Positions 1 through 64,000 of a DNA stretch of 64,000 nt are shown here, one piece after another. A program made the translations under genes and the position numbers. Below the pieces are notes generated by a model. That model searched no databases, was not told where the DNA came from, and saw nothing but the letters and a program-made list of their open reading frames with translations. Numbering within the stretch: position 1 is the first letter of the stretch; every line of letters begins with the position of its first letter. Source of the DNA: Gemmatimonadales bacterium (GTDB lineage: Bacteria > Gemmatimonadota > Gemmatimonadetes > Gemmatimonadales > GWC2-71-9); the NCBI GenBank assembly GCA_019637315.1, contig JAHBVU010000011.1, forward strand, positions 7,242 to 71,241, in the 5' to 3' direction.

Positions 1-531
1 GCCCTCGACGTAGAACGTGGGCGTGCTCTGGGCGCCGCTCTTGACGGCACCTTCCGCATCCGATCGAATCTGCGGCACCGTTTCTTCCTTCTCGAGACAG
101 GCGCTCATCGCCGACTTGGGCAGCCGGAGCGAGTCGACCAGGGTCATGAAGAAGGGGGCGGGGTTCCGGAGCGGTCCCCAGGTTTCCTGATGCCGGAAGA
201 TCAGATCATGCGCGGGCCAGAACTTCCCGTGCTTTGCTGCGCACATGGCGACCGACGCCGCTGGCACCGCATTCGGGTGAATCGAGGTCAGTGGCAGGTT
301 GACGAAGACCCAGCGCACCTTGCCGGTCTGGATGTACTCGCGGTCGAGGGCCGGGAAGGTCTCGATGGCGTGCCGGCGGCAGTAGGGGCACTGGAAATCC
401 GACATCTCGTAGACGACGATCGGCGCGTTGGGCGACCCTTTGGAGCGGGCCGAGAGCGGAATGTCCTGGGCGTCCGCCAGCGCAGCGAACGCCGTGCCTA
501 ACGAGAAAACGAGGAGGAGTGCACGCAGCAT
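1..531 (-). CDS. DsbA-like thioredoxin-fold thiol:disulfide oxidoreductase, N-terminal part; the gene runs off the window start (start codon at 531, 3' end truncated)
   Basis: Translating the reverse strand from the ATG at 531-529 gives MLRALLLVFSLGTAFAALADAQ (signal peptide), then ...IVVYEMSDFQCPYCRRH... with a CxxC (CPYC) active site, then ...VPAASVAMCAAKHGKFWPAHDLIF. No in-frame stop occurs before position 1. It is missing from the ORF track because it is incomplete. Confidence 0.7.
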   Translation of the reverse strand, partial: MLRALLLVFSLGTAFAALADAQDIPLSARSKGSPNAPIVVYEMSDFQCPYCRRHAIETFPALDREYIQTGKVRWVFVNLPLTSIHPNAVPAASVAMCAAKHGKFWPAHDLIFRHQETWGPLRNPAPFFMTLVDSLRLPKSAMSACLEKEETVPQIRSDAEGAVKSGAQSTPTFYVEG

Positions 532-533
532 GA

Positions 534-1244
534 TCAGTACCTCGGCCGGTGCCGGCCGGTTCGGGAGTCGAGATAGAGGGTATCGCGGCCGAGCGGGACA
601 TTCCAGTACCACTCGCTGTTCGGGTCGATCGGGTCGAGGGCCCGCGCCGTGACCCACCAGGTCCGGCCGACCAGCCGAATCGACGACCAGCCTCCCGCGT
701 TCGTGGTGTCGGCAAAGGGGCGGGCGAAAAAACCGCGGCCGGCGTTGCGCGCTAATCGCCGGAACTCGCGATAGGTGGTATCTTCCCACTGTCGGCTGTC
801 ATCCCTCAAGCGGGCAATGACGGGTCCGACGCTGTCGCGTACGGCGTCCAGCGCCGCTCGTGTTGTGGCAAGTTCGTGATCGATTCGGGTGGCCGAGTCA
901 GCCAGTGCCCGAACCTCCGCATCGTCTGCGCCGCGGACCGCGAGCAGACTGTCCCGTAGCCGTTGCGTGGTCCGCGCTCGTTCACTGGCGCGGACATAGG
1001 CCGCGTACGGCGTCCGAAACAGCCGAAACAGACTGTCGAGTTCCTCCGTATGAGGACGCGGCTCGGCCTGCTCCTCCAAATCAGCGAGGATCCGGTCGCG
1101 GTCGTATGGCAGGAAGGTAACGACGACCCCGGCAGCTGGGGTGTCGACACCATCGAGGTCGGGAACGGACACGCGCACGGTGGTGTCAGGCCGGCCACAC
1201 GCGGCAACGAAGAGGCATGACGCGACGAATGCGGCTCGGGACAC
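534..1244 (-). CDS. hypothetical lipoprotein (signal peptide with lipobox FVAAC-G)
   Basis: 236-aa ORF. The N-terminus MSRAAFVASCLFVAACGRPD has a signal peptide and lipobox. Its stop lies 2 nt upstream of the DsbA-like start at 531. No recognisable catalytic motifs. Confidence 0.5.
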   Translation of the reverse strand: MSRAAFVASCLFVAACGRPDTTVRVSVPDLDGVDTPAAGVVVTFLPYDRDRILADLEEQAEPRPHTEELDSLFRLFRTPYAAYVRASERARTTQRLRDSLLAVRGADDAEVRALADSATRIDHELATTRAALDAVRDSVGPVIARLRDDSRQWEDTTYREFRRLARNAGRGFFARPFADTTNAGGWSSIRLVGRTWWVTARALDPIDPNSEWYWNVPLGRDTLYLDSRTGRHRPRY

Positions 1245-2131
1245 GCGGGAAAGTTAGCCTGATACTGGGCCTGCTCCAATCCGTTGCAGGTGGAGCGGTG
1301 GCGCAGCGTGCCTCGATCGAGTCGCTGTTTCCGCCGTCGCCATCAGGCTATGTCGTCGACGAGGCCCGGATCATTCCCACCGATCGCTCGGCGAGCATCG
1401 CGGCCCGGATCGATCTCTTACGTCAGCGGACCGGCGCCGAGATCGCGGTCGTAACGCTGCCGACCCTCGGGAGTTACGAGCCAGTCGATGTTGCCGTGGC
1501 CATCGGCCGCACCTGGAAGGTCGGCGCGGCGGCTGAAATCGGCGACGCCCGCCGCAACGCCGGCGTCGTGATGCTGATCGTGCCGAGGACCGATTCCACC
1601 GCCGGCCGGATCTTCATCGCGACGGGTCGCGGTGTCGAGGGCTTTGTGACGGATGCGGTTGCCGGCCGGATTCGCGATCGGATGCGGCCGCTGCTGTCGG
1701 CGGGCGAGTACGGGGCCGGGATCGAGCGTGGGGTGACGGATCTGGCCGCGGTCATCGCGAGCGGCTTTGGGGTGAACGACACGAGTCTCGTGGGCGCAGA
1801 TCGTTCGATCTTTCAGCGAGACGACCGGATCATTCCCGGCGAGGCCGTCGGGATCATCATCGCCGGTGTGATCATCCTGATCGTGATGGCGATTGCGATT
1901 TCGCGCGGGGGCGGTGGCGGTCCAGGCTCGGGGCGCGGGGGGCGTTACGGTCCGAGGCGGGGCCGCAACGATGACCTGGCCTATTGGCTTGGTGCGGTGC
2001 TGGGCAGCCAGATGGGGCGCCGGTCCGGCGGCGGTTGGGGCGGAGGCAGCTGGGGTGGCGGTGGCGGCGGGTTTGGCGGCTTCGGTGGCGGCGGCGGGTT
2101 CAGCGGTGGTGGCGCGGGAGGGAATTTCTGA
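1217..2131 (+). CDS. TPM-domain (TLP18.3/Psb32/MOLO-1, YgcG-like) protein with a C-terminal TM helix and a Gly-rich tail
   Basis: 304 aa. Signal-peptide-like N-terminus, a TPM-like core (VVDEARIIPTDRSASIAARIDLLRQRTGAEIAVVTLPTLGSYEP...GVVMLIVPRTDS...IFIATGRGVEG...AGRIRDRM), a hydrophobic segment IIIAGVIILIVMAIAI, then a GGGWGGGSWGGGGGGFGGFGGGGGF tail. The start is uncertain: the ATG at 1217 (or 1229) overlaps the divergent lipoprotein start at 1244. Confidence 0.8.
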   Translation: MTRRMRLGTRGKVSLILGLLQSVAGGAVAQRASIESLFPPSPSGYVVDEARIIPTDRSASIAARIDLLRQRTGAEIAVVTLPTLGSYEPVDVAVAIGRTWKVGAAAEIGDARRNAGVVMLIVPRTDSTAGRIFIATGRGVEGFVTDAVAGRIRDRMRPLLSAGEYGAGIERGVTDLAAVIASGFGVNDTSLVGADRSIFQRDDRIIPGEAVGIIIAGVIILIVMAIAISRGGGGGPGSGRGGRYGPRRGRNDDLAYWLGAVLGSQMGRRSGGGWGGGSWGGGGGGFGGFGGGGGFSGGGAGGNF

Positions 2132-2853
2132 TGCGGCCAGATGTCAGCGTGATCATCGACAAAGTCGGCGTCAGCGTAAGCGAGTCGTTAGGCGCGACCG
2201 CCTCGGCCGTGCTGTACGGCTCCGCCGCCCGTGGTGAGCATCTCGACGACTATTCGGATATCAATGTGTTGCTGGTAACGCAGTCGCTCGAGCCGTTGGT
2301 GCTCCAGCGCCTGCGAGCGGCAATCGAACCGCTCCGGGCCCATTCCCGGGTTCCGCCGTTGATTTTTACGTTCGACGAATGGCGCCGTTCGGCCGACGTC
2401 TTCCCGATCGAGATCGTCGACATGCAGGTGGCTCGTCGCATCCTGGCCGGGGCTGATCCGCTGGAGCGGATGGTGGTCGCCCCTGCCGATCTCCGGCGGG
2501 CGCTCGAACGCGAGTTTCGTGGTAAGCTGCTGCGATTGCGCCAGGCGTATGCCTTGCTGGACGATCAGCCGGCTCTTCTGGCGGAAACGGTGGTGCGCAG
2601 CCTCTCCGTGCTGGGGGTGCTCTTTCGTGCCACCCTCGTGCTTGCCGATGGCGGAGCTCCCATCGCAACGCCGGAGACGATCGAGCGGGCGGCGACCGTG
2701 ATCGGTTTCGACGCCGAACCGGTGCTGTCGATCTATCAGGAGCGCGGGATCAATCGGCCCGCGGTTGGGCGCAGCACGACCGAACAGTACCTTATGGCGG
2801 TCGATCGCGCCGTGCAGTTCATCGATCAATTTCATCTCGGAGGGACCCCGTAA
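2131..2853 (+). CDS. nucleotidyltransferase-domain protein (Pol-beta/KNTase-like NTase with a C-terminal helical extension)
   Basis: The ATG at 2131 overlaps the TGA of the TPM gene (TGATG). The N-terminus carries the minimal NTase motif YGSAARGEHLDDYSDINVLLV (GS...D.D). It is followed by a ~140-aa helical region, giving KNTase-like two-domain organisation. The ORF-track entry 1984..2853 is a 5' extension that overlaps the TPM gene. Confidence 0.65.
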   Translation: MRPDVSVIIDKVGVSVSESLGATASAVLYGSAARGEHLDDYSDINVLLVTQSLEPLVLQRLRAAIEPLRAHSRVPPLIFTFDEWRRSADVFPIEIVDMQVARRILAGADPLERMVVAPADLRRALEREFRGKLLRLRQAYALLDDQPALLAETVVRSLSVLGVLFRATLVLADGGAPIATPETIERAATVIGFDAEPVLSIYQERGINRPAVGRSTTEQYLMAVDRAVQFIDQFHLGGTP

Positions 2854-3419
2854 TGCTTGCCGTGATTCGCCCCATTGCGTTGGCTGCGCTCGTGATCGCC
2901 GCCGGAACCGGGTGCGGGTACAATCAGATCCAGGCCAAGGACGAGGGCGTCAACAAGGCGCTCGGCGACGTCCAGGCGCAGCTGCAGCGGCGGGCCGACC
3001 TGATTCCCAACCTCGTCGAAGTCGTCCGCGGCGTTGCCAGGCAGGAATCGACCATTTTCATCTCGGTCGCCGAGGCGCGTTCGCGGCTGGCGGGTGCGGT
3101 GCAGTCGGGCAGCGTGGCCGAGATGGCCCAGGCCGACGAAGCGCTTCGCCAGCCGCTCGGGCGGTTGCTGGCGCTGGTGGAGAACTACCCCGAGCTCAAG
3201 TCGAACCAGAACTACCTCGACCTCCAGAGCCAGCTCGAAGGCACCGAGAATCGCATCTCGGTAGCCAGGCAGGACTATAACGGTGCGGTCCGCGACTTCA
3301 ATACTTACATCCGGACGTTTCCGTACAACCTGACGGCCAAAATTTTTGGCGCGGGAACGGCAAAACCGTACTTCGAGGCGAGCCCGGGCGCTGAAGCGGC
3401 GCCGCAGGTCAAGTTCTAG
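2853..3419 (+). CDS. lemA: LemA family protein
   Basis: 188 aa with an N-terminal TM helix. The LemA hallmark NQIQAKDEGVNKALGDVQAQLQRRADLIPNLVEVVRG...ENYPELKSNQNYLDLQSQLEGTENRISVAR is present. The ATG at 2853 overlaps the TAA of the NTase gene (TAATG). Confidence 0.85.
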   Translation: MLAVIRPIALAALVIAAGTGCGYNQIQAKDEGVNKALGDVQAQLQRRADLIPNLVEVVRGVARQESTIFISVAEARSRLAGAVQSGSVAEMAQADEALRQPLGRLLALVENYPELKSNQNYLDLQSQLEGTENRISVARQDYNGAVRDFNTYIRTFPYNLTAKIFGAGTAKPYFEASPGAEAAPQVKF

Positions 3420-3426
3420 CGGGAGG

Positions 3427-4347
3427 TCAGTCGGTGACGACGTCCGGGAGCAGGTAGCGCAGCGGATTGACCGGACGGCCGTTGACGTGGACTTCGTAGT
3501 GCAGATGGGGGCTGGTGGAGAGACCGCTATTGCCGACCAGGGCAATCCGCTGGCCCCGTTCGACCCGATCGCCCGCCCTCACGAGCAGCCGTGAGGCGTG
3601 GGCAAACTTGGTGACGATACCGTAGCCGTGATCGATCACCACCATGTTGCCGTAGCCCGTTTCCCATCCCGAAAACGTGACACGCCCGCGTGCCGGCGCT
3701 TCGATCGGCGTTCCCATCGGTGCGGTGATGTCGACGCCCTCGTGCGGCCGTGCGACGTGGAGAATCGGGTGCTCGCGCATGGCGGCAAAGGCGCTGCTCA
3801 GCCAGCCCGTCGTCGGCATGATCGACGGTGTGGCGGCCAGTCGGTCGGTGTGCGAAGCCAGGCTGTCGGCCGCCTCACGGAATGAACGCGTCAGCAAGTT
3901 GGCCCGTCGGATCAGGGCGTCGACATCGACTCGGACCGCGCTGGCGCGCAACTCGAGCTCGCCGGGTGCTTCCGTCCGATTGTCCAGCGGGGCCGGGCCA
4001 CCGATACCGGCGGCGTGCACCTGCGGGTCGATCGGCTGCAGGTTGGCGAGCAGCCGGATCCGGTTGTCGTGGATTTCGAGCGCGGAAATCGAGTCGGTCA
4101 GCCGAGCCAGCCGGCCCTGAATGGTCTGGAGGTCTGCCGCCAGCCGCGTATTCTCTTCGGCGATGGCCTGGGCCTGATACATGTTGATCGAGCGGGCCAC
4201 CGTTCCGTAGCCCAGGAAGAGCGCGACGATCACCGCACCCAGCGCGAGAATGGCGCCGAGCTTCACGGCAGTTTCGGTAATCTCGATGACGCGAGAGGTA
4301 CTCGAACCCTGCGGAACAACGATGACAGTCCAGCGGCTCTTCTTCAT
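3427..4347 (-). CDS. M23 family (LytM-type) metallo-endopeptidase with an N-terminal TM helix and a coiled-coil region
   Basis: The C-terminal catalytic domain has intact zinc motifs: HEGVDITAP (HxxxD) and ...GNSGLSTSPHLHYEVHVNG (HxH). The start is taken as the ATG at 4347 (MKKSRWTVIVV); the longer ORF-track N-terminus has no support. Confidence 0.8.
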   Translation of the reverse strand: MKKSRWTVIVVPQGSSTSRVIEITETAVKLGAILALGAVIVALFLGYGTVARSINMYQAQAIAEENTRLAADLQTIQGRLARLTDSISALEIHDNRIRLLANLQPIDPQVHAAGIGGPAPLDNRTEAPGELELRASAVRVDVDALIRRANLLTRSFREAADSLASHTDRLAATPSIMPTTGWLSSAFAAMREHPILHVARPHEGVDITAPMGTPIEAPARGRVTFSGWETGYGNMVVIDHGYGIVTKFAHASRLLVRAGDRVERGQRIALVGNSGLSTSPHLHYEVHVNGRPVNPLRYLLPDVVTD

Positions 4348-4511
4348 GCCCACCTGGCACGGACTTCGGCCTGCCGTTGGTGCTGACGGCTGACGTCCGG
4401 CGCGATACGATGTGACGGGCTGTGCGCCCTGCGATACCTGGCAGAACCAGGCCCCCGGCGGCGTCCGTCCGCAAGTTTCCCGCCTGACGGAGCCGACCAA
4501 TTATGCGTCTC

Positions 4512-4540
4512 GATCGCAGCCCTGTCAAGCGGCTGCGATC
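4512..4540. terminator. GC-rich inverted repeat (10-bp stem gatcgcagcc / ggctgcgatc, 9-nt loop), 30 nt downstream of the metG stop on the minus strand
   Basis: A perfect inverted repeat read directly from the DNA. The downstream tract is not U-rich, so this is hairpin-only evidence. Confidence 0.3.
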
Positions 4541-4569
4541 GACGAGTTATCGTGTTGCCCCGCAACGAG

Positions 4570-6093
4570 TTACGCGACGGTCTGAGTCGGGGGTTTTGGG
4601 AACAGGATGTCGGGACGTGCAACAGTCAGTCCGGTGCCCGACGCGTTCTGCAGCAGGGCCCAGGCTTCCCGGTCGATCGGGGTGGAGTATCCCAGGGCAG
4701 TCCAAATTTTCGCGGATCGGTCCGGCAGGTACGGCGAGACGAGCACGGCCAGCCGGGTCAGCACTCGGTGGAGTGCGGCGAGCACGGTATCGAGCTCCTG
4801 GTCGGCCCGTGCTTTGGCCAGACTCCACGGGGCAGACCGGGTGATGTACAGGTCGGCCGCGGTGACGAGTCCCCAGGCTGCTTCCAGCGCCCCTTTGAGA
4901 TCGTAGCCATCCAGGGCCGACACATAGGCGGGGATGAGTTCCTCCCGCGCCGTTCTGTCGAGCACGGTGTCCGGACCGGCCGGTACCAGGCCGCCCCGGT
5001 ACCGCTCGATCATGGCGAGGGATCGGGCAGTCAGGTTGCCGATTCCGTCGGCCAGGTCCGAGCCATAGCGCGCATCGAACCGGTCCCAGGTAAAGTCGCC
5101 GTCGCTCTCGAAGCCGACTTCCCGCATCAGGAAGTAGCGGAGCGCGTCGGAACCGTGGCGGTTGATGGCGTCGTCGAGATTGACCGCCGTGCCCGCTGTT
5201 TTGGACATCTTGGCGCCGAGCCATTGGACGTATCCGTGCGCCCAGACGGCCCGAGGCGGGGCAATCCCGGCAGCCAGGCACATGGCTGGCCAGAGCACGC
5301 AATGGAATCGGGAAATGCCTTTGCCAATGATATGAAGATCGGCTGGCCAGAGGCGCTGATAGCCCTCGTCCGGAAATCCGGTGGCCGAGAGGTAGTTGAT
5401 GACGGCGTCGAACCAGACATAAATGGTATGCTGGCTGCTCTCGGGAAACGGAATGCCCCACGGCAATCGTGACCGTGAAATCGAGATGTCCTGCAGGCCG
5501 CTTTCGAGCAGCCGCAACATCTCGTTCCGCCGGATCGCGGGTTCGACGCTCAGCTCGCCTGAGTTGATCATGCCGAGCAAGCGATCGCCATAGGCGGAGA
5601 GGCGGAAGAAGTGGTTCTGCTCCCGGGTTGGGACCAGCGCGAGCGTCGGGTGCTCGGCGCACCGGCCGTCGGTGACCTGGCTCTCGGTCTTGAATTCCTC
5701 GCATCCGGTGCAGTAGAGGCCTTCGTAGTCGGCGAGGTAGACGTCGGCGGGGCTCCGCTCCTGGATCCGGCGGAGCAGCTCCTCGACGGCGCGCACGTGC
5801 CGTGCTTCGGTGGTGCGGATCCAATCGTCGTTGCTGCAGTCGAGCCGCTGCCAGAAGCGGGCAAACCTCTCCGCCATGCCGTCGACCCAGGCCTGGGGCG
5901 TGACGCCGTGGCGTTCGGACATCTGGATCACGCTCTGCGAGTTCTCGTCCATTCCCATCAGGAAATGCACGTCGTCACCCCGCAGTCGTCGGTAGCGCGC
6001 AATGACGTCGGCGCCGACCTTCTCGAGCGCGTGCCCGAGGTGCGGGTCGCCGTTGGAGTAGTCGATGGCGGTGGTGAGGTAGAACTTGGCCAC
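4570..6093 (-). CDS. metG: methionine--tRNA ligase, short form without the C-terminal tRNA-binding domain
   Basis: 507 aa. Class-I aaRS motifs DPHLGHALE (HIGH-like) and GAKMSKTAG (KMSKS-like). Full-length collinearity with MetRS, including the zinc knuckle CTGCEEF. Confidence 0.95.
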   Translation of the reverse strand: MAKFYLTTAIDYSNGDPHLGHALEKVGADVIARYRRLRGDDVHFLMGMDENSQSVIQMSERHGVTPQAWVDGMAERFARFWQRLDCSNDDWIRTTEARHVRAVEELLRRIQERSPADVYLADYEGLYCTGCEEFKTESQVTDGRCAEHPTLALVPTREQNHFFRLSAYGDRLLGMINSGELSVEPAIRRNEMLRLLESGLQDISISRSRLPWGIPFPESSQHTIYVWFDAVINYLSATGFPDEGYQRLWPADLHIIGKGISRFHCVLWPAMCLAAGIAPPRAVWAHGYVQWLGAKMSKTAGTAVNLDDAINRHGSDALRYFLMREVGFESDGDFTWDRFDARYGSDLADGIGNLTARSLAMIERYRGGLVPAGPDTVLDRTAREELIPAYVSALDGYDLKGALEAAWGLVTAADLYITRSAPWSLAKARADQELDTVLAALHRVLTRLAVLVSPYLPDRSAKIWTALGYSTPIDREAWALLQNASGTGLTVARPDILFPKPPTQTVA

Positions 6094-7164
6094 TTACACG
6101 TCCGGTGTCGAAGGATTCGAAGGTCCGCTGCCGCCACGTCCCCGACGGCGGCGTCGTCGCTTGCTGCGCCCGCCCGGACGTTCGGCCGGGGTCGGCTGCT
6201 CCGGCTCGCTCGGTGTCGGCGCCGCTTGATGTGTGGCTTGCTGCGCTTGGGGCTGGCGCGGGCGCTCGGTCCGCGCGCGCTCCGAGGGAGCGGGGCTCTG
6301 GGGGGCCGCGGGGGCCTGGTCGACGCCGGCCATTTCCTCGCGCAGATCGGCCAGCAGGACCGTCCGATGCCCGTGCTCGTCGCTGCGGAGGAAGACCCGC
6401 TCGCGAAAGATGTCGACCGCGATGACCTTTTCGGAGCCCCGCCCCGTGCGCACCGCCTTCCCCTCCTTGGGAAAGCGCTTGCGCGATGTGACATAGAACT
6501 CGTGCTCGTACTTGAGGCAGCAGAGCAAGCGGCCGCACCCGCCGGAGATCTGGGCCGGATTGAGCGAGAGATGCTGATCCTTGGCGAGCGCCAGGCTGAC
6601 CGGGTCGAGCGACTTGAGCCAGGTCGAACAGCAGTACTCCTTACCGCAGCGCCCCACGCCGCCCAGGCGCGCGGCTTCGTCCCGGACCCCGATCTGGCGC
6701 AGCTCGATCCTGGTCTTGAACGTCGTGGCCAGGTCACGCACCAGGTCGCGGAAGTCGACCCGTTTTTCCGCCGTGAAGTAGAAGGTCAGCTTCTTGCGAT
6801 CCCATTGCCACTCGGCGTCCGACATCTTCATTTCGAGGCCGTAGTGCCGGACCCGCTCTGCGGCGCGGATTCGGGTCGTGTCCTCCGAGCGCCGGAGGTC
6901 GTTGGCCACCCGGATTTCTTCCTGGGTCGCGACGCGGAGGACCGGTCGGGTCGGAGCGGGCGGAGTGCTTCCGGAGGCGCAGCCGCTGCAGCCGGCCGCA
7001 CACTTCTTGGCGGCCGTGTCGCCGGTAACGCCGACGCGACCGAAATCGAGACCCCGCTCCACCTCCACGATGACCGGTTGGTGGAGGTGCAGGGAGTCGG
7101 GCTCACCCCAGAGAAAGTAGTCTTTCCGGTTGCCCTTGAAGCGTACTTCGACGGTGGTCGGCAT
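6094..7164 (-). CDS. PSP1 C-terminal domain protein (RicT/YaaT family)
   Basis: The N-terminus MPTTVEVRFKGNRKDYFLWGEPDSLHLHQPVIVEVERGLDFGRVGV and the Cys cluster GRCGKEYCCSTW...GGCGRLLCCLKYEHEF are typical of the family. Low-complexity Arg/Pro-rich C-terminus. Its start overlaps the accA stop by 1 nt and its stop abuts the metG start. Confidence 0.8.
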   Translation of the reverse strand: MPTTVEVRFKGNRKDYFLWGEPDSLHLHQPVIVEVERGLDFGRVGVTGDTAAKKCAAGCSGCASGSTPPAPTRPVLRVATQEEIRVANDLRRSEDTTRIRAAERVRHYGLEMKMSDAEWQWDRKKLTFYFTAEKRVDFRDLVRDLATTFKTRIELRQIGVRDEAARLGGVGRCGKEYCCSTWLKSLDPVSLALAKDQHLSLNPAQISGGCGRLLCCLKYEHEFYVTSRKRFPKEGKAVRTGRGSEKVIAVDIFRERVFLRSDEHGHRTVLLADLREEMAGVDQAPAAPQSPAPSERARTERPRQPQAQQATHQAAPTPSEPEQPTPAERPGGRSKRRRRRRGRGGSGPSNPSTPDV

Positions 7165-8123
7165 CAGACCTCCGCGAAGACCCCCATCGACGAGTACTTG
7201 TCGGCGCGGCGGCGGACCAGCTTCTCGGGGCGGATCTTGCGAAGCTCGCTGACGTGTTTGACCAGCGTGGCTCGGAGCGACTCACCGGCGGCGTCCGGGT
7301 CCTGGTGCGCACCGCCGACCGGTTCCGCGATGATCTCGTCGATGATCTTGAAGCGCAGCAAATCGGTTGCGGTAATCTTGAGGGCCTCCGCGGCGCGCTC
7401 GCGCTGACTGGCGTCCTTCCAGAGAATCGCTGCGCAGCCTTCGGGCGAAATCACCGAGTAGACCGAGTTCTCGAACATCAGCACCCGATCGGCTACACCA
7501 AGTGCCAGCGCACCGCCCGAGCCGCCTTCGCCAATGACGCAGCTGACGATCGGGGTGGGCAGCGCCGCCATTTCGAGAATGTTGGTGGCCAGCGCTTCGG
7601 ACTGTCCCCGCTCCTCGGCGCCGATGCCGGGGTAGGCGCCCGGGGTGTCGATCAGGGTGACGACGGGCGCATGGAACCGGGCCGCCAGCTTCATCAGCCG
7701 GAGCGCCTTGCGATAGCCTTCGGGGTGCGGCATCCCGAAGTTGCGCCGGATGTTTTCCCGGGTGTCCCGCCCCTTCTGGTGCCCGATCACCATGACTGTC
7801 TGGCCGGCCAGGCGGGCCCAGCCGCCGACGATCGCGAGGTCGTCGCGGAACAGGCGGTCGCCGTGCAGCTCGACGAAATCGGTGAAGATGGAGCCGAGGT
7901 AGTCGAGGGTGTAGGGACGCTTGGGGTGCCGTGCCACACTGACCCGCTGCATCGGGGTCAGGTTCCGGTAAATGTCCTGGCGCAGACTGGTCAGCTTGTT
8001 TTCGAGGGTCGCAATTTCCTCGTCGACATCGATTTGCCGCTCCTCGCCAACACGGCGAAGCTCCTCGATCTGGCGTTCCAGCTCGAGCAGGGGCTTTTCG
8101 AAGTCCAGGGTATGTACGGCCAT
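7164..8123 (-). CDS. accA: acetyl-CoA carboxylase carboxyltransferase alpha subunit
   Basis: 319 aa, collinear with AccA (…RNFGMPHPEGYRKALRLMKLAARFHAPVVTLIDTPGAYPGIGAEERGQSEA…). Confidence 0.95.
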   Translation of the reverse strand: MAVHTLDFEKPLLELERQIEELRRVGEERQIDVDEEIATLENKLTSLRQDIYRNLTPMQRVSVARHPKRPYTLDYLGSIFTDFVELHGDRLFRDDLAIVGGWARLAGQTVMVIGHQKGRDTRENIRRNFGMPHPEGYRKALRLMKLAARFHAPVVTLIDTPGAYPGIGAEERGQSEALATNILEMAALPTPIVSCVIGEGGSGGALALGVADRVLMFENSVYSVISPEGCAAILWKDASQRERAAEALKITATDLLRFKIIDEIIAEPVGGAHQDPDAAGESLRATLVKHVSELRKIRPEKLVRRRADKYSSMGVFAEV

Positions 8124-8125
8124 AT

Positions 8126-11100
8126 CTATCCGGCTTTCACCAGCCTCACGGCATCGGGCCCGAGCAGGGTCCGAAGCGAGTGGACCAGATCTTCTTCAGG
8201 GGTGACGCGAAGCCGGCGGGACTGCATCCGGGCCGACTCCCCGTTGCCATCGTTCCACTCAATATAGACCGGCGCCGGCCCATCGTGGCTGGCGCACAGC
8301 GCGGCCACGGCCCGCATGTCGTTGGCCGAAGGCGGGTTAGGAGCCGACCACCGGATCGACAGGGCCACCGCGCCGATCTTCCGGAAGTCTGACAGCATCC
8401 GGGCCGACTCGACCACGAACGGGGCGCGGTCCTCGCCCCGGTCCCGCTGGCTGTACCCCCCCGTCAGCAGCATGCAGCCGTCGACCACGATGGTTCCGTT
8501 GAGCTGGGCCCAGGCGTCGGGAAAGACCAAGGCCTCTGCCGTGCCGTGAAAGTCCTCCAGCACGAGCCGAGCGTACTCTTTGCCGGTCTTCTTCGAGATC
8601 TGGCGTTTGACGGCCGTCACGACGGCGCCGATGGTGACCTGCTGTTCACTCCAGGTTGCCAGGGTCGCCGTGGTTCGGGTGCCGAACAGCTCGACCTCGC
8701 TCCGGTACGGCTCGAGCGGATGACCCGAGATGAAGAAGCCCAGCAGCTCTTTTTCCCGGGCCAGCCTCTCTGCCTCGGTCCATTCCGGCAGGTCGGGCAA
8801 GTCCGACGACTGCGGACGTGCTGGCGCCGGGGCGTCCCCGAAGAGCGATCCCTGGCCAGCCTCCCGTTCCTGGTGGAGAAGTTGCGCCTCGCCGAGGGCG
8901 TTGTCGAGGGCCGCCATGAGCTGGGCCCGGTGCCCCGGGAGCGAGTCGCAGGCCCCGGCCGCAATCAGCGATTCGATGACCCGCTTGTTGCAGAGCCGCA
9001 GGTCGATCCGGGTGACGAGGTCGGTCAGACTCGTGATCGGCCCCTCGGTGCGGGTGCCCACGATCGACTCGATGGCGCCGCGGCCGACATTGCGTACGGC
9101 GCCGAGTCCGAAGCGAATCCGGGTATCCTCGACCACGGTGAACTTGAAACCCGATTCGTTGACGTCTGGCGGCAGCACCTCGAGCCCGAGTTCGCGAGCC
9201 TCGTTGATGTACTGCACGACCTTGTCGGTGTCGCCGATCTCCGATGACAACAGCGCCGCCATGAACTCGGCCGGGTAGTGGGCCTTGAGCCAGGCGGTCT
9301 GGTACGACAGGATGGAATAGGCGACGGAATGTGACTTGTTGAAACCGTAGCGACCGAAGGTTTCGATCTGGCCCGACAATTCTTCCATCAGGTCGGCATC
9401 GTGCCCCAGAGCTTTGCCCCGCTCGACGAACTTGCCGAGTTCTTTCTTGATCAGCTCGGCGTCCTTCTTACCGACCGCCTTGCGGAGCACGTCGGCTTCG
9501 GCGAGCGAGAAGCCCGCGAGCACGTTGGCAATCCGCATCACCTGTTCCTGGTAGGTGATGACGCCGTAGGTCGGCTCCAGCACGTCGACGAGCGACGGGT
9601 GCGGGTACGACACCGGTTCCTGGCCCAGCTTCCGCTTGATGAACACCAGATGCATGCCGGTGTCGAGCGGTCCTGGGCGGAGCAGTGCGTTCGAGGCGAC
9701 CAGATCGTCGAAACGGTCGCAGCGCATCTGGCGGAGCGTTTCGGTGGCCAGCGACGATTCAAACTGGAAGACGCCGGCGGTTCGGCCGCGGCGGAGCAGT
9801 TCGTAGACGGCCGGGTCGTCGAGAGACAGACCGCTCATGTCGAGGTCGACGCCATGCCGATCCTTGACCATGTTGACGGCATCATGGATCACGGTCAGTG
9901 TCTTGAGGCCCAAGAGATCCATCTTGAGCATGCCGACTTTCTCCAGCGCCACCATGTCGTACTGCGTAATGATGGGGGCCTCACCGTCCTGCGAGGCGCC
10001 GGCGCCTTTGGTCGGTGCGGTGCAAACCGGGACATACTCCGGCAGCGGCCCCGGGGCGATGACTACGCCAGCTGCGTGGACCGACAGGTGGCGTGAAATT
10101 CCTTCGATTCGCGACGCCAGCTCTGCCATCCGGGCGTACTGCGGCGAGAGGCGGACCAGTTCCGACAGCTCCGGAACCTTCTTGACCGCCTCTGGAATCG
10201 TCAAACTGTAGGCCGGTCCTGACGGAATCAGCTTGGTGATCTTGTCCGCCTCGCCGGGCGGAATCTTCATGACCCGCGCGACGTCCTTGACGGCGGCGCG
10301 GGCCTTCATCGTGCCGAACGTGACGATCTGGCCGACGCTGTCGCGCCCATACCGGTTCCGGACATACTCGATCACTTCGCCGCGGCGCTCGAAGCAGAAG
10401 TCGACGTCGATGTCGGGCATCGAGACGCGTTCCGGGTTGAGGAAGCGCTCGAAGAGCAGGTCGAACTGGAGTGGGCAGACGTCGGTAATGCCGAGACTGT
10501 AGGCCACCAGCGAACCGGCGGCCGAGCCACGGCCGGGTCCGACCGGGATACCGCGCTCTCGCGCGGCCGCGATGAAGTCCTGCACGATCAGGAAGTAGCC
10601 CGAGTACCCCGCGGTGATGATGACGCCGAGCTCATAGCGGAGCCGCTCGGTCACGGCGTCCGGCAGCGGCGTGCCATAGCGCCGCTCCGCTCCCTGCGTA
10701 GCGAGGTCGGTCAGCAGTGCGTTGTCGTCGGCGTATCCCTTGGGGCGGGGAAAGCCGGGAACGTAGTAGCGCTTCTCGAAGTCGAACTCGCAGAGGTCGG
10801 CGACCTTGACCGTGTTGTCGAGCGACTCCGGCACCTGCGAGAAGAGCTTGCGCATCTCCTCTTCGCTCTTGACGTACGTTTCCGAGCCAGTAAAGCGGAA
10901 ACGCTTCGGGTCGTCGAGGTCGGCGCCGGTGCCGATGGCGAGCAGTACGTCGTGGGCCTCGGCGTCTTCTCTGCGGAGGTAGTGGGCGTCGTTGGTGGCT
11001 ACCACGGGCAGGCCCAGGTCGCGCGAGAGCTCGAGCATTCCGTCGAGCACCTTCTTCTCGTCGGGAATGCCGTGATCCTGAATTTCGAGCCAGAACCCCT

Positions 11101-11608
11101 CGGGGCCGAAGGTCTGCGAGAACCACTGCGCGGAGCGTTTGGCCTCGTCATACCGGTCGGCGCGCAGGCTTAGGGCCACCTCGCCAGACAGGCAGGCTGC
11201 CAGGCAGATGACGCCTTCGGCGTGCTCGGCGAGCACCTCTTTGTCGATCCGGGGGCGGCGGTAAAAACCCTCCACGTAGCCGATCGAACTCAGCTTGATC
11301 AGGTTCTTGTAGCCGACCCGGTTCTTGGCCAGCAGCACGAGATGGCTGTAGTGGGCCGGTGCGTCGGCCGGCTTCTGGTTGGAGCGCCGGTCGCCGAAGG
11401 CGAGATACGCTTCGAAGCCGAGAATCGGGCGGATCTTGCGGGCTCTGGCGGCCTCATAGAACTCCCAGGCGCCGTGCATGTTGCCGTGGTCCGTCACGGC
11501 CAGGCTGTCCATACCCAAGCTGCGAACGTAGTCGACCAGGACCGGGATCTGGTTGGCCCCGTCCAGCAGGGAGTACTCGCTGTGGGTGTGGAGATGGACG
11601 AAACCCAT
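8126..11608 (-). CDS. dnaE: DNA polymerase III alpha subunit
   Basis: 1160 aa. N-terminal PHP domain (FVHLHTHSEYSLLDGA), polymerase core and a C-terminal OB region. Its stop is 2 nt from the accA start. Confidence 0.97.
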   Translation of the reverse strand: MGFVHLHTHSEYSLLDGANQIPVLVDYVRSLGMDSLAVTDHGNMHGAWEFYEAARARKIRPILGFEAYLAFGDRRSNQKPADAPAHYSHLVLLAKNRVGYKNLIKLSSIGYVEGFYRRPRIDKEVLAEHAEGVICLAACLSGEVALSLRADRYDEAKRSAQWFSQTFGPEGFWLEIQDHGIPDEKKVLDGMLELSRDLGLPVVATNDAHYLRREDAEAHDVLLAIGTGADLDDPKRFRFTGSETYVKSEEEMRKLFSQVPESLDNTVKVADLCEFDFEKRYYVPGFPRPKGYADDNALLTDLATQGAERRYGTPLPDAVTERLRYELGVIITAGYSGYFLIVQDFIAAARERGIPVGPGRGSAAGSLVAYSLGITDVCPLQFDLLFERFLNPERVSMPDIDVDFCFERRGEVIEYVRNRYGRDSVGQIVTFGTMKARAAVKDVARVMKIPPGEADKITKLIPSGPAYSLTIPEAVKKVPELSELVRLSPQYARMAELASRIEGISRHLSVHAAGVVIAPGPLPEYVPVCTAPTKGAGASQDGEAPIITQYDMVALEKVGMLKMDLLGLKTLTVIHDAVNMVKDRHGVDLDMSGLSLDDPAVYELLRRGRTAGVFQFESSLATETLRQMRCDRFDDLVASNALLRPGPLDTGMHLVFIKRKLGQEPVSYPHPSLVDVLEPTYGVITYQEQVMRIANVLAGFSLAEADVLRKAVGKKDAELIKKELGKFVERGKALGHDADLMEELSGQIETFGRYGFNKSHSVAYSILSYQTAWLKAHYPAEFMAALLSSEIGDTDKVVQYINEARELGLEVLPPDVNESGFKFTVVEDTRIRFGLGAVRNVGRGAIESIVGTRTEGPITSLTDLVTRIDLRLCNKRVIESLIAAGACDSLPGHRAQLMAALDNALGEAQLLHQEREAGQGSLFGDAPAPARPQSSDLPDLPEWTEAERLAREKELLGFFISGHPLEPYRSEVELFGTRTTATLATWSEQQVTIGAVVTAVKRQISKKTGKEYARLVLEDFHGTAEALVFPDAWAQLNGTIVVDGCMLLTGGYSQRDRGEDRAPFVVESARMLSDFRKIGAVALSIRWSAPNPPSANDMRAVAALCASHDGPAPVYIEWNDGNGESARMQSRRLRVTPEEDLVHSLRTLLGPDAVRLVKAG

Positions 11609-11844
11609 CGTCGGAAGACCTTAGACTCTGCGGCGGCCAGCGGGCCACCCCAATGAAGCGTGCCTCCCGATCCGGCTCCGGACGCGGCTCCGGTCAGGGG
11701 GGCACAGTGTAAGCCTTGTCGCTGGTCGGAGGCCTTCGCGCGGGCTATTTTTTGCAGGGTACCAAAGCGCGCATCCGACAGCGTTTCGGAAGCTATCCAC
11801 GATAGCTGACGTTGTCAAAACACCTTGATTTTCAACGAGTTACC

Positions 11845-13584
11845 ATGCAGCTGGCCGATTCAAATGCGCGCGGTACCCGGGGCCGATTCCTGATCGCTGC
11901 TGTGGCGGTTTCCGCCCTGGCATCCTGCAGCTCGGAACCGACCGATCCGGTTCCACCGCCTCCGCCCCCGTCGGCCGGTGTAGCGGCCTGTGCCAGCCAG
12001 CCGGTTACCCAGCTGGCGGTGGGCCAGCATGCTCTGATCGACCCGGCGACCCGGAACGGCTGTGTTCGGGTCCCGGTCGCCGGCGCCGAGGGTGCCGAGT
12101 ACCTCTTGGTCGTGGCGTCCGGGACGGGCGCCAGGTCAGCCTCCGGCATTGCAGGCCCCTACCATCTTGCCGTCGGGAACCCAGCACTGGCGGTCTCTGC
12201 CGCGGCGGCCGCCATACGGGACGACGAGCCGTTCCGGATCGGCCGCCGAACCGCCGCAGACGACTTTCACGACATGCTGCGGCGGAAAGAGGCCGAACTG
12301 GTGGCGAGCGGCGCGGCGCGTACGCCCGTAGCACCGGCTCCGGGTATCGCCGCTGCTCCGCCCGTGGTGGGACACCAGCGCACCTTCAAGACCTGTCGGA
12401 CCGTGACGTGTGCGCAGTTCGACGACGTCGTCGCGGTGGCGCGCTACGTCGGCACCAAGGCCGCGATCTACATGGAAATCGACGTCCCCAAGGTCGACAC
12501 CCTTCTCGAAGTCGACTTTCAGGACCTGGGACGGACCTTTGACGTCTACCACTATCCGATCAATCTCGCGGCGTTCGGGGCGGAGTCCGACCTGGACAAC
12601 AACGAGCGGGTCGTGATTCTGCTCACCAAGTCAGTCAACAACCTGACACCCGACTGCACCAACGGCCGGGTGCTGGGCTACTTCTATGGCGCCGACCTGC
12701 TGACCGGCCCCAACTCGAATCAGGGAGAGATCTTTTACACCCTGGTTCCGAGTCCGGCGACGGCCACGTGTTCTGCCGTGAGTCGAACCGCTGCGGTACG
12801 GATCATCAAGCCGACTCTGATTCACGAGCTGCAGCACATGATCAATTGGAATCAGCGCGTCATCCGGCGCGGGCTCAGTGCCGAAGAGACCTGGGTCAAC
12901 GAGGCCTTGAGTCATTTCGCCGAGGAGCTGGCCGGGCGTCTCATTCCCGATGCAGAGTGCCCGGGGTACTCCTCGTGCCGGAGCCAGTACATCTCGTCGA
13001 ACATCATCAACTCGTACGACTATCTGGCCGATCCGGAAAGCCATTTCCTGGTCTATCCAACCTCGTCGAACGGCAGTCTCGAGGAGCGGGGTGCGAGCTG
13101 GTTGTTTCTCCGCTGGGTGGTCGATCACTTTGCCACCGATTCGATCCTGGGCGGCGATTTCACCCCGAGCCTGGTGAGTGCGGCAGGCGGAGCGGCGTCG
13201 TTTGCGGCGCGCACCGGCGTGTCGTTTGCCGACCTGGTCACCGAATGGCATATGGCGAATTATCTCGACGACATGCCCGGGTTCGTCGCGACCAGTTCGC
13301 GTCTGCGTCTCAAGAGTTGGGGACTGCGGGGCGTCTGGACCAATCCGGTCAATCAGTCGACCGCCACTCCGCCCGGGCCGTTCACTGGATTCCCACTCAC
13401 TCCGGAACAGGTTAGCGGCAACTACACCCGGACGGGCACGCTGCGGGGGGGCAGCGCACGACACCTCCGCCTGGTCCAGAGCGCCAACGGTGCAGCCCTC
13501 GACGTGCGGCTGGCCCGGAATGCGGCCGGCGACGCCATCGACCCCGCCCTCGGGGCCCGATTTGGCATCGTCAGGATCCGTTAG
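11845..13584 (+). CDS. putative secreted zinc metallopeptidase (lipoprotein) with a gluzincin-type HExxH...NEALSH motif
   Basis: The start is taken as the ATG at 11845 (MQLADS...). Signal peptide plus lipobox (LASC), a Pro-rich linker, then LIHELQHMINW ... TWVNEALSHFAEE. The HExxH followed by NEAxS at thermolysin-like spacing suggests a gluzincin-type peptidase. Family is unassigned. Confidence 0.55.
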   Translation: MQLADSNARGTRGRFLIAAVAVSALASCSSEPTDPVPPPPPPSAGVAACASQPVTQLAVGQHALIDPATRNGCVRVPVAGAEGAEYLLVVASGTGARSASGIAGPYHLAVGNPALAVSAAAAAIRDDEPFRIGRRTAADDFHDMLRRKEAELVASGAARTPVAPAPGIAAAPPVVGHQRTFKTCRTVTCAQFDDVVAVARYVGTKAAIYMEIDVPKVDTLLEVDFQDLGRTFDVYHYPINLAAFGAESDLDNNERVVILLTKSVNNLTPDCTNGRVLGYFYGADLLTGPNSNQGEIFYTLVPSPATATCSAVSRTAAVRIIKPTLIHELQHMINWNQRVIRRGLSAEETWVNEALSHFAEELAGRLIPDAECPGYSSCRSQYISSNIINSYDYLADPESHFLVYPTSSNGSLEERGASWLFLRWVVDHFATDSILGGDFTPSLVSAAGGAASFAARTGVSFADLVTEWHMANYLDDMPGFVATSSRLRLKSWGLRGVWTNPVNQSTATPPGPFTGFPLTPEQVSGNYTRTGTLRGGSARHLRLVQSANGAALDVRLARNAAGDAIDPALGARFGIVRIR

Positions 13585-13650
13585 GCGAGCCTGCTGCCTG
13601 GCGGCGTGGCTTGAGCCCGCCGCCGGGTGGAGGCAGATTCCGCCATACCA

Positions 13651-14529
13651 ATGAAGGCTCTCCTCCTGCTGCTCGGCGTGGCCGCGGCGTTTCCGCTAGC
13701 TGCGCAAACGACTCGGCCAACGCCCGCCATCGTGTCGTTTCCGGCCAACGTGCGCGCTGCCGGTCTGGCCGGCGCCGGTGCGGCAATGCCCGGGTATGCC
13801 GGCTCAGTCTTCAGCAATCCCTCGGGGCTCGCCCCGATCCGGGCGCTGAGTCTCGAGGGCACCTTGGCTCGTCTGCCCGATCGGTCGACCTACACGATGG
13901 GTAGCGCGGCCTTTCGGATCGCCGATTTCAATCTCGGGGGCGGTTACCAGTACCTCCGGTTGCCGCGGGCCAGCCCGATCTACGACAACCTCAGTTGGGT
14001 GGCTACCGCCGTCTACCGTCGAAGTGGTCTGGCCTTGGGCACCAGCGCCAAGTACGTCTCGGTCGAAGACTCGGCCGGAACAGTGGCCCGCGCGGTGACC
14101 TCGGACATCGGTGCCACGGTCGCGTTCTTCGACATCGCGGCGCTGGCGCTTTCGGTTCACAACGTGGGTGAGTGGACGGTCTCGTCCGGCGGGCTCGAGC
14201 TGCCGCGCACCTGGCGCCTTGGCTTCAGCATGAATCTGCTCGATACCTACTCCAATGGACGCCTGTTGGCCACGATCGAGACGGCCTGGACCGAGCGACA
14301 GAGCCGTCGCACCGTTTTCGGCCTCGAGGCCGGTGCGGTGTTTTACGGGCTCGGGCTGATCGGACGGATCGGGCACGGCGGACAGCCGGATGGCGTCTCC
14401 GGAACCCTGTCGAAGACGACCTACGGCGGCAGCCTCGTCGCGGGCAGCGCGCGGTTCGACTACGCCTATCAGCCGGAGAGTCCCCTGGGCAAAGGCGTCC
14501 ATCTGTTCGGCGTCCGCTGGACCCCGTGA
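13651..14529 (+). CDS. putative outer-membrane beta-barrel protein (signal peptide MKALLLLLGVAAAFPLAAQ)
   Basis: ~290 aa after the signal peptide, with alternating Gly/aromatic-rich amphipathic stretches typical of OM barrels (…GYQYLRL…SWVATAVYRRSG…RLGFSMNLL…YAYQPE…). No family assignment is possible from sequence alone. Confidence 0.5.
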   Translation: MKALLLLLGVAAAFPLAAQTTRPTPAIVSFPANVRAAGLAGAGAAMPGYAGSVFSNPSGLAPIRALSLEGTLARLPDRSTYTMGSAAFRIADFNLGGGYQYLRLPRASPIYDNLSWVATAVYRRSGLALGTSAKYVSVEDSAGTVARAVTSDIGATVAFFDIAALALSVHNVGEWTVSSGGLELPRTWRLGFSMNLLDTYSNGRLLATIETAWTERQSRRTVFGLEAGAVFYGLGLIGRIGHGGQPDGVSGTLSKTTYGGSLVAGSARFDYAYQPESPLGKGVHLFGVRWTP

Positions 14530-14546
14530 GAAAGAAGCGGATCGGC

Positions 14547-15677
14547 ATGGGAATCCTGATTGCAGCCGTCGCGCTCTTCGTCGGCTACGGCGCCGCGTAC
14601 CTCGCGAGCGACGACGTGCGCTACCTGAGCCGAGCAGGCCTGGAACAGACTCGCATCCTGCAGAAGCGGAAGCCGCTCGAGCAAATGCTCCGCGACACGA
14701 CGATTCCCGCCCGCGACCGGGCGTTTCTGCAGCTGGTTCTCGACGTGCGTGAGCATGCGGCGGCCATCGGCCTGGAGGCCAAGAACACGTACACGGCCTA
14801 TACCGATGTCGGGCGCGACACCCTGCTTCTGTCGCTGACCGGCTCACGCAAGGACTGCATTTGTCCGGTCACCTGGAAGTATCCCATCGTTGGCCGGGTG
14901 CCGTACAAGGGATTCTTCGACGTCGGGATGGCAGAGCGGGAGGCGACAAAATGGGCCGAGCGCGGTTATGACATCTCGCTTAGGCCTGCGGCCGCATACT
15001 CGACCCTCGGCTGGTTCAACGATCCGCTCCTCTCGACTGCCCTGGTGCGAGATTCCGTCGAACTGGCTGCGCTGGTCTTTCATGAGATTGCCCACAATAC
15101 CCTGTACGTCAAAAGCGCCACGCCCTTCAACGAGAGCGCGGCGCAGATGATCGGGTATCGTGCAGCCGAGGAGTTTTTCCGCGGGCGGGGCGACTCGATC
15201 CGAGCCGACCGGGCCCGCGATCGCTGGCTCGATGAGATCGTCCTGGCCGAGTACTATCGCGAGCTGATCGATACGCTGACGACGTTTTACGACAGCAAGC
15301 CCGAAGGCGCTGCGCTCGATGAAGGGAGGGCGGCCATCGGTCGCTGGTCGAAGGACCGGTTGGAGGGACCGATCGGTGCGCGGCTACGTACCTATCAGGT
15401 TGCAAGACTGGCCGAGCGGCCGATCAACAATGCTCAGCTGGTCGGGGTACTGATCTACCGAACCCATCTCGATTGGTTCGAGCGCTGGTACCAGCAGCAC
15501 GGGGGCGAGGTGGCCCGGAGTGTGGCCGAACTGATCAAGCTGATGGAAGGCGCCGAGGGCAGTGCTGCGTTCGAGCGACTGGCGGCAGCGATCGGGGTCG
15601 ACCCTGCCGCTGCCGCGTCGGAACTCAGCGGCCTGCCAGGGCCGGACTCGGTTCTGCCGGAGCGGGCGGCGCCTTGA
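14547..15677 (+). CDS. predicted zinc aminopeptidase (COG4324/DUF2265-like, HExxH) with an N-terminal TM anchor
   Basis: The start could be the ATG at 14547 (MGILIAAV...) or the GTG at 14526, which overlaps the upstream stop. TM helix, then a domain with LVFHEIAHNTLY...FNESAAQM (HExxH + NES). Confidence 0.6.
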   Translation: MGILIAAVALFVGYGAAYLASDDVRYLSRAGLEQTRILQKRKPLEQMLRDTTIPARDRAFLQLVLDVREHAAAIGLEAKNTYTAYTDVGRDTLLLSLTGSRKDCICPVTWKYPIVGRVPYKGFFDVGMAEREATKWAERGYDISLRPAAAYSTLGWFNDPLLSTALVRDSVELAALVFHEIAHNTLYVKSATPFNESAAQMIGYRAAEEFFRGRGDSIRADRARDRWLDEIVLAEYYRELIDTLTTFYDSKPEGAALDEGRAAIGRWSKDRLEGPIGARLRTYQVARLAERPINNAQLVGVLIYRTHLDWFERWYQQHGGEVARSVAELIKLMEGAEGSAAFERLAAAIGVDPAAAASELSGLPGPDSVLPERAAP

Positions 15678-18600
15678 GCTCCCGAATCGCGTTGCGGTAA
15701 CGTTCGATGTTGGCCTTCTTGACACCTTCGTAGCCGCGAATCATGTCGGGCAGGCGGGCCAGGGCGACTGCCCGGGCATGCGTTGCGCCCGACAGTGCAG
15801 CCAGTTCCGCTTCGATCATCTCCCGGTATTCGTCGATCAGGGCCCGTTCGAGCCGACGGATGCCGTCCCGGCCAAACGGGTCGAGCCAGGATCCGCGAAG
15901 ACCGCGTGCCGAGCGGAGCAGCCGAAACATGGGGCGGAACCAGCTTCCCAAGGCGAGCTTCCGTTTGAGTCCCATGGCGCGGAGGGCCGGCGGATGCAGC
16001 CGGTACTGGATTGCGGCGCCGGCTCCAACCGCATCGTCGAGGGCGGTCTGGAACGCCGGGTCGAGCATCAGGCGGGCAACCTCGTACTCATCCTTGTAGG
16101 CCATCAGCTTGTAGAAGTACCGGGCCGTTGCCTCCGCCAGCTCCGAGCCGAGCCCGAGCGACTGCTCGCGCTGAGCGACCTGGGCGACAAAGCCGAGGTA
16201 GCGCTCTGCGTAGCTGGTGTTCTGGTACGCGATCAGGTCGGCCGCGCGGTTCGTGAGCAGCCGTTCGAGCTCCGGGCTCGTTGCGGCAGCCTCGATCTGA
16301 CCACGCAACCCGTCGGGCAGGACCGGCGCGGGTTGTGACACCGGGGCGCTGCTCGCACCGGTGGAAATCGGCGTTTCGGGTTGCCATGCCGGGTCGATCA
16401 CGAGCTGGCGCCCCAGTCGGAACGCCTGGGTATTCATTGCCGCCGCAGCGCCGTTCAGGGCAATGGCTGCCTCGATCTTGCTTGCGGCAATCGGAACCAC
16501 GCCCGCCTGATAGGCAGCGCCAACCACAATGAAATTGGCCGCCAGGTGTGAACCGAAATAGCGGTCGGCCAAACTCTCGGCGTCGAGGTACACGTTGGCG
16601 TCAGCGCGCGTGGCGGCATCGATGCGGCGGTGCAGCATGTCGCCGGAGGGAAAGCCCACCGCGGCATTCCGCACCATCAGGCCGGTTGGAATGCGGCTCG
16701 ACGAGACAATGGCGACGGTGCGATCGGGCCGTGCTCGCACGAGATGTCGCGCGTCGGCGGCGGTCAGGACGTCGAAGCCGATGTATGCGTCGGCCTCGCC
16801 GATGCCCACCTTGTTCGACATCTCCTCGGCGGTGGCCGCGATCTTCAGGTGGGACACGACCGCGCCACCCTTCTGACTCAGCCCGGTCTGGTCGAGGCAG
16901 CGCACCGAGCGCCCGTCGAGCAGCGCGGCCGTGCCCAGGACCTGATTGACGGTGACGACCCCGGTGCCGCCGATACCCATGAAGTACAGATTCGCGCCGG
17001 CAGTGACCCTCCGAGCCGGTTCCGCCAGCGCAGCCGCCGGAATCTCGAACATCGGAGCTGGCGGCTTGGCAGCGTGCCGGGACGAGGCGCCCTGCTGGCT
17101 GGGCACCGCGGTCACGAACGCGGGACAATCGCCGTCGAGGCAGGAGTAGTCGGTGTTGCAGGACGACTGATGGATCCGGGTCTTGCGACCGAACTCGGTG
17201 TCGACCGGCATCACGCTGAGGCAGTTCGACTTGACGCCGCAGTCACCGCAGCCTTCGCAGACCCGCTCGTTGATCACCACTCGGAGCTGGCGTTCCGGCG
17301 CGAGGCCGCGCTTCCGGCGACGGCGCAGGTCGGCGGCGCAGTGCTGATCGTAGATCAGGGCGGTGACACCCGGCGTTTCGCGGAGCTCGCGCTGCGTCGC
17401 GTCGAGGGTATCGCGAGACCGGACCTCGACGCCCTTCGCGAGCGTGACGCCGCGATAGCGATCGAGCTCGTCGGTGAGCACGACGGTGCGCTTGACCCCC
17501 TCGGCGGCGAGCTCGCGGGTCAGATCCGGAATCGCGATGCTGCCGTCGGCATGCTGGCCGCCTGTCATCGCGACCGCGCCGTTGTAGAGAATCTTGTAGG
17601 TGATATTGGTCCCGGCGGCAACCGCCTGGCGGATGGCCAGCGAGCCGGAGTGGAACAGGGTACCGTCGCCGATGTTCTGGAAGATGTGAGAGGTACCCGA
17701 GAACGGCGCCGCCCCGACCCACTGGGCGCCTTCGCCGCCCATCTGGGTAAAGCCCGCGCCGACCCGCTCCATCGTCACCGCCATGCCGTGGCACCCGATG
17801 CCAGCGGCTGCAATCGAGCCCTCGGGCACCACGGTCGACCGGTTGTGCGGGCAGCCCGAACAGAAGTACGCCAGTCGCTGCGCCGCCAGTCCGAGCGGAG
17901 CTGCCGGTGCTGCGCGGCCTCCAGTTACCCTGGCGAGTCGGGCGCCGATGTCGGGAAGTCGCGCCTCGAGGCGTCCGGCGATCAGCGGGAGCAGCGTGTC
18001 TGCGTCGAGCTCGCCATGGCCGGGAATCAGAATCCGCTCCTGCTCATCCCGCTTGCCGACGACTCGTGGCCGATCGGGCATGCTGTAGAGCGCGTCGCGG
18101 ACCAGCAGTTCGAGGAAGGATCGCTTTTCCTCGAGGACCAGGACCTCTTCCAGGCCAGTCGCGAAGCGCCGCAGGCTGGGCCCGTCGAGCGGATAGAGCA
18201 TATCGATGCGCAGGAGACGAATCCCGGCGCGGTGCAGATCGGCCTCCGTCAGGTCGAGCCGTGACAGGGCCTCGCGCAGGTCGAGGTACGTCTTACCCGC
18301 GGCGACGATGCCGAGCCAGGCGTTGGCCGGATCGACCACGACGCGATTGAGGCCGTTGGCCACGGCAAAGTGGCGGGCGGCCTCGAGCCGTCCTTCCCAG
18401 AGCTCCTGCTCGAGCTGGAGGTTGTACGGCGCGAACAGGGTATGGCTCTGGGTTGGCGCCCATGGCTTGCCGCCGAACTCGAACTCCGGGCGGATCCAGT
18501 CTGATTGCTGCGGAGAAACGCGAGCCGTCGAGAACTCGTCGGCCACGTTGGTCGTGATTTTGACGCCGACCCAGAGGCCCGAATAGCGCGAGAGCGCGAA

Positions 18601-19161
18601 ACCCTTGAGTCCCAGATCGATGACGCCCTGGACATCGCCGGGGTAGAGCACCGGCATCTGCGCATCGAACAGCGCGACTTCGGAGGCGGACGGAACGGTC
18701 GAGGATTTCGAGGCCGGATCGTCGCCGGCAACCGCGAGGACGCCGCCGTGCTTGCCCACGCCCGTCAGGTTGGCATGGCGGAAGGCATCGCCGGTGCGAT
18801 CGACGCCTGGGCCTTTGCCGTACCAGATCCCGAGCACACCGTCGTAGCGCGGCTGAGGCAGCAGGTTTGCCAACTGCGCGCCAAAGACCGCGGTGGCGCC
18901 GAGGTCCTCGTTCACGCCGGGAAGAAAGGTGACCTGGTGTGCGGTCAGGATCTTGCCGACTGCCGCCAGTGCCGAGTCGTAGCCGCCGAGGGGAGAGCCG
19001 CGATAGCCGGAAATCAGGGTGGCGGTATTGAGACCGGCGCGTCGATCGGCACGGTGCTGATCGAGCGGCAACCGGACCAGGGCCTGCACGCCGGACAGCG
19101 CGATGGTGCCATCTTCCAGCAAATACTTGTCGTCGAGCGACGAACGGGCGCGGTCGGTCAT
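15625..19161 (-). CDS. indolepyruvate/2-oxoacid:ferredoxin oxidoreductase, fused alpha-beta form (IOR family)
   Basis: 1178 aa. A TPP-binding N-terminal region, a ferredoxin-type Cys cluster CEGCGDCGVKSNC...CNTDYSCLDGDCPAF, and a C-terminal beta/gamma-like domain. Its 3' end overlaps the convergent aminopeptidase gene by ~50 nt. Confidence 0.9.
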   Translation of the reverse strand: MTDRARSSLDDKYLLEDGTIALSGVQALVRLPLDQHRADRRAGLNTATLISGYRGSPLGGYDSALAAVGKILTAHQVTFLPGVNEDLGATAVFGAQLANLLPQPRYDGVLGIWYGKGPGVDRTGDAFRHANLTGVGKHGGVLAVAGDDPASKSSTVPSASEVALFDAQMPVLYPGDVQGVIDLGLKGFALSRYSGLWVGVKITTNVADEFSTARVSPQQSDWIRPEFEFGGKPWAPTQSHTLFAPYNLQLEQELWEGRLEAARHFAVANGLNRVVVDPANAWLGIVAAGKTYLDLREALSRLDLTEADLHRAGIRLLRIDMLYPLDGPSLRRFATGLEEVLVLEEKRSFLELLVRDALYSMPDRPRVVGKRDEQERILIPGHGELDADTLLPLIAGRLEARLPDIGARLARVTGGRAAPAAPLGLAAQRLAYFCSGCPHNRSTVVPEGSIAAAGIGCHGMAVTMERVGAGFTQMGGEGAQWVGAAPFSGTSHIFQNIGDGTLFHSGSLAIRQAVAAGTNITYKILYNGAVAMTGGQHADGSIAIPDLTRELAAEGVKRTVVLTDELDRYRGVTLAKGVEVRSRDTLDATQRELRETPGVTALIYDQHCAADLRRRRKRGLAPERQLRVVINERVCEGCGDCGVKSNCLSVMPVDTEFGRKTRIHQSSCNTDYSCLDGDCPAFVTAVPSQQGASSRHAAKPPAPMFEIPAAALAEPARRVTAGANLYFMGIGGTGVVTVNQVLGTAALLDGRSVRCLDQTGLSQKGGAVVSHLKIAATAEEMSNKVGIGEADAYIGFDVLTAADARHLVRARPDRTVAIVSSSRIPTGLMVRNAAVGFPSGDMLHRRIDAATRADANVYLDAESLADRYFGSHLAANFIVVGAAYQAGVVPIAASKIEAAIALNGAAAAMNTQAFRLGRQLVIDPAWQPETPISTGASSAPVSQPAPVLPDGLRGQIEAAATSPELERLLTNRAADLIAYQNTSYAERYLGFVAQVAQREQSLGLGSELAEATARYFYKLMAYKDEYEVARLMLDPAFQTALDDAVGAGAAIQYRLHPPALRAMGLKRKLALGSWFRPMFRLLRSARGLRGSWLDPFGRDGIRRLERALIDEYREMIEAELAALSGATHARAVALARLPDMIRGYEGVKKANIERYRNAIRELKAPPAPAEPSPALAGR

Positions 19162-19170
19162 TCTCGGAAT

Positions 19171-20775
19171 CTATGCTTGCGAGGCTCGAAGCGCCTGTTT
19201 GTCGATCTTACCGATCGGCAGCATCGGCATATCCGTTGCGACGACGAATCGTTTGGGAACTTTGTAGTTTGCGAGGGCGGCTCGGCAGTGCTGTTCCAGA
19301 TCGTCGGGCGTCGGCGACCGGCCCGGATGGACCAGCACGAAGGCGTGACCGACTTCCTGGAAGGTCGGGTCTGCGACGCCGATCACCGCCGCCATGGCGA
19401 CATCGGGATGGCTTTCCAAAACTATCTCGATCTCGCGCGGGTAGACATTGTAGCCGCCCGACTTGAACATCTCCTTGAGCCGGCCGATCAGCCGGTAGCT
19501 GCCATCGGGGTTGACCGTGCCGAGGTCGCCGGTGTGCATCCAGCCGTCGGCGGTAAAGAGCGCCGCAGTGGCCTCGGGGCGGTTCCAGTAGCCGAGGGTG
19601 AGGAAGTCGCCGCGGACCTGGACCTCGCCGGTCTCGCCGGGGGGCAGGGCGGTGCCGTCGCTGGCTGCGATACGCATCTCGTACTCGTCGACCGGCCAGC
19701 CGATCGATCCGGCGAGGACTTCGATGCTGTCGCTGTCGAAGGTAAAGGTGACCGAGCCGACGGTTTCGGTCAGGCCGTAGGCGCTTGCCAGGTCGGGACA
19801 TTTGGTGCGCAGTCGCTCGATCAGGGTGACCGGGGCTGCCGCGCCGGCCCAGATGATCAGCTGCACCCGCGAGAAATCAGTAGCTTCGAAGCGCGGGTGG
19901 CGGGCCAGGTACTCCAGCGCAGTCGGCACGTGGCCCAGGACGGTGGCGCCTTCCTGCTCCAACAGCTCGAGCATGCCGCCCGGCTCGAACTGCTCCTGGA
20001 AGATGAGGGCGCCGCCGGGTACCAGGGTGTCGCAGGTGATGTCGCCGGCGCAGCCGATATGATTGATCGGCAGATTGTTGACCATGCGAAGCGGCTGAAC
20101 GGGCCAGACACCGTGCTGGACGCGAGCCACCCGAATCAAGCCGTGGTGACTGATCAGGGCACCTTTCGGCTGGCCGGTCGTGCCGCTGGTGTAGACGATC
20201 AGGCAGGGGTCCGTCGTGGAGACGGATGCCCGCACCTCGGTAAGCTGCGTATCTGACAGGGCAGCCCCGGCCTCGAGGAAGCGCTTGCGTGAGTCGGGGG
20301 CCTCGTCGGGGCCGTCGAGGGCCACCCACTGTCGCACCCCGGGGTGCGCAGCGGCCAGAGCCGCGAGGTCGGCGCGGTAGTCGCGGTCGCCCACCGTCTG
20401 TCGTGCAAAGACGAGCGATGGGGTCGCGTCGCCCAGGACGTAGTCGAGCTCGCGGCGCTGATAGCGGGGATTCAGGCCGACCCAGATGGCGCCGATCGAT
20501 GCCGCGGCCAGAAACGTGACGTAGAAATCCGGGTGGGGCGTGGACAAGGTTGCCACTCGATGCCCGGGACGCACGCCGGCCGCGAGCAATGCTCGTGCGT
20601 AGTTGTCGACCTGATCGGCCAGCTCCCGGTATGACCACCGCAGCGGCCGGAAGATGACGGCGTCTCGGTCAGGATCGATGCCGGCCCAGTACCTCGGGTA
20701 GTCACTGATCAAATCCAGCCGAGGAGGCCGCTTCGCTTCGGGAAGCGGGCGAGCCGGCCGGACCGTCCGGGTCAT
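19171..20775 (-). CDS. AMP-dependent acyl-CoA synthetase/ligase (FadD-like)
   Basis: AMP-binding signature IVYTSGTTGQPKGALISHHG, a YGLTE motif and a C-terminal GKIDKQAL. The start is taken at the ATG at 20775 (M10 of the ORF), 1 nt from the MaoC stop. Confidence 0.85.
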   Translation of the reverse strand: MTRTVRPARPLPEAKRPPRLDLISDYPRYWAGIDPDRDAVIFRPLRWSYRELADQVDNYARALLAAGVRPGHRVATLSTPHPDFYVTFLAAASIGAIWVGLNPRYQRRELDYVLGDATPSLVFARQTVGDRDYRADLAALAAAHPGVRQWVALDGPDEAPDSRKRFLEAGAALSDTQLTEVRASVSTTDPCLIVYTSGTTGQPKGALISHHGLIRVARVQHGVWPVQPLRMVNNLPINHIGCAGDITCDTLVPGGALIFQEQFEPGGMLELLEQEGATVLGHVPTALEYLARHPRFEATDFSRVQLIIWAGAAAPVTLIERLRTKCPDLASAYGLTETVGSVTFTFDSDSIEVLAGSIGWPVDEYEMRIAASDGTALPPGETGEVQVRGDFLTLGYWNRPEATAALFTADGWMHTGDLGTVNPDGSYRLIGRLKEMFKSGGYNVYPREIEIVLESHPDVAMAAVIGVADPTFQEVGHAFVLVHPGRSPTPDDLEQHCRAALANYKVPKRFVVATDMPMLPIGKIDKQALRASQA

Positions 20776-20776
20776 C

Positions 20777-21286
20777 TCAGGCGTTCTCGTGCTTGCTGGC
20801 AATCCGGGCGTGGCCGGCGGAGCCGTTGACCCAGAGCGCCAACCACTCTGCGACGAGGGCGGGGCGGGTTTTACCCTCGATCTCGACCGTGACCCCGTAC
20901 TTGAAGCGCGCTTCGCCAGGGCGCGGCTCGGTTCGATCGAGCAGTGTGAAGCGCGCCCGAATACGGCTGCCCACCGGGACAGGTTCGATCAGGCGGACGC
21001 GGTCGAAGCCGTAGTTGAGGCCGTAGCCGTCGCGGTCGACGCTGTCGGAGCCGCTCCAGCCCAGCACCTCGTGGCTCAGGTGCGTCAGGAGCGACATGGT
21101 CAGAAAGCCGAACGACACGGTTCCCCGAAACGGGCTGTGCTCGGCGCACCAGGCGGGGTCGACGTGCATGGGATCGGCGTCGCTGGTGACCTTGGCAAAG
21201 GCATCGACGCGATCCTGGTCGATCAGGAGCCACGAGGAGACACCGATCTCCTGTCCGATCTGATGCAGGCGTGCGGGCTGAGTCAC
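20777..21286 (-). CDS. MaoC-like hot-dog-fold (R)-specific enoyl-CoA hydratase/dehydratase
   Basis: MaoC dehydratase core (SWLLIDQDRVDAFAKVTSDADPMHVDPAWCAEHSPFRGTVSFGFLTMSLL…). A GTG start at 21286 is proposed because the upstream 33 codons of the ORF overlap the divergent M20 gene region. Start uncertain. Confidence 0.7.
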   Translation of the reverse strand: MTQPARLHQIGQEIGVSSWLLIDQDRVDAFAKVTSDADPMHVDPAWCAEHSPFRGTVSFGFLTMSLLTHLSHEVLGWSGSDSVDRDGYGLNYGFDRVRLIEPVPVGSRIRARFTLLDRTEPRPGEARFKYGVTVEIEGKTRPALVAEWLALWVNGSAGHARIASKHENA

Positions 21287-21414
21287 AAACGACCCTCCGA
21301 TCTGGGTTCGGAGCGGAATATAACACTTGTTGTGTAAGAGGGGTGGCGGGGGAAGCGGCCTGCGACTGGAATCCGCTCCCCGCATCGGCTAGATATGGGG
21401 CTCCCTCATCCTAT

Positions 21415-22833
21415 GTGAATGCCGTGGCCCTCAATTCAAACGCCATTGACCAGCAGCGCGACCGCATGCTCGCGGAGCTGGTCGAGTTTCTCTCGATTCC
21501 GAGCATCAGCGCCCTGCCGCAGCACGCCACCGATTGCCGCCGGGCAGCTGACTGGCTGGTGCGCCGGTTGCAGCGGCTTGGATGCCCCAAGGTGGAGGTC
21601 ATCGAAGGCAACGGCCACCCGGTGGTCTATGCGGAGAGCCCGGCGGTCCCCGGGGCGCCAACCCTGCTCATCTACGGGCACTACGACGTGCAGCCGGTCG
21701 ATCCGCTCGACGAATGGGTCTCGCCGCCCTTCACGCCAACGGTGCGTGATGGCCGTCTCTACGCGCGCGGCGCCGCCGACGACAAAGGTCAGGTCTTTTG
21801 TCTTCTCGAGGCCTATGGCGCGGTGCTCGATGCCGAGGGCAAGCCGCCGATCAACATTCGTTTCATGATCGAAGGCGAGGAGGAATCGGGCGGTCACGTG
21901 ATCCAGGACCTGCTGGCGCGCGAGCCCGAACGGGCTCGGGCGGATGCCGTCCTGGTCTGCGACATGTGCTACTTCGATGCTGGCTGGCCCGGCGTGTACA
22001 CCGCCCTTCGCGGCATGTGCTACGCCGAGATCCAGGTGCGCACCTTGCAGCGGGATCTCCACTCGGGTTCTTACGGCGGGGCCGCGCCCAATGCCCTCGA
22101 GACCCTGGTCCGGCTGCTGACCGACCTCAAGAAGCGCTCGGGCAAGATCAACATTCCCAAGCTCTACAAGTCGGTCGAGAAGCCCTCACGCGCCGAGCGG
22201 GACGGCTGGAACAGCCTCCCATTCGACGAGGCCCGATTCCTCAAGGAGGAAGTGACCGGCCGTGCGTTGACCGGGGTCGAAGAAGCCACCGTGCTGGAGC
22301 GGATCTGGGCGCTGCCAACCTTCGAGATCCACGGCATCAAGGGTGGGTTTGTCGGTGAGGGGGCCAAGACCGTGATTCCCGCGGTCGCCACCGCGAAGGT
22401 AAGCCTCCGCCTGGTGCCTGGGCTGACGTACGAGAAGGTGTCGAAGTGGCTTGCCAAAGCAGCAGCGAGGCTGGCGCCCGACTACGCTGATGTCACCGTA
22501 ACCATCCTCCACGGTGGCGATCCGATTCAGATGGATGTCAGTCACCCCGCGTTCGGCAAACTCGACGAAGCATTCCGCGAGGTCGTCGGACGCGGTACCG
22601 TGCCGGTGCGTGCTGGCGGGTCGATTCCCGTGGTAGCTGACTTTGCGAAGTTGGGTGCGCCCGTGGTGCTGAGCGGAATCGGGCTTCCCGATGACGGTCT
22701 GCACTCGCCTAACGAGAAGCTGGATCTTCAGCAGCTCTGGGACGGCGTGGTGGTGTTCGGCAGGTTCTTCGAGAAGCTGGCGGAGAAGGGAACCGCGTCG
22801 ACGGGTCAGGCGGCAACGGCTCCGGAGGCGTGA
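21415..22833 (+). CDS. M20/M25/M40 family dipeptidase (ArgE/DapE/CPG2 superfamily)
   Basis: LIYGHYDVQPVD ... ARGAADDKGQVF ... MIEGEEESGG metal-binding motifs plus a dimerisation domain. The start is ambiguous: an in-frame GTG at 21415 or the ATG at 21466 (MLAELVEFLSIPSIS). Confidence 0.85.
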   Translation: MNAVALNSNAIDQQRDRMLAELVEFLSIPSISALPQHATDCRRAADWLVRRLQRLGCPKVEVIEGNGHPVVYAESPAVPGAPTLLIYGHYDVQPVDPLDEWVSPPFTPTVRDGRLYARGAADDKGQVFCLLEAYGAVLDAEGKPPINIRFMIEGEEESGGHVIQDLLAREPERARADAVLVCDMCYFDAGWPGVYTALRGMCYAEIQVRTLQRDLHSGSYGGAAPNALETLVRLLTDLKKRSGKINIPKLYKSVEKPSRAERDGWNSLPFDEARFLKEEVTGRALTGVEEATVLERIWALPTFEIHGIKGGFVGEGAKTVIPAVATAKVSLRLVPGLTYEKVSKWLAKAAARLAPDYADVTVTILHGGDPIQMDVSHPAFGKLDEAFREVVGRGTVPVRAGGSIPVVADFAKLGAPVVLSGIGLPDDGLHSPNEKLDLQQLWDGVVVFGRFFEKLAEKGTASTGQAATAPEA

Positions 22834-22845
22834 GCCCTTGCAGGA

Positions 22846-22870
22846 GGCGTGCGGCCATACGCCGCACGCC
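22846..22870. terminator. perfect 10-bp GC hairpin (ggcgtgcggc-catac-gccgcacgcc) between the convergent M20 dipeptidase and hypothetical genes
   Basis: Inverted repeat read from the DNA, positioned 13 nt after the + strand stop and 7 nt after the - strand stop. Acts as a bidirectional terminator-like structure. Confidence 0.5.
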
Positions 22871-22876
22871 TCGATG

Positions 22877-23425
22877 CTATTCCGGCTCGGGCGGTCGCTT
22901 GAAGGTGCCCGAGTAGCGCGCTTCCGTTCGCGCCTGGAGTTCATCGACGCCAATCAGCGCGCGAACCGAGGCAATGATGCCGGCGACGACATCATCGGCC
23001 CAGTAGGCATCCGGCTGCTCTGCCTTTGGCAGCGCAGCCGATTTCGCTTCGAGGAAGCGAATCGCAGTGGCAATCCATTCGCTCTGAGCGCCTTCGACCA
23101 GGGACCATGAGGCCGTGGCCCGCAGTTCCATTTCGGACAACTCCGATAGCAGGCCGTCGATGCCCTCCGTGACTGCAGCCGATCGCAACTGCTCGGCGAT
23201 GGCCGTGAGAAGGGCGGCCCGCTCAGACTCCTGCGGCTCCGGCAGCGGCGCGAGGTAGTGGCGCTGATCGGCCACCATTTCCGCCAGACGGACGCAGACA
23301 GCCCGAATACTCGGCATGAGCGCCGGTGGAACCTCCTGCGCCCATCGAGAGGCAGCCTGGAGGATATCCCTGACCTTGTCGCCTGCGGCGGCGTCGATCT
23401 TCGCGCGATCCATCGGTTGAGCCAT
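22877..23425 (-). CDS. hypothetical protein (alpha-helical, no recognisable motif)
   Basis: 182-aa ORF downstream of lipB in the same orientation, with a terminator-like hairpin just after its stop. Confidence 0.4.
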   Translation of the reverse strand: MAQPMDRAKIDAAAGDKVRDILQAASRWAQEVPPALMPSIRAVCVRLAEMVADQRHYLAPLPEPQESERAALLTAIAEQLRSAAVTEGIDGLLSELSEMELRATASWSLVEGAQSEWIATAIRFLEAKSAALPKAEQPDAYWADDVVAGIIASVRALIGVDELQARTEARYSGTFKRPPEPE

Positions 23426-23518
23426 AACGCGGGAAAGATAACCGATTGGGGCGGCCAGTGGCCAATTGCAGGACTCGGCTACGAAGAGTGGTGCGTTCGG
23501 CGGGCCTGTTGCTCTGGA

Positions 23519-24223
23519 CTACGATGCGGTCGCGATCGGTGCCAGATCGGCGGGGCTGCCGATAATCGTGGCGCGATCGAAGATCCGCCCGAACGCCTCC
23601 GTCACGGCCTGACGTACCCGCGCGTCCAACTCGCCACTGTGCCCGCTCGAGCCGAGTTCGGTCGCGATGCTGGTCATGGTAACGCCGTGAATGCCGCAGG
23701 GAACGATCCACTGAAACAGATCGAGTGCGGTGGTGACGTTGAGGGCAAAGCCATGAAAGGTGACCCAGCGCTTCACGTGGATGCCGATGCTGGCAATCTT
23801 GCGACCGCCGGTCCAGACGCCGGTGAGCCCTGGATTGCGATCGGAGGGCACCCCGAGCTGAGCAAGCGCATCGATCAGCGCCTGCTCGAGCTGCCGGAGG
23901 TACCAGTGAAGATCGGGTCGATGCGACTCGAGGTGGAAGATCGGGTATCCGACGAGCTGCCCGGGGGCGTGCAGGGTGACATCTCCCCCCCGCTCGATCT
24001 CGAACACCTCGAGGCCCCGGGCCTCGAGCGTTAGGCGGTCGAAGGGCAGGCTGGTTGCCCGGGTGCCGCGGCCGAGCGTCACGACGGGGTCGTGTTCGAC
24101 GAGTAGCAGGAGGTCCTCGGTCCGGCTGCCCTCGACCCGCTCCCGGCAGAGGCGCCGCTGCAACTCGAGCACTTCGCCGTACGGACGGCGGCCCAGGTCA
24201 ACGACCCGAATTGCCGCTGTCAC
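23519..24223 (-). CDS. lipB: lipoyl(octanoyl) transferase
   Basis: 234 aa. LLLLVEHDPVVTLGRG, a catalytic-Cys context (WIVPCGI) and …KIASIGIHVKRWVTFHGFALNV… typical of LipB. Confidence 0.9.
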   Translation of the reverse strand: MTAAIRVVDLGRRPYGEVLELQRRLCRERVEGSRTEDLLLLVEHDPVVTLGRGTRATSLPFDRLTLEARGLEVFEIERGGDVTLHAPGQLVGYPIFHLESHRPDLHWYLRQLEQALIDALAQLGVPSDRNPGLTGVWTGGRKIASIGIHVKRWVTFHGFALNVTTALDLFQWIVPCGIHGVTMTSIATELGSSGHSGELDARVRQAVTEAFGRIFDRATIIGSPADLAPIATAS

Positions 24224-24726
24224 GACGCCTCAGGACGACGCCGGGATCGCAATAGTGCCGCGGCTCCAAATGCCAGAACCGCGAGGGCAGCGAAGCCGAC
24301 TCGGCTCGGCAGGCCGTCCGGATTCGGCGACACTAACGCCAGCGCCGCCTGGTCTGCAAGAACGGTCGTGGCAAAACCGGCCACGAAGGTGCCGAGTGCC
24401 GCCATGATACCGACGACACCGCGGCGGAAGGGATCGCGCGTCGGCGCTGAGAGCCGCCAGGCGATGATGCCGGCCGCGAGGCAGGAGAGGATGGCGCCCG
24501 CGAACAGCAGCTGAATCGGGCCGCTTGCCAGGGCGTTCGACAGCGCGGCCCGGGCGTCGGGCGCCGCCGGCGGAGGAGCTCCCATCTGCAGGGTGCGAAC
24601 CGCGAAGCTGACGATCGCGGTAATGCCGATCCCCGTCAGCACGGCAATGGTCAGGGATCCAAACACCAAGCCGACGGGCGTTGCCGTCGGCTCGGTCTGA
24701 TTCGGAGTGGGCGTACCGGTCGTCAT
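24220..24726 (-). CDS. hypothetical integral membrane protein (4 predicted TM helices)
   Basis: 168-aa hydrophobic ORF between lpd and lipB. Its stop overlaps the lipB start (ATGA), implying co-translation with the lipoylation genes. Confidence 0.5.
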   Translation of the reverse strand: MTTGTPTPNQTEPTATPVGLVFGSLTIAVLTGIGITAIVSFAVRTLQMGAPPPAAPDARAALSNALASGPIQLLFAGAILSCLAAGIIAWRLSAPTRDPFRRGVVGIMAALGTFVAGFATTVLADQAALALVSPNPDGLPSRVGFAALAVLAFGAAALLRSRRRPEAS

Positions 24727-24729
24727 GCC

Positions 24730-26124
24730 TCAGGTATGGATGACGCGGCCCATCGAGTCGAGCGCCGCCTCGGCAATCGCTTCGGAGAGCGTCGGGTGGG
24801 CATGGATGGCGAGATCGACTTCTTCCACCGTGTACTCGTTTTCGCGCGCCACGGCGAGTTCGTGGATCATCTCGGACGCATGGCCTCCGACGATCGTGGC
24901 GCCCAGGATTTCGCCGTACTTCTTGTCGCGAATGATCTTGACGAAGCCTTCGGTGTCGTTCGAGGCCCGTGCCCGCCCGTTGGCGCTGAAGGGGAACTTG
25001 CCGACCTGATAGTCGAGCTTCTTCTCCTTGCACTGATCTTCCGTCAAACCGATGCTGGCGACTTCTGGATGGCAGTACGTCACGCTCGGCACGTTGTCGT
25101 ACTTGATCGGATGCGGCTTGTGTCCGGCAATGACCTCGGCGACATAGGTGCCTTCGCGACTGCCCTTGTGCGCCAGCATCGGCGGACCGGCCACGTCGCC
25201 GATGGCGTAGTAGCCGGCGGCGGTGGTTTCCAGTGTTGCGAGGTTGACCTGAATGAAGCCGCGATCGGTCAGCTTGATCCCGACCTTGTCGAGGCCGATG
25301 TCTTCGGTGTTGACCGCGCGCCCCGCCGCCATCAGAACCTTCTCGACGGTAATCGTTTCGGTCTTACCGCCTGCTTCGACTTCCAGCGTCACGTCGTTCG
25401 CACCGACCGTGGCCTTCTTGACCTTGGCGCCGGCGAGCACGGCAATGCCGCGCTTCTTGTAGCTCTTGGTCAGCACGTCGGACGCGTCGGCGTCTTCGAT
25501 CGGGATGATCCGCGGCAGGGCTTCGATCAGGGTGACCTTGGATCCGAACGCGTTGAAGATGTCGGCAAACTCGGAACCGACCGCGCCCGCGCCGACGATC
25601 GCAATCGAGGCCGGCACCTTCTCGAGGAACAGGGCCTCATCGGAGCTGATGACCGTGGTCTTGTTGATCTCGAGTCCAATGGCGGGAATGCCTTTGACGC
25701 GAGAGCCCGTCGCAATGATGACGGCCTTGTTGGCGCTGTGCGTATCGCTGCCGACCTTGACCTTCTTGCCGGGCAGCAGCGTTCCGGTCCCTTTGATAAC
25801 GGTGATTTTGTTCTTCTTCATCAGGAACTCGACACCCTTCGAGTTCTGCTCCGACACCTGGCGCGAGCGCTTCATGGCCACGCCGTAGTTGCCTTTGACC
25901 TCACCGACCTCGATGCCGAGCGCCTTGGCATCATGGCTGATCAGATTGAGTGCGTAGGCACTGTGCAGCAGCGCCTTGGTCGGAATGCAGCCGATGTTGA
26001 CGCAGACGCCGCCCAGCTTTTCCTTTTCGACGACCGCCGTCGAGAGACCGAGCTGCGCAGCGCGAATGGCCGCGACGTAACCGGCGGGACCGCCGCCGAG
26101 CACGATGACATCAAAGGTGGACAC
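24730..26124 (-). CDS. lpdA: dihydrolipoyl dehydrogenase (E3)
   Basis: 464 aa. FAD-binding GGGPAGY, redox disulfide GGVCVNIGCIPTK, NAD-binding and dimerisation domains. Confidence 0.95.
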   Translation of the reverse strand: MSTFDVIVLGGGPAGYVAAIRAAQLGLSTAVVEKEKLGGVCVNIGCIPTKALLHSAYALNLISHDAKALGIEVGEVKGNYGVAMKRSRQVSEQNSKGVEFLMKKNKITVIKGTGTLLPGKKVKVGSDTHSANKAVIIATGSRVKGIPAIGLEINKTTVISSDEALFLEKVPASIAIVGAGAVGSEFADIFNAFGSKVTLIEALPRIIPIEDADASDVLTKSYKKRGIAVLAGAKVKKATVGANDVTLEVEAGGKTETITVEKVLMAAGRAVNTEDIGLDKVGIKLTDRGFIQVNLATLETTAAGYYAIGDVAGPPMLAHKGSREGTYVAEVIAGHKPHPIKYDNVPSVTYCHPEVASIGLTEDQCKEKKLDYQVGKFPFSANGRARASNDTEGFVKIIRDKKYGEILGATIVGGHASEMIHELAVARENEYTVEEVDLAIHAHPTLSEAIAEAALDSMGRVIHT

Positions 26125-26182
26125 AGCAACCTCGAGGGTCAGGGTTGAAAGGCGGCGCCGCGCGTCGCCCGAGTCACAAGAG

Positions 26183-27505
26183 TCACCACACCAGGGCGAC
26201 GGGATTCTCCAACAGCTGCTTGAGCGTCTTCAGGAACTCGGCGCCGGTGGCGCCATCGATGACGCGATGATCGCACGACATGGTGATTCGCATCCGCTTG
26301 CGCGGCACGATGGTGCCGTTGACCACTGCCGGAATGGTGGCGATCGATCCGATCGCGAGAATCCCGGCCTCGGGCGGATTGATCACGGCAGTGAAGTGCT
26401 CGATGTCGAACATGCCGAGATTCGAAATCGAGAACGTGGCGCCGGTGTACTCGTCGGGCTGCAGCTTGCGGGCCCGCGCCCGGCCGGCGAGCTCCTTGGC
26501 CTCGGCGCCGATTTCGAGCAGTGACTTTCCGTCGGCGTTGCGGATGATCGGCGTAATCAAGCCGTCTGGAATTGCCACCGCCATACCGACATGGATTTCG
26601 TTCCACTGGCGGATATGGTCGTCCTGCCACCAGGCGTTGACGGCCGGGTGCGCACGAAGCGCCAGCGCGGTGGCGCGCACCACCAGGTCGTTGAACGAGA
26701 CCTTGGCGGCGTCGCCGTAGGCACCCTTGAGCTGGTCGCGGAGATCGGCGGCGCGCTCCATGTCGATTTCCGACGTGAGATAGAACGTCGGAATCGGCCC
26801 GATCGACTGCACCAGCCGCTTGGCGATGGTCTTCCGGATCTGCGACAGCGGAACGTCGACGAACGCCGGGCCGGCCGGCTTGTCGGCCTGCCGAAGGGAT
26901 CGTGCGGGTGCAGCAGCGGCCGACGACGCGGCAACGCCGTCGAGGTCGCGCTTGATGACCCGACCTTCCGGGCCGGACCCGCTGACCCGCGCGAGGTCGA
27001 CGCCCTTCTCGGCTGCGATCTTCCGGGCCAACGGCGACGCCTTGACTCGTCCGGTTGCTGCGGAGGAGGCAGACACCGGCTCTGCAGCGGTCTTGGCGGG
27101 CGCGGCCTTGGCAGACTCATCTTTGGGGGAATCGTCTTTGGGCGAGTTGTCCTTGGCCGGCTCCTCCGCAGGCGCATCTGCCGGCGTGGCGGCGGCGGCC
27201 TCGGGCTTGGCCTTCTTGTCGCCCTTGGGCGCTTCGGGCGCGGCCTTGCCTCCGTCGACATTCTCGCCCGGCTCACCGATCCAGCCGACGAGGTCCGATA
27301 CCGGCACGGTGGTGCCTGCCGCCACGGCCTGCTTGAGCAGGACCCCGGCACCGCGGGCGACCAGTTCCATGACGGCCTTGTCGGTTTCGACTTCGGCCAG
27401 CACGTCGCCGACGGCGACAGGGTCGCCCTCGTTCTTCTTCCACTCGACGAGGCGCCCTTCCTCCATCGTGGGCGAGAGCGCCTCCATCACGATCTTGGTG
27501 GCCAT
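26183..27505 (-). CDS. pdhC: dihydrolipoamide acyltransferase (E2) of a 2-oxoacid dehydrogenase complex, probably pyruvate dehydrogenase
   Basis: One N-terminal lipoyl domain (lipoyl-Lys in …VETDKAVMEL…), an Ala/Pro/Lys-rich linker, an E3-binding domain and a catalytic domain (DHRVIDGA). Substrate specificity (PDH vs acetoin vs BCKDH) cannot be decided from sequence alone. Confidence 0.9.
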   Translation of the reverse strand: MATKIVMEALSPTMEEGRLVEWKKNEGDPVAVGDVLAEVETDKAVMELVARGAGVLLKQAVAAGTTVPVSDLVGWIGEPGENVDGGKAAPEAPKGDKKAKPEAAAATPADAPAEEPAKDNSPKDDSPKDESAKAAPAKTAAEPVSASSAATGRVKASPLARKIAAEKGVDLARVSGSGPEGRVIKRDLDGVAASSAAAAPARSLRQADKPAGPAFVDVPLSQIRKTIAKRLVQSIGPIPTFYLTSEIDMERAADLRDQLKGAYGDAAKVSFNDLVVRATALALRAHPAVNAWWQDDHIRQWNEIHVGMAVAIPDGLITPIIRNADGKSLLEIGAEAKELAGRARARKLQPDEYTGATFSISNLGMFDIEHFTAVINPPEAGILAIGSIATIPAVVNGTIVPRKRMRITMSCDHRVIDGATGAEFLKTLKQLLENPVALVW

Positions 27506-28482
27506 CAGCGATACAGCACTTTCTTGGCGGCGTCCTGAATCTTGGCGGCATCGACCTTGGCCGCCCGCTCCAGGAACTTGTTGTACGGCATGGGCACGTC
27601 AGCGCCGGTAACCCGCAGGACCGGGGCGTCGAGCGCATCGAAGGCCTCGCGCTGAATCGTGTCGACCACCTGCGCCCCAACGCCTGCAAAGGACCAGCCC
27701 TCCTCGGCGACGACGCAACGATTGGTCTTGGCAACCGAGGTCAGGATCGCTTCGACATCGAGCGGCCGAATCGTCCGCAGGTCGATGACTTCGGCTTCCA
27801 CTCCATCCGCAGCAAGCGCCTCCGCCGCCTTGAGCGACGGGGCCACCGTCTTCGAATGGCAGATGATCGTCACGTCGTTGCCGGCGCGCTTGATGTCTGC
27901 CTTGCCGATCGGGACCACATGATCCTCGTCCGGCACTTCGTCCTTCAGGTTGTAGAGCATCTCGCCTTCGATGAAGACGATCGGGTCGTCGTCGCGAATG
28001 GCGGCCTTGAGCAGACCCTTGGCGTCGGCGGGCGTGGCCGGCGCGATAACCTTGAGCCCCGGGATATGGGCGTACCAGCTCTCGAACGCCTGCGAATGCT
28101 GGGCAGCGAGCTGCAGCGCGGCGCCACCGGGCCCGCGGAACACGATCGGTACCCCGACCTGTCCACCCGACATGTAGCGCATCTTGGCGGCGGAATTGAC
28201 GATCTGGTCGATCGCCAGCAAGGCAAAGTTCCAGGTCATCATTTCGATGACCGGCCGGAGGCCGACCATCGCGGCGCCGACGCCGATGCCGGTAAAGCCC
28301 AATTCGGCAATCGGGGTGTCGACCACCCGCTTGGGGCCGAACTCCTTGAGCAGACCGCGGCTGACTTTGTAGGCGCCGTCGTACTCGGCCACCTCTTCAC
28401 CCATCAGAAAGACGCGGTCGTCGCGCGTCATCTCTTCGCGGAGCGCCTGATTGAGCGCGTCACGATACGTGACCGTAGCCAT
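27505..28482 (-). CDS. pdhB: 2-oxoacid dehydrogenase E1 component beta subunit (pyruvate dehydrogenase-type)
   Basis: 325 aa, transketolase-like pyrimidine-binding and C-terminal domains. 1-nt overlaps with both flanking genes (TGATG). Confidence 0.92.
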
Positions 28483-29528
28483 CAGTTGCTGCCCTCCTCG
28501 CCTGTCGGTGCGTACACGTCGGTGAAGAGCTCCGACGGATCCGGGTCGGGCGATTCTTCCGCGAAGGTGTAGGCGTCGTCGACTTCAGCGGCGACATCGG
28601 CCTCGAGGGCCTGGTGCTGCTCGTCGTTCCAGTACCCGGCGCCTCGCATCACATCGGCCAGCACCTGGATCGGATCGCGGCGCCGGTACTCGTCGACCTC
28701 TTCCTTGGTGCGGTAGGTGCCGTGCGCTGCGTCGGACATCGAGTGGCCGACGTAGCGGTACGTCTTGATTTCGAGCAGGGTCGGCTTCGACTCCGCCCGC
28801 GCCCGATTCACGGCGGCCTCGACCGCCGCACGCACCGTAAGCACGTCCTGCCCATCGACCGTTTCCGCCGGCATGTCGTATGAGGTGCCGCGGTCCGAGA
28901 GGCTCGTTACCGCTGCGGCGCGCGAGACGGCGGTGCCCATGCCGTAGCCATTATTCTCGACGATGAAAATGGCGGGCAGCCCCCAGAGTGACGCCATGTT
29001 GAGCGTCTCGTGGAAGGCGCCGATGTTGACTGCTGCCTCACCGAAGAAGCAGACACAAACCTGATCGCCGCCGCGGTACTTGTGGGCGAACGCGACGCCC
29101 GCAGCGAGCGGAATGTGGCTGCCCACGATGCCGTGGCCGCCCAGGAATCCGAGCGAGGCATCGAACAGGTGCATCGAGCCGCCCTTGCCCGACGAACATC
29201 CGGTCGCCTTGCCGAACAGCTCGGCCATCACGGCCCGGCTCGTCATGCCGCGAGCGAGGGCGTGGCCGTGTTCACGATAGGCGCTGATGATGTGATCGTC
29301 GGGGCGCAGGGCGGCCATGGTGCCGACGGCCACCGCTTCCTGGCCGATGTAGAGGTGACAGAACCCGCCGATCTTGCCCATCGAGTAGGCCTCGCCGGCG
29401 CGCTCCTCGAACCGGCGGATCAGGAGCATTTGCCGCAGGAAGGAGCGATGGAGGGCTTGGGTGGCCTCGTCCGGCGGCTTTTGAACCGGCGGCTTGGCAC
29501 TCGACGTCTTCTTGGTCGTTGTCGTCAT
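28482..29528 (-). CDS. pdhA: 2-oxoacid dehydrogenase E1 component alpha subunit (TPP-binding, pyruvate dehydrogenase-type)
   Basis: The start is taken at the ATG at 29528 ([10 protein letters not shown]...), immediately after the lipA stop. A TPP motif ([19 protein letters not shown]…N) is present. The 84-codon N-terminal extension in the ORF track overlaps lipA and is rejected. Confidence 0.9.
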
Positions 29529-30490
29529 GAGTTCGCTTTGGAAGCCTTGGCCTGGTCGACTTGCTCCCAGGCGTGATAGCTGGATCGGGTGAGGGGGCTG
29601 GCTTCCACGTGATCGAAGCCCATCTCCATCCCGATGACCTTGAGTTCGGCAAACTCCTCGGGGGTGTAGTACCGAGCAATCGGCAGGTGGCCGTCCGAGG
29701 GCCGAAGGTACTGGCCGAGGGTAAGAATGTTCACGTCCGAACGCCGCAGATCCCGCATCGCGTGCAGCAGTTCGTCCCACTCTTCACCGAGGCCCAAAAT
29801 GATGCCGGACTTGGTGAGTCCGTCGGGCACCAGCTTGCGGGCATTCGCGAGCACTTGCAGGGCGCGCGGATAGCGTCCGCCCGGTCGGGCCAAGCGGTAG
29901 AGTCGCTCGACCGTTTCAAGATTGTGGTTGAGAATGTCTGGCCGGGCCTCCATCACGATGGCCAGTGCCTTTTCCGATCCCTTGAAATCCGGAATCAGCA
30001 CTTCGACCGAGGTCTGCGGCAGGCGCTTTTTGATCTCGGTAATACACCCGGCAAACGCCTCGGCGCCCCCATTCTCGAGGTCGTCGCGGTCGACCGAGGT
30101 AATCACCACATGCTGCAATTCCATCTGCGCCACGGCGTCGGCCAACCGGATCGGCTCGACCGGGTCGTAGGGTGCCGGGGTACCGTGGGCCACCGCGCAA
30201 TAGGCGCAGTTGCGGGTGCAGACGTCGCCCAGGATCATGAAGGTGGCGGCTTTGTGTTCCCAGCATTCGCCGATGTTGGGGCAGCGGGCCTCCTCGCACA
30301 CGGTATGCAGGCCCAGGTCCCGCATCAACTTCTTGATCTTGATATAGTTACCGCCCCCCGGGGCTTTGACCTTGAGCCAGGAGGGCTTGCGCTCGAGGGG
30401 AGCCTCTGCGACCGCGAGCGGGCGCCCGGCTTCCGGAGCGGCGGGGGAACGGGTCAGTTGCACCAGCGGCAGCGCCAACGTGATCTCCAA
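29525..30490 (-). CDS. lipA: lipoyl synthase (radical SAM)
   Basis: CPNIGECW plus CTRNCAYC (auxiliary and radical-SAM cluster Cys motifs). 321 aa. Confidence 0.93.
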   Translation of the reverse strand: MEITLALPLVQLTRSPAAPEAGRPLAVAEAPLERKPSWLKVKAPGGGNYIKIKKLMRDLGLHTVCEEARCPNIGECWEHKAATFMILGDVCTRNCAYCAVAHGTPAPYDPVEPIRLADAVAQMELQHVVITSVDRDDLENGGAEAFAGCITEIKKRLPQTSVEVLIPDFKGSEKALAIVMEARPDILNHNLETVERLYRLARPGGRYPRALQVLANARKLVPDGLTKSGIILGLGEEWDELLHAMRDLRRSDVNILTLGQYLRPSDGHLPIARYYTPEEFAELKVIGMEMGFDHVEASPLTRSSYHAWEQVDQAKASKANS

Positions 30491-30646
30491 TGCTGAGAGC
30501 GGAATCCAACCCAGAAGAATAGTCGCGAAACGGCACGGCGAGAAGCGGCGGCGGGGTATGGTCTAACCTGTTGCCTGAGGCCAGTTTGCAGGTCCGGATT
30601 CTTGCCCCTGGTGCCGGCTGCCAAGGGGCGATATTCATTTCCTTCT

Positions 30647-31204
30647 GTGACCACATTCTACTTCGTCTGCGTGGGTATCGGCGGCGCCCTCCTGCTGCTC
30701 CAGACCGGGCTGAGCATTTTCGGGCACAACCATGACGGCGGGCATCACGATCTCGGCGGCGACGGCGGCCTGGACCTGTTCAGCGTCCGCACCCTCGCGG
30801 CGGGCGCGGCGTTCTTCGGGATCGGCGGCTTGGCCGGGCAGTGGCTGGGCCTGGGCAGCCTTCTCTCGCTGCCGATCGGCGTCGTGGCCGGGTTCGGATC
30901 GATGCTTGGCGTAGCGCATGCCACGCGGGTGCTCCGTCGGCTCGACAGCGACCGGAGCGCGCACGTCGCCATGGCCATCGGTGAGGCCGGGTTCGTCTAC
31001 CTCACTGTGCCGGGCCAGCGCGCGTCGGCCGGCAAAGTGCACGTGACGCTCAACGGTCGACTGGCCGAGCTCAACGCAGTTACCGACGGAGCGACGCTTG
31101 CCACGGGTTCAGCCGTTCGCGTAGTGGATATCGTAGACGACGAGACGATCGTGGTCGCGTCCGACTCGGTTGCCGATACCGGCAGCCATTCCCGTTTGCC
31201 CTGA
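30647..31204 (+). CDS. NfeD-like membrane protein (TM helices plus C-terminal OB-fold), partner of the downstream flotillin
   Basis: Hydrophobic N-terminal two thirds, then a C-terminal beta-rich segment (GKVHVTLNGRLAELNAVTDGATLATGSAVRVVDIVDDETIVV) resembling the NfeD OB-fold. A GTG start at 30647 is proposed; start uncertain. Confidence 0.55.
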   Translation: MTTFYFVCVGIGGALLLLQTGLSIFGHNHDGGHHDLGGDGGLDLFSVRTLAAGAAFFGIGGLAGQWLGLGSLLSLPIGVVAGFGSMLGVAHATRVLRRLDSDRSAHVAMAIGEAGFVYLTVPGQRASAGKVHVTLNGRLAELNAVTDGATLATGSAVRVVDIVDDETIVVASDSVADTGSHSRLP

Positions 31205-31211
31205 GGCCCCG

Positions 31212-32789
31212 ATGTTAGACCTTCCGCTCTGGTCGATCCTGGCCGTTCTCTTCGGTTCGGCGCTGATCGTCGGTTTCGTGTCGATGGTGGTCAAACGGTA
31301 CAAGCGCTGCCCCGCCAATCGGGTGCTGGTCATTTCCGGGAGAGTCGGCGGTGACGGCGTGGCGCGGTGCATCTCGGGCGGCGGTGCCTTCATCTGGCCG
31401 GTGATCCAGGAGTACGCCTACCTGAGTCTCGAGCCGATCCAGATCGAGATTCCGCTTCGCGATGCCCTGTCGCTCGAGAACATCCGAGTGGCGGTGCCCA
31501 GCGTTTTCACGGTTGCCATCGGGACGGAGTCGGAGGTGCGCCAGAACGCCGCCATCCGGTTGCTCGGCCTGCCTCACGATCAAATCAAGCGCCAGGCCCA
31601 GGACATCATCTTCGGGCAGATGCGGCAGGTGATTGCGTCGATGGGGATCGAAGAGATCAATCGCGATCGGGACGGATTCCTGCACAAGGTTCAGAAGTCG
31701 CTCGAGCCGGAGCTCAAGAAGATCGGCCTGGTGCTGATCAACGTGAACATCACCGACTTGAAGGATGATTCCGGCTACATCGAGGCCATCGGCAAAAAGG
31801 CAGCAGCGCAAGCCGTGCAGCAGGCCCGCGGCGACGTGGCCGAGCAGGAGAAGCTCGGCGAGGTGCGTGTGGCCGATGCCGAGCGCGAGCGGACCGTTCA
31901 GGTGGCCAGTGCCTCCAAGCTCAAGGAAATCGGCACCCGCGAGGCCGAGCGGGACACCGCAGTGCGGGTTGCCGAGCTCGCGAAGGAGCAGACGGTAGCT
32001 GAGCAACGCGCGGTGTTCGCGCGGGATGCGCAGGTCAAGGATGCGGAGCGAGAGCGGCGCGTGGCCATTGCCGCAGCCGAGGCCACAGCGATCGCGGGCG
32101 AGGTCGAGTCGCAGACCATGATCGTGGCCAGCCAGGCGCAGTTGCAGCTGCGCCAGGCCGAGGCGTACCAGCTCACCGAGATCAAGAAGCGCGAGGCCGA
32201 GGCGCTGGTCCGCGAGGCGCAGAACCGGGCGCTGGCCAAAGCCGCGATAGCTGAGGCAGAGCGAGTCGAAGCCGAGCGACGCGCGGCGCTGGAGGCGCCG
32301 GCCAAAGCCGAGAAGGCTCAAGTCATCGTCGAGGCGGAGGCGGCTGCTGAGCGGCGCAAGCTCGAGGCCGCCGCAGAAGCCCAGGCCATCTACATGAAGC
32401 TCGAGGCCGAGGCGCGTGGCCAGTATGAGATCCTGGCCAAGAAGGCGGCGGCCCTCAAGGAAATCGTCGCGGCCTGCGGGGGTGCCAAGGAAGCGTATCA
32501 GCTGATGATGCTCGAGCACCTCGACACCCTGGCGGAAACCTCGGCCAAGGCGATTTCCAACATTAAGTTCGACAAGGTGGTGGTGTGGGAAGGCGGGGCC
32601 GGGGCCGGTTCGGGTGGCGCGGCCAACTTTCTGCAGAGCATGGTGCGTACCTTGCCGCCGATGATGCAGGTGATGCGGGACATCGGCGGGGTCGAGCTGC
32701 CCGGCTTCATGGGCAAGCAGGAGGCCGATCCGGCTGGCAATGGCCCGCCGGGGCAGGCGGTGGTTCCGGTCGAACGCCCGGCGGAGTAG
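31212..32789 (+). CDS. flotillin-like SPFH/Band-7 protein (YqiK/FloA-type) with a long Ala/Glu-rich coiled coil
   Basis: N-terminal TM helix, an SPFH domain (…VISGRVGGDG…IWPVIQEYAYLSLEPIQIEIPLRDALS…), then a ~250-aa EA-repeat coiled coil. The start is taken at the ATG at 31212, 8 nt after the NfeD stop. Confidence 0.85.
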   Translation: MLDLPLWSILAVLFGSALIVGFVSMVVKRYKRCPANRVLVISGRVGGDGVARCISGGGAFIWPVIQEYAYLSLEPIQIEIPLRDALSLENIRVAVPSVFTVAIGTESEVRQNAAIRLLGLPHDQIKRQAQDIIFGQMRQVIASMGIEEINRDRDGFLHKVQKSLEPELKKIGLVLINVNITDLKDDSGYIEAIGKKAAAQAVQQARGDVAEQEKLGEVRVADAERERTVQVASASKLKEIGTREAERDTAVRVAELAKEQTVAEQRAVFARDAQVKDAERERRVAIAAAEATAIAGEVESQTMIVASQAQLQLRQAEAYQLTEIKKREAEALVREAQNRALAKAAIAEAERVEAERRAALEAPAKAEKAQVIVEAEAAAERRKLEAAAEAQAIYMKLEAEARGQYEILAKKAAALKEIVAACGGAKEAYQLMMLEHLDTLAETSAKAISNIKFDKVVVWEGGAGAGSGGAANFLQSMVRTLPPMMQVMRDIGGVELPGFMGKQEADPAGNGPPGQAVVPVERPAE

Positions 32790-32853
32790 CTCTGGACAGA
32801 GCTGCGCAGCAGAGGTACCGTATTAGGGTCCTGACAATCCGATCGACGATCCC

Positions 32854-33537
32854 ATGCGCAGCCTGTCTGTTGCAACGGTTCTGGTGGTTGGCCTGGCTTC
32901 GGCGGCCAGTGGCCAATCCGTTCGGGCGTCCAACCAGACGGTGACCACCCGCCTGGAACAGAGCCACGGCGGGTCACTCGAACAGGTGATCTACGTTTCG
33001 AACCGCTCCTCCGAGAACATCCTGCTCACCAGCATCCGCCTGATGGACTGCGAAAATGTTCAGGGGAGTTGTGCGTCGCGTCGGTTCAAGACCAAGGTGT
33101 CGGCAGGCTCGACCGCGCTGGTTCACCGGGTGCGCCCACGCGACCCCGACCGGGGTATGTCGTTCCGGTACACCTTCACCTGGGAGCCTGAGGCGCCTGA
33201 GGGACCGTCCGCGAAGGATGTCGCGCGCGACGAAACGGCGCTCGAGGTCGACACGGTGCTCGTGTCACCCAAGGTGATCGATATCAAGGTTGGGGAAACC
33301 CTCGACTTGGGGCAGCTCCTTTCGATCCGGGCGCAGAACGCTGCTGGGCAGCCGCTACCGCGAGTCTTTTTCTACCCCAAGTTGGAGCTGGGTGAAGCGT
33401 TTCTCCTGCTCGAGAACTCCAAGATCACCGGCCTCGCGGTTGGTACTGCCGCTTTGACGATCGGTGCCAGCTCGGCCCCGAATCCCGTGGCGCCAAGGAA
33501 GGGAGCGTCGCAAGTCCTGATCAACGTCATCCCCTGA
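32854..33537 (+). CDS. secreted hypothetical protein with a C-terminal Big_2-like (bacterial Ig-like) segment
   Basis: Signal peptide MRSLSVATVLVVGLASAASGQ. The C-terminal …VIDIKVGETLDLGQLLSIRAQNAAGQPLP…ITGLAVGTAALTIGA resembles a Big_2 fold. Confidence 0.45.
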   Translation: MRSLSVATVLVVGLASAASGQSVRASNQTVTTRLEQSHGGSLEQVIYVSNRSSENILLTSIRLMDCENVQGSCASRRFKTKVSAGSTALVHRVRPRDPDRGMSFRYTFTWEPEAPEGPSAKDVARDETALEVDTVLVSPKVIDIKVGETLDLGQLLSIRAQNAAGQPLPRVFFYPKLELGEAFLLLENSKITGLAVGTAALTIGASSAPNPVAPRKGASQVLINVIP

Positions 33538-33555
33538 CCGGACTGACGCTCAGCC

Positions 33556-34392
33556 CTATTCAGGGAGCTCGGTGTAGCGCTCTCCAGCAGACACGCGGGC
33601 CGGTACCGTGTTGCCGCGAACCGGTGCGGGGCAGGGCAGGACGGGGTTGTAGGCGCAGTACGGATTGCGGCTTCGATTGAAGTCGAGCAGGAACCGACCG
33701 TTCGCCAGAGGTTGCAGGGTGACGAAACGCCCCGCCGGGTAGCTGCCCTGACCTGCTGTGGCATCTCGGAAATAGATCACCAGCTCCGCTGGCAGGTCCG
33801 CCCTCCGGGCGGGGGTTTCGACCACGAGGAGTGTTACTGACGAGCCTCCTGCGCGAATCGTAACCGACCCGGCACGGCGAGCCTCGATCTCGATGCCGTC
33901 GAGCGCCAGCATTCGCATCACGCCGCCTTGTCCCGACCGTTCCAGGCTGACCTCGTGCCGCCAGGAGGAGTTGTAGGGGAAGTAGGTCGGCGGAGCAGCC
34001 GAAGGTGCTTCGGTTCGGTAAACCGTCACCGTGGTTCGGGTTGGCGGGCCGGCCGCCACGACCTGGTAGCTGCCCAGGGGTGCGGCACGGTCTCGGACCA
34101 GCGGATGTGAGGTACCGTCGACAGTCAGGACAACGCTGCCGTTGCGTTCCGTCATCACTCCGAGGGGTGTGTCGGCCAAGGGTACGTCGGCGTCTGCCGG
34201 GCCCAGCGTCAGCCGGCGGCCCACCGGGTGGTGCGCGACGGCGCGGCGCGGTGAAGTCGCGGCGTCCGCCAGCCATGCCGTAAAGGCGCGACGCTCGGCC
34301 TCAAGGTCGGCAGGGACGGTTGTCTGGGCAACGGCGGGACTTGTCATCATTCCGAGCAACAGCGACTGCGCCAGCCGGTGTCGTGCCAGCAT
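33556..34392 (-). CDS. DUF1684 domain protein
   Basis: Characteristic C-terminal motif …FNRSRNPYCAYNPVLPCPAPVRGNTVPARVSAGERY. Signal-peptide-like N-terminus. Its start is 5 nt after the thiO-like stop. Confidence 0.7.
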   Translation of the reverse strand: MLARHRLAQSLLLGMMTSPAVAQTTVPADLEAERRAFTAWLADAATSPRRAVAHHPVGRRLTLGPADADVPLADTPLGVMTERNGSVVLTVDGTSHPLVRDRAAPLGSYQVVAAGPPTRTTVTVYRTEAPSAAPPTYFPYNSSWRHEVSLERSGQGGVMRMLALDGIEIEARRAGSVTIRAGGSSVTLLVVETPARRADLPAELVIYFRDATAGQGSYPAGRFVTLQPLANGRFLLDFNRSRNPYCAYNPVLPCPAPVRGNTVPARVSAGERYTELPE

Positions 34393-34397
34393 GCCTG

Positions 34398-35504
34398 CTA
34401 CCAGCTCCAGAACCGCCCGGGGCTGAGCGCCCGGACGCCGTCGAAGGTGGCCTCACGCGCCATCAGGTGTGTCAGCGCAATGCCAGTGATTCCGGCGAAC
34501 AGAATGCCGTTCCGGCCGTAGCCGGTGGCGTACCACAGATTGGGCGCTTCGGGTTCGGCGCCGAAAATCGGCAGGCCGTCCGGGGTGCCGGGTCGCAGGC
34601 CGGCCCACCGGCGGGTTACCGGCGCCGACCCCAGGACCGGGATCAACTCGTCGGCAATGCCCGCGACCTCCTGTTCGCCGCTCGCGGTTGTTTCGACCGT
34701 GAACCCCGCGTGTTCCACGGTCGCTCCGCAGAGCGCCTCGCCGGCGCGTTCGAGTACGTAGCCGTGCGCACCGTAGACGATGGCAGGAGGAATGTGCTTC
34801 GGCCACGGCTTGGCGATCATCTGGCCCCGAACCGGCTCGACCGACACCGGCCGCGGCAGACCGCTCAGGCGCCCGGTCCAGGCGCCGGCGGCCAGAACGA
34901 CCTCCCCGGCAGCGTAGCTGGCGTGTTCGCTTTCGACACCGGTAATCCGGCCGCCTTGCCGCACTAATGACGTGATTGTGTCAGTAACGAACCGTGTGCC
35001 CGACCGGATGGCGCTGGCTCGGAGTGCTTCGACCAGTCGGACCGGATCGACGGCGCCGTCCTGGGGTGCCCAGAGCGCGCCCCGGTTGCGACCAACCCAG
35101 GGAAACTCGCTGCGCACTTCGTCCGGGTCGAGCCAGTCGGCTCGCTGGCCGTGCTGGCGCTGCCAGGCCACCGCTGAACGGAGCAGCGAGTCATCGGCCT
35201 CCGTCACCGCCAGGCGAAGGATCCCGCTTTCGACCAAGCCGATGTTGATGCCAGTCTCGTCTGCCAGCTCGGCGGCACGGTCCCGATAGTACTCGCGCCC
35301 GGCCACGCCCAGCTCGAACAGTGGGGTGTCTTCGCGGGTCTCGATCTGGGGTGCCAGCATGCCGGCCGAGGCGCGCCAGGCTTCGCCGGGCTTGGAGCCG
35401 GGGTCGATCAGGAGGACACGACGACCGACGCGGGACAGCTCCCGAGCCGCTGCGGCGCCGACCGGGCCGGCACCCACAATCACAACATCATGAGAATTAG
35501 TCAC
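34398..35504 (-). CDS. FAD-dependent oxidoreductase of the DAO family (glycine oxidase ThiO-like)
   Basis: The N-terminal VVIVGAGPVGAAAAREL dinucleotide fold and overall DAO-domain collinearity. Glycine-oxidase specificity cannot be established. Confidence 0.8.
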   Translation of the reverse strand: MTNSHDVVIVGAGPVGAAAARELSRVGRRVLLIDPGSKPGEAWRASAGMLAPQIETREDTPLFELGVAGREYYRDRAAELADETGINIGLVESGILRLAVTEADDSLLRSAVAWQRQHGQRADWLDPDEVRSEFPWVGRNRGALWAPQDGAVDPVRLVEALRASAIRSGTRFVTDTITSLVRQGGRITGVESEHASYAAGEVVLAAGAWTGRLSGLPRPVSVEPVRGQMIAKPWPKHIPPAIVYGAHGYVLERAGEALCGATVEHAGFTVETTASGEQEVAGIADELIPVLGSAPVTRRWAGLRPGTPDGLPIFGAEPEAPNLWYATGYGRNGILFAGITGIALTHLMAREATFDGVRALSPGRFWSW

Positions 35505-35584
35505 TTAGGATCCGGACGAAACTTTCTGAAACGTCCCGCGTACAGTAGATTCCTGATGTCATTCTTCGCTGGAGGAAAGGTACC

Positions 35585-35809
35585 ATGGTCCGAGGTCTCG
35601 TAGGTTTCGCTGGGGTTTTCGTCCTGTTCCTGGTCGGGATGAAGGTCATCGGCTTCCTGATTGGAGGCGCGATCGGGCTGATCCTCAACCTGCTGTGGTT
35701 TGCCTTCCTGGGCTGGCTGATCTACCTGGTGATCAAGGTGGTGAGCCCCTCAACGGCGCAGAATATTCGCGAGACGATTCGCGGACGCTCGAGTTCGAGC
35801 GAAGTCTAG
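35585..35809 (+). CDS. small hydrophobic membrane protein (74 aa, 2 TM helices)
   Basis: The ORF is strongly hydrophobic and helical (VFVLFLVGMKVIGFLIGGAIGLILNLLWFAFLGWLIYLVI), followed 21 nt later by a perfect 13-bp hairpin. Confidence 0.45.
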   Translation: MVRGLVGFAGVFVLFLVGMKVIGFLIGGAIGLILNLLWFAFLGWLIYLVIKVVSPSTAQNIRETIRGRSSSSEV

Positions 35810-35830
35810 CCCGACCGGCAGGACAGCAAC

Positions 35831-35863
35831 GAGCCCGGATCGTTCATCTGACGATCCGGGCTC
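35831..35863. terminator. perfect 13-bp hairpin (gagcccggatcgt-tcatctg-acgatccgggctc) followed by GGTTGTAT; bidirectional terminator between the small membrane protein gene and the DUF3108 gene
   Basis: Inverted repeat read from the DNA, sitting between convergent stops (35809 + and 35895 -). Confidence 0.5.
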
Positions 35864-35894
35864 GGTTGTATCCGCTCCTGGGGGCGGTCGTAAC

Positions 35895-36635
35895 CTAGTC
35901 GGCGTTGGCGCTTTCGATTCGGGACAGCCGAAGCGTGACCGAACCAAACGCCATCTTGGAGCGGATCTGCACCGGGATCCGGTCGGCGTCGTCGGTAATC
36001 CAGAGGCGGGCATCGGCGCGATCGGCAAACATGCCGCGGTCATCGATGACCGGATTCAAGACCCAGCAGACGACCTTGCGTCCATCCGGCAGGGTCATCT
36101 CTTCCTTCTTGAGCACCCGAATCAATAGCGGGTTCTTGTCGTTCATGAAGTACTTGTCGAACCGGTAGCTCTTGCCCACCTCGAATTCGGCGGTCCGGAC
36201 GAAATACAGGAACGATGCATCGTCCAGAGGATGACTTGGCGTTGCTTCTTTGTTGTCGCGGCCGCGCTGCCGGAAGAAGCCTGAATCCGGATAGATGTCA
36301 TAGTCGCGGATCCGGTTCCGATCGTTTTCCGTGTTGTCGTTGCGGAAGCGGAGCGATTTGAAATCACGCACGGTCGTCCACGACTCCAGCACGGACTTCA
36401 GCCTGAACACAAAGTTTCCGCCCTCGAGCTGAAAGCGAAACCGGAAGGTTTCCTCGCCGCGAACCGTGTCCATGCCGGCAACGTGGATGGAGCCTTCGCC
36501 GAGCTTGAGCATGCCCATACGGGCGTCATAGACGAAACGCTCACCGACCTTGAACGGATACCGGGCCGCAGCCGAGCTGTCCGGCGGCGGGGCCGCCGCG
36601 AGCAGAACGGCAAGTGAGACGACGGTTGGCATCAT
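35895..36635 (-). CDS. DUF3108 domain protein (secreted, signal peptide MMPTVVSLAVLLAAA)
   Basis: The start is taken at the ATG ATG pair at 36635/36632, which overlaps the GT2 stop (ATGA). Beta-rich domain with a …YRFDKYFMNDKNPLLIRVL… pattern typical of DUF3108. The Arg-rich N-terminal extension in the ORF track is rejected. Confidence 0.6.
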   Translation of the reverse strand: MMPTVVSLAVLLAAAPPPDSSAAARYPFKVGERFVYDARMGMLKLGEGSIHVAGMDTVRGEETFRFRFQLEGGNFVFRLKSVLESWTTVRDFKSLRFRNDNTENDRNRIRDYDIYPDSGFFRQRGRDNKEATPSHPLDDASFLYFVRTAEFEVGKSYRFDKYFMNDKNPLLIRVLKKEEMTLPDGRKVVCWVLNPVIDDRGMFADRADARLWITDDADRIPVQIRSKMAFGSVTLRLSRIESANAD

Positions 36636-37417
36636 GCAGCACCTCCTTGTTCTCGTCGCCGGCCGGCGCGGGCGGCGGCCCCTCGTTCGGCCTGGACCAC
36701 CCGTCGGACCACGCCGCTCGACGACCATAGCGATCGCGCCATCGACCATGGAGCAATCCGGCGGGGCCGGGTTTTCAGGTCGTGCCGCTCGGTAAATGAG
36801 ACGGTTTCGATCCTGCGGGCGTGCACGGCCGCGCGTCCGACCAACTCGGCGTTGACGGCCCATCCCTCCGAAACCAGCACGGGCTCAGGCGACTGGAACA
36901 CAGACCGAAGGGTGGCCAGGCGGAAGCCGAGGAAGCCCGAGGTCGGATCTTTGACGCCCGGCACGCCGGCGCTCTTGCCGAGCAGGTAGCCGCTCCAGAG
37001 GCGGGTCCAGCGGTAGCCCCGGTCCCAGGCCGGGTCGATGGCGCCCTCGCCCACGACCATATCGGCCCCGCTGTCGAAACGGCGAATGAACTCCTGCAGC
37101 AATTCCGGGCCATGGGAGAAGTCACCGTGCATCAGGATGGCCGCATCGCGCTTGGGGCGATTGGACGAGGCGACGGCCTGGCGCAGAAGGTTCTCCGCCG
37201 TGGCGGCGTAGCCGCGGCGGGTCCGATCCGAGTGGTAGGTCAGCGGGAGCACCTGAGCATAGGTCTCCAGCACCTCACCCGTGTGATCGGTCGAGCCGTC
37301 GTTGCCGACCATGACATGGTACTCGCGGCCAAGCGACTCGAACACCTTGCGGATCTTCCAGAGCACGAGCCCGACGGTTTCCGCCTCGTCGTGGCTCGGG
37401 ATGCAGACGTAAATCAT
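36632..37417 (-). CDS. family 2 glycosyltransferase (DPM1/GtrB-like polyprenyl-phosphate sugar transferase)
   Basis: MIYVCIPSHDEAETVGLVLWKI…MVGNDGSTDHTGEVL… (GT-A fold with a DxD-like region). Confidence 0.85.
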   Translation of the reverse strand: MIYVCIPSHDEAETVGLVLWKIRKVFESLGREYHVMVGNDGSTDHTGEVLETYAQVLPLTYHSDRTRRGYAATAENLLRQAVASSNRPKRDAAILMHGDFSHGPELLQEFIRRFDSGADMVVGEGAIDPAWDRGYRWTRLWSGYLLGKSAGVPGVKDPTSGFLGFRLATLRSVFQSPEPVLVSEGWAVNAELVGRAAVHARRIETVSFTERHDLKTRPRRIAPWSMARSLWSSSGVVRRVVQAERGAAARAGRRREQGGAA

Positions 37418-37423
37418 TCTCCG

Positions 37424-38503
37424 TCAACGTGCTAGGACGACAGAACGATAAACGCGCCGGACCCCCTCGACCATCCCGGGCAGGTCGAACCGGGCAACTG
37501 CCTCCCGGGCCCGTTCCAGGGTCCAGGCTCGGCGCACCGCATCGCTCAGCATGAGGTCAACCGCCTCGGCCACGGCCGCCGGCGATCCGGGCGCCGTCAG
37601 GATCCCGGCACCGCCCTCGAGGAGCTCAGGGGTGCCGCCCACTCGGGTGGCCACGACGGGAACGCCGAGGGCCATGGCATCGAGGATGGAGGTGCCGAGG
37701 CCCTCGTCCGTCGAGGTCGATACGAACACCGAACTCGCCGCGATCAAGGGGCGGGGGTCCTCGACCTGGCCGGCCAGGTGGACGAATCCGGTCGAGCCCG
37801 AGGCGGTGATGGCGGCCTCGAGTTCGGGGCGAAGCGGGCCGTCTCCGACCAGGAGCCAATGCAGGTCCCGTCGCTTGCTGTGTAATGATCGGGCGGCCTC
37901 GATCAGGGTCCGGTGGTCCTTCTCGGCGGTCAGCGCGGCTACCGAAACGGCCACCGGTGCTCCGGCCGGGATCCCGAACCGGCTGTGGAGCGGTGCAGCC
38001 GTGGTGGCTCGGGTGGCTTCGAGGTCGACGGCCGAGTGTACCACCGTGGTGCGGGCCGGGTCGATGCCGCTCGTGAGCAGCGCCTCCCGGACCGCCTCGG
38101 AGATGGCGATGATGCGGTCGCTGCGCACCCAGAAGCCCGGACGTCGAAGCGGGAACGTCACCCGTCGGGTGACCACGAGGGGCACCCGGACAGCCAGCCT
38201 GGCCAGGCCGGCAACGACCAGGGCATGGGGGTCGTGCGCATGGAGCAGCGATGGAGCGGCCCGGGCGGCTCGGACTGTGGCGAGTACGGCGCCGGGCGAC
38301 AGGGCGACTGACCAGCGCACGCGGTGACAGGGAACCCCGATCACATCGAGCTCGGCTGCCAATCGGCCCTGCGAGGCAGTGATGACGAGTTGGGGGACGC
38401 CGACGCGGGCCAGGCCGTGGGCGAGGAGTAGGACCTGTCGCTCGCCGCCGCGCCACTGCCGTCCCGCCGCGACATGGATGACGCGGGGGAAAGCTGAAGT
38501 CAC
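37424..38503 (-). CDS. family 4 (GT-B fold) glycosyltransferase
   Basis: C-terminal GT-B sugar-nucleotide binding motif …FVSTSTDEGLGTSILDAMALGVPVVATRVGGTPELL… (EX7E-like). Confidence 0.85.
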   Translation of the reverse strand: MTSAFPRVIHVAAGRQWRGGERQVLLLAHGLARVGVPQLVITASQGRLAAELDVIGVPCHRVRWSVALSPGAVLATVRAARAAPSLLHAHDPHALVVAGLARLAVRVPLVVTRRVTFPLRRPGFWVRSDRIIAISEAVREALLTSGIDPARTTVVHSAVDLEATRATTAAPLHSRFGIPAGAPVAVSVAALTAEKDHRTLIEAARSLHSKRRDLHWLLVGDGPLRPELEAAITASGSTGFVHLAGQVEDPRPLIAASSVFVSTSTDEGLGTSILDAMALGVPVVATRVGGTPELLEGGAGILTAPGSPAAVAEAVDLMLSDAVRRAWTLERAREAVARFDLPGMVEGVRRVYRSVVLAR

Positions 38504-38985
38504 TGTCGGAGAGAGTCCGGGAACAGCGGACAGTTTCTGTCCTCGAAGGCCGCGACCGTCGTGCGCAGGCCGATCATCGGCAGCACCCGATCCGAGACGT
38601 GGACCGAACCCAGGATCGGTGCTCCGCGGATCGGATTGCCTTCGTAGAGCAGTACCCCGCGCGGGCCGACCACCGGGTCGACCAGCAGGATGCCGAAGCC
38701 CTTTTCCGGGAGCGGCGGGAAGGGCCCATCGACGCCGACGATCCAGGTGCTGTCGGTCTGGCCGACCAGCCCCCGTTGGGCGGCGCCAACCGCAATGCGA
38801 ACCGGGAGCACTTCCGGCATCGGGACGGTCACCGTCGCCATCGTTTTACCTGGGTGGGTGAACTCCTCCAGCAGCATGGTCGGCCCCGCCAGTGCGGCAA
38901 TGCCGCACCGGGTGGCCCGCTCCGACAGGCTGCATCCTGCCAGCAGCAGGAGGGCGATCGGTGCAGCGAGGGCAGGGAGGCGCAT
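38500..38985 (-). CDS. hypothetical lipoprotein (signal peptide MRLPALAAPIALLLLAGCS)
   Basis: The start is taken at the ATG at 38985. Its stop overlaps the GT4 start (ATGA). The longer ORF-track N-terminus is judged an artefact because a convincing divergent gene begins 42 bp away on the + strand. Confidence 0.5.
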   Translation of the reverse strand: MRLPALAAPIALLLLAGCSLSERATRCGIAALAGPTMLLEEFTHPGKTMATVTVPMPEVLPVRIAVGAAQRGLVGQTDSTWIVGVDGPFPPLPEKGFGILLVDPVVGPRGVLLYEGNPIRGAPILGSVHVSDRVLPMIGLRTTVAAFEDRNCPLFPDSLRQ

Positions 38986-39027
38986 GGTTCCCAAAGATAC
39001 CATCGGGCGGTAACATTTGACGCCACT

Positions 39028-39606
39028 ATGGGATTCGAAGAACTCAAGGCCCGACTCGACCGCCTGCTGAACGAGCAGGGGCTCGGCCGCCTCGGTCGCA
39101 GTCAGACGGGCATCCTCCACGACGCGCTGGTCGATCTCAAGGTCGGTCTCAAAGACATGACCGACGCGCTCGACCGCACGGTCCGGGAACTGGCTGCTGA
39201 GCAAGAGCATCTGGCTGCCGCGCTTCGCCGAGGTCAGCTGGCCGACGACATCAACGACAGCGAAACGGCCACGATTGCGCGCGAGTTCGCTGATCGTCAT
39301 CGGCAGCGAATCGGGCTCTTGGAGCGCAAGCAGGCAGTGCAGCAGGACGAGCTCGCGCTTGCGCAGCAGGAATACGACACGCTGGCCGACCGCTACCGGG
39401 TTGCCCGTCGGGGCATCGGCGACGCGGGCTCGCGCGGTCCGGGTAGCGAGGACGAACTTGCCGGCGGACCTGCCGGCATGGCTGACCCCACCATCGATTC
39501 CGAGGAGTCGAGCCTGCTCAAAGCCCGACTCGATCGGCAGCGGGCCGAGTCGGTCGCGGATGCGCAGTTGGAGATGCTCAAACGCAAGATGGGGAAAGGT
39601 TCATGA
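39028..39606 (+). CDS. hypothetical coiled-coil protein, translationally coupled to the POT transporter
   Basis: 192 aa. Heptad-like Leu/Ala/Arg/Glu-rich sequence (MGFEELKARLDRLLNEQ…). Its stop overlaps the transporter start (ATGA). Confidence 0.45.
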   Translation: MGFEELKARLDRLLNEQGLGRLGRSQTGILHDALVDLKVGLKDMTDALDRTVRELAAEQEHLAAALRRGQLADDINDSETATIAREFADRHRQRIGLLERKQAVQQDELALAQQEYDTLADRYRVARRGIGDAGSRGPGSEDELAGGPAGMADPTIDSEESSLLKARLDRQRAESVADAQLEMLKRKMGKGS

Positions 39607-41156
39607 CCGGGTCCGATTCGACCGCACCTACCGAAGCCGCGCTGGCAGCCGACCGCCGATTCTTTGGACATCCGTTGGGCCTCTCCACCCTCTTCTTTAC
39701 CGAAATGTGGGAGCGGTTCAGCTTCTACGGCATGCGGGCCATCCTGATCCTGTTCATGGTGGCGCCGGTGACCGAGGGCGGTCTGGGCCTGCCGGTATCG
39801 GAGGCCGGGGCGATTCAAGGAACCTATACCGCCATGGTCTATATGATGACCATGGCGGGCGGTTGGTTCGCCGACAAACTGATTGGACTGCGCCGCTCCG
39901 TCTTCTGGGGCGGCGTTTTGATTATGGCGGGTCATATCAGTCTTGCCTTTCCCGGACTCGGGCCGTTCTACCTCGGCCTGATCCTGCTCGTGCTGGGCAC
40001 CGGGTTGCTCAAGGGCAACATCTCGGCCATGGTCGGTCAGCTCTACTCGCCCGACGATACTCGTCGCGACGCTGGCTTCTCGCTCTACTATATGGGCATC
40101 AATCTGGGCGGCTTTCTGGGGCCGCTGGTGTGCGGCTTCTTCGCGCAGTCGGAAGGATTTCGGTCCACGCTGGCCGGGTGGGGCATGCAGCCGGAGAGCG
40201 CCTGGCATTTCGGCTTTGCCGCCGCTGCGGTCGGCATGTTCTTCGGTTTGATCCAGTATCAGCTCGGCCGGAAGCGGTTTCCGGAGCGAGCGGAGCGTCC
40301 GCTGGGGTTGGCGCATCCGGCCGAAGGTCCGACGGCCTGGCGCTGGTTCCGGGTCGTAGCGACGGTGGTGCTCGGTGCGGTGGTCGTGACGGCGTTGCTG
40401 CATCGGATGGAGGCGATCACGGTGACAGCGGCTGGGTTTGCCGGCTTCATCGACGCCTTTCTGATCTTCCTCACCGTGGGCTTCTTTACCTGGCTGTTCA
40501 CCGTTGCCAAGTGGACCCCGGAGGAGCGGAAGCGGCTGATCGTCATCGTGGTGCTCTTCCTGGGGGCGGCGGTATTCTGGGCCGGGTTCGAGCAGGCGGC
40601 CTCCACGCTCAACCTGTTTGCCGATCGCAACACCGCAAACACGTTCTTCGGCTGGTCGTATCCGCCCTCCTGGCTCCAGTCGGTCAACTCGTTCTTCATC
40701 ATCGTGTTTGCGCCGATCGTCGGTCTGATCTGGCTCAAGCTGGGCACCAAGAATCCGTCCCAGCCGGCGAAGTTTTCGCTGGGTCTCTTCTTTCTCGCGG
40801 CCAGCTATGCGCTGATGGTGCTGGGCGCGTTATCCGCAGCAAGCGGCGAGCGAGTCAGCCCGATGTGGCTGATCGGCTGCTTCTTTCTGCAAACCGTGGG
40901 TGAGCTCTGCTTGAGCCCGGTGGGTCTCTCGGCCATGTCCAAGCTGGCGCCGAACCGGGTCCAGGGGCTGATGATGGGGGTTTGGTTCCTGGCATCGGCG
41001 GTGGGGAACAAGGTTGCGGGGCGGGTGGGCGGCTTGTACGAGTCGTTCTCTGTGCCCTCGATCTTCGGTGCGAATGCGGTCTTCGTGCTGGTCTTTGCGG
41101 TGCTGATGGCGCTCTTGGTGGTGCCGATCCGGCGGATGCTGGCGGCGCGTTCGTAG
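39603..41156 (+). CDS. proton-dependent oligopeptide transporter (POT/PTR2 family, DtpT-like), MFS fold
   Basis: PTR2 signature FTEMWERFSFYGMRAILILFM and ~14 TM helices. Confidence 0.9.
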   Translation: MTGSDSTAPTEAALAADRRFFGHPLGLSTLFFTEMWERFSFYGMRAILILFMVAPVTEGGLGLPVSEAGAIQGTYTAMVYMMTMAGGWFADKLIGLRRSVFWGGVLIMAGHISLAFPGLGPFYLGLILLVLGTGLLKGNISAMVGQLYSPDDTRRDAGFSLYYMGINLGGFLGPLVCGFFAQSEGFRSTLAGWGMQPESAWHFGFAAAAVGMFFGLIQYQLGRKRFPERAERPLGLAHPAEGPTAWRWFRVVATVVLGAVVVTALLHRMEAITVTAAGFAGFIDAFLIFLTVGFFTWLFTVAKWTPEERKRLIVIVVLFLGAAVFWAGFEQAASTLNLFADRNTANTFFGWSYPPSWLQSVNSFFIIVFAPIVGLIWLKLGTKNPSQPAKFSLGLFFLAASYALMVLGALSAASGERVSPMWLIGCFFLQTVGELCLSPVGLSAMSKLAPNRVQGLMMGVWFLASAVGNKVAGRVGGLYESFSVPSIFGANAVFVLVFAVLMALLVVPIRRMLAARS

Positions 41157-41175
41157 CCGGGATGCGCAGGGTGGC

Positions 41176-41209
41176 AAAGGCCCGATTCGCGGCGGCGAAT
41201 CGGGCCTTT
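41176..41209. terminator. perfect 15-bp hairpin (aaaggcccgattcgc-ggcg-gcgaatcgggccttt); bidirectional terminator after the POT gene and the convergent hypothetical gene
   Basis: Inverted repeat read from the DNA, lying 20 nt from both convergent stops. Confidence 0.55.
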
Positions 41210-41228
41210 CTCGTCGGGATTGGCGTTG

Positions 41229-41648
41229 TTACTGAGGAGCCTGGTCTGGAAGGCTTGCCCCGTCCTGATCGAGCGCCTCCGCCCATGCCTCCCACTCTGG
41301 TACCGGCTCACGGCTGCGATGGATGGCTTCGTCGAGCACGGCGCGGGCTCGTTCGGCCAGAGACTGCGCGGCCTCGGCTCGCCCCTCGAAGCGTTCCAGG
41401 GCGCTCTCCAGCGCCAGGAGCTGGGCATAGCCGTGAATCCGGTGCGGGTCGATCAGCAGCTCGGCGACACGGGTCGGGTCGAGGTGGGCGGCCAGGCGAT
41501 CGATCGGCCCCAGCAGGGTGGCGTATGCCTGGGCCAGCTCCTCTCGCACGATTACCAAGGTCAGGCTGCGGTCGCCGCGCAGCAAGCGGGCTATCAGCGC
41601 AGCGAGCTGCTGGATCCAGCGCAGGACGATGTCCCGTTGCATCGGCAT
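41229..41648 (-). CDS. hypothetical alpha-helical protein
   Basis: The start is chosen at the Met at 41648 to avoid overlapping the PhzF gene. Downstream hairpin terminator. No motifs recognised. Confidence 0.35.
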   Translation of the reverse strand: MPMQRDIVLRWIQQLAALIARLLRGDRSLTLVIVREELAQAYATLLGPIDRLAAHLDPTRVAELLIDPHRIHGYAQLLALESALERFEGRAEAAQSLAERARAVLDEAIHRSREPVPEWEAWAEALDQDGASLPDQAPQ

Positions 41649-41685
41649 CTGTCGTACCCCGATTGAACCCGCCGACGCCGATGCG

Positions 41686-42540
41686 TCAGGCGCCGTGGCT
41701 GTAGCTGTTGGCCGCGCCTGTCGGGTTTCCGGTGCCGGGGGCATCGACTTCACCACGGACCATGGTCACCGCATGGCCGGCGAGGTGAACCCGGTCGTCG
41801 ACGATCCGGGTCTCGACTACGCCGCCGCGCCGGGAGGCCTGGTAGCCAACCATGGTACTCTTGCCGAGCCGGGGCGCCCAGAACGGGGCCAGGGTGCAGT
41901 GCGCCGAGCCAGTGACGGGATCCTCATCGATGCCGACGGCCGGCGCAAAGAAACGAGAAACGAAATCGGTTTCCTTGCGGTCGCCAGGTGCGGTGACGAT
42001 GACGCCGCGCGCGTTGATGCTCTTGAGGGCTGCAAAGTTGGGCATCACGATGTGGACGTCGACTTCGCGGTCGAGCATGACCAGGTAGTCGGGTTGCGCC
42101 GCGCGGTTCGAGTAGACGAGGCCGCCGGGCAAGTTGAGCGCGGCAAAGAATCCCTCCGGCGGAGCAACTGGAACCACCTCCAGGCTCGGGAAGTCGAGCA
42201 CGATGCGGTCGTCATGTTCCCGTCGCGCGGTCAGCACGCCGCTCCGGGTATGAAAGCGCGCAGGCTGGCGCGGATCGAGCCGACCCGAGGTCCACAGGAA
42301 GTGACCCGTGGCGAGTGTGGCGTGGCCGCAGAGGTCGACTTCGATTTCCGGCGTGAACCAGCGGAGGTTGAAGCCGTCGGCCGTCGGGCTGACAAAGGCG
42401 GTCTCCGCCTGGTTGAGTTCGTTGGCAAGAGACTGCATCCAGGTGTCGGGCACCGGGTGGTCGAGCCAGCAGACCCCGGCGGGGTTGCCCCGAAACGGGC
42501 GACTGGTGAAGGCATCGATCAGCCAGAGTGGAGCGGGCAT
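41686..42540 (-). CDS. PhzF family phenazine-biosynthesis-like protein (DAP-epimerase-fold isomerase)
   Basis: N-terminal …LIDAFTSRPFRGNPAGVC… and …DEDPVTGSAHCTLAPFWA… motifs typical of PhzF/YddE. Confidence 0.85.
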   Translation of the reverse strand: MPAPLWLIDAFTSRPFRGNPAGVCWLDHPVPDTWMQSLANELNQAETAFVSPTADGFNLRWFTPEIEVDLCGHATLATGHFLWTSGRLDPRQPARFHTRSGVLTARREHDDRIVLDFPSLEVVPVAPPEGFFAALNLPGGLVYSNRAAQPDYLVMLDREVDVHIVMPNFAALKSINARGVIVTAPGDRKETDFVSRFFAPAVGIDEDPVTGSAHCTLAPFWAPRLGKSTMVGYQASRRGGVVETRIVDDRVHLAGHAVTMVRGEVDAPGTGNPTGAANSYSHGA

Positions 42541-42609
42541 CGGATTCTCCTCGAGGTGAGGTTCTCTCCCCTACGACGTTCGGTTCAGAATGGTGCCGGC
42601 GCCGGTCAT

Positions 42610-43587
42610 CTACTGCCCCGGCACCTCGGCGTGGTGGCAGGCGACCTCGCTTGCCCCGATCGGTCGCAGGATCGGTCGCTCCGCAGCGCAGCGGGCGTTT
42701 CGGGCCGGATGGAAGCAGCGGCCGAGGAACGGGCAGCCGGCTGGCGGCGCCGTCGGGCTTGGCGGGTCGCCCGCGAGCACGATGCGCTGGCCCTGTTGCC
42801 CCGGGGTTGGTGACGGCACCGCCGAGATCAGCGCCCGGGTGTACGGGTGGCGCGGGTGGTCGAGGATCTCGTCGCGCGGTCCGATTTCCACGATCAGACC
42901 GTAGTACATCACTGCGACCCGGTGAGACAATTGTCGCACCACGGACAGGTCGTGGGCAATGAACAGGTAGGCCAGGCCCCGGTCGCGCTGCAGGTCGAGC
43001 AGCAGGTTGATGACCTGGGCCTGGACCGAGACGTCGAGGGCCGAGACCGGTTCGTCGAGCACGATGAAGGCGGGATCGACCGCCAGAGCGCGGGCAATCC
43101 CGATCCGCTGGCGCTGCCCCCCGGAGAACTCGTGCGGATACTTGTCTGCCGCCGACCCGTCCAGGCCGACTTCGCCGAGCAGCTCTGTCACCCGCCCGCG
43201 AATGGCGCGAGGCGGTACCAGACGGTGAATCTCGATGCCTTCGGCAACGGACGCCCCGATCGTCATCCGCGGGTCGAGCGAGCTGTACGGGTCCTGAAAG
43301 ACGATCTGCATTCGTTTCCGCAGCTGTCGCATTGCGTTTCGGTCCGCTTGGCGCACATCGACGCCGTCGAATCTGACTGTTCCCGCGTCCGGTTCGACCA
43401 GGCGGAGCAGCGCGCGGCCGGCGGTCGTCTTGCCCGAGCCCGACTCACCGACCAGGGCAAGGGTTTCCCGTTCCGCGACCGTGAAGGACACGCCATTGAG
43501 GGCGTGGGTCACCCGATCGGCGCGGATCCACCCGGTTGGCCGCCGGTAGTGCTTGACCAGTCCGACCACCTCGAGCAGCGCGCTCAC
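42610..43587 (-). CDS. oligopeptide/dipeptide ABC transporter ATP-binding protein (OppF/DppF-type)
   Basis: Walker A GESGSGKT, ABC signature FSGGQRQRIGIAR, Walker B FIVLDEPVSALD and a C-terminal Opp-type extension. A GTG start at 43587 overlaps the oppD stop (GTGA). Confidence 0.9.
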   Translation of the reverse strand: MSALLEVVGLVKHYRRPTGWIRADRVTHALNGVSFTVAERETLALVGESGSGKTTAGRALLRLVEPDAGTVRFDGVDVRQADRNAMRQLRKRMQIVFQDPYSSLDPRMTIGASVAEGIEIHRLVPPRAIRGRVTELLGEVGLDGSAADKYPHEFSGGQRQRIGIARALAVDPAFIVLDEPVSALDVSVQAQVINLLLDLQRDRGLAYLFIAHDLSVVRQLSHRVAVMYYGLIVEIGPRDEILDHPRHPYTRALISAVPSPTPGQQGQRIVLAGDPPSPTAPPAGCPFLGRCFHPARNARCAAERPILRPIGASEVACHHAEVPGQ

Positions 43588-44561
43588 GGAGAGACCCCCT
43601 CGACCAGCCAGCACTTGGCCTCGTGTCCCGGCGTAACCAGCCTTCGGGGCGGTATCTCGGTGCTGCAGGGGCTGATCCGTTCGCCACAGCGCGGGTGAAA
43701 GCGGCACCCGGCAGGCCAGTCGTGCGGCAGCGGTACCGAGCCGGCAATCTGAGCCAGCCGCTCGATCGGTCCGGTCAGGCGTGGCATCGAGCGGAGCAGG
43801 GCGCGAGTGTAGGGGTGGGCCGGCGCCCGGAAGAGGCGCTCGGTTGGTGCGCTTTCGACGAGCTGTCCCGCGTACATGACCAGGACCCGGTCGCTCTGCC
43901 CGGCTACCACGCCCAGGTCGTGGGTAATCAGCAGCGTCGCCATGCCACGCTCGGCGCGCAGCCGATCGAGCAGCTCCAGAATCTGGGCCTGGACCGTGAC
44001 GTCGAGCGCGGTGGTCGGCTCGTCGGCCACGAGGAGGTCGGGTTCGCCAGCCAGCGCAATCGCGATCATGACTCGCTGTTTGAGCCCGCCCGAAAGTTCA
44101 TGCGGGTAGGCGCCGTAGCGTCCGGCGGGGTCGGGAATGCCGACTTCCTCGAGCAGGGCAACGGCGCGGTCGCGTGCCTCACTCCCGCTCAGCTTGCGGT
44201 GCGCCAGCACGGCTTCGCGAACCTGATAGCCGATCGTCAGCACCGGGTTGAGACTGGTCGACGGATCCTGGAAGATCAGGCCGATCTGACCGCCACGGAT
44301 CGCGCGGAGCGCCTCGCCCCTGAGGCTCATGACGTCGAGGTCGCGGAGGCGGATGCTGCTGCCCGGCGCAATCACGCCGGGATGCGGAACGAGCCGCAGC
44401 AGTGCGAGGCTGGTCAGGCTCTTGCCCGATCCCGACTCGCCCACGAGTGCCACTCGTTCCCCCGGATCGATGCTGAAGCTGACGCCGTCGACCGGTACCG
44501 ACAGCCCGGCCCTGGTCGGGAAGGTGATCCGCAGGTTCTCGACCGTGAGGAGGGCGGTCAT
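43584..44561 (-). CDS. oligopeptide/dipeptide ABC transporter ATP-binding protein (OppD/DppD-type)
   Basis: Walker A GESGSGKS, signature [15 protein letters not shown], Walker [13 protein letters not shown] and a C-terminal Cys-rich Opp extension. ATG at 44561 ([10 protein letters not shown]…) overlaps the permease stop (ATGA). Confidence 0.9.
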
Positions 44562-45400
44562 GCGCTGCGGGGGTCGAAGGCGGCGCGGAGCGCGTCGCTC
44601 ACGAGACTCGTGGCCAGCACGGTCACGACAACCGCGATACCCGGGAAGAACAGGGTCCACGGCGCGGTCGTCATCGCGTTGCGAGCGTCGAATACCATGA
44701 CACCCCACGACGGGGTGGGCGGTTGCACGCCGACGCCCAGGTAGGAAAGTCCGGCTTCGAGCAGGATGACGTCGCCGATGCTCAGCGTGGCACTCACCAG
44801 AATGACCCCGGTCACGTTGGGGAGGAGATGCCGAAAGATAGTCCGGAATCGCCCGGCGCCGAGCGCCTGCGCCGCCTGGAGGTAGCCTTCCGACCGGAGC
44901 CGGAGCACCTCGCCGCGGACCAAGCGACTGGTGCCGAACCAGCCGGTGGCGCCGATGACGAGGATCAGCACCGGAATCGGCATGCGTTCCCAGACGACCA
45001 GGAGGAGTAGCAGGATGAAGAGGCGCGGCACCGCGAGCGCCGCGTCGACGATACGCATCAGGACCGAATCGACCACGCCGCCCAGAAATCCGGCAGCGAG
45101 GCCCACCGCGGTGCCGATGGTGAGCGAAAGGAGCACGGCGATGACCGCGATCGAGAGGGAGATCCGGGCTCCGGTTGCCACGCGTGCCAGGACATCTCGG
45201 CTCATGCCATCGGTGCCGAAGGGGTGGCTCAGGCTCGGTCCTTCGGCGGCGGCGCCCAGATCCGGCATTGCGGTCGGGTCCGGCAGCACGAGCGGGCCGA
45301 TCAGGGCAAAGAGGACTAGCGCCAGGAGGAGCAGGAACCCCGCCTTGCCCGACGGCGCCCGCCAGGCCGCGAGCAGCGTGGCGAAAAGTGAGCCGGTCAT
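44558..45400 (-). CDS. ABC peptide transporter permease (OppC/DppC-type)
   Basis: The start is taken at the ATG at 45400 (MTGSLFATLLAAW…), overlapping the OppB stop (ATGA). BPD-transporter fold with an EAA-like loop. The long N-terminal extension in the ORF track overlaps OppB and is rejected. Confidence 0.85.
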   Translation of the reverse strand: MTGSLFATLLAAWRAPSGKAGFLLLLALVLFALIGPLVLPDPTAMPDLGAAAEGPSLSHPFGTDGMSRDVLARVATGARISLSIAVIAVLLSLTIGTAVGLAAGFLGGVVDSVLMRIVDAALAVPRLFILLLLLVVWERMPIPVLILVIGATGWFGTSRLVRGEVLRLRSEGYLQAAQALGAGRFRTIFRHLLPNVTGVILVSATLSIGDVILLEAGLSYLGVGVQPPTPSWGVMVFDARNAMTTAPWTLFFPGIAVVVTVLATSLVSDALRAAFDPRSA

Positions 45401-46371
45401 TCGGCTCGCGTCCTCGGATCGAGGGCCTGATACGCCAGATCGGTCAGCACGCCGCCCATCAGCACGGCGCCGGACACGAGCAGCGAGGTTGCCATCAGGA
45501 CCGGATAGTCGCGAGTTGCAATGGCGCCAGCTGCGAGGGAGCCGAGTCCGGGCCAGTTGAAGACCGACTCGACGAAGACCGCACCTGATACGAGGACCGG
45601 GAGCCAGAGTCCGAGCAGCGTCAGGACCGGGAAGAGCGCGTTGCGCCAGGCATGCCGCCAGATCACGGTTCGCTCGGTCAGGCCGCGCGCGTAGGCCGCG
45701 CGGACGAAGTCGAGGCGGAGAACCTCGAGCATGGCGCTCCGCTGGTAGCGCATCGTCGCGGCGAGGGTGACGACGGACAGGGTAACGGTGGGCAGCACCA
45801 GGTGGGCCAGGAGGTCGCCGGTGCGGACCAGCCAGCCCGCGTCGGCCGGGAGCAGCGGGTCGGTCATTTGCGCAGCTGGCAGCAGGCGCCACTTGATGGC
45901 AAAGAGCGACACCAGCACCAGGGCGAGCCAGAAACTCGGCGCCGCATAGCCGGCCAGCGAGATCCGGGTCAACCATCGATCGAGCCGAGAGCCGCGCCGC
46001 CTGGCCTGCAGCACGCCGAGCCAGACGCCGAGCGTCAGATTGACGAGCAGGACCGTCACACCGAGCAGGAGTGACGGGCCGAGCCGGCTCTGGACCAGGT
46101 CGCCGACGCGGACGGGATAATACTCGATCGAGACACCGAAATCGCCGCGTACCGCTGCGGACAAGAACCCAGTCAGCTGCGTAGCGATCGGCTGATCGAG
46201 CCCGAAGATGGCTTCGAGGCGGGCCCGTTCGGCCGGGGCGACGGGGCGGTCATCGGTCAGGCGGGCCAGCGGATCGCCTGGGGCGAGCCGCATCAGGATG
46301 AAGAGGAGGACCGCCACCACGGCAAAGGTGGCGGCGGCCTGGAGCAGACGGCGGATCAGCCAGCGGGTCAC
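45397..46371 (-). CDS. ABC peptide transporter permease (OppB/DppB-type)
   Basis: 324 aa, 6 TM helices, BPD_transp_1 domain. Confidence 0.9.
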   Translation of the reverse strand: MTRWLIRRLLQAAATFAVVAVLLFILMRLAPGDPLARLTDDRPVAPAERARLEAIFGLDQPIATQLTGFLSAAVRGDFGVSIEYYPVRVGDLVQSRLGPSLLLGVTVLLVNLTLGVWLGVLQARRRGSRLDRWLTRISLAGYAAPSFWLALVLVSLFAIKWRLLPAAQMTDPLLPADAGWLVRTGDLLAHLVLPTVTLSVVTLAATMRYQRSAMLEVLRLDFVRAAYARGLTERTVIWRHAWRNALFPVLTLLGLWLPVLVSGAVFVESVFNWPGLGSLAAGAIATRDYPVLMATSLLVSGAVLMGGVLTDLAYQALDPRTRAE

Positions 46372-46376
46372 GCCGC

Positions 46377-48011
46377 CTAACGCTGATCCCGTGCGATCCG
46401 GCGAGCCGGATCGACCGACCAGCGCCAGAGATCGGTCCAGGTGCCGTCCGGGCGGATGCTGACGTCGCGGTAGCGGCGGTGCACCACGAGCGCCTGGGCC
46501 GGGGAGTAGAGGAAGACTGCGGGGTAATCGCGCTGCAGGATGGCGATGGCATCATGCCACCGCTCTGCCGCCGCCGAGCCGGTGGCCCGAACGGCCGCAG
46601 CGTAGGCTTCATCGAAGCTCGGGTTGCAGGCTGATCCGACGTTACTTCCGCCCACGCCGGCGCACGACCAGCTCTGCACCAGCCCGGCCGGGGTCGGCAC
46701 CAGGGTTGCCTGCGAGAAGTCGATGTCGAACTCACCTTTGCCCCGACGCTCGGCCCAGACCGGTCCGTCGAGCCGCTGCAGCTCGACCTGGATGCCGACC
46801 TGGCGAAGCATGGCCTGAATCGGCTCGGCCATGCTGACCCGCGGCGTGCTGGTGCCAGGGTAGATCAGGCGCAGGGTCAGCCGTGCGCCGTCTTTGTCGA
46901 GATAACCGTCACCGTCGCTGTCGCGCCAGCCGCGCGACGCCAGGATCCGGCGGGCCTCCGCCGGGTCGAACGCCGGGCCTTTGGCGGTGTGACGACGAAT
47001 CCAGGTGGCCTGTCCCATCGGGCCGTCGACGATCGATGCGTAGGGTCCGAAGACCGACCGGACCAGGCGCTGGCGATCGATTGCGAGGGAGATCGCGTGG
47101 CGAACCTCGCGATCGGCCAGGATCGGATGGGGCTGGCTGCGATTGCCGGCGGCCCGCTGGTTGAACAGCAGATACCCCACGCTGAACGACGACTGCGTTT
47201 TGATATCGAGGTGCGGCTGCTCCATGATCGGCGTGATCTGGCGCGGCAGCAGCGACGCTTCGTACGCGTCTGCGGTGCCGTCGAGCACCAGGTTGAGCTG
47301 GGCTTCGGCGGCGCGCACCACCAGGAAGACGACCCGATGAAGCTTGGGGGCGCCCAGGAAGAAGTCGGGCACGGCGGCGAGCTCGAGCTGGCGACCCGGT
47401 TCGAGTCTGCCCCAGCGAAAGGGCCCGTTGCCGACCGGTCGGGACACGTAGGCCGATGAGGCCAGCCGGGCCGCCGGGATGGTGTCGAGGAGGTGCGCAG
47501 GAAGCGGCACCGCGTTCGAGACGGCGTCGAACATCTGGTCACCATAGGCGTGACGGAACCGGAAGGTGACCTGCCGGGGTCCCGTCGCCGTGACCGATGC
47601 GATGTTCCGCAGCAGCAGCGCGTAGGTGGGCGAGACCGTCGAATCTCGCGCCCGATTCACGCTCCAGACCACATCCCGCGGCGTGACCGGGGTGCCGTCG
47701 TGCCACCGCGCCCGCTCGTCGAGTTCAAAGACGAGGGTGACCGAGTCGGTCCGTCGCCAGGAGCGCGCCAGGGCGGGCTCGTAACTCTTCTCGTCGGTTG
47801 TGACCATCCGCCGCCCCAGCCGAGCCAGGGGCAGGAAGAGCAGGCTGGCTACGTCCGTGTTGGCCTTGGCCAGCGAGAGGGTCGGCACCGGCAGCGTTGG
47901 TTCGGCGCCGATGACGATCGAAATGGTGCCGGACTGCCCGTCGCGCTGGGCGGCCGCCGGGGCAGCCACCAGCATGACCAGCAGCCCTGCCAGTGTTGAA
48001 CGAGCAGGCAT
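46377..48011 (-). CDS. ABC transporter substrate-binding protein, family 5 (OppA/DppA-type)
   Basis: 544 aa with a signal peptide and collinearity with SBP_bac_5 proteins. Confidence 0.9.
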   Translation of the reverse strand: MPARSTLAGLLVMLVAAPAAAQRDGQSGTISIVIGAEPTLPVPTLSLAKANTDVASLLFLPLARLGRRMVTTDEKSYEPALARSWRRTDSVTLVFELDERARWHDGTPVTPRDVVWSVNRARDSTVSPTYALLLRNIASVTATGPRQVTFRFRHAYGDQMFDAVSNAVPLPAHLLDTIPAARLASSAYVSRPVGNGPFRWGRLEPGRQLELAAVPDFFLGAPKLHRVVFLVVRAAEAQLNLVLDGTADAYEASLLPRQITPIMEQPHLDIKTQSSFSVGYLLFNQRAAGNRSQPHPILADREVRHAISLAIDRQRLVRSVFGPYASIVDGPMGQATWIRRHTAKGPAFDPAEARRILASRGWRDSDGDGYLDKDGARLTLRLIYPGTSTPRVSMAEPIQAMLRQVGIQVELQRLDGPVWAERRGKGEFDIDFSQATLVPTPAGLVQSWSCAGVGGSNVGSACNPSFDEAYAAAVRATGSAAAERWHDAIAILQRDYPAVFLYSPAQALVVHRRYRDVSIRPDGTWTDLWRWSVDPARRIARDQR

Positions 48012-48835
48012 TACGTATCCCTCGAGACCAGGTGGCTACCGCTCCCAAGTCCAAGTATCGGATCGATACCTATCGTAATGTAGCGCCGCGCGTTGCAGAA
48101 CCTCGTCGGGCCGGTCGGGCGCGACCGGCTGGAGGCCCGCTCCAGCCAGGGCAGCCGTGACGGCGGCGGCGGCCGTGTCGAACGTCACGGTGTGGCCCAG
48201 CACGGCGCTGAGGGGCGCCTCGGGCGGTTCGGTCGGCGGTGCCGCGTGGTGGACCGACCGAACCAGCGATTGATCGTCTGCCAGGAGGAGGGAGCCGTGC
48301 TGGAGCAGCGCGGTGTCGCCCCGCCGCTGGGCACTGCCCAGGACCTTCTTGCCACCGATGACGATCTCGCCCCCGACGGGGGCGGCAAAGCAAGGGCCGC
48401 TGCCGAGCCCGGGGACGCTCCGATCGTCCGCCAGGTCGGCAGCTGCACCTAGCGTGGCCACGGCGCGCGCCAGCACCGCATGGATGGCGCGATAGGCCGT
48501 TTGCAGCGAGCCATACGTCGCGACCGGGGCCGCTACCGCGTAGGTCAGCTCCCGCGCGTGCCAGACGCCCCGACCACCGGTCGGTCGGCGGACGCAATCG
48601 AGGCCCAGCGCGTCGATCCGGGCGCGGTCATAGCGGCGGGCAGCGGGTTCGTGGCGGCCGAACGAGAGGCAGTGGGGTTCCCAGCGGTAGAGCCGCCAGA
48701 GCTGGCGGCCCGTGGTCTCGGCCCAGTCGAACATGGCGTGGTCGACGGCCATGTTCTGCCAGCCCGGTCTGGGCTGGGTGTCGATCCAGAACTCGCCCGA
48801 GCCGATCGTGGCCTCGGGCGAGGGTGATGCGTGGC

Positions 48836-51691
<2,856 letters not shown>

Positions 51692-51716
51692 GGTCGTAGT
51701 GACGTTCCGATGGTGT

Positions 51717-51756
51717 TCAAATGCAAATGCCCCGAAGGCGTCTCACCCCCGGGGCA
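51717..51756 (-). terminator. GC-rich stem-loop (gccccg…cggggc with an internal CUUCGG) followed by U-rich AUUUGCAUUUG on the minus strand, between gcvH and gcvP
   Basis: Read from the DNA. Could be an intrinsic terminator or attenuator within the gcvH-gcvP transcription unit. Confidence 0.35.
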
Positions 51757-51796
51757 CCGCGACAGCGTTGACAAGCGTATCCGATCCGGAGGTGCG

Positions 51797-52186
51797 TTAG
51801 GCGCCGATGTGGGATCGATACGCAGCTGCGTCGAGCAGCCCGTCGAGCTCTGCCGGGTTCGACGCTTTGAGCCGAATCATCCAACCATCGGAGAACGGCG
51901 TCCGGTTGACGAGGGCCGGATCGGTGTCCAGCGCGCCGTTGACCTCGACGACCTCACCGGCAACCGGCGAGTACAGGTCGGAAACGGCTTTGACAGCTTC
52001 GATCGTGCCGAAGGCCTGATGGGTCGAAAAGGTGTCGCCCACTTTGGGCAGATTGACGAAGACGACGTCACCCAGCTCGCCTTGTGCGTATTCAGTGATA
52101 CCGATTTCGATCACGCCGGCCTCGCCCGTCTGGCGAATCCATTCGTGTTCGGCGGTATAGCGGAGGTCGTCCGGGACGTTGGCCAC
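51797..52186 (-). CDS. gcvH: glycine cleavage system H protein (lipoyl carrier)
   Basis: 129 aa with the lipoyl-lysine context …FGTIEAVKAVSDLYSPV…. Confidence 0.95.
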   Translation of the reverse strand: MANVPDDLRYTAEHEWIRQTGEAGVIEIGITEYAQGELGDVVFVNLPKVGDTFSTHQAFGTIEAVKAVSDLYSPVAGEVVEVNGALDTDPALVNRTPFSDGWMIRLKASNPAELDGLLDAAAYRSHIGA

Positions 52187-52241
52187 CGGGTGGTTCCTTG
52201 TGGTGAGACGGGTAACACGATACCCCGCAGGGGGGGCAGGG

Positions 52242-52856
52242 TCAAGCCGAGAGACCGTTGGCCCGCCGGATCAGGTCGGTCCAGACGGCGCGCGCGCGAG
52301 CTTCGAGGTCGTCGAGGCTGCCGTCGTTGTCGATTACGTAGGTGGCGCGGGCGCGTTTTTCCTCGGATGGAATCTGCGCCTCGATCATCGCTTGCGCGGT
52401 TTCCGGGTCGAGGCCGCGGATCCGTTCCATCCGGGCGCGACGGGTTTCGATCGGAGCATCGACCAGCACCACCGCATCGAAGCTCGCGGGGTCGAGTACT
52501 TCGAAGAGCAGCGGAATGTCTTGGACCACGATTGGAGTGCCGGCCTGGCGAGCCTCGGCCATGATGCCGTCGCGGCGGGCCCGTACGGCGGGGTGGGTAA
52601 TGGCGTTGAGCTTTTTGCGCGCCGCCGGGTCGTTGAAGATCAAGGCGCGGAGCACCCCGCGGTCGAGGGTGCCGTCCGCCGCCAGAATCTCCCGGCCGAA
52701 CTCCTCCACCATGGCCTTGAACACCGCCGTGCCAGGCTGCTGCAGCTCGTGGACGATGGCATCGGCATCGATGACGACGGCGCCCCACTCGGCAAACATT
52801 CGGGCCACTGACGACTTGCCCGAGGCGACATTGCCGGTGAGGCCGACGCTGAGCAT
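52242..52856 (-). CDS. coaE: dephospho-CoA kinase
   Basis: Walker A GLTGNVASGKSS and CoaE collinearity. Confidence 0.92.
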   Translation of the reverse strand: MLSVGLTGNVASGKSSVARMFAEWGAVVIDADAIVHELQQPGTAVFKAMVEEFGREILAADGTLDRGVLRALIFNDPAARKKLNAITHPAVRARRDGIMAEARQAGTPIVVQDIPLLFEVLDPASFDAVVLVDAPIETRRARMERIRGLDPETAQAMIEAQIPSEEKRARATYVIDNDGSLDDLEARARAVWTDLIRRANGLSA

Positions 52857-52858
52857 GC

Positions 52859-53464
52859 CTACAGAATCCTGGTCTGGTCTTCGTCCTGCCTGGGCACCCG
52901 ATGGCAGCGGCGGCAGCGCGCTTCGTACGCTTCGGTGCCGCCCACCATGATCGTGGGCGAGTCCCAGCGCGCGGGCCGACCGCCGATGAGCCGCTGGTTG
53001 CGACAGGCGAGGTCGCCGCAGACGACACAGATGGCCTGCAGCTTGGTGACGTCTTCGGCCACCGCCATCAGCGGTCCCATTTGGCCGAAAGGCTGCCCGC
53101 GAAAATCAGTATCTGTTCCGGCCAGGATGACCCGAACGCCGCGCTCGGCCAGCGAGGTGGCCACGGCGGTCACTCCATGGTCGAGGAACTGTGCCTCGTC
53201 GATCGCGACGACTTCGGTATCGGGCCGTACCTGCCGAAAAATCTCGGCGGCCGAGTCGATCGGAACGGCCTCGATGTCGGCGCCGTTATGACTCGAGACG
53301 CGGGCCACGCCGCCGTAGCGGTCGTCGAGGTGGCTCTTGAAGACCTGGACGCGGCGGCGGGCAATCAACGCCCGCCGCACCCGCCGGATCAGCTCTTCGC
53401 TCTTGCCGCTGAACATGACACCGGCAATGACCTCGATGGTGCCGGTACGCGAGGCGTGATACAT
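52859..53464 (-). CDS. tdk: thymidine kinase
   Basis: The start is taken at the ATG at 53464 ([26 protein letters not shown]; P-loop). C-terminal zinc ribbon CVVCG…CRRCH. Confidence 0.9.
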
Positions 53465-53525
53465 CCGCGCTTTCCTGGGGTTCGGACGAGAAGGAGTCCG
53501 ACGATAGATGACCAGCCGGATCGGG

Positions 53526-55031
53526 TCAAGCCGGTCGTCGCGGGGGACGGCTGCCGTCTCGGGGCTTCCGGTCTCGCGGCGCCCGGTCCCGCGATTCGCG
53601 ATCCCGTGAATCACGATCGCGAGAGTCGCTCTCGCGGCTCCGGTCGAGTCGCGCCGCCAGGCGGCGTCCCTTGTACTCGTGGCCGGCGAGCTTCTCGGCG
53701 GCGTTGATCGCGTCGAACTCGCTCGTCATTTCCACGAGTGAGAAGCCATCGCGGAGTTCCAGCCGACCAAGCGTGTCTCGCTTGACGCCGGCGCCGAGGA
53801 CCACGCTGAGCAGCTCGGCCGGGGTTGCACCGTCTTTGCGACCGAGATTGATCCAGACCTTGGGATGGGGCGACGTCAGCGGCGCGCTTGTGGCTGCGGG
53901 CGCGGGTGCTCGGGTCCGGGCTTCGGTCCAGAGGCTCTGGACGGCCACCGCCACCTCGGCGCCGCTCCAGCGGTCCAGCAGCGGGGCGACGGTGGCGTAA
54001 GCTCCCCGATCGATCGGGCCTTCCAGTCGGGAGCGGATGGCGCGCCGATCTTCCTGAATGGCTCGCTCGGCCTGGTCGAGGCCGCCGGGCAGCGTCAGTG
54101 GGTCGATCCGCCCGGCAATCCGGGCAAAGTAGCGCTCGGCGCCCGGGGCAATCAGCACGACGCTCGTGTCGAGGGCGGCCTGGGCGAGCAGTTCCGGCGG
54201 GGGGGCATCGAAAAAGATCGTGGCCGGTCCGGCGGGAATGGCGCCGGCCACCGGTCGGGCGGTGACACCATGCCCGGCGAGTCGTTCGGTCAGCGCCTCG
54301 TGCGAGTCGGCCGACGCGGTCCAGACTTCGACCTCGTCCAGGTTGAGCAGGTCGGCGGCGCGGGCCACGGCGGCGAGCCGGTCATCCCAGCGGACCGCGG
54401 CACCGCGGACCCGGCCGAGCTGCGCCGGCTGGGTCGGGTTGGCCAGCGGCCCCATGGTCGGTGCGCGCCAAGCGTAGCGTTCGGCGAAGGTGGCGGTCCC
54501 TGCCGGGTCGGTCGTCACGACGACCCGCTGGGTTTCCTTCGGCAGGTCGGCAAAGATCGGCACGAAGCCTTCGTCGGACAGCTCCAGTTCAGGCCAGATG
54601 ATGACCACGCCCCGGATCCCATCGGTGCGCAGCTGGCTGCGGCGGAGCAGTTCGGTGGTGGTGGCGAGGGACAGGACCAGCGCGGCAACGCGGCTGGAGG
54701 CGAGGTGGTGCGCGGCCCGACTGGGATTCGGCGCGACGGCGACCGTGATGCCGGCTTGTCGACCGGCCAGCGCAACGGCCTGGCCCCAGGCTTCGAGGGA
54801 CGCGTCCGGGGCGATGACCAGGACCGGTCCCGCCTCGGCCGATTCGGCCGGGCGCCCGAGCAGGGCGGCAAGGACGGGAAGGGTGTAGGCCGGGGCCGGC
54901 GGGGCAGCCAAGACGAGGCTGTTGCCGCGGGCGGCTACGGCGGCGGCGGATGCTACCCCAAAGGCTTCCAGCGACCCGCTCACCGGCGGGTTGGTCAGTT
55001 CGACGTCGGACACGGGTACCTCGATTGTCAA
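53526..55031 (-). CDS. DEAD-box-helicase-like protein with degenerate ATPase/helicase motifs and an intact DbpA-type C-terminal RNA-binding domain plus an RD/RS-rich tail (putative pseudo-helicase)
   Basis: Collinear with DEAD-box proteins, but every ATPase/helicase motif is substituted: Walker A AxTGSGKT becomes [14 protein letters not shown] becomes [13 protein letters not shown] becomes [12 protein letters not shown] becomes WPEL, SAT becomes TTD, and HRIGRTGR is absent. The C-terminus …[47 protein letters not shown]… matches the DbpA/DeaD RNA-binding domain, followed by [14 protein letters not shown]…. Confidence 0.65.
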
Positions 55032-55051
55032 TGAAACGGCTCGTTACGCCC

Positions 55052-55070
55052 GGGTGCGGCCCAACCGCAC
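55052..55070. promoter_or_regulatory. 7-bp inverted repeat (ggtgcgg-cccaa-ccgcacc) in the 129-bp divergent intergenic region between the pseudo-helicase gene and aspC; a TTGACT -35-like hexamer lies at ~55095
   Basis: Read from the DNA. This is the only sizeable non-coding gap in the neighbourhood, so promoter or operator function is inferred only. Confidence 0.2.
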
Positions 55071-55160
55071 CGGTATCAGCATAACACCGTAATCTAACAT
55101 TGACTTCGCTCGGGCAACCCACGAACCTTCGCGAAACCTCAACTTCCCGAGCAAATCCCC

Positions 55161-56387
55161 GTGACGAAGGTGCTTCGCCTCCCCGATCCTGTGTCCAGCA
55201 ATCTGACCCACATCAAAGGTTCCGAAACGGTCGCCATCAACGCCGAGGCGCGCCGACTCCGTGCGTTGGGCAAGGACGTGGTCGACCTGAGCGTCGGGGA
55301 GCCTGACTTCGATACGCCGGCGCCGGTGGCGCAGGCGGGAATCCAGGCGATTCAGAAGGGGCAGACCCGGTATCCGCCCAACGTCGGCATTCCGGAACTA
55401 CGGAACGCCATGGCCACCCATTTGAGCCAGCTCTCGGGAGGCCGCGCGGTCGATCCGGATCGCTTCGTGATCAGCTCGGGGTCGAAGCAATCGCTCTTCA
55501 ACGCCTGCTTTTCGCTGTTCGGGCCGAAAGACAAGGTCCTGATTCCGGCGCCGGCCTGGGTCTCGTATCCCCAGATCGTGCACCTCTCGCGGGCCGAGCC
55601 GGTGATGGTGCCGGGCGAAGTCGAGTGGGGGCTCAAGGTCAGCGTCAAAGATCTCGATCGGCACTTCGACAAGCTCGTGCGCGGCATCATTCTCTGCTCG
55701 CCGTGCAATCCGACCGGGGCGGTCTACACCCTGTCAGAACTTCGTGCCATCGGCGACTGGGCCCGGAAGCACAACATCTGGGTCATCAGCGACGAGATCT
55801 ACCGCCGGATCTACTACGGGCCGGGGGCGGCTCCGTCGTTCTTCGACCTGCCGGACGAGTATCTCGAGAAGACCGTCGTCATCTACGGCGCCAGCAAAGC
55901 GTATGCGATGACCGGCTGGCGGATCGGCGCGGCCTACGCGCCGCCGACCATCGTCAAGGCCATGGCCAACCTGCAGTCGCACACGACGACCGGGGCCAAT
56001 CATCCCGCCCAGGTAGCGGCGGCAGCGGCCTTTTCGGATCCCAAGGTCGAGCAGGAAGTCGTCAAGATGACGGCCGCATTTCGTCGGCGGCGCGATCGGC
56101 TGGTCGAGCGGTTTCGGACCGAAGCGCCCGGCATCGAGTTCGTCGAGCCGCTGGGTGCGTTCTACCTGTTCTTCCGGGTCGACGGCATTCGCCAGAAGCC
56201 GGTGGTGACCGGTACCAAGTTCTGCGAACGCCTGCTCACCGAGCACGGTGTGGCGGCGGTGCCGGGCGCCGCGTTCGGCGACGACCGTTGGATTCGGCTC
56301 TCGTACGCCGCGTCGGACAAGGATCTCGAGAAGGCGATCCATCGGTTGATGCGCTGCATCGCGGAGTTCGAAGCGGGCGGGGTGTGA
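55161..56387 (+). CDS. pyridoxal-phosphate-dependent aminotransferase, class I (aspartate aminotransferase-like)
   Basis: GTG start. …SGSKQS…, PLP-lysine context …YGASKAYAMTGWRIG…, and AAT-I fold collinearity. Confidence 0.9.
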   Translation: MTKVLRLPDPVSSNLTHIKGSETVAINAEARRLRALGKDVVDLSVGEPDFDTPAPVAQAGIQAIQKGQTRYPPNVGIPELRNAMATHLSQLSGGRAVDPDRFVISSGSKQSLFNACFSLFGPKDKVLIPAPAWVSYPQIVHLSRAEPVMVPGEVEWGLKVSVKDLDRHFDKLVRGIILCSPCNPTGAVYTLSELRAIGDWARKHNIWVISDEIYRRIYYGPGAAPSFFDLPDEYLEKTVVIYGASKAYAMTGWRIGAAYAPPTIVKAMANLQSHTTTGANHPAQVAAAAAFSDPKVEQEVVKMTAAFRRRRDRLVERFRTEAPGIEFVEPLGAFYLFFRVDGIRQKPVVTGTKFCERLLTEHGVAAVPGAAFGDDRWIRLSYAASDKDLEKAIHRLMRCIAEFEAGGV

Positions 56388-57313
56388 GTACGCGGCTCCT
56401 CTTTGCACGAGTGCGCCGGGCGATTGAGGGCACCCCCGGCGCCGTGGCGGCCTCGACCATGCCGCCGGCTGTCGAGGGGCGCCCCGATGTCTACCGCCAG
56501 ATCCAGTCGACCGTCGTCGAAGGGTCGACTCTTGCCGTGCATCCGGTGACCCGGAGCCCGTGCCCTGAGCCGATTGCTTTTCTCGACGGCACGCAGCGCT
56601 ACGAAGTCGTCAGTTATGTCGGCACTTCGCCGGTGGTGGCGGCCCTGATTGGCGCCGCGGTCCGCCTCCGGGTCGACGGGCAGTTCCGCACGGTGGCGCA
56701 CGACGGCGGCCGGCTGCTGATCGGTGCGCCGAATGCGCTGGCTGCCTTTGCCGATCGGCTGCCGGATTTTGGCCGGGTCGAGCTCGATCTCGACGGCCCG
56801 GTTCATCCCCTCGAAGAACTCGAGAAGGCGCACCGAGCGGTCGATGACTACCGCAGCGCGCTGGAGTGGCGGGTCGCTGCGCAGTTTCGCCGTGACGATC
56901 CGTCCTGGCTCGTCGTCGACGGTGTGTTACCCCATTTCGATCGGCTCGGGTCTGATCCGCGCGTCATCGGGGTGTCGAAAAGCCACGCGACGCTGCCCTT
57001 CGACGATCCCGAGACCAGTCACCTGTACTTGTCGCTGCCGCAGGGGCACCGGACCAGTGTGTTCCGCCCCGCGACGCCCCACGCGGCACCGGTCGATTCC
57101 TGGGCGCTTCGACTCTGGGCGCACGAGGGCAAAGATCTTTTCCACGGCCTGGTGCGCATCGAAGTCGCGGCCCGCACCGAGCGGGCTGAGCACGCCGAGC
57201 GCGTCTCGGGCTGGCTCCTGGCCGAGCGGGCCCCGATTGCTCGGCCCGACGCGCGGTGGGACCGCTTGCTGTACGGCGTGGCCCAGGTCGAACGCCATTT
57301 GAGGGCCCGATGA
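56384..57313 (+). CDS. NurA-like 5'-3' nuclease (RNase-H-like fold), partner of the HerA-like ATPase
   Basis: GTG start overlapping the aspC stop (GTGA). ~310 aa. Candidate catalytic motifs …IAFLDGTQRYE… (DGS/T-type Asp motif) and …RVIGVSKSHA…. Its stop overlaps the HerA-like start (ATGA). The call rests mainly on size, motifs and position immediately upstream of herA-sbcD-sbcC. Confidence 0.55.
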   Translation: MSTRLLFARVRRAIEGTPGAVAASTMPPAVEGRPDVYRQIQSTVVEGSTLAVHPVTRSPCPEPIAFLDGTQRYEVVSYVGTSPVVAALIGAAVRLRVDGQFRTVAHDGGRLLIGAPNALAAFADRLPDFGRVELDLDGPVHPLEELEKAHRAVDDYRSALEWRVAAQFRRDDPSWLVVDGVLPHFDRLGSDPRVIGVSKSHATLPFDDPETSHLYLSLPQGHRTSVFRPATPHAAPVDSWALRLWAHEGKDLFHGLVRIEVAARTERAEHAERVSGWLLAERAPIARPDARWDRLLYGVAQVERHLRAR

Positions 57314-59223
57314 TCGGACGTGTCGTCGCGACGGAGCTCAAACCGAGTACGCCGCATCAGTTCCTGTTTTGGACCGCGCGAGACACGGCCGTAGGCATCG
57401 GTTCCATCGTCCGGGTCGAGTCGCCCGGGCGATCAGTCTATGGCGTCGTGACGGATGCGTTTGCCTATTCGGACCTGGCAACCCCGATGGACGCGGTCTA
57501 CGGCGCCGACGGCGATCCCAACAGCCCGGTCGAGCCCAGCGAGCGGAGTGAGATCCGCCTGTTCCAGACCGCCGTGCTGCGCCACGAGCCGGAGGAGCCA
57601 CTGCAGGCCGTGCCGCTCGGTGAGGTGCACCTTGCCTCCGACGAAGATGTGGCCTTTGCGCTCAGGATGGACGCCTACATCGGCGGCGACAAGCCGACCG
57701 GCGTGCCCGTCGGCGTCTATGCCGCAGGCGGGCTCGAGGCTCCCGTGTACCTCGACGCCGACTTTCTGCTTGGCCCGGAAGCCGCGCATCTCAACATTAC
57801 GGGGGTGTCCGGTCTGGCCACGAAGACTTCGGCGGTCGAGTTCTTTCTGACCTCGATTTTTCAGCGGTTTCCGCCGCACAAAGGGCGGGTCGCGGCGCTC
57901 TGCTTCAACGTCAAAGGCCCTGACCTGCTGTTTCTCGATCGGCAGGGCACCCTGAACGACCAGGATCGCCACCTGTATGACCGGCTCGGTCTCGAGCCGC
58001 GGCCCTTCGATCGGGTGCGCTACTTTGCGCCGTTCAAGAATGACGGCGTCAATCTCAACACCCTGCGCACCAATCCCGAGCTGATTCCGACCGAGCCGCT
58101 CGTCTGGGGCCTTCGCGAGGTACTGGACTACACCGAAGTGCTGCTCAACCGCGACGACATCGATGCCAAGGCCGACGGCTTCATCGATTTCCTGGCGGAG
58201 CGGGTCGTCGGCAAAGAGTTTAATGACGAGGTGTCGGGGCAGACCTTTGCGGTGCGCAGCTTTGCCGAGCTCGAAGACTTCTTCAAGGCGATCTTCAACT
58301 TTCTCGAAACGACTCGGGGCAGCGAGATCTGGCGCACGCATCATGTTGCCACCATTCGGAAAATCCGCAATCGGCTTGGCAATATCAGCACCCGGTCCAA
58401 GGGCTTGGTGACCGACAACGGTGAGGTCAATGATTTGCCGTGGGGCGAGTTCGGCGACCGGACCGTCTATGTCGTGGACGTCGCGGGTCTCGATCCGCTG
58501 GCGCAGGATCTCGTCTTTGCGCGGATCGTGTCCAAGCTGCGCGAACATCTCGAGCGTCGGGATCTTGGCGTCGAGCACGTCGCGGTCTTCGTCGACGAGC
58601 TCAACAAGTATGCTCCGCAGGAAGGGCACGACACCTACGTTCGGAAGATGTTGCTCGACCTTTCCGAGCGGGGTCGCTATCTCGGCCTGGTGCTCTTCTC
58701 GGCGCAGCAGTTTCGCTCCCAGGTGCACAAGCGGGTCGTCGGCAATGCGGGTACGGCGGTCTACGGCCGGCTCGATGCGGATGAGCTCGCTACGCCGGGG
58801 TACGGGATTCTGTCGCCGGCCATCAAGGCCAAGCTGGCGGCGCTGCCCAAGGGCGAGCTGATGATCCGTCACCCGCATTTTACCCAGCCCATCTTTCTTC
58901 GTTTTCCGCGGCCGTCGGTACTGTCGGGGCGGGAAGGCATCGATCGCTATCCGCCGGAACCCGAGGTGCCGTTCGAGGATGCCGTGGTGCGCCGGCTCCG
59001 GGCCCTCGAACCAGGCTTGCCCGGCAATCGGATCAAGGACCTGATTGCCGGCCGAGCTCAGGATGACGTGGTGCGGGCGCTCCACGCCACCATCCGCAAC
59101 CGGCCAGGCGATGTGGTCGCCTTCTTCGTCAAATGCCTCGGCCGCGAGGTTCGAACCCGGTCGGTGGCACCGACCAACGGCGGGGTTACCCGCCTCAAGA
59201 GCGTCGACGACCCCTACGCCTGA
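57310..59223 (+). CDS. HerA-like hexameric ATPase/helicase (FtsK-HerA superfamily, DUF87-type) with an N-terminal HAS-barrel
   Basis: N-terminus MIGRVVATELKPSTPHQFLFWTARDTAVGIGSIVRVE…SVYGVVTDAF is a HAS-barrel. Walker B …VAVFVDELNKYAP… and a sensor region …LGLVLFSAQQFRSQV… are present. The expected P-loop position reads HLNITGVSGLATKTSAV, which is not a canonical GxxxxGK[ST]. Confidence 0.75.
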   Translation: MIGRVVATELKPSTPHQFLFWTARDTAVGIGSIVRVESPGRSVYGVVTDAFAYSDLATPMDAVYGADGDPNSPVEPSERSEIRLFQTAVLRHEPEEPLQAVPLGEVHLASDEDVAFALRMDAYIGGDKPTGVPVGVYAAGGLEAPVYLDADFLLGPEAAHLNITGVSGLATKTSAVEFFLTSIFQRFPPHKGRVAALCFNVKGPDLLFLDRQGTLNDQDRHLYDRLGLEPRPFDRVRYFAPFKNDGVNLNTLRTNPELIPTEPLVWGLREVLDYTEVLLNRDDIDAKADGFIDFLAERVVGKEFNDEVSGQTFAVRSFAELEDFFKAIFNFLETTRGSEIWRTHHVATIRKIRNRLGNISTRSKGLVTDNGEVNDLPWGEFGDRTVYVVDVAGLDPLAQDLVFARIVSKLREHLERRDLGVEHVAVFVDELNKYAPQEGHDTYVRKMLLDLSERGRYLGLVLFSAQQFRSQVHKRVVGNAGTAVYGRLDADELATPGYGILSPAIKAKLAALPKGELMIRHPHFTQPIFLRFPRPSVLSGREGIDRYPPEPEVPFEDAVVRRLRALEPGLPGNRIKDLIAGRAQDDVVRALHATIRNRPGDVVAFFVKCLGREVRTRSVAPTNGGVTRLKSVDDPYA

Positions 59224-59320
59224 CCTGTGGTGGAGTCGCCCCCGCACGAACCCGCCGGTCGCCGACCTCGAACCCCTCGGACGAGGTGACCGGGGCGCGA
59301 CTCTTGGGCTAGATTAGACC

Positions 59321-60499
59321 GTGCTGCTCGCTCACCTTGCCGATCTGCATCTCGGCTACCGCCAGTATTACCGTCAGACCGCCGCGGGCATCAACCAGCG
59401 CGAGGCCGACGTCGCGCGCGCGTTCGTCCAGGCGGTCGATCAAGTCATTGCCAAGCAGCCTGACGTCATTGTCGTCGCGGGCGACCTGTTCCACGCGGTG
59501 CGCCCGACCAACCAGGCCATCATTCACTGCTTCCGGCAGTTCCAGCGGATTCGAGAGGCGCTTCCCGCTGCAAAGGTCCTGATCGCGGCCGGCAACCACG
59601 ACACGCCTCGGGCCACCGAAACCGGTTCGATCCTCAAGCTCTTTGCCGGTCTCGGGATCGAGGTGGCGACGGACGACGCGGCCATCGTGCGGTATCCCGA
59701 CCTCGATCTGGCGGTCAAGCTGGTGCCGCACGCCGCGCTGGTAGCCGACGACCGGCCGCGTCTCGATCCCGAGGGTGACGAGCGCTACCAGGTTCTGGTG
59801 CTCCACGGCGACACCCCCGATCTCGACCCGCTCGACCGCTGGTGGGCCGAGCCGGGCGGGGCGGCGGTCGATCCGAGCGAGTTTGCCGACCCCCGTTGGA
59901 ACTACGTCGCGCTCGGTCACTATCACGTCATGCTGAAGGTTGGCCCGCACGCCTGGTATTCGGGGGCGCTCGACTATGTCACCCCGAACCCCTGGGGCGA
60001 ACTGGCGAAGCAGAAGGCGCACAAGGTTCCGGCCAAAGGGTGGCTCCTGGTCGACCTCGAAACCCGCCAAGTCATGCCGCAGTACCTCGAGTCAGCCAGG
60101 CGGCTGATCGACCTGCCACCGATCGAGGCGCGGGACCTCGCCGCGTCGGAGATCGACCGAGCTATCCAGGAGAGGCTGGCCAGTATCCGGGGCGGGTATG
60201 CCGAGCAGCTGGTTCGCCTGGTTGTGCGGGATGTGCCCCGGTATGTCGCTCGCGAGCTGGATCATGCGGCGATTCGCACCGCCAAGGCCACCGCGCTCCA
60301 TTTCCGTCTCGATCTGCGGCGACCGGAAGTGCATCGGACGGTCGGGGTTGGTGCGCCTGGAGCGCGCCAGACGCTGACGGACGTGCTGAGGGGCTTCCTG
60401 GCTCGGCGCCCTTTGCCTGAGCGGGTCGACCGCGATGCCTTCGTGACTCGCGGGACGGCCATGCTCGATGCGGTTTCGGCGGCGGCGTCGGAGGGCTGA
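59321..60499 (+). CDS. sbcD: Mre11/SbcD-family DNA-repair nuclease (calcineurin-like phosphoesterase)
   Basis: GTG start. Phosphoesterase motifs I DLHLG, II GDLFH, III GNHD, IV LHGD, V GHYH. Confidence 0.9.
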   Translation: MLLAHLADLHLGYRQYYRQTAAGINQREADVARAFVQAVDQVIAKQPDVIVVAGDLFHAVRPTNQAIIHCFRQFQRIREALPAAKVLIAAGNHDTPRATETGSILKLFAGLGIEVATDDAAIVRYPDLDLAVKLVPHAALVADDRPRLDPEGDERYQVLVLHGDTPDLDPLDRWWAEPGGAAVDPSEFADPRWNYVALGHYHVMLKVGPHAWYSGALDYVTPNPWGELAKQKAHKVPAKGWLLVDLETRQVMPQYLESARRLIDLPPIEARDLAASEIDRAIQERLASIRGGYAEQLVRLVVRDVPRYVARELDHAAIRTAKATALHFRLDLRRPEVHRTVGVGAPGARQTLTDVLRGFLARRPLPERVDRDAFVTRGTAMLDAVSAAASEG

Positions 60500-62928
60500 T
60501 GCAGATCCGGCGCCTCCGTCTGCTCAACTTCCGGCAGCATGCCGACACCACGCTCGCGTTCGAGTCCGGGCTGACCGGGATCATCGGACCGAACGGCGCC
60601 GGCAAGTCCACCCTGCTCGAGGCGGTGGCCTGGGCGATGTACGGTACCCAGGCGGCCCGCGGCACCCGCGACAGCATCCGGCGTCGCAATGCACCGCCGC
60701 GGTCCCGGGTCGAGGTCGAGCTCGAGATTGCCATCGGAGCCCAGGTCTATCGGGTGGTGCGGTCGCTGCAGACGGCGGCATTGTACCAGGACGGGGGTCC
60801 CTCGCCGATTGCCAACAGCGGCGCGGCCGTCACCGACAAGATCACCCGCTTGCTGGGGATGACGCGGGACGAATTCTTCAACACCTACTTCACGGGTCAG
60901 AAGGAACTGGCGATCATGGCGTCGATGTCGGCGCCGGAGCGGGCCAAGTTCCTGAGCCGGGTGCTGGGCTACGAACGTCTGGCCATGGTTCAGCTCAAGT
61001 TGCGCGACGAGCGAACCGGTCTCCGGGGAGCGTTAGGCGTGGCCGAGTCTGCGCTGGGCGACCTGGCGGAGCTCGACCGCGAGGCGGCGGAGGTCGAAGC
61101 GCGGGTCGCCGCCGCGGATACCGCGCTGGGCACAGCCGGCGCCCGACGCGAGACGGCCGATGCCGTGCTGGCCTCGCTGGCGCCGGAATGGGAAGAGGCT
61201 CAGCGCCGTCGTGATGAAGTCGCCGCGATCCAGACCGACCTGAGCATTGCCGAGCATGCGGCAGTCGAGGCCAAGCGTGCCTTCGAAGCAATCGACCTCG
61301 ATATGGCGGATGCCATTGCCGCCAGCACCAAGCGGGAAGAGCTGGCCCCTCGTCTGGCGGATTGGGACGCGCTGGTGGCCCGACGTGACGGGCTCGAACA
61401 GGCTGCGTCGGCGTTTTCCGAGCGGCGGGCCATGGATGCTCAGGCGGCTGAGGTTCGCAAGCTCCTGGCCGGTCAGGAGACGCGGCTGAGCGAACTGCCC
61501 GATCAGGCCCGCCTCGATGCGGCTCGGGCGGAGCTGGCGATTCTGCAGGAGAGCGCCCACCAGGCTGCGCACACGCTCGAAGAGCAGCGGACCGAGTGGG
61601 TCCGCGAAAAGCAGGACGCCGAGACGATGCGGAAAGGGCTGCTCAACGAATACGAAGAAGTGGCGGAGCAGAAAGCGCGTCTCGAGGCGGCCGGCGCAGC
61701 CGGGATCTGCCCGACCTGCGGTAAGCCGCTCGGTGCGGAGTATGGCGGCGTGCTCGACGATCTGGAAGGGCGCCTGGCCGACATCCGCGGCGACGGCAAG
61801 CACTATCGGGCCCGGATCGATCAGCTCTCGAGCGAGCCCGAGGGTGTTGTGGCGGCCAAACGGGTGCTGGAGCAGGCCGAGGCCGATCTCAAACGTCTGA
61901 CCGCGGGAGTCGGGCGGATGACGGAGGCGGTGGCGGAGCGGGTCCGGATCGAGGCGGCTCTGGTCGCGCAGCGGGAACGGCTGGCCGACCTCGATGCCCG
62001 TCTCGCGGCGACGCCGTCGTCGTACGACGAAACCGAACACGTTCGTGTGCGCGCTCGTGTTGCCGAGCTGACGCCGCTGCGGGATGAACTGATGCGGATC
62101 GCGGCCCGGGCGGATCGTGCCCCCGAGCTGCTCCAGAAGGCTACTGCGGCCGAGCAGCACTTGACGCGGCTCGAAGCAACTGCTCAGGCGCTGCGGGACA
62201 AGCTCTCCGCGCTGGGATGGTCCGTCGAGGCGTTTGCCCTGCTCAAAGAGACGTTCCTGGCAGCCGAGCGCGAGGCGCGTGACGCCCACCTGGCTTTGGT
62301 ACGGGCGCAAGCCGAGCATGCCGCTGCGCTGGAGCAGCGAGCCTCGCTGTCACGGCGGCGGGAGGAGCGTGATCGGCGTCTTGCCGAGGCCGAGCGTTTG
62401 CGGAGCGACCTGGCCATGAACCAGGAGTTGGATCGGGCCTTCAGTGAGCTGCGGGATGACCTCAATGCGGCCTTGCGTCCCGACCTGGCGGATGCGGCCT
62501 CGACCCTGCTGCGAGATCTCACCAATGGCCGGTACACGGACCTGGAACTGGACGAGGACTACCTCGCCACCATCGTGGACGACGGCGAGCCCAAACAGGT
62601 CATTTCAGGCGGTGAAGAGGATGTCACCAACCTGGCCTTGCGGCTCGCCATCAGTCAGATGATTGCGGAGCGGGCGGGGCAACCGTTTTCGCTGCTGATC
62701 CTCGATGAGGTGTTTGGTTCGCTCGATGAGGAGCGTCGCAACGCCGTGATGGATCTGCTGCGCGGCCTGGCCGATCGGTTCCCCCAAGTGATTCTGATTA
62801 CGCATATCGAGTCGGTGCGCGACAGCTTTGATCGGATTGTTCGGATCGACTACGATGTCGAGTCCGGGGTTGCCTCCGCGCGGGAGGAAGATCCGCAGCG
62901 AGGCGGGATGTCGCATGCCGCGGCGTGA
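60499..62928 (+). CDS. sbcC: Rad50/SbcC-family SMC-like ATPase with a CxxC zinc hook
   Basis: The ATG overlaps the sbcD stop (TGATG). N-terminal Walker A GPNGAGKST, a ~600-aa coiled coil with the central hook CPTCGKPL, and a C-terminal signature/Walker B/D-loop …LLILDEVFGSLDEER…. Confidence 0.9.
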   Translation: MQIRRLRLLNFRQHADTTLAFESGLTGIIGPNGAGKSTLLEAVAWAMYGTQAARGTRDSIRRRNAPPRSRVEVELEIAIGAQVYRVVRSLQTAALYQDGGPSPIANSGAAVTDKITRLLGMTRDEFFNTYFTGQKELAIMASMSAPERAKFLSRVLGYERLAMVQLKLRDERTGLRGALGVAESALGDLAELDREAAEVEARVAAADTALGTAGARRETADAVLASLAPEWEEAQRRRDEVAAIQTDLSIAEHAAVEAKRAFEAIDLDMADAIAASTKREELAPRLADWDALVARRDGLEQAASAFSERRAMDAQAAEVRKLLAGQETRLSELPDQARLDAARAELAILQESAHQAAHTLEEQRTEWVREKQDAETMRKGLLNEYEEVAEQKARLEAAGAAGICPTCGKPLGAEYGGVLDDLEGRLADIRGDGKHYRARIDQLSSEPEGVVAAKRVLEQAEADLKRLTAGVGRMTEAVAERVRIEAALVAQRERLADLDARLAATPSSYDETEHVRVRARVAELTPLRDELMRIAARADRAPELLQKATAAEQHLTRLEATAQALRDKLSALGWSVEAFALLKETFLAAEREARDAHLALVRAQAEHAAALEQRASLSRRREERDRRLAEAERLRSDLAMNQELDRAFSELRDDLNAALRPDLADAASTLLRDLTNGRYTDLELDEDYLATIVDDGEPKQVISGGEEDVTNLALRLAISQMIAERAGQPFSLLILDEVFGSLDEERRNAVMDLLRGLADRFPQVILITHIESVRDSFDRIVRIDYDVESGVASAREEDPQRGGMSHAAA

Positions 62929-63868
62929 GCGCCTGACCGGTCCGATACCGATCGGGGTCGAGGGGATCGGTGATCTCAACCAGCTGTTTTCGGATGCGTT
63001 TACCGATCGCTACCACCGGGATGGGATGATGGGGGTCCGGGTTCCTCCGCTCAATCCGGCCATCTGGCGTTACGCCCTCGCGGTGGCGGGGGATGGTGCC
63101 ATGCAGTGGCGTGACCAGTCGGGAGCGCTGGCTGCGTTCAACCTTGCCCGGGTGTCGGGAACGGAAGGGTGGATGGGTCCGCTGGCGGTGCGTTCGGATT
63201 TGCAGCGTGGTGGCGTGGGTCGTCTGATCGTGCGGGCGGGCATCGACTATCTGCGCGAGCGCAGCTGCCGAGTCATCGGGCTCGAAACCATGCCGCGCAC
63301 CGTCGAGAATATCGGTTTCTACAGTGGACTCGGCTTTCGCCCCGGCCATCTCACGATTTCGATGCAGCTGGCCGTTCCGCGCGGGGCTGGTGTCCCGGCG
63401 CTGCGGAGCGGAGACCTTGGTGATCGGGACCTGTGGCGGCCGCAGGGTCGCCGCCTGCTCGATCGGCTCGCCCCGGGGGTCGACTTCACCCGGGAAATCG
63501 ACGAGACGCTGACACAGGGCATCGGTGATCTGTCCGTCGTCGCGGACAGCGGCGAGTGGCTGGCGTTTGCGCTCTGGCACGATGTGCCCCTGGCCCAGGG
63601 GCGCCCGGTCGAAGAGATTCGGATCCTCAAGGTTGCCGCGGTCGATCCGGCCGCCTTCTGCCGGGTCATCGACGGTGTCATGGTTGCAGCAACGGCTCGG
63701 GGCATCCATCGATTAGGGGTGCGGTGTCAGACGGCGCAGGCTGCGGCCTATGAGGCCCTGCTCGACCTTGGATTCCGAGCCCATTGGACCGATCTCCGGA
63801 TGTCGCTCCGCGACTTGCCTGAACAGCGGCCGGCTGAAGGAATCGTACTTTCGAACTGGGAAATCTGA
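62915..63868 (+). CDS. GNAT-family N-acetyltransferase (two GNAT-like halves)
   Basis: The ATG at 62915 overlaps the 3' end of sbcC by 14 nt. Acetyl-CoA-binding-like …LQRGGVGRLIVRAGIDYL… (Q/RxxGxG/A motif) and a second GNAT-like half (…EEIRILKVAAVDP…). Confidence 0.7.
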   Translation: MPRRERLTGPIPIGVEGIGDLNQLFSDAFTDRYHRDGMMGVRVPPLNPAIWRYALAVAGDGAMQWRDQSGALAAFNLARVSGTEGWMGPLAVRSDLQRGGVGRLIVRAGIDYLRERSCRVIGLETMPRTVENIGFYSGLGFRPGHLTISMQLAVPRGAGVPALRSGDLGDRDLWRPQGRRLLDRLAPGVDFTREIDETLTQGIGDLSVVADSGEWLAFALWHDVPLAQGRPVEEIRILKVAAVDPAAFCRVIDGVMVAATARGIHRLGVRCQTAQAAAYEALLDLGFRAHWTDLRMSLRDLPEQRPAEGIVLSNWEI

Positions 63869-63881
63869 GCGACAGGGCTGC

Positions 63882-64000
63882 TCAACGAACCGTGAGACCT
63901 ACGGTGAACTGGTAGAGTGAGGCAATCACGTCGTCGACCCGTCCGGTGCGGAGGGTGATGTCGCCGATGGCGGCCACCAGCGCACCAGCATTGAAGGTGA
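63882..64000 (-). CDS. 3' end of an unidentified minus-strand gene that continues beyond the window
   Basis: The reverse frame reads …TFNAGALVAAIGDITLRTGRVDDVIASLYQFTVGLTVR* with the stop at 63884-63882, convergent with the GNAT gene. Too short to identify. Confidence 0.3.
   Translation of the reverse strand, partial: TFNAGALVAAIGDITLRTGRVDDVIASLYQFTVGLTVR

Follow-up and report, generated by a model that had tools for sequence, protein, structure and literature searches.

TPM-domain proteins are paired with LemA-family proteins in many genomes, and both are very widespread envelope proteins for which we know of no established bacterial function. Nucleotidyltransferase (NTase)-fold pseudo-enzymes, such as MiD51, the DZF domains of NF45/NF90 and OASL, are nucleotide-binding adaptors; MiD51 works at a membrane, as an adaptor that depends on nucleotide. 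Among active two-domain NTases, HalB of the Hailong system, an oligodeoxyadenylate-synthesizing enzyme, is paired with the membrane effector HalA. TPM domains have been proposed to help membrane complexes to assemble, in a chaperone-like manner (PMC11237479). Phosphatase or nucleotide-hydrolyzing activity is also reported for some members, and the literature is divided on this point (PMC11237479; PMC13456599). A part in membrane remodelling or scaffolding has been suggested for LemA-like domains (bioRxiv 10.64898/2026.07.15.738315). The LemA/TPM papers found give no function for the pair, and a literature search combining LemA, TPM and nucleotidyltransferase found no published link with the protein family described below.

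Here, a window of 64,000 nucleotides from a Gemmatimonadales bacterium was analyzed, in which a gene for an NTase-like protein lies between a TPM gene and a LemA gene. With this gene, the poorly understood LemA/TPM module gains a third partner, which none of the papers found describes.

Organization of the Operon

Three open reading frames follow one another on the + strand, encoding a TPM-domain protein (1217–2131), the NTase-like protein (gene 2, 2131–2853) and a LemA-family protein (2853–3419). As noted in the preliminary description, they are chained by stop–start overlaps of 1 nt, TGATG at 2129–2133 and TAATG at 2851–2855, and the window sequence confirms both. Each internal start codon has a Shine–Dalgarno-like sequence 8 nt upstream, GGGAGGG (2116–2122, + strand) for the ATG at 2131 and GGAGGG (2839–2844, + strand) for the ATG at 2853. 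Within the triad, no promoter-like sites were seen on the + strand and terminator-like matches did not exceed the chance level. The overlap between the TPM and NTase-like genes is kept in 63 of the 76 Gemmatimonadales loci, with gaps of at most 11 nt in the remaining ones; at the second junction, between the NTase-like and LemA genes, an overlap is present in 38 of 46 loci. The three reading frames are one translationally coupled operon.

Whether gene 2 truly starts at 2131 or is an out-of-frame artefact had been raised as a concern. Its homologues have 238–240 amino acids, against 240 for the product of the ATG at 2131, and their alignment with that product begins at its residue 1, as does that of the family HMM; together with the upstream GGGAGGG, this confirms the start. 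A 289-residue reading frame from the TTG at 1984 was rejected, since its additional part is an out-of-frame reading of the GC-rich sequence for the Gly tail of the TPM protein and homologues begin at the ATG at 2131. Apparent natural fusions of the TPM and NTase-like proteins (P0251), and of the NTase-like and LemA proteins or with N-terminal extensions (P0265, P0145, P0150), were also discarded as assembly or gene-calling artefacts, since their linkers are Arg-rich out-of-frame Gly-tail or frameshifted LemA sequence.

The TPM-Domain and LemA-Family Proteins

The first protein, of 304 amino acids, matches TPM_phosphatase well above the Pfam cut-off (PF04536, E = 1.7e-23, 83.4 bits vs. 22.1, profile positions 1–124 of 125), with the domain at residues 46–178 (1352–1750, + strand). 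It is preceded by a predicted signal peptide (1217–1306, + strand), MTRRMRLGTRGKVSLILGLLQSVAGGAVA followed by Q, which was assigned by eye, not by a predictor, from a positive n-region, a hydrophobic core and the AVA-Q site. Hydropathy and composition agree with the C-terminal transmembrane helix and long Gly-rich tail described previously: a single strong hydrophobic helix was found at about A210–S229 (1844–1903, + strand; Kyte–Doolittle maximum of 3.19 in a 19-residue window), and the 75 residues after it form an Arg/Gly-rich tail with about 50% Gly (R230–F304, 1904–2128, + strand), ending in ...GGGGFSGGGAGGNF. By the positive-inside rule, the tail is predicted to be cytoplasmic. Tails of the same type form the C-terminal end of the TPM partners in every phylum examined. 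Similar Gly-rich tails may also occur on TPM proteins without an NTase-like partner; if so, the tail would not be a dedicated docking site.

The third protein, of 188 amino acids, has a full LemA domain at residues 37–188, far above the Pfam cut-off (PF04011, E = 2.1e-54, 183.9 bits vs. 26.2, profile positions 2–149 of 149). A hydrophobic segment is present in the hydropathy profile of its N-terminus, as expected for the transmembrane helix proposed there before. Since the segment (2853–2915, + strand) ends in a lipobox-like motif, A-G-T-G-C21, a lipoprotein signal is more probable than a plain transmembrane helix. A ..[ATG]GC-GYN-type motif was found in 44 of the 46 Gemmatimonadales LemA partners. 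The protein is probably a lipoprotein with its LemA domain outside the cytoplasm, the anchor being lipoprotein-type or uncleaved.

Fold of the NTase-Like Protein

Gene 2 encodes a protein of 240 amino acids, predicted to be soluble and cytoplasmic, which belongs to a family of about 3,700 clusters at 50% identity, named here the GS...SDxN family; no curated family in Pfam or NCBIfam covers it. The match to NTP_transf_2 is borderline, just over the gathering cut-off (PF01909, E = 2.6e-4, 21.8 bits vs. 21), and the α/β NTase fold is present in the AF2 model (pLDDT 93). The top structural matches were ANT(3'')(9), AadA, KNTase, HalB, DrrA and GlnE, and the architecture, in which a Pol-β NTase domain is joined in one chain to a helical domain of HEPN-like fold, is of the KNTase/AadA/HalB type. 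The KNTase-like two-domain protein anticipated in the middle of the TPM/LemA module is supported by both the fold and the conserved context.

The helical C-domain (residues 118–233, 2482–2829, + strand) has a HEPN-like/KNTase-C-like fold and nearly invariant residues R122, E126, E128, K132, R137, R166 and D232. Isolated C-domains gave no match to KNTase_C, NTase_sub_bind or any other relevant Pfam family, and hhalign comparison of the gene 2 family with KNTase and AadA1 aligned the GS..D region alone, with probabilities of 7–67%, leaving the C-domain unaligned. The segment E128-F-R-G-K132 resembles the general-base/Lys motif of KNTase, E145-Y-A-G-K149, checked in the KNTase sequence; since the C-domain neither aligned with KNTase and AadA1 nor matched a relevant Pfam family, this likeness is only a possible lead.

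Active-Site Motif

The motif G30-S31...S42-D43-I44-N45 is encoded at 2218–2265 on the + strand. A GS...DxD motif with DDYSD as the catalytic pair had been assigned before, and neither assignment withstood the HMMER and hhalign register. In alignments with HalB, AF0614, CdnD, MNT, AadA1 and KNTase, D43-I44-N45 occupies the Dx[DE] position, so that the second catalytic Asp/Glu of canonical NTases is replaced by Asn (codon AAT, 2263–2265, + strand), and DxN is found family-wide. The "FEF" of AF0614 fell within an insertion relative to the family. A catalytic Asp pair, whose absence on alignment had been named in advance as refuting the preliminary reading, is therefore lacking in the gene 2 protein.

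Conservation around the site is high. The hG[GS] loop at the end of β1 is present as L28-Y29-G30-S31, with Gly in 100% and Ser in 99% of 358 family members, and position 45 is Asn in 98% of these 358 sequences from many phyla. SDxN was found in 242 of 267 relatives; in a few, D43 is also gone (variants SNIN, SRYD, SHHN and QEVN). The gene 2 protein has no [DE]h[DE]h carboxylate pair on β2, N45 replacing the second acid, and the 358-member family has no conserved acid on β3 (P76-L77-I-F-T80). E83 is invariant in the alignment of Gemmatimonadales sequences alone and falls below the 80% conservation threshold across the 358 sequences, while D89, E94, D97 and G107 are nearly invariant, as are R122, E126, E128, R137, R166 and D232.

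Asn is able to coordinate Mg2+, and N45 is more strictly conserved than would normally be seen at a catalytic site in decay. N45 could, together with D89/E94/D97 and E126/E128/K132, form a specialized but active catalytic centre. The protein might then be an active non-canonical nucleotidyltransferase, using D43, N45 and other acids (D89/E94/D97 or E126/E128), that regulates the TPM/LemA module by acting on a cytoplasmic acceptor, either Ser/Tyr of the TPM tail, another envelope precursor or a small molecule. The strict conservation of GS, D43, N45 and the acidic/basic set across phyla suggests that an active or binding site is being maintained and is not decaying. Every one of the closest structural matches is an active NTase, and the operon linkage to membrane proteins and the possible correspondence of E128-x-x-G-K132 to E145-x-x-G-K149 of KNTase would also agree with activity. 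However, the second metal carboxylate is Asn nearly throughout, β3 carries no conserved h[DE]h acid, D43 itself is missing in some relatives, the C-domain was not aligned with KNTase or AadA by hhalign, and no acceptor could be identified. On balance, we consider an active enzyme unlikely. The regulation by nucleotidylation put forward earlier is therefore possible, but with a DxN motif and no conserved β3 carboxylate we do not favour it; the sequence is better matched by a subunit that binds nucleotides and is non-canonical or non-catalytic.

Conservation and Genomic Context

The TPM/NTase-like/LemA operon has been kept together in many bacterial phyla. The triad was found in about 80 Gemmatimonadales genomes, where it lies in a core syntenic chromosomal region (metG, accA, PSP1, M23 peptidase) across the whole order. 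The neighbourhood survey suggested for NTase genes in LemA–TPM pairs also recovered it with unrelated flanks in Kiritimatiellota, Planctomycetota, Elusimicrobiota, a Deltaproteobacteria MAG and further uncultured lineages; examples are Pontiella sulfatireligans (L085), large contigs (L087–L089), a member of Planctomycetaceae (L210), the Deltaproteobacteria MAG (L211) and Elusimicrobiota (L212). One subgroup has the permuted order NT–TPM–LemA with all three genes kept. Random metagenomic loci were sampled by a degenerate DNA pattern that begins with TAC and is thus biased to GC-rich organisms; of the 59 that had enough sequence to either side, 48 carry both TPM and LemA.

About 10–20% of the family members do not adjoin TPM/LemA, some lying beside an M20 peptidase or beside Sir2 and a TPR lipoprotein. 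These minority contexts, and the aminoglycoside nucleotidyltransferases (ANTs) at the top of the structural matches, would suit a functionally independent passenger, that is, an ANT-like small-molecule (e.g., antibiotic) or housekeeping NTase riding in the operon. This reading is very unlikely, since many phyla carry the triad amid differing neighbours, it withstands permutation and is translationally coupled, the locus is a core syntenic chromosomal region and not a resistance island, identity to ANTs is only 10–18%, and the ANT catalytic residues (AadA D49/E87, KNTase E52) are unmatched.

Proposed Role

In the gene 2 protein, the GS loop for phosphate binding is retained, as are the first Asp and a conserved basic/acidic helix, but two of the three canonical metal ligands appear to be lost. 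On this pattern, a regulator or adaptor that binds nucleotides is favoured over an enzyme of conventional two-metal nucleotidyl transfer; the protein may be a pseudo-enzyme or a very non-canonical enzyme. If the TPM and LemA domains face the periplasm, as is presumed, only the NTase-like protein and the Gly-rich TPM tail would lie in the cytoplasm; the NTase-like protein would then be the cytoplasmic subunit of the module and would most likely dock on, or work through, the tail. The reading we favour, at somewhat less than an even chance, is that it serves an envelope-spanning TPM/LemA module as a non-canonical, probably nucleotide-binding subunit on the cytoplasmic side and works via the TPM tail. 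Cytoplasmic nucleotide status could in this way be coupled to the proposed chaperone/assembly or membrane-remodelling function of TPM/LemA. The narrower proposal that GS...SDxN proteins are dedicated nucleotide-sensing subunits, pseudo-enzymatic or single-metal, of a so far unrecognized tripartite TPM/NTase-like/LemA machine that spans the envelope in many bacterial phyla, and that they link nucleotide status in the cytoplasm to membrane-complex assembly or membrane remodelling in the periplasm, again through the Gly-rich tail, is put forward only tentatively, as a conjecture that may well prove wrong.

A conserved cytoplasmic partner offers an experimental handle on LemA/TPM and suggests transmembrane signalling by the module, and since the triad occurs in cultured organisms, such as P. 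sulfatireligans, these hypotheses are testable. In addition, a large Pol-β-fold family marked by an Asp-to-Asn change at a metal-binding position is relevant to NTase enzymology and pseudo-enzyme evolution, and the annotation "nucleotidyltransferase domain-containing protein" could be replaced by a more specific label.

Comparison with Known Systems

With KNTase/ANT(4')-Ia and AadA/ANT(3'')(9), the gene 2 protein shares the two-domain architecture of an NTase and a helical C-domain at the low identity given above. N45 stands opposite the second metal ligand (D49 in AadA, E52 in KNTase), and there is no conserved acid at the position matching E87 on β3 of AadA. The catalytic sets D50/E52/E145 of KNTase and D47/D49/E87 of AadA are not matched, which speaks against ANT membership. 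Unlike the aminoglycoside NTase genes, gene 2 is no resistance gene; it lies on the chromosome, within a core operon that also encodes envelope proteins.

The NTase domain also resembles the minimal NTases MNT, AF0614 and HI0073 of HEPN/MNT (type VII) and HI0073/HI0074 pairs, and the C-domain the HEPN/HI0074-type substrate-binding domains. The C-domain, HEPN-like in fold, is fused in the same chain. In contrast, HEPN/MNT pairs are separate chains, with DxD in MNT and a toxin as partner, while the gene 2 protein has DxN and no Rx4-6H, and its partners are TPM and LemA. As stated in the preliminary description, this is not a standard toxin–antitoxin pair, no separate HEPN gene adjoining the locus. 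HalB of Hailong is likewise a two-domain NTase of similar size with adjoining membrane-protein genes, and it was the best single-sequence match in PDB and NCBIfam over the GS..D region; it carries D21/D23 instead of DxN, no HalA homologue accompanies gene 2, and the synteny of gene 2 is of the housekeeping type.

A conflict system, either a fused MNT–HEPN toxin–antitoxin-like element or a Hailong-like defence in which the NTase product controls a membrane effector, would be consistent with the HEPN-like fold, the membrane proteins of the same operon and the fact that the GS..D region weakly resembles the HalB and MntA models and PADLOC candidate NTase models. However, the scores are far below the cut-offs (19 bits vs. 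190 for the HalB NCBIfam equivalog, 12.8 vs. 60 for MntA), and PADLOC gave no system match, with sub-threshold NTase-domain matches only and none for TPM and LemA. The Rx4-6H nuclease motif is absent from the C-domain, with no conserved His in the family alignments, and the metG, accA, PSP1 and M23 peptidase synteny across the order is unlike that of mobile defence islands. We regard a conflict system as very improbable.

The nucleotide-binding adaptor reading finds an analogy, and only an analogy, in MiD51, NF45/NF90 and OASL, which have the Pol-β fold in common with the gene 2 protein and degenerate catalytic carboxylates; here, the replacement residue, Asn, is itself strictly conserved. On the side of its partners, the operon resembles the B. 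subtilis pspA-ydjGHI operon, whose TPM protein is YdjH, in that its TPM protein is anchored in the membrane and has a tail of low complexity, and it differs from LemA–TPM modules in the third, cytoplasmic NTase-fold gene, which is conserved with both others in the orders TPM–NT–LemA or NT–TPM–LemA.

Organization of the triad genes

The TPM-domain, NTase-like and LemA genes form a conserved and co-translated three-gene unit, arranged head to tail on one strand in the ORF list. Gene 1 (1217-2131, +) encodes a 304-aa TPM-domain protein (Pfam TPM_phosphatase, E 1.7e-23), gene 2 (2131-2853, +) an NTase-like protein of 240 aa from the ATG at 2131, and gene 3 (2853-3419, +) a LemA protein of 188 aa (Pfam LemA, E 2.1e-54), each being single-copy within the window. 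The TPM, NTP_transf_2 and LemA families proposed in the preliminary description were matched by Pfam, NTP_transf_2 barely above its cut-off (E 2.6e-4; 21.8 bits, cut-off 21). The 1-nt overlaps said to chain the genes were read directly in the sequence, as the stop/start junctions TGATG (2129-2133, +) between genes 1 and 2 and TAATG (2851-2855, +) between genes 2 and 3. SD-like sequences are found 8 nt 5' of the starts of gene 2 (GGGAGGG) and gene 3 (GGAGGG). No sigma-70-like promoter was found on the + strand inside the triad, and terminator-like matches in gene 2 were at chance level (2 seen vs 2.2 expected).

The start of gene 2 had been considered open to error, with an out-of-frame artefact as the alternative. 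Since over 100 homologues, 238-240 aa in length, align from its Met1, and the family HMM aligns there from its first position, ATG 2131 is upheld. A longer ORF in the mechanical list opens at TTG 1984; this start was rejected, as the first 49 residues read from it are Arg/Trp-rich and translate the Gly-rich tail of gene 1 in an alternative frame. The GC-rich region coding for that tail (1904-2128, +) is open in a second frame (1984-2130), giving Arg/Trp-rich pseudo-ORFs, and the same reading has produced spurious N-extended or "fused" database protein models (P0150, P0251 and P0152). A hypothetical protein from a Gemmatimonadales MAG matches the gene 2 protein with 100% identity.

Upstream of the triad, a divergent gene conserved in Gemmatimonadales (534-1244, −) codes for a protein of 236 aa that has a lipoprotein-type N-terminus (MSRAAFVASCLFVAAC) and no Pfam family. 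Its 5' end overlaps that of the TPM gene (1217, +) by 28 nt, so each promoter must lie within the coding sequence of the other gene; the divergent spacer is likewise zero or near zero at loci L001-L003. Downstream, an M23-peptidase gene (3427-4500, −) converges on LemA, with only 7 nt between its stop and that of LemA (3417-3419) and no terminator-like structure detected between the two genes (3419-3427). The M23 gene shows a strong sigma-70-like promoter match (11/12) at 4528-4500, and the convergence is kept across Gemmatimonadales and also at L213.

Linkage to TPM and LemA across genomes

At 83 Gemmatimonadota loci the order is TPM-NT-LemA, NT being the NTase-like gene, wherever the contig extends far enough. 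There the flanks are conserved too: a DsbA-like gene and a divergent lipoprotein gene lie upstream, and M23 peptidase, metG, PSP1 and accA follow downstream. Gene order shared inside Gemmatimonadales is therefore by itself weak proof of linkage. What decides the matter is that the triad recurs beside unrelated flanking genes in other lineages, as found in Pontiella sulfatireligans, two large genomes, Planctomycetaceae, a Deltaproteobacteria MAG and Elusimicrobiota. The P. sulfatireligans locus (L085) has the order TPM, second TPM, NT, LemA, the tandem TPM genes (3304-4098 and 4149-4907) lying upstream of NT. Its second TPM has no precomputed Pfam match, yet matches TPM_phosphatase with an E of 2.7e-40, so the module can hold more than one TPM paralogue. 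A radical-SAM gene is located just upstream of TPM in Pontiella (2262-3239), in a large genome (L088, 1903-3753) and in the Deltaproteobacteria MAG (L211, 1798-3156); these lineages are mutually unrelated and the co-location may be coincidence, as may the divergent 93-aa PF04248 (NTP_transf_9) gene adjoining the triad at L087-L089.

Metagenome contigs were scanned with a degenerate DNA pattern (YGSAA...SDxN...FPIE), which is biased toward GC-rich genomes. This gave 120 loci, whose neighbours were scored with home-made HMMs that may miss divergent TPMs. Where there was room on both sides (n = 59), TPM and LemA both lay beside NT at 48 loci, one partner at 7 and neither at 4; with room on one side only, LemA was present at 23/28 and TPM at 19/21. 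The neighbourhood survey suggested earlier finds the NTase gene together with LemA and TPM in several phyla. Of the Gemmatimonadales loci, 63/76 have a 1-nt overlap between TPM and NT and 38/46 an overlap between NT and LemA; the remaining gaps are ≤15 nt; spacers in other phyla are short, although more variable.

One subgroup presents the permuted order NT-TPM-LemA, and a permutation that leaves the gene set complete speaks for functional coupling. At L143 a tandem-PilZ protein gene (3049-3816, −; Pfam PilZ E 4.5e-25, two stretches) lies immediately upstream of NT-TPM-LemA on the same strand. This neighbour, present also at L090, L125 and L147, hints at a c-di-GMP link for the permuted variant. 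Family members away from TPM/LemA are a minority: one clade has an M20/M28-type peptidase gene after NT (L102, 3004-4239), and one low-GC NT locus (L095, 1058-4565) has a Sir2-family gene on one side and a TPR/TonB_C lipoprotein gene on the other.

Family and fold of the NTase-like protein

The gene 2 protein belongs to an uncurated family with the hallmark GS...SDxN (SDxN family). When 1.84 billion cluster representatives were searched with the family profile, 3,733 clusters matched at E ≤ 1e-3; 2,622 did so at E ≤ 1e-10 and 646 at E ≤ 1e-30, with members labelled "predicted nucleotidyltransferase" or "hypothetical" in their sources. Taxa, as named by the sources, include Gemmatimonadales, Longimicrobiaceae, Acidobacteriota, Pontiella and Pontiellaceae isolates, "Verrucomicrobia bacterium S94", Planctomycetaceae, Elusimicrobiota, a Deltaproteobacteria MAG, KSB1 and Calditrichaeota. 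Only NTP_transf_2 matches the family, and in a diverse set of 40 members it gave weak matches to 23.

In the confident AlphaFold2 model (from 22 homologues; pLDDT 93, pTM 0.89), an alpha/beta domain at the N-terminus (residues 1 to ~110) is followed by a helical bundle (118-233), the latter domain giving no match in a Pfam search. Foldseek matched the model to ANT(3'')(9), AAD(9), AadA, HalB and KNTase (E 4e-5 to 1e-3, TM ~0.5), and "KNTase-like" is therefore right as an architecture label, an MNT-type domain being fused to a HEPN-like domain. These matches would suit an independent ANT-like enzyme, an improbable reading beside the prevailing TPM/LemA linkage. That the triad is a TA or defence element, as the same domains could suggest, is more improbable still; family alignments contain no conserved His for an Rx4-6H nuclease motif, NCBIfam models score below threshold (HalB 19 vs cut-off 190, MntA 12.8 vs 60), and PADLOC gave only weak NTase-domain matches to candidate models.

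Active-site motif

The DxD catalytic pair of the preliminary description was not borne out. In every alignment (phmmer to HalB; family profile to AF0614, CdnD and MNT; hhalign to AadA1 and to a KNTase sequence identical to 6un8_A), G30-S31 aligns at hG[GS] and S42-D43-I44-N45 at the "SD[IV]D" position. The second metal-binding carboxylate is thus replaced by Asn (N45, codon AAT at 2263-2265, +), and the Asp pair is formally lacking in D43-I44-N45. N45 is invariant across 22 Gemmatimonadales sequences, and SDxN occurs in 242/267 proteins collected. Across 358 full-length sequences of the family, drawn from several phyla, conservation is 98% for N45, 97% for D43, 100% for G30 and 99% for S31; in a few relatives D43 is missing as well (SNIN, SRYD, SHHN, QEVN). 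No conserved acid was found on strand beta3 (P76-L77-I-F-T), the site of AadA E87, and the AF0614 "FEF" lies in an insertion relative to the family in the profile alignment. Residues D89, E94, D97, G107, D109, R122, E126, E128, K132, R137, R166 and D232 are near-invariant across phyla. To judge from these sequences, the site is under maintaining selection, not decay, and the protein clearly has a function of some kind despite the missing Asp pair.

The GS loop and first Asp are kept, as is a conserved basic/acidic helix, whereas two of the three canonical metal ligands apparently are not. A nucleotide-binding protein that acts as a regulator or adaptor is therefore tentatively favoured over one performing classical nucleotidyl transfer. 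Such transfer, with which an apparent resemblance of E128-F-R-G-K132 to the KNTase motif E145-Y-A-G-K149 (general base/Lys) would be compatible, is considered less likely.

Predicted topology and comparison with known systems

The TPM protein starts with a signal-peptide-like N-terminus, followed by the TPM domain, a single strong TM helix (~A210-S229) and a tail of 75 residues, ~50% Gly, whose membrane-proximal Arg residues would place it in the cytoplasm by the positive-inside rule. The tail end GGGxSGGG[AG]GG[RSN][FW] occurs in TPM partners of all phyla examined. The N-terminal hydrophobic segment of LemA ends in a lipobox-like Cys in 44/46 Gemmatimonadales partners and about half of the others, the rest having an uncleaved anchor, and either arrangement points to a non-cytoplasmic LemA domain. 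The topology first described stands for the TPM helix, its Gly-rich tail and the LemA hydrophobic segment, the last being probably a lipoprotein signal and not a plain TM helix. The NTase-like protein has no signal peptide or TM helix, and its sole hydrophobic helix lies in the interior of the modelled bundle. From these signals, the NTase-like protein and the TPM tail would be the only cytoplasmic elements of the system. The NTase-like protein may then serve an envelope-spanning TPM/LemA module as its cytoplasmic subunit, acting via the TPM tail.

The literature describes TPM domains as assembly or chaperone-like factors of membrane complexes (PMC11237479 and other papers). LemA-like domains have been described as membrane-remodelling or scaffolding elements. 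This literature backs the proposed mechanism only as context. The SDxN protein offers a tractable third component for LemA/TPM, without solving the function of LemA/TPM itself, and the active site it carries is a variant both unusual and conserved. LemA, TPM and the Pol-beta NTase fold with a HEPN-like domain are known kinds, whereas the SDxN subfamily and its obligate-looking association with TPM/LemA across phyla appear to be new to the searchable literature and curated libraries compared.

Follow-up and report, generated by a model that had tools for sequence, protein, structure and literature searches.

The DEAD-box proteins form the largest family of helicases, and what defines how they work is an RNA clamp driven by ATP. 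Can a bacterium keep the scaffold of such an enzyme once the residues that handle ATP are gone? An open reading frame (ORF) in the window, the 64,000-nucleotide stretch of Gemmatimonadales DNA analyzed here, raises this question. A first-pass annotation had read it as a probable pseudo-helicase: a DEAD-box scaffold with its ATP-binding and hydrolysis motifs replaced, followed by a conserved DbpA-type RNA-binding domain (RBD) and an RD/RS-rich tail. The ORF (53526..55031, minus strand) is intact and counts 501 amino acids from a TTG in a mechanical ORF list. The true start, however, is probably the GTG at 55013, giving 495 amino acids. We prefer this codon because a GAGG lies 5 nt upstream of it and homologues start MSDVE there, at residue 7 of the longer version. 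Residues are numbered throughout as in the 501-amino-acid version, from the TTG at 55031.

53526..55013, minus strand: coding sequence of the putative pseudo-helicase, 495 amino acids from the GTG at 55013; stop codon at 53526-53528
55019..55022, minus strand: Shine-Dalgarno-like GAGG, read in the sequence 5 nt upstream of the GTG; putative function

The strings quoted in the annotation could all be located: APPAPAYT at residues 43-50, WPEL at 146-149, TTD at 173-175, an RBD stretch ending in EMTSE at 392-438, and the tail string at 471-484. HRIGRTGR is missing from the protein, as had been stated.

Fold and catalytic motifs

In a Pfam search, the protein matches DbpA (PF03880) at residues 392-461 (E = 1.6e-8; 34.9 bits versus a cutoff of 25.6, a score among the lowest in the family), while DEAD (PF00270) and Helicase_C (PF00271) are both missing even at E ≤ 10. 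Among 33 family members tested against Pfam, DEAD is found at E ≤ 0.01 in six, one of them above the cutoff, and Helicase_C in none; the distant orthologue P0128 exceeds the DEAD cutoff (30.5 bits versus 26). For the N-terminal part, searching NCBIfam and PDB sequences with the single sequence was uninformative. The search with DEAD, Helicase_C, and DbpA models that the annotation had suggested returned DbpA only, and inspection of the motifs found them degenerate.

Structure prediction and profile comparison speak for a DEAD-box protein over the full length. The AlphaFold model has a pLDDT of 80, and about 90 over residues 23-310. Its top 50 PDB matches in Foldseek are all DEAD-box helicases, the best being DbpA (7pli; E = 1e-15 across some 500 columns); CshA, Hera, eIF4A3, and DDX6 come next. 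When aligned to genuine DeaD-type helicases with hhalign, a family profile (A1) gave a probability of 99.5% (E = 1e-22, 464 columns) and a broader family profile (A3) one of 100% (E = 7.6e-46, 523 columns). Searching with A3 brings up, at E values of 1e-45 to 1e-30, true helicases that carry DEAD, Helicase_C, DeaD_dimer, and DbpA domains, and an HMM made from true helicases matches this ORF (E = 2e-10). The model predicts two tandem RecA-like domains with DEAD-box topology, the second of them minus one alpha-beta unit. Checking whether the N-terminal 390 amino acids are unrelated to RecA domains did not overturn the proposed DEAD-box scaffold, which is upheld by the fold, the full-length profile homology, and the motif map.

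54432..54965, minus strand: RecA1-like domain, residues 23-200 (pLDDT about 90, Foldseek, hhalign, dN/dS about 0.15)
54882..54905, minus strand: motif I (P-loop) remnant, A43-PPAPAY-T50, replacing AQTGTGKT (hhalign, family alignments)
54585..54596, minus strand: motif II remnant, W146-P-E-L149, replacing D-E-A-D (HMM alignment to Dbp5, hhalign, alignments)
54507..54515, minus strand: motif III remnant, T173-T-D175, replacing SAT (alignments; family consensus TAD)
54099..54419, minus strand: reduced RecA2-like domain, residues 205-311 (hhalign of A1 and A3 against A4, secondary structure of the model, dN/dS 0.08-0.17)

Within RecA1, motifs I, Ia, Ib, II, and III are degenerate, and the Q motif is lost, as it falls in a 7-residue gap (hhalign). 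Tyr49 stands in motif I where Lys is expected, with no GK[ST] left, and P44 is invariant family-wide, both in the family alignments and in a motif table of 150 representatives. W146 of motif II is nearly invariant in the family; distant orthologues have WADD or WADE there. R105, R169, E184, R185, R218, and R329 also count as family-invariant. RecA2 retains the motif IV strand (VWTAS) and a VVNFDxP-like strand (TIFFDAP). According to hhalign, a deletion of about 32 residues takes out its QxxR and motif V, and another of 6 to 8 residues takes out motif VI (HRIGRTGR). The claim of replaced motifs thus stands for I, II, and III, but V and VI have been deleted rather than substituted. GxGKT at the motif I position and HRxGRxxR are each found in 0 of the 150 best representatives, and orthologues in related genomes do share the degenerate motifs in this table, as the annotation had asked. 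A regular expression, A....GK[ST], suggested P-loops in 18 family members. We rejected them because the matches lie near residue 90, in the strand after motif Ia (consensus GKxAA) and not in motif I, and are not conserved in this protein.

Could the product still be an active ATPase or helicase that uses noncanonical residues? Beside the Trp of the old motif II the family conserves an acidic residue (WPE or WAD), Thr50 occupies the P-loop Thr position, and the whole core is under purifying selection. However, the Gly-Lys of the P-loop, the Q motif, both DEAD carboxylates in their canonical places, SAT, motif V, and the arginine fingers of motif VI are all absent, two of these by deletion; RecA2 is short of its alpha-beta unit, and the Pfam helicase models fail even at a permissive threshold. 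We know of no DEAD-box protein that hydrolyzes ATP without these elements, and consider activity highly improbable. The motif loss suggests that the protein would neither bind nor hydrolyze ATP, nor form the RNA clamp that real DEAD-box proteins build with ATP. Points against our reading are the formal possibility that ATP binds at an unconventional site and the low DbpA-domain score of this protein.

Most of the RNA-contact motifs of the core are lost as well: PTRELA of motif Ia has become PDASL, neither GG nor the GR of Ib is left, and IVa and V are deleted. RNA binding therefore does not explain the strong constraint on the core, which points to some other partner or ligand.

Selection, distribution, and neighborhood

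A simple explanation for the lost motifs would be a pseudogene in decay, or an ORF that arose by chance in GC-rich DNA. Indeed, the genome has about 66% GC, and numerous long ORFs that are spurious lie across the locus. But intact full-length orthologues occur in hundreds of assemblies, down to 26% identity and in the same genomic slot; dN/dS is 0.11-0.18 at a dS of about 0.5; and the predicted structure is confident. In the face of this, decay or chance is practically excluded. The order aminotransferase, gene, thymidine kinase (tdk) is kept at 88%, 48%, and 26% identity. Because the dN/dS is low and the slot is the same even at 26% identity, loss of the catalytic motifs is, by these sequence measures, not decay, and the gene is kept by selection. 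The annotation had argued as much, and dN/dS and synteny agree with it. It had also set a conserved RBD against the core, and this contrast did not survive: mean identity within the close family is 57% for RecA1, 51% for RecA2, 64% for the helical domain that follows them, and 54% for the RBD. By domain, dN/dS is 0.15 for RecA1, 0.08-0.17 for RecA2, 0-0.024 for the helical domain, and 0.03-0.15 for the RBD.

We found 28 close homologues, and 2,105 clusters (50% identity) at E ≤ 1e-3. Gemmatimonadota host 12 of the 12 species-genome loci, from a genome scan run with A1, which reaches the close subgroup only (A3, without a conserved stretch, was unsuitable). They also host each organism-named match, the taxonomy of the distant subgroups being taken from source names. 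As judged from these sequences, the gene is single copy, syntenic, and fast evolving in Gemmatimonadota. It seems to represent a family of bacterial pseudo-helicases that spans the phylum and is not so described in the searchable literature, and this family is a candidate lineage marker for Gemmatimonadota.

The neighbors are those first noted. Pfam places Tdk, CoaE, and GcvH downstream in the same orientation and recognizes a class I/II aminotransferase in the divergent gene.

52859..53464, minus strand: thymidine kinase gene (tdk), directly downstream (Pfam TK, E = 7e-49; synteny)

Across the phylum the gene stays paired with tdk, overlapping it by 4 nt in Gemmatimonadaceae, and the two are therefore probably cotranscribed; no terminator-like site was found between them. 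We take tdk as context and not as a proven functional partner, and the reading favored below does not account for the conserved operon link. No Rfam families or terminators were found flanking the gene. A single weak promoter-like site lies at the stop codon and was not counted as evidence. A functional link to the divergent block of aminotransferase, HerA-like, and SbcCD genes was rejected, adjacency being the sole evidence for it.

RNA-binding domain, helical domain, and likely function

If the core has lost ATP, what could the rest of the protein do? Three parts follow RecA2.

53913..54083, minus strand: three-helix domain, residues 317-373, aligning to the dimerization domain (DD) of DeaD/CshA/Hera-type helicases
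53637..53864, minus strand: DbpA-type RBD with RRM fold, residues 390-465 (Pfam PF03880)
53529..53636, minus strand: disordered basic RD/RS-rich C-terminal tail, residues 466-501, net charge +5 (pLDDT <50, alignment, charge count)

G422 of the RBD is invariant and lies in L-G-R-L, the counterpart of the guanine-reading phi-G-x-phi of Hera and YxiN. The domain carries basic patches, GRKDG and KGRR, and superposes on the RBD-rRNA complex of YxiN (3moj) at 1.9 Å over 73 residues. The RD/RS tail is present here as the annotation had it but is not a family feature, being seen only in the three closest homologues; distant orthologues carry different R/G-rich tails (P0128 and P0138).

The superposition on YxiN, the conserved guanine-reading backbone, and E. 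coli DbpA as the best full-length structural match would fit an assembly factor specific for hairpin 92 of 23S rRNA, a role that the annotation had proposed along with rRNA chaperone or decoy: an ATP-free placeholder or chaperone at the peptidyl-transferase-center region of the nascent 50S subunit. According to one study, a helicase-dead DbpA mutant in E. coli leads to accumulation of a 45S large-subunit intermediate (PMC4911913), which shows that dead DbpA can still engage the maturing ribosome. However, DeaD-type helicases match the RBD profile of the family better (34.7 bits for P0211 and 33.8 for P0206) than E. coli DbpA does (22.7), and monomeric DbpA and YxiN have no counterpart of the roughly 60-residue helical domain. 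DbpA probably tops the Foldseek list as one of few full-length structures with core plus RBD. Moreover, the RBD folds of Hera and YxiN are similar and their RNA elements differ, so fold does not predict the target. We consider dedication to hairpin 92 quite unlikely.

The helical domain is the most constrained part of the protein. The Pfam model DeaD_dimer (PF25399) finds no match in this protein itself; it is above the cutoff in family member P0135 and just below it in P0116. An HMM of the DD only was not significant against true helicases. A shared DD could nonetheless make the protein a regulatory partner of an active DeaD/CshA-type helicase, either in a heterodimer or by docking through the inert core. 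Such an asymmetric dimer would target, tether, or inhibit the active enzyme, as in pseudokinase-kinase pairs and in the role proposed for Utp25. The helical domain lines up with the DD of genuine DeaD-type helicases and barely changes, and the core is under selection despite its lost RNA and ATP motifs, suggesting a protein interface. In Hera, the DD joins two subunits whose cores face each other (PMC11850223, PMC2632915), and the Utp25 pseudohelicase has been proposed as a helicase cofactor (PMC9539457). Yet there is no active helicase with a DD within this 64-kb window and no helicase gene beside the gene in five syntenic loci. Calling the protein a paralogue, as the annotation had, likewise presumes an active copy elsewhere in its genome. 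The DD assignment is weak for this protein, and homodimerization accounts for the same data. Partnership with an active helicase strikes us as unlikely.

The reading we favor, and hold to be likely, is that the gene product is a catalytically dead descendant of a DeaD/CshA/Hera-type DEAD-box helicase that binds RNA independently of ATP. Of the original proposal of a dead, RNA-binding DEAD-box protein, the scaffold and the motif loss are upheld, and RNA binding is predicted. The RRM domain, with its L-G-x-L guanine-reading backbone and its two basic patches, would hold RNA together with the basic tail; the helical domain probably dimerizes the protein; and the constrained inert core may be a structural or protein-docking module. 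We infer that RNA binding without ATP, by way of the RRM domain and tail and possibly as a dimer, is its most likely function; the most plausible role would be that of a placeholder, a tether, or a chaperone for structured RNA, rRNA for instance. A bolder version, in our opinion rather unlikely as a whole, has the family as an ancient, phylum-wide pseudo-helicase, the first bacterial one, with its core repurposed for docking or allostery. Either paired with itself or in an asymmetric heterodimer with an active helicase of DeaD type, it would tether specific structured RNAs without ATP through the RRM, and its function might be linked to that of the cotranscribed tdk. If true, RNA metabolism in bacteria would have its own equivalent of regulation by pseudokinases.

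Comparison with known systems

A whole bacterial phylum seems, from its sequences, to keep a DEAD-box scaffold stripped of catalysis yet with an RNA-binding domain. This would be a natural experiment on what an ATP-free DEAD-box core can do, for example scaffolding, tethering, or partnering with active helicases. Annotation of the family differs, with JGI pipelines calling it "ATP-dependent RNA helicase DeaD" and NCBI giving the DbpA domain only, and its recognition corrects a widespread misannotation as DeaD. It also accounts for an aside, in a 2011 survey, on a DbpA domain outside DEAD/Helicase_C proteins in Gemmatimonas aurantiaca.

By family profile, the nearest true helicases are those of the DeaD/CsdA, CshA, and Hera types. 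They share the domain order RecA1, RecA2, helical domain, RRM-type RBD, and basic tail, and their RBD is likewise an RRM with phi-G-x-phi. Unlike them, the present protein has lost Q, I, II, VI, and the coupling motif III, with IVa, V, and VI deleted and a RecA2 about 40 residues shorter. Most RNA contacts of the core are gone, Pfam DEAD and Helicase_C fail, and the family has conserved motifs of its own, PP(A/S)P, WPE, and ERYAWRAP. DbpA and YxiN resemble it in the best structural match (7pli, E = 1e-15), in the shared PF03880, and in the RBD that superposes on the YxiN RBD-RNA complex. However, both are active and monomeric and have no helical domain between RecA2 and RBD, where this protein has about 57 residues (317-373) and a linker, and its RBD sequence is closer to DeaD-type proteins than to DbpA and YxiN.

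We found no bacterial DEAD-box pseudohelicase in the searchable literature. At the time of the Utp25 paper, pseudohelicases had been proposed in just two cases, Utp25 of yeast and PriA of Deinococcus (PMC9539457). PriA of D. radiodurans is a bacterial SF2 helicase relative with degenerate motifs (PMC4504706); it has negligible ATP hydrolysis and unwinding and binds nucleic acid and partner proteins (PMC9539457). Utp25/Def, a pseudohelicase of the SSU processome, is eukaryotic and of independent origin and has no DbpA/RRM or dimerization domain. Its motifs Q, Ia, IV, V, and VI survive in part (PMC9539457); the present protein has lost V and VI to deletions. Experimentally, Utp25 is essential and its motifs are dispensable (PMC9539457). 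The likeness lies in a two-RecA DEAD-box fold with vestigial motifs, kept by selection, with RNA or protein binding as the presumed mode of action instead of ATP turnover (PMC9539457). Of the marks by which Utp25 was judged a pseudohelicase (PMC9539457), a retained fold with vestigial motifs and a gene maintained by selection are both found in the Gemmatimonadota family, and a lack of ATPase and unwinding activity is predicted from its motif loss.

Gene model and helicase fold

The 501-aa reading frame proposed in the first-pass annotation is present at 53526..55031 on the minus strand, opening with TTG in a mechanical ORF list, and all peptide strings quoted from it were found. Since GAGG lies 5 nt upstream of a GTG at 55013 (read from the sequence), and homologue gene calls start with MSDVE at the equivalent position, the real start is probably this GTG, for a predicted product of 495 aa; residue numbers follow the 501-aa numbering. 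The 18 nt from TTG to GTG (55014-55031, minus strand) read LTIE(V/G)P in five relatives (loci L011-L014 and L019; 57% to 88% identity). Nucleotide-level conservation thus extends over the 5′ leader, GAGG included, which may be a ribosome-binding or regulatory sequence, not coding sequence. With the genome at about 66% GC and the locus overlain by spurious ORFs, the reality of the gene rests on homologues and selection, not on ORF length.

The sole Pfam domain of the protein is the DbpA-type RNA-binding domain (RBD; PF03880, residues 392-461, E = 1.6e-8; 34.9 bits, cutoff 25.6). Of the three Pfam models proposed for checking, this one matched, but DEAD and Helicase_C gave nothing even at E ≤ 10; NCBIfam and single-sequence PDB searches added nothing further. 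An AlphaFold model from 28 homologues (mean pLDDT 80) is confident at residues 23-310 and 390-465. When it was used as a Foldseek query against the PDB, all of the top 50 matches were DEAD-box helicases, led by full-length E. coli DbpA (7pli, E = 1e-15, about 500 columns) and followed by CshA, Hera, eIF4A-III, DDX6, and Dbp5. A family profile matched Dbp5 weakly and collinearly (E = 0.013), with WPEL over DEAD and TAD over SAT, a single DbpA sequence at E = 4.6e-5, and five E. coli DEAD-box proteins at E = 7e-4. With a broadened profile, E values of 1e-45 to 1e-30 were reached against genuine helicases that combine DEAD, Helicase_C, DeaD_dimer, and DbpA domains. Aligned by hhalign to genuine DeaD-type helicases, the close family scored 99.5% probability (E = 1e-22, 464 columns) and the broad family 100% (E = 7.6e-46, 523 columns), and an HMM built from true helicases only found the ORF at E = 2e-10. 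Finally, the distant orthologue P0128, which aligns over its full length to the family profile (about E = 1e-46), exceeds the Pfam DEAD cutoff (30.5 bits versus 26), and the family member P0135 exceeds that for DeaD_dimer, the dimerization domain (DD) of DeaD/CshA/Hera-type helicases (24 bits versus 23). Three independent lines, fold, profile homology, and transitivity, agree that the N-terminal 390 aa are a helicase core, as the first reading had it. An unrelated Rossmann-like fold is excluded by the same three lines. We consider it highly probable that the protein is a pseudo-helicase of DeaD/CshA/Hera descent.

Loss of catalytic motifs under selection

Motif states were taken from profile alignments to true helicases, and secondary structure from the AlphaFold model.

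Helicase motifs and their state in the pseudo-helicase
Q motif (GYExPTPIQ), near residue 25: absent, 7-residue gap
Motif I (AQTGTGKT), A43-PPAPAY-T50: Lys replaced by Tyr49, Gly residues by Pro/Ala
Motif Ia (PTRELA): A74-PDASL
GG: gone
Motif Ib (TPGR): S120-LAT; in the wider family, TP retained, GR gone
Motif II (DEAD): W146-P-E-L149
Motif III (SAT): T173-T-D175
Motif IV strand: retained, V236-WTAS
IVa (QxxR) and motif V (TDVAARGLD), between residues 267 and 268: gone via a deletion of about 32 residues
VVNFDxP strand: retained, T271-IFFDAP
Motif VI (HRIGRTGRAG), near residue 285: gone via a 6-8 residue deletion

An alternative alignment of motif I has a 4-residue shortening, and neither alignment contains GK[ST]. 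Because of the IVa/V and VI deletions, RecA2 lacks one alpha-beta unit. The replacements APPAPAYT, WPEL, and TTD noted at first reading are thus borne out, and HRIGRTGR is not merely missing, it is deleted outright. All motif elements for ATP binding, Mg2+ coordination, gamma-phosphate sensing, and coupling of hydrolysis to RNA are gone, as are most core residues that contact the RNA backbone. Judged by the established DEAD-box mechanism, the protein would be incapable of acting as an ATP-driven RNA clamp. A cryptic active ATPase is very unlikely, given the motif deletions. Neither GxGKT at the motif I position nor HRxGRxxR occurs in any of the 150 best family representatives.

Among close orthologues with unsaturated dS of about 0.5, Nei-Gojobori dN/dS is 0.11-0.18 overall: 0.15 in RecA1, 0.08-0.17 in RecA2, 0-0.024 in the helical domain, and 0.03-0.15 in the RBD. 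Mean identity in the close family is 57%, 51%, 64%, and 54%, respectively. The RBD is conserved, as first noted, but no more so than the degenerate core when close family members are compared. Family-specific signatures stand in place of the helicase motifs (ARGNxLVLAAPP(S/A)PAY, RAAHHL, ELLRRS, WPELELSDE, a 10-residue string, TADP, and ERYAWRAP), and P44, R185, A190, R329, G397, and E434 are invariant down to 25-30% identity. The idea of a decaying pseudogene is refuted by these values, in keeping with the original view that the gene is selected. The core is under strong constraint though both its ATP and RNA motifs are gone. With core and DD so constrained, an attractive though less likely alternative is that the protein would pair with, or regulate, an active helicase carrying a DD.

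One gene across a phylum

Of 1.84 billion cluster representatives, the family profile matched 2,105 at E ≤ 1e-3; 681 of these reached E ≤ 1e-10 and 229 reached E ≤ 1e-30, and many matches ran end to end.

Sub-groups of the family, by remnants of motifs I and II
PPxPAY/WPE: that of the protein under study
CPPAGW/WPE: about 437 aa
VLPHDW/WADD: sub-group c, Gemmatimonadaceae orthologues, 500-640 aa with R/G-rich tails

Degeneration has gone less far in sub-group c, where motif II reads WADD or WADE, motif Ib retains GTP, and the Pfam DEAD model can still pick up a match. The tails of this sub-group (for example, in P0128 and P0138) are low-complexity, R/G/D-rich, and up to about 150 residues long. 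Within one orthologous gene, motifs appear to have been lost by degrees.

Genes around the pseudo-helicase
51797-52186, minus: GcvH (Pfam)
52242-52856, minus: dephospho-CoA kinase, coaE (Pfam)
52859-53464, minus: thymidine kinase, tdk (Pfam)
53526..55031, minus: pseudo-helicase
55161-56387, plus: class I/II aminotransferase, divergent (Pfam)
56384-57313, plus: 309-aa ORF, no Pfam match
57310-59223, plus: 637-aa ORF, perhaps HerA-like; HAS-barrel just below the Pfam cutoff (E = 7.8e-5)
59321-60499, plus: SbcD-like phosphoesterase
60499-62928, plus: SbcC/Rad50-like ATPase

Pfam confirmed the neighbors named at first reading (tdk, coaE, gcvH, and the divergent aminotransferase). The order divergent aminotransferase, pseudo-helicase, tdk is a conserved slot, continued in the gene's own sub-group by coaE, gcvH, gcvP, and lplA. 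It is held in relatives at 88% and 48% identity, in the family member P0202, and in P0328 of sub-group c (26% identity, E = 5e-17), where the stop and the tdk start overlap by 4 nt (L023, 9581-9584, a Gemmatimonadaceae genome). In species-representative genomes, 12 of 12 family loci are in Gemmatimonadota MAGs, and all organism-named matches in the distant sub-groups are Gemmatimonadaceae or Gemmatimonadetes. NCBI names the family "DbpA RNA binding domain-containing protein" and JGI "ATP-dependent RNA helicase DeaD." The gene is single copy in the 64-kb window, where an HMM from true helicases found no canonical DEAD-box gene. Distribution and slot together argue that the family is a single, fast-evolving orthologous gene present phylum-wide, not a set of paralogues.

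The pseudo-helicase and tdk are neighbors across the phylum. Their gap in the window is 61 nt (53464-53526, minus strand), with no terminator-like site. A sigma-70-like match (TTGACC, 17 nt, TATCGT; 9/12) at 53501-53529 on the minus strand overlaps the pseudo-helicase stop codon just upstream of tdk; it is the one match in 2 kb, versus 0.1 expected in shuffles, and could be an internal tdk-coaE promoter or chance. Downstream of the aminotransferase, the block at 56384-62928 (plus strand) is packed, with overlapping stops and starts, and is conserved at loci L001, L003, L023, and L025. Its layout seems similar to that of NurA-HerA-Mre11-Rad50 in archaea and Deinococcus; by this likeness, the 309-aa ORF might be a NurA-like nuclease.

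RNA binding and known pseudohelicases

In Hera/YxiN-type proteins, the RBD is the chief determinant of ATP-free RNA binding, and an Arg-rich C-terminal tail touches double-stranded RNA. Hera and YxiN share a single contact, in which main-chain amides of a phi-G-x-phi element read a guanine. In the family alignment this element is kept as L421-G422-R-L424, with G422 invariant; the basic GRKDG and KGRRLxAR segments are kept too. The disordered RD/RS tail (net charge +5) is present as described, but only the three nearest relatives share it; distant orthologues end in R/G-rich tails of other kinds. Element, basic segments, and charged tail make RNA binding through RBD and tail the best-supported predicted activity. 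A placeholder in ribosome assembly specific for hairpin 92, as suggested, is a possible alternative but not a specifically supported one. Tentatively, we propose that this pseudo-helicase of DeaD/CshA/Hera descent would bind RNA independently of ATP, possibly as a dimer, its inert core being kept as a structural or docking module.

A 2011 survey, in a passage giving the data as not shown, names three Treponema species and Gemmatimonas aurantiaca as the only cases in which the DbpA RBD occurs without belonging to a DEAD/Helicase_C protein, in small genes made up chiefly of this domain (PMC3093544). Our results suggest that the G. aurantiaca case may be this degenerate full-length helicase; the Treponema genes might belong to a separate family that degenerated independently, or encode an RBD that truly stands alone.

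Few pseudohelicases have been described, and our literature searches found no bacterial DEAD-box example. For specialists in DEAD-box proteins and pseudoenzymes, the family is noteworthy and experimentally tractable, though alone it opens no long-standing question. Yeast Utp25 is a DEAD-box-fold protein whose vestigial motifs are dispensable (PMC9539457), and D. radiodurans PriA is the bacterial example among DNA helicases (PMC4504706). Compared with these, the present family is an uncharacterized DEAD-box-derived pseudoenzyme restricted to one phylum.

Follow-up and report, generated by a model that had tools for sequence, protein, structure and literature searches.

A candidate DNA-end-processing locus of Gemmatimonadota: nurA-like and herA genes beside sbcD-sbcC and an overlapping tandem-GNAT gene

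Introduction

In archaea such as Sulfolobus and Pyrococcus, genes of the HerA, Mre11, Rad50, and NurA families reportedly form an operon in the order herA-mre11-rad50-nurA, as described by Constantinesco and colleagues in 2004. Among bacteria, the literature we searched describes NurA-HerA for Deinococcus-Thermus and Thermotoga only. The biochemical precedent is the D. radiodurans complex (PDB 7F6D; PMC9960219), whose genes (DR_0836/DR_0837) form one operon with nurA before herA, as in the locus considered here. What bacterial NurA-HerA does in vivo is a matter of dispute, as deletions in Deinococcus and Thermus lead to little or even improved damage resistance (PMC9960219), and recent archaeal work doubts an end-resection role for HerA-NurA altogether, suggesting foreign-DNA degradation instead (PMC12977600). 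E. coli SbcCD and T. maritima Mre11-Rad50 are encoded by two-gene sbcD-sbcC units with a stop/start overlap.

Here we analyze a locus in a 64,000-nucleotide stretch of DNA (hereafter the window) from a Gemmatimonadales bacterium and compare it with 80 related Gemmatimonadota species/loci. An earlier note on this DNA had read the locus as an archaeal-style end-resection operon capped by an acetyltransferase gene.

Results

An ORF listing, together with the junctions read directly, confirmed the genes, coordinates, and start/stop overlaps claimed for the locus (Table 1). In alignments A1 and A2, the gene starts chosen correspond to the N-termini of homologs from independent gene calls in other assemblies. 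All six genes from aspC to GNAT are encoded on the + strand and, like their archaeal counterparts, the four families NurA, HerA, Mre11/SbcD, and Rad50/SbcC are colocated and codirectional. The aspC/nurA junction is a 4-nt overlap, GTGA (nurA GTG at 56384, aspC TGA at 56385-56387), the nurA/herA junction is ATGA (herA ATG at 57310, nurA TGA at 57311-57313), and a 97-nt gap (59224-59320) separates herA from sbcD. sbcD and sbcC share 1 nt at 60499 within TGATG, while sbcC and the GNAT gene overlap by 14 nt (62915-62928). The five identities previously assigned from the DNA alone (NurA, HerA, SbcD, SbcC, and tandem GNAT) all held when sequence and structure evidence was considered.

Table 1. Features of the locus; coordinates count from the first letter of the window
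Feature	Coordinates	Strand	Product length	Basis and remarks
aspC	55161-56387	+		ORF listing and junction reading; Pfam Aminotran_1_2 (3.9e-74); class I/II aminotransferase
nurA-like	56384-57313	+	309 aa	ORF listing and junction reading
herA	57310-59223	+	637 aa	ORF listing and junction reading
promoter-like element	59286-59315	+		within the herA-sbcD gap
sbcD	59321-60499	+	392 aa	ORF listing and junction reading
sbcC	60499-62928	+	809 aa	ORF listing and junction reading
GNAT	62915-63868	+	317 aa	ORF listing and junction reading

The nurA-like gene is predicted to encode a divergent bacterial-type NurA nuclease with an RNase H-like fold. Pfam, NCBIfam, and PADLOC searches with the window protein returned no matches, and the Pfam NurA model (PF09376) was matched by only one of 41 close relatives (E=0.091) and by 10 of 54 more distant family members (best E 3.8e-5). 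Neither the single sequence nor the narrower profile A1 matched solved or characterized NurAs; the family profile A3 matched TM1739 (1zup, 1.6e-9) and DrNurA (7f6d_H, 1.8e-7). The AF2 model (pLDDT 85, pTM 0.83) has an RNase H-like NurA fold, and its best structural neighbors in Foldseek are solved NurAs, led by D. radiodurans NurA (7f6d_G, 1.8e-12) and followed by 1zup (2e-11) and 2ygk (2e-7). The top four chains were all NurA entries (7f6d_G, 1zup_A/B, and 2ygk_A), with EndoV and Argonaute ranked below. Hence, the HMM check that the earlier note proposed for this protein left it unmatched, whereas its NurA identity was recovered through structure and transitive profile search. Its predicted catalytic residues are D68 (FLDGTQ), E161, and D179 (VVDG), along with K199 (SKSH) and Y297 (LLYG), all invariant or at least 90% conserved in a family alignment spanning 25-49% identity. 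At the sequence level, their order and spacing match D58, E116, D133, K202, and Y298 of SsoNurA (PMC3326311), and the D/E/D/K/Y pattern of the archaeal enzyme is kept. Identity to DrNurA is ~15-17%, pairwise and Pfam HMM searches detect nothing between the two, and the window protein starts with a predicted helix where drNurA has a β-strand and pin (PMC9960219). herA lies directly downstream of nurA, or near it, in the window and in Gemmatimonadota loci of sufficient length. Of 13 distant contexts sampled, 12 showed the same, the exception being a 4-kb contig (L081) with hypF downstream of nurA.

By its sequence, the neighboring protein is a bacterial-type HerA ATPase/translocase. In a phmmer search of the PDB, its sole match was D. 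radiodurans HerA (7f6d_B, 4.6e-38), aligned over residues 2-243 and 387-545, i.e., the N-terminal and ATPase regions, and no archaeal HerA was retrieved at E<=1. Walker A (GVSGLATKTS, 165-174) and Walker B (VFVDEL, 426-431) are near-identical to the aligned drHerA motifs, both proteins sharing the Walker A variant G-x-S-G-x-A-T-K-T-S. The DUF87 model named in the earlier note failed to identify the protein, as no HerA ATPase-domain model (DUF87/HerA) in Pfam or NCBIfam matched at E<=0.01. The Pfam HAS-barrel model scored 23.1 bits, under its 25.2 cut-off; PF09378 is present in the precomputed annotation of some orthologs, and the HAS-barrel-like N-terminal region aligns with the N-terminus of drHerA. 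Within Gemmatimonadales, HerA identity is 70-97%.

The sbcD product is assigned to the SbcD/Mre11 nucleases as a superfamily member that falls in no curated equivalog. It matches Pfam Metallophos (4.8e-11) and carries the five calcineurin-type phosphoesterase motifs previously recognized: DLHLG (8-12), GDLF (54-57), GNHD (91-94), LVLHG (159-163), and GHYH (199-202). Among NCBIfam models, Mre11_Sulfo came first (71 bits versus a cut-off of 500), and the protein scored 61.7 against TIGR00619 sbcd, under the 77.65 cut-off. Its closest solved relatives are the Mre11 proteins of M. jannaschii (~1e-14) and P. furiosus (~5e-11), with weaker matches to T. maritima (4e-5) and to an SbcD structure (4e-4). 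Likewise, the sbcC product is a predicted SbcC/Rad50 ABC ATPase that matches Pfam SMC_N (1e-21), AAA_23, and SbcC_Walker_B, archaeal Rad50 being its best NCBIfam models (189 bits). Against the PDB, M. jannaschii Rad50 (7.8e-28) led P. furiosus (2.6e-24), T. maritima (7.7e-22), and E. coli SbcC (4.4e-9). Walker A (GPNGAGKS, 30-37), SGGE (703-706), LLILDE (732-737), and ITH (767-769) motifs are present, supplying the Walker A, signature, Walker B, and H-loop elements of a split ABC ATPase head, and the expected zinc hook, CPTC (404-407; nt 61708-61719), sits in the exact middle of the 809 residues. Thus, phosphoesterase motifs, ABC ATPase, coiled coil, and CxxC hook are shared with the E. coli and T. 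maritima systems, as is the overlapping sbcD-sbcC arrangement, but SbcC is far shorter than that of E. coli (809 versus 1048 aa) and distant from it. Unlike those two-gene units, sbcC is followed by an overlapping GNAT gene and nurA-herA lie upstream. In sequence, SbcD and SbcC resemble archaeal Mre11/Rad50 more than they do E. coli SbcCD.

The final gene encodes a tandem-GNAT acyltransferase. Pfam Acetyltransf_1 covers residues 71-141 (2.9e-9), the N-terminal domain carries the acetyl-CoA motif QRGGVG (97-102) and is closest in sequence to RimI and Naa30, and the C-terminal domain is GNAT-like with no Pfam match. As earlier proposed, the AF2 model (pLDDT 92.9) contains two GNAT folds in one chain, and Foldseek aligned it full-length (TM 0.6-0.75) with tandem GNATs, namely 3tt2, 3ddd, 7q3a, VipF, NMT, and MshD. 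The C-terminal carboxylate of NMT acts in catalysis, and the C-terminus here, SNWEI, is invariant. Two GNAT domains in a chain of ~300 aa, a single recognizable acetyl-CoA motif, and an invariant C-terminal residue are features in common with 3TT2 of Sphaerobacter, 3DDD of Pyrococcus, MAB_4324, Legionella VipF, MshD, and N-myristoyltransferase; however, identity to these is 9-15%, orthology is not evident, and none is known to be linked to SbcCD/Rad50. No evidence here ties the GNAT to a particular substrate.

The label archaeal-style was not upheld for the locus. The nearest relatives of NurA and HerA are bacterial, from D. radiodurans and T. maritima, SsoNurA being only the third structural match, and the archaeal-type NurA/HerA expected after recent transfer of an archaeal operon were not found. 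The gene order, nurA-herA-sbcD-sbcC, differs too. Further departures from the archaeal operon are the probable division into two transcription units, insertions of unrelated genes in relatives of the window locus, and the extra, invariantly coupled tandem GNAT. Compared with Deinococcus, for which the literature searched does not establish a link between NurA-HerA and sbcCD, the two pairs are adjacent here and in the bacterium L085.

The neighborhood survey that had been suggested revealed the order nurA...herA...sbcD-sbcC-GNAT in every sufficiently long locus across the 80 Gemmatimonadota species, as well as in four deeper lineages (L082, L083, L090, and L091) at a NurA identity of ~30%, with GNAT adjacency kept. 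Overlaps of 4 nt are common in compact high-GC genomes and by themselves do not exceed chance expectation; information comes instead from the junctions that stay constant between species. The sbcD>sbcC junction was -1 nt in 46/46 loci, and sbcC and GNAT overlapped in 41/41, by 14, 11, or 17 nt in 39 and by longer stretches in two, with the junction motif ATGCCGCG..TGA. This overlap suggests that GNAT translation is coupled to that of SbcC. The GNAT had been noted as no described component of such a module, and its linkage to sbcC proved tighter than first thought.

A rival reading is that the genes are neighbors through inherited synteny only, with NurA-HerA and SbcCD acting independently, aspC and GNAT being unrelated genes carried along on economically shared transcripts, and the GNAT acting, e.g., as a small-molecule or ribosomal-protein acetyltransferase. 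Conserved gene order reaches clearly unrelated genes, including the upstream block gcvH-coaE-tdk-DbpA-like-aspC (~60/80 loci), and since these flanks are equally conserved, within-phylum gene order alone is weak evidence. aspC overlaps nurA like a genuine operon partner, in the window and in 26 of 74 related loci, and lies >300 nt away in 33. In many species, unrelated metabolic genes are inserted between the repair genes, including an FAD oxidoreductase gene at nurA|herA and an acyl-CoA ligase gene at herA|sbcD. In Armatimonadota and other lineages, members of this NurA-HerA subfamily form isolated pairs, sbcCD being absent within 10 kb. GNATs are frequent passengers in operons, and the best likeness of the N-terminal GNAT domain, RimI, fits such a role.

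Conversely, in L085, a compositionally unrelated bacterium of 36% GC, nurA, herA, sbcD, and sbcC form a tight operon in this order (successive gaps: 31, 0, and -1 nt) between different flanks, indicating that the four-gene association is more than inherited synteny, although this operon lacks the GNAT. Thermophilic archaea cluster the same four families (PMC4663267). The sbcC/GNAT overlap is invariant whereas the aspC/nurA junction varies, and conservation of gene order stops directly after GNAT. We therefore consider synteny alone a doubtful explanation and favor a functional link among nurA, herA, sbcD, and sbcC, because the tight operon recurs in L085. The stronger claim that tight coupling implies one machine was overstated, given the same 4-nt overlap at aspC/nurA, the splits by unrelated genes, and the conserved unrelated upstream block; the earlier reading as a whole found partial support.

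The herA-sbcD gap, which the earlier note thought could hold an internal promoter, contains GTGACC (59286-59291), an 18-nt spacer, and TAGATT (59310-59315). Comparative evidence supports the suggestion: among close relatives the element does not vary although the remainder of the gap diverges, and 49 distinct upstream regions share a position-specific consensus, CTTG..N16-18..gAcATT/TAGATT, at -35 and -12 to -7. The mean best -35/-10 score was 6.45/12 versus 5.0 in shuffles (maximum 5.43, 200 shuffles). A generic sigma-70 scan at a threshold of 9/12 found nothing, and the terminator search gave none above chance. As the element ends 5 nt ahead of the GTG start codon of sbcD, with no visible Shine-Dalgarno sequence, a leaderless or near-leaderless sbcD-sbcC-GNAT transcript is predicted, the sbcD start itself probably being leaderless. 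With a conserved promoter-like block preceding sbcD, one five-gene transcript is unlikely, and the cluster is probably organized as two transcription units rather than one tightly fused operon. aspC, with which the upstream unit begins, is probably a cotranscribed neighbor and not a repair component.

Discussion

Could the locus, or at least NurA-HerA, degrade foreign DNA as an anti-phage or anti-plasmid system, with HerA-NurA shredding linear dsDNA and SbcCD and GNAT in accessory or regulatory roles? Bacterial defense pairs HerA with Sir2 or DUF4297 nucleases, and T. kodakarensis HerA-NurA degrades both strands, for which an antiviral role was proposed (PMC12977600). PADLOC gave weak matches of HerA to mad8 (1.8e-7) and HerA, and of SbcC to mad3, LmuB, and PbeC, but these reflect generic P-loop/ABC similarity; the NurA-like protein and the GNAT were unmatched, and the components showed no significant full-length match to any one PADLOC system. 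Whereas defense islands are patchy and mobile, this locus holds a fixed, vertically inherited, phylum-wide chromosomal position among the housekeeping genes gcvH, coaE, tdk, and aspC. No mobile-element or defense-island genes surround it, and modification, sensor, and toxin genes are absent nearby. It also differs from TdpAB, a HerA-like/NurA-like defense pair (PDB 8WET), in that the structural score to it is under that to bona fide NurAs, no DNA-modification partner gene is present, and the chromosomal context here is housekeeping. A defense function in place of repair is therefore improbable.

We instead favor, with moderate confidence, a DNA-end-processing locus that lies on the chromosome of Gemmatimonadota and is inherited vertically, in which two adjacent, codirectional units would supply a pathway of SbcCD followed by HerA-NurA resection. 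Split nurA|herA and herA|sbcD junctions, isolated NurA-HerA pairs elsewhere, and equally conserved unrelated flanks count against this reading, as do the disputed in vivo role of bacterial NurA-HerA and the archaeal work that doubts end resection. It builds on direct observations, namely the gene identities, conserved catalytic motifs, cross-species linkage pattern, and promoter-like element; from these we infer complex formation, cooperation of the two units, and any GNAT target.

In the favored reading, the first unit, (aspC-)nurA-herA, would provide a NurA nuclease of bacterial type together with a HerA ring translocase. Judging from the homologous D. radiodurans complex, the two should assemble as NurA2-HerA6, the HerA pore threading a DNA end while NurA cuts the unwound strands. 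The second, sbcD-sbcC-GNAT, probably transcribed from a promoter of its own and starting leaderless, would provide a zinc-hook nuclease-ATPase of the Mre11/Rad50 type, which recognizes DNA ends that are blocked or form hairpins and opens them. Most likely the GNAT, via acetyl-CoA, would modify SbcC, SbcD, an end-binding partner, or its own regulator. In these bacteria, SbcCD would most likely clip the end first and, by analogy with the proposal for archaeal Mre11-Rad50/HerA-NurA, long-range 5' resection by HerA-NurA may then leave a 3' tail for RecA.

Gene Identities at the Locus

The six co-directional genes of the locus, called in a Gemmatimonadales MAG from the ORF listing and the junctions, are joined as the earlier note had claimed. 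Direct reading gave a GTGA overlap between aspC and nurA, ATGA between nurA and herA, a 97-nt gap before sbcD, TGATG between sbcD and sbcC, and a 14-nt overlap between sbcC and the GNAT gene. Their start codons match those of homologs called independently.

Features of the locus and of related loci. Positions are those of the locus named in the second column; L-numbers denote related or more distant loci.
Feature	Locus	Position	Direction	Description
aspC	Window	55161-56387	Co-directional	
nurA-like	Window	56384-57313	Co-directional	
herA	Window	57310-59223	Co-directional	
Promoter-like element, GTGACC	Window	59286-59291		Followed by an 18-nt spacer
Promoter-like element, TAGATT	Window	59310-59315		Followed by 5 nt, then sbcD GTG
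sbcD	Window	59321-60499	Co-directional	
sbcC	Window	60499-62928	Co-directional	
GNAT	Window	62915-63868	Co-directional	
DbpA-like neighbor	Window	53526-55031	-	501 aa
GlpD-like insert	L029	10840-12585	Same strand	581-aa FAD-dependent oxidoreductase, nurA/herA
Acyl-CoA ligase insert	L006	12596-14356	Same strand	~586-aa AMP-dependent acyl-CoA synthetase/ligase, herA/sbcD
No-Pfam ORF	L082	13020-13946		Directly between herA and sbcD
No-Pfam ORF	L083	15408-16268		Directly between herA and sbcD
No-Pfam ORF	L090	13599-14531		Directly between herA and sbcD
AsnC-type gene	L082	8517-8795		92 aa, between aspC and nurA
AsnC-type gene	L083	9208-9486		92 aa, between aspC and nurA
AsnC-type gene	L090	9726-10004		92 aa, between aspC and nurA
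AsnC-type gene	L091	9723-10001		92 aa, between aspC and nurA
nurA-herA-sbcD-sbcC	L085	10001-16672		Logan SRR26782606, 36% GC
nurA-herA pair	L088	8875-12936		GCA_019186925.1

The proposed identities of HerA, SbcD, and SbcC held. Among solved proteins, HerA matched only D. radiodurans HerA (4.6e-38), over both its N-terminal part and its ATPase core and with near-identical Walker A/B motifs; its Pfam HAS-barrel score fell slightly under threshold. SbcD carries a Metallophos domain with all five motifs, and SbcC a split ABC head with a CPTC hook at the exact center of the protein. Archaeal Mre11 and Rad50 (M. jannaschii, P. furiosus) resemble this pair more closely than the T. maritima proteins do, and E. 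coli SbcCD is by far the most distant of the three.

The NurA-like protein, which NCBI lists at 100% identity as a "hypothetical protein [Gemmatimonadales bacterium]" encoded on a 4.4-Mb contig, was the weakest gene call, and its failure had been named beforehand as the refuting point. It had zero matches in Pfam, NCBIfam, and PADLOC models, the Pfam NurA model was touched by only 1 of 41 close relatives (E=0.09), and PDB sequence searches with the single protein or a narrow profile returned no match. A PDB match required the profile to be broadened with distant representatives. An exhaustive profile search recovered 832 representative clusters at 50% identity, and a wide profile of 54 of these representatives (25 to 49% identity; 10 matching Pfam NurA) reached T. 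maritima NurA, TM1739 (1.6e-9), and D. radiodurans NurA (1.8e-7). An AlphaFold2 model based on 41 homologs was confident (pLDDT 85, pTM 0.83), and the best Foldseek match was D. radiodurans NurA in the HerA-NurA complex (7f6d_G, 1.8e-12), followed by TM1739 (1zup, 2e-11) and S. solfataricus NurA (2ygk, 2e-7), with EndoV and Argonaute ranking below the solved NurAs. Residues D68 (FLDGTQ), E161, D179 (VVDG), K199 (SKSH), and Y297 are invariant or nearly so, and their order and spacing parallel those of D58, E116, D133, K202, and Y298 of S. solfataricus NurA (PMC3326311). Hence, although HMM libraries were silent, the structural matches, wide-profile matches, and conserved residues identify the protein, at the level of sequence and predicted fold, as a divergent NurA of bacterial type. 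Constraint on HerA and its partner NurA was very unequal across the related loci L001-L080, HerA being far more conserved (70 to 97% identity, against 44 to 73% for NurA; SbcC, 46 to 91%).

Junctions Separate Two Stable Units

Scanning one genome per GTDB species yielded 288 loci with NurA-like relatives, of which 80 were retained, all but one labeled Gemmatimonadota. The exception, a Bacillota-labeled locus (L069, JBLMWC010000079.1), has synteny and identities typical of Gemmatimonadales, and its MAG is probably misbinned or mislabeled. The order aspC-nurA-herA-sbcD-sbcC-GNAT was retained in every sufficiently long contig, and synteny ended directly after GNAT. In ~60 of the 80 loci, genes with no relation to the repair set (gcvH, coaE, tdk, and a DbpA-like gene) were likewise conserved upstream. 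Because these flanking genes were conserved equally, gene order within Gemmatimonadota is weak evidence for function and was down-weighted as proof of it. The DbpA-like neighbor, related to DbpA-type RNA-binding/helicase-like proteins in related loci, has a low-complexity C-terminal tail rich in Arg, Asp, and Ser, and its identity across the clade is only 27 to 90%.

Junction lengths were more informative than order. The sbcD-sbcC junction overlapped in all 46 clean calls (-1 nt in 45), and sbcC and GNAT overlapped in 41 of 41, by 14, 11, or 17 nt in 39, with the recurrent motif ATGCCGCG..TGA. The remaining junctions were variable, exceeding 300 nt in 33/74 (aspC-nurA), 17/73 (nurA-herA), and 16/50 loci (herA-sbcD), and contained whole unrelated inserted genes. 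From these lengths and insertions, the stable units are a loosely linked nurA...herA and a rigidly linked sbcD-sbcC-GNAT. The GlpD-like insert, which adds ~1.7 kb between nurA and herA, marks one whole Gemmatimonadales subgroup (also L027, L036, L040, L044, L046, L051, L061, L062, L064, L074, and L075). The acyl-CoA ligase insert between herA and sbcD, adding ~1.6 kb, occurs in a different subgroup (also L011, L012, L014, and L019). The earlier note had taken tight coupling to imply one machine; this argument fails, as aspC also overlaps nurA by 4 nt and overlap does not mark machine members.

A promoter-like element lies between the two units. A generic sigma-70 scan of positions 54900-64000 returned 0 promoters, and the four terminator-like sites in the same interval were not above shuffles. 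A structured RNA element in the 97-nt gap was ruled out, its fold being no different from shuffles (z -0.73). An alignment to the two nearest relatives shows divergence toward the 5' end of the gap and invariance over the last ~40 nt before the sbcD GTG. Across 49 distinct regions upstream of sbcD, a position-specific consensus comprised a CTTG-type element at ~-35 and gAcATT/TAGATT at -12 to -7, with no Shine-Dalgarno sequence. The best -35/-10 score averaged 6.45 of 12; shuffles averaged 5.0, and the highest of 200 reached 5.43. This comparison is indicative and not a probability, the sequences being related by descent. This conserved block supports the internal promoter that had been suggested for the gap. 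From this element, the sbcD-sbcC-GNAT mRNA is predicted to be leaderless or nearly so. As a sequence feature, the element also speaks against one transcript spanning all five genes, and the locus probably comprises two transcription units.

The proposal of an archaeal-style operon therefore stands in part. The same four families as in the archaeal four-gene system are colocated. However, NurA-HerA is of bacterial type, the gene order differs, there are probably two transcription units, and an invariantly coupled tandem-GNAT gene is new.

The Four-Gene Association Recurs in a Compositionally Unrelated Lineage

The contexts of 13 distant NurA-family members were inspected. Four of these (L082, L083, L090, and L091) keep the tdk-DbpA-aspC synteny, with NurA ~30 to 37% identical, and possess herA, sbcD-sbcC, and an adjacent GNAT (sbcC-GNAT spacing 61, 4, 2, and -1 nt, respectively), with further genes inserted among the repair genes. 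Three carry an extra ORF of 286 to 310 aa, absent from the window, that could encode a further module component. All four have an AsnC-type regulator gene, overlapping the nurA start in L090 and L091 and likewise absent from the window, which is a candidate local regulator in these deeper lineages.

In L085, nurA, herA, sbcD, and sbcC follow closely on one another, at intervals of 31, 0, and -1 nt, amid entirely different flanks (uvrB, HD-GYP, and transglutaminase). Its HerA is 51% identical to that of the window, and SbcD and SbcC are each 32% identical. With flanks so unrelated, shared synteny cannot account for this further occurrence of the four-gene association. No GNAT was found at this operon; two no-Pfam proteins (432 and 304 aa) follow sbcC where it would stand. 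Among the contexts inspected, GNAT is specific to Gemmatimonadota-type loci.

The nurA-herA pair stood alone in 5 of the 13 contexts, including L088, named Fimbriimonadales (Armatimonadota), as are other members of its cluster. In L088, L084, and L086, the lone Armatimonadota pair is followed by a conserved ~265-aa gene on the opposite strand and by a small ABC ATPase. A histone-deacetylase-family gene ending 16 nt before nurA in L088 is not conserved in L084 and may be a coincidence. One distant contig ended shortly past herA, and on one short contig herA was not found downstream of nurA.

A Tandem-GNAT Gene Overlapping sbcC

The last gene encodes a tandem GNAT, as originally read. Its N-terminal domain is canonical (motif QRGGVG), closest to RimI and Naa30, and its high-confidence model (pLDDT 92.9) aligns over the full length to tandem GNATs (3tt2, 3ddd, MAB_4324, VipF, NMT, and MshD). 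The C-terminal SNWEI is invariant. A literature search pairing SbcC with a GNAT returned nothing relevant.

Repair, Defense, and Significance

Building on the observed gene identities, motifs, linkage, and promoter-like element, we infer that SbcCD may cooperate with NurA-HerA and that the GNAT may have a target. In the best-supported model, ends that are blocked or form hairpins would first be opened or clipped by SbcCD, a zinc-hook-tethered, ATP-driven nuclease. Next, a NurA2-HerA6 complex, the structure of which is solved for D. radiodurans (PMC9960219), would move along the duplex and cut strands to yield a 3' tail, with GNAT, synthesized in step with SbcC, acetylating its target. The in vivo role of bacterial NurA-HerA is unsettled in the literature (PMC9960219), and degradation of foreign DNA has been discussed for archaeal and defense-type HerA-nuclease pairs (PMC12977600), TdpB belonging to one of the latter. 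At this locus such a defense role is less likely, given that its housekeeping surroundings are fixed and that defense-model (PADLOC) matches are lacking, and a defense-island reading was accordingly ranked low.

We consider it unlikely, if worth stating, that the tandem GNAT serves a bacterial SbcCD complex as a dedicated regulatory subunit specific to the phylum, its synthesis coupled to that of SbcC, and acetylates SbcC, SbcD, HerA-NurA, or a partner that binds DNA ends; a resection machine combining SbcCD with NurA-HerA would in that case be controlled by acetyl-CoA status.

Bacterial NurA-HerA has been described as restricted to a few bacteria, namely Deinococcus-Thermus and Thermotoga (TM1739), and its connection to SbcCD as still undiscovered (PMC9960219, PMC4663267, PMC12977600). 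A literature search combining NurA or HerA with Gemmatimonad* found nothing relevant; older genome surveys may already mention such neighborhoods. The divergent subfamily, overlooked by standard HMMs, occurs in Gemmatimonadota, Armatimonadota, and other lineages, and in two compositionally unrelated lineages it adjoins Mre11/Rad50-like SbcCD, providing genomic evidence for the idea, derived from archaea, that these proteins cooperate. Gemmatimonas, probably culturable and manipulable, suits testing a repair against a defense role for HerA-NurA. The invariant overlap of sbcC with the tandem-GNAT gene gives a concrete lead, open to testing, toward acetylation control of a Rad50-family complex. 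Should the regulatory-subunit reading prove true, this locus would give the archaeal four-protein system its first counterpart in bacteria, and GNAT would be a new fifth component.
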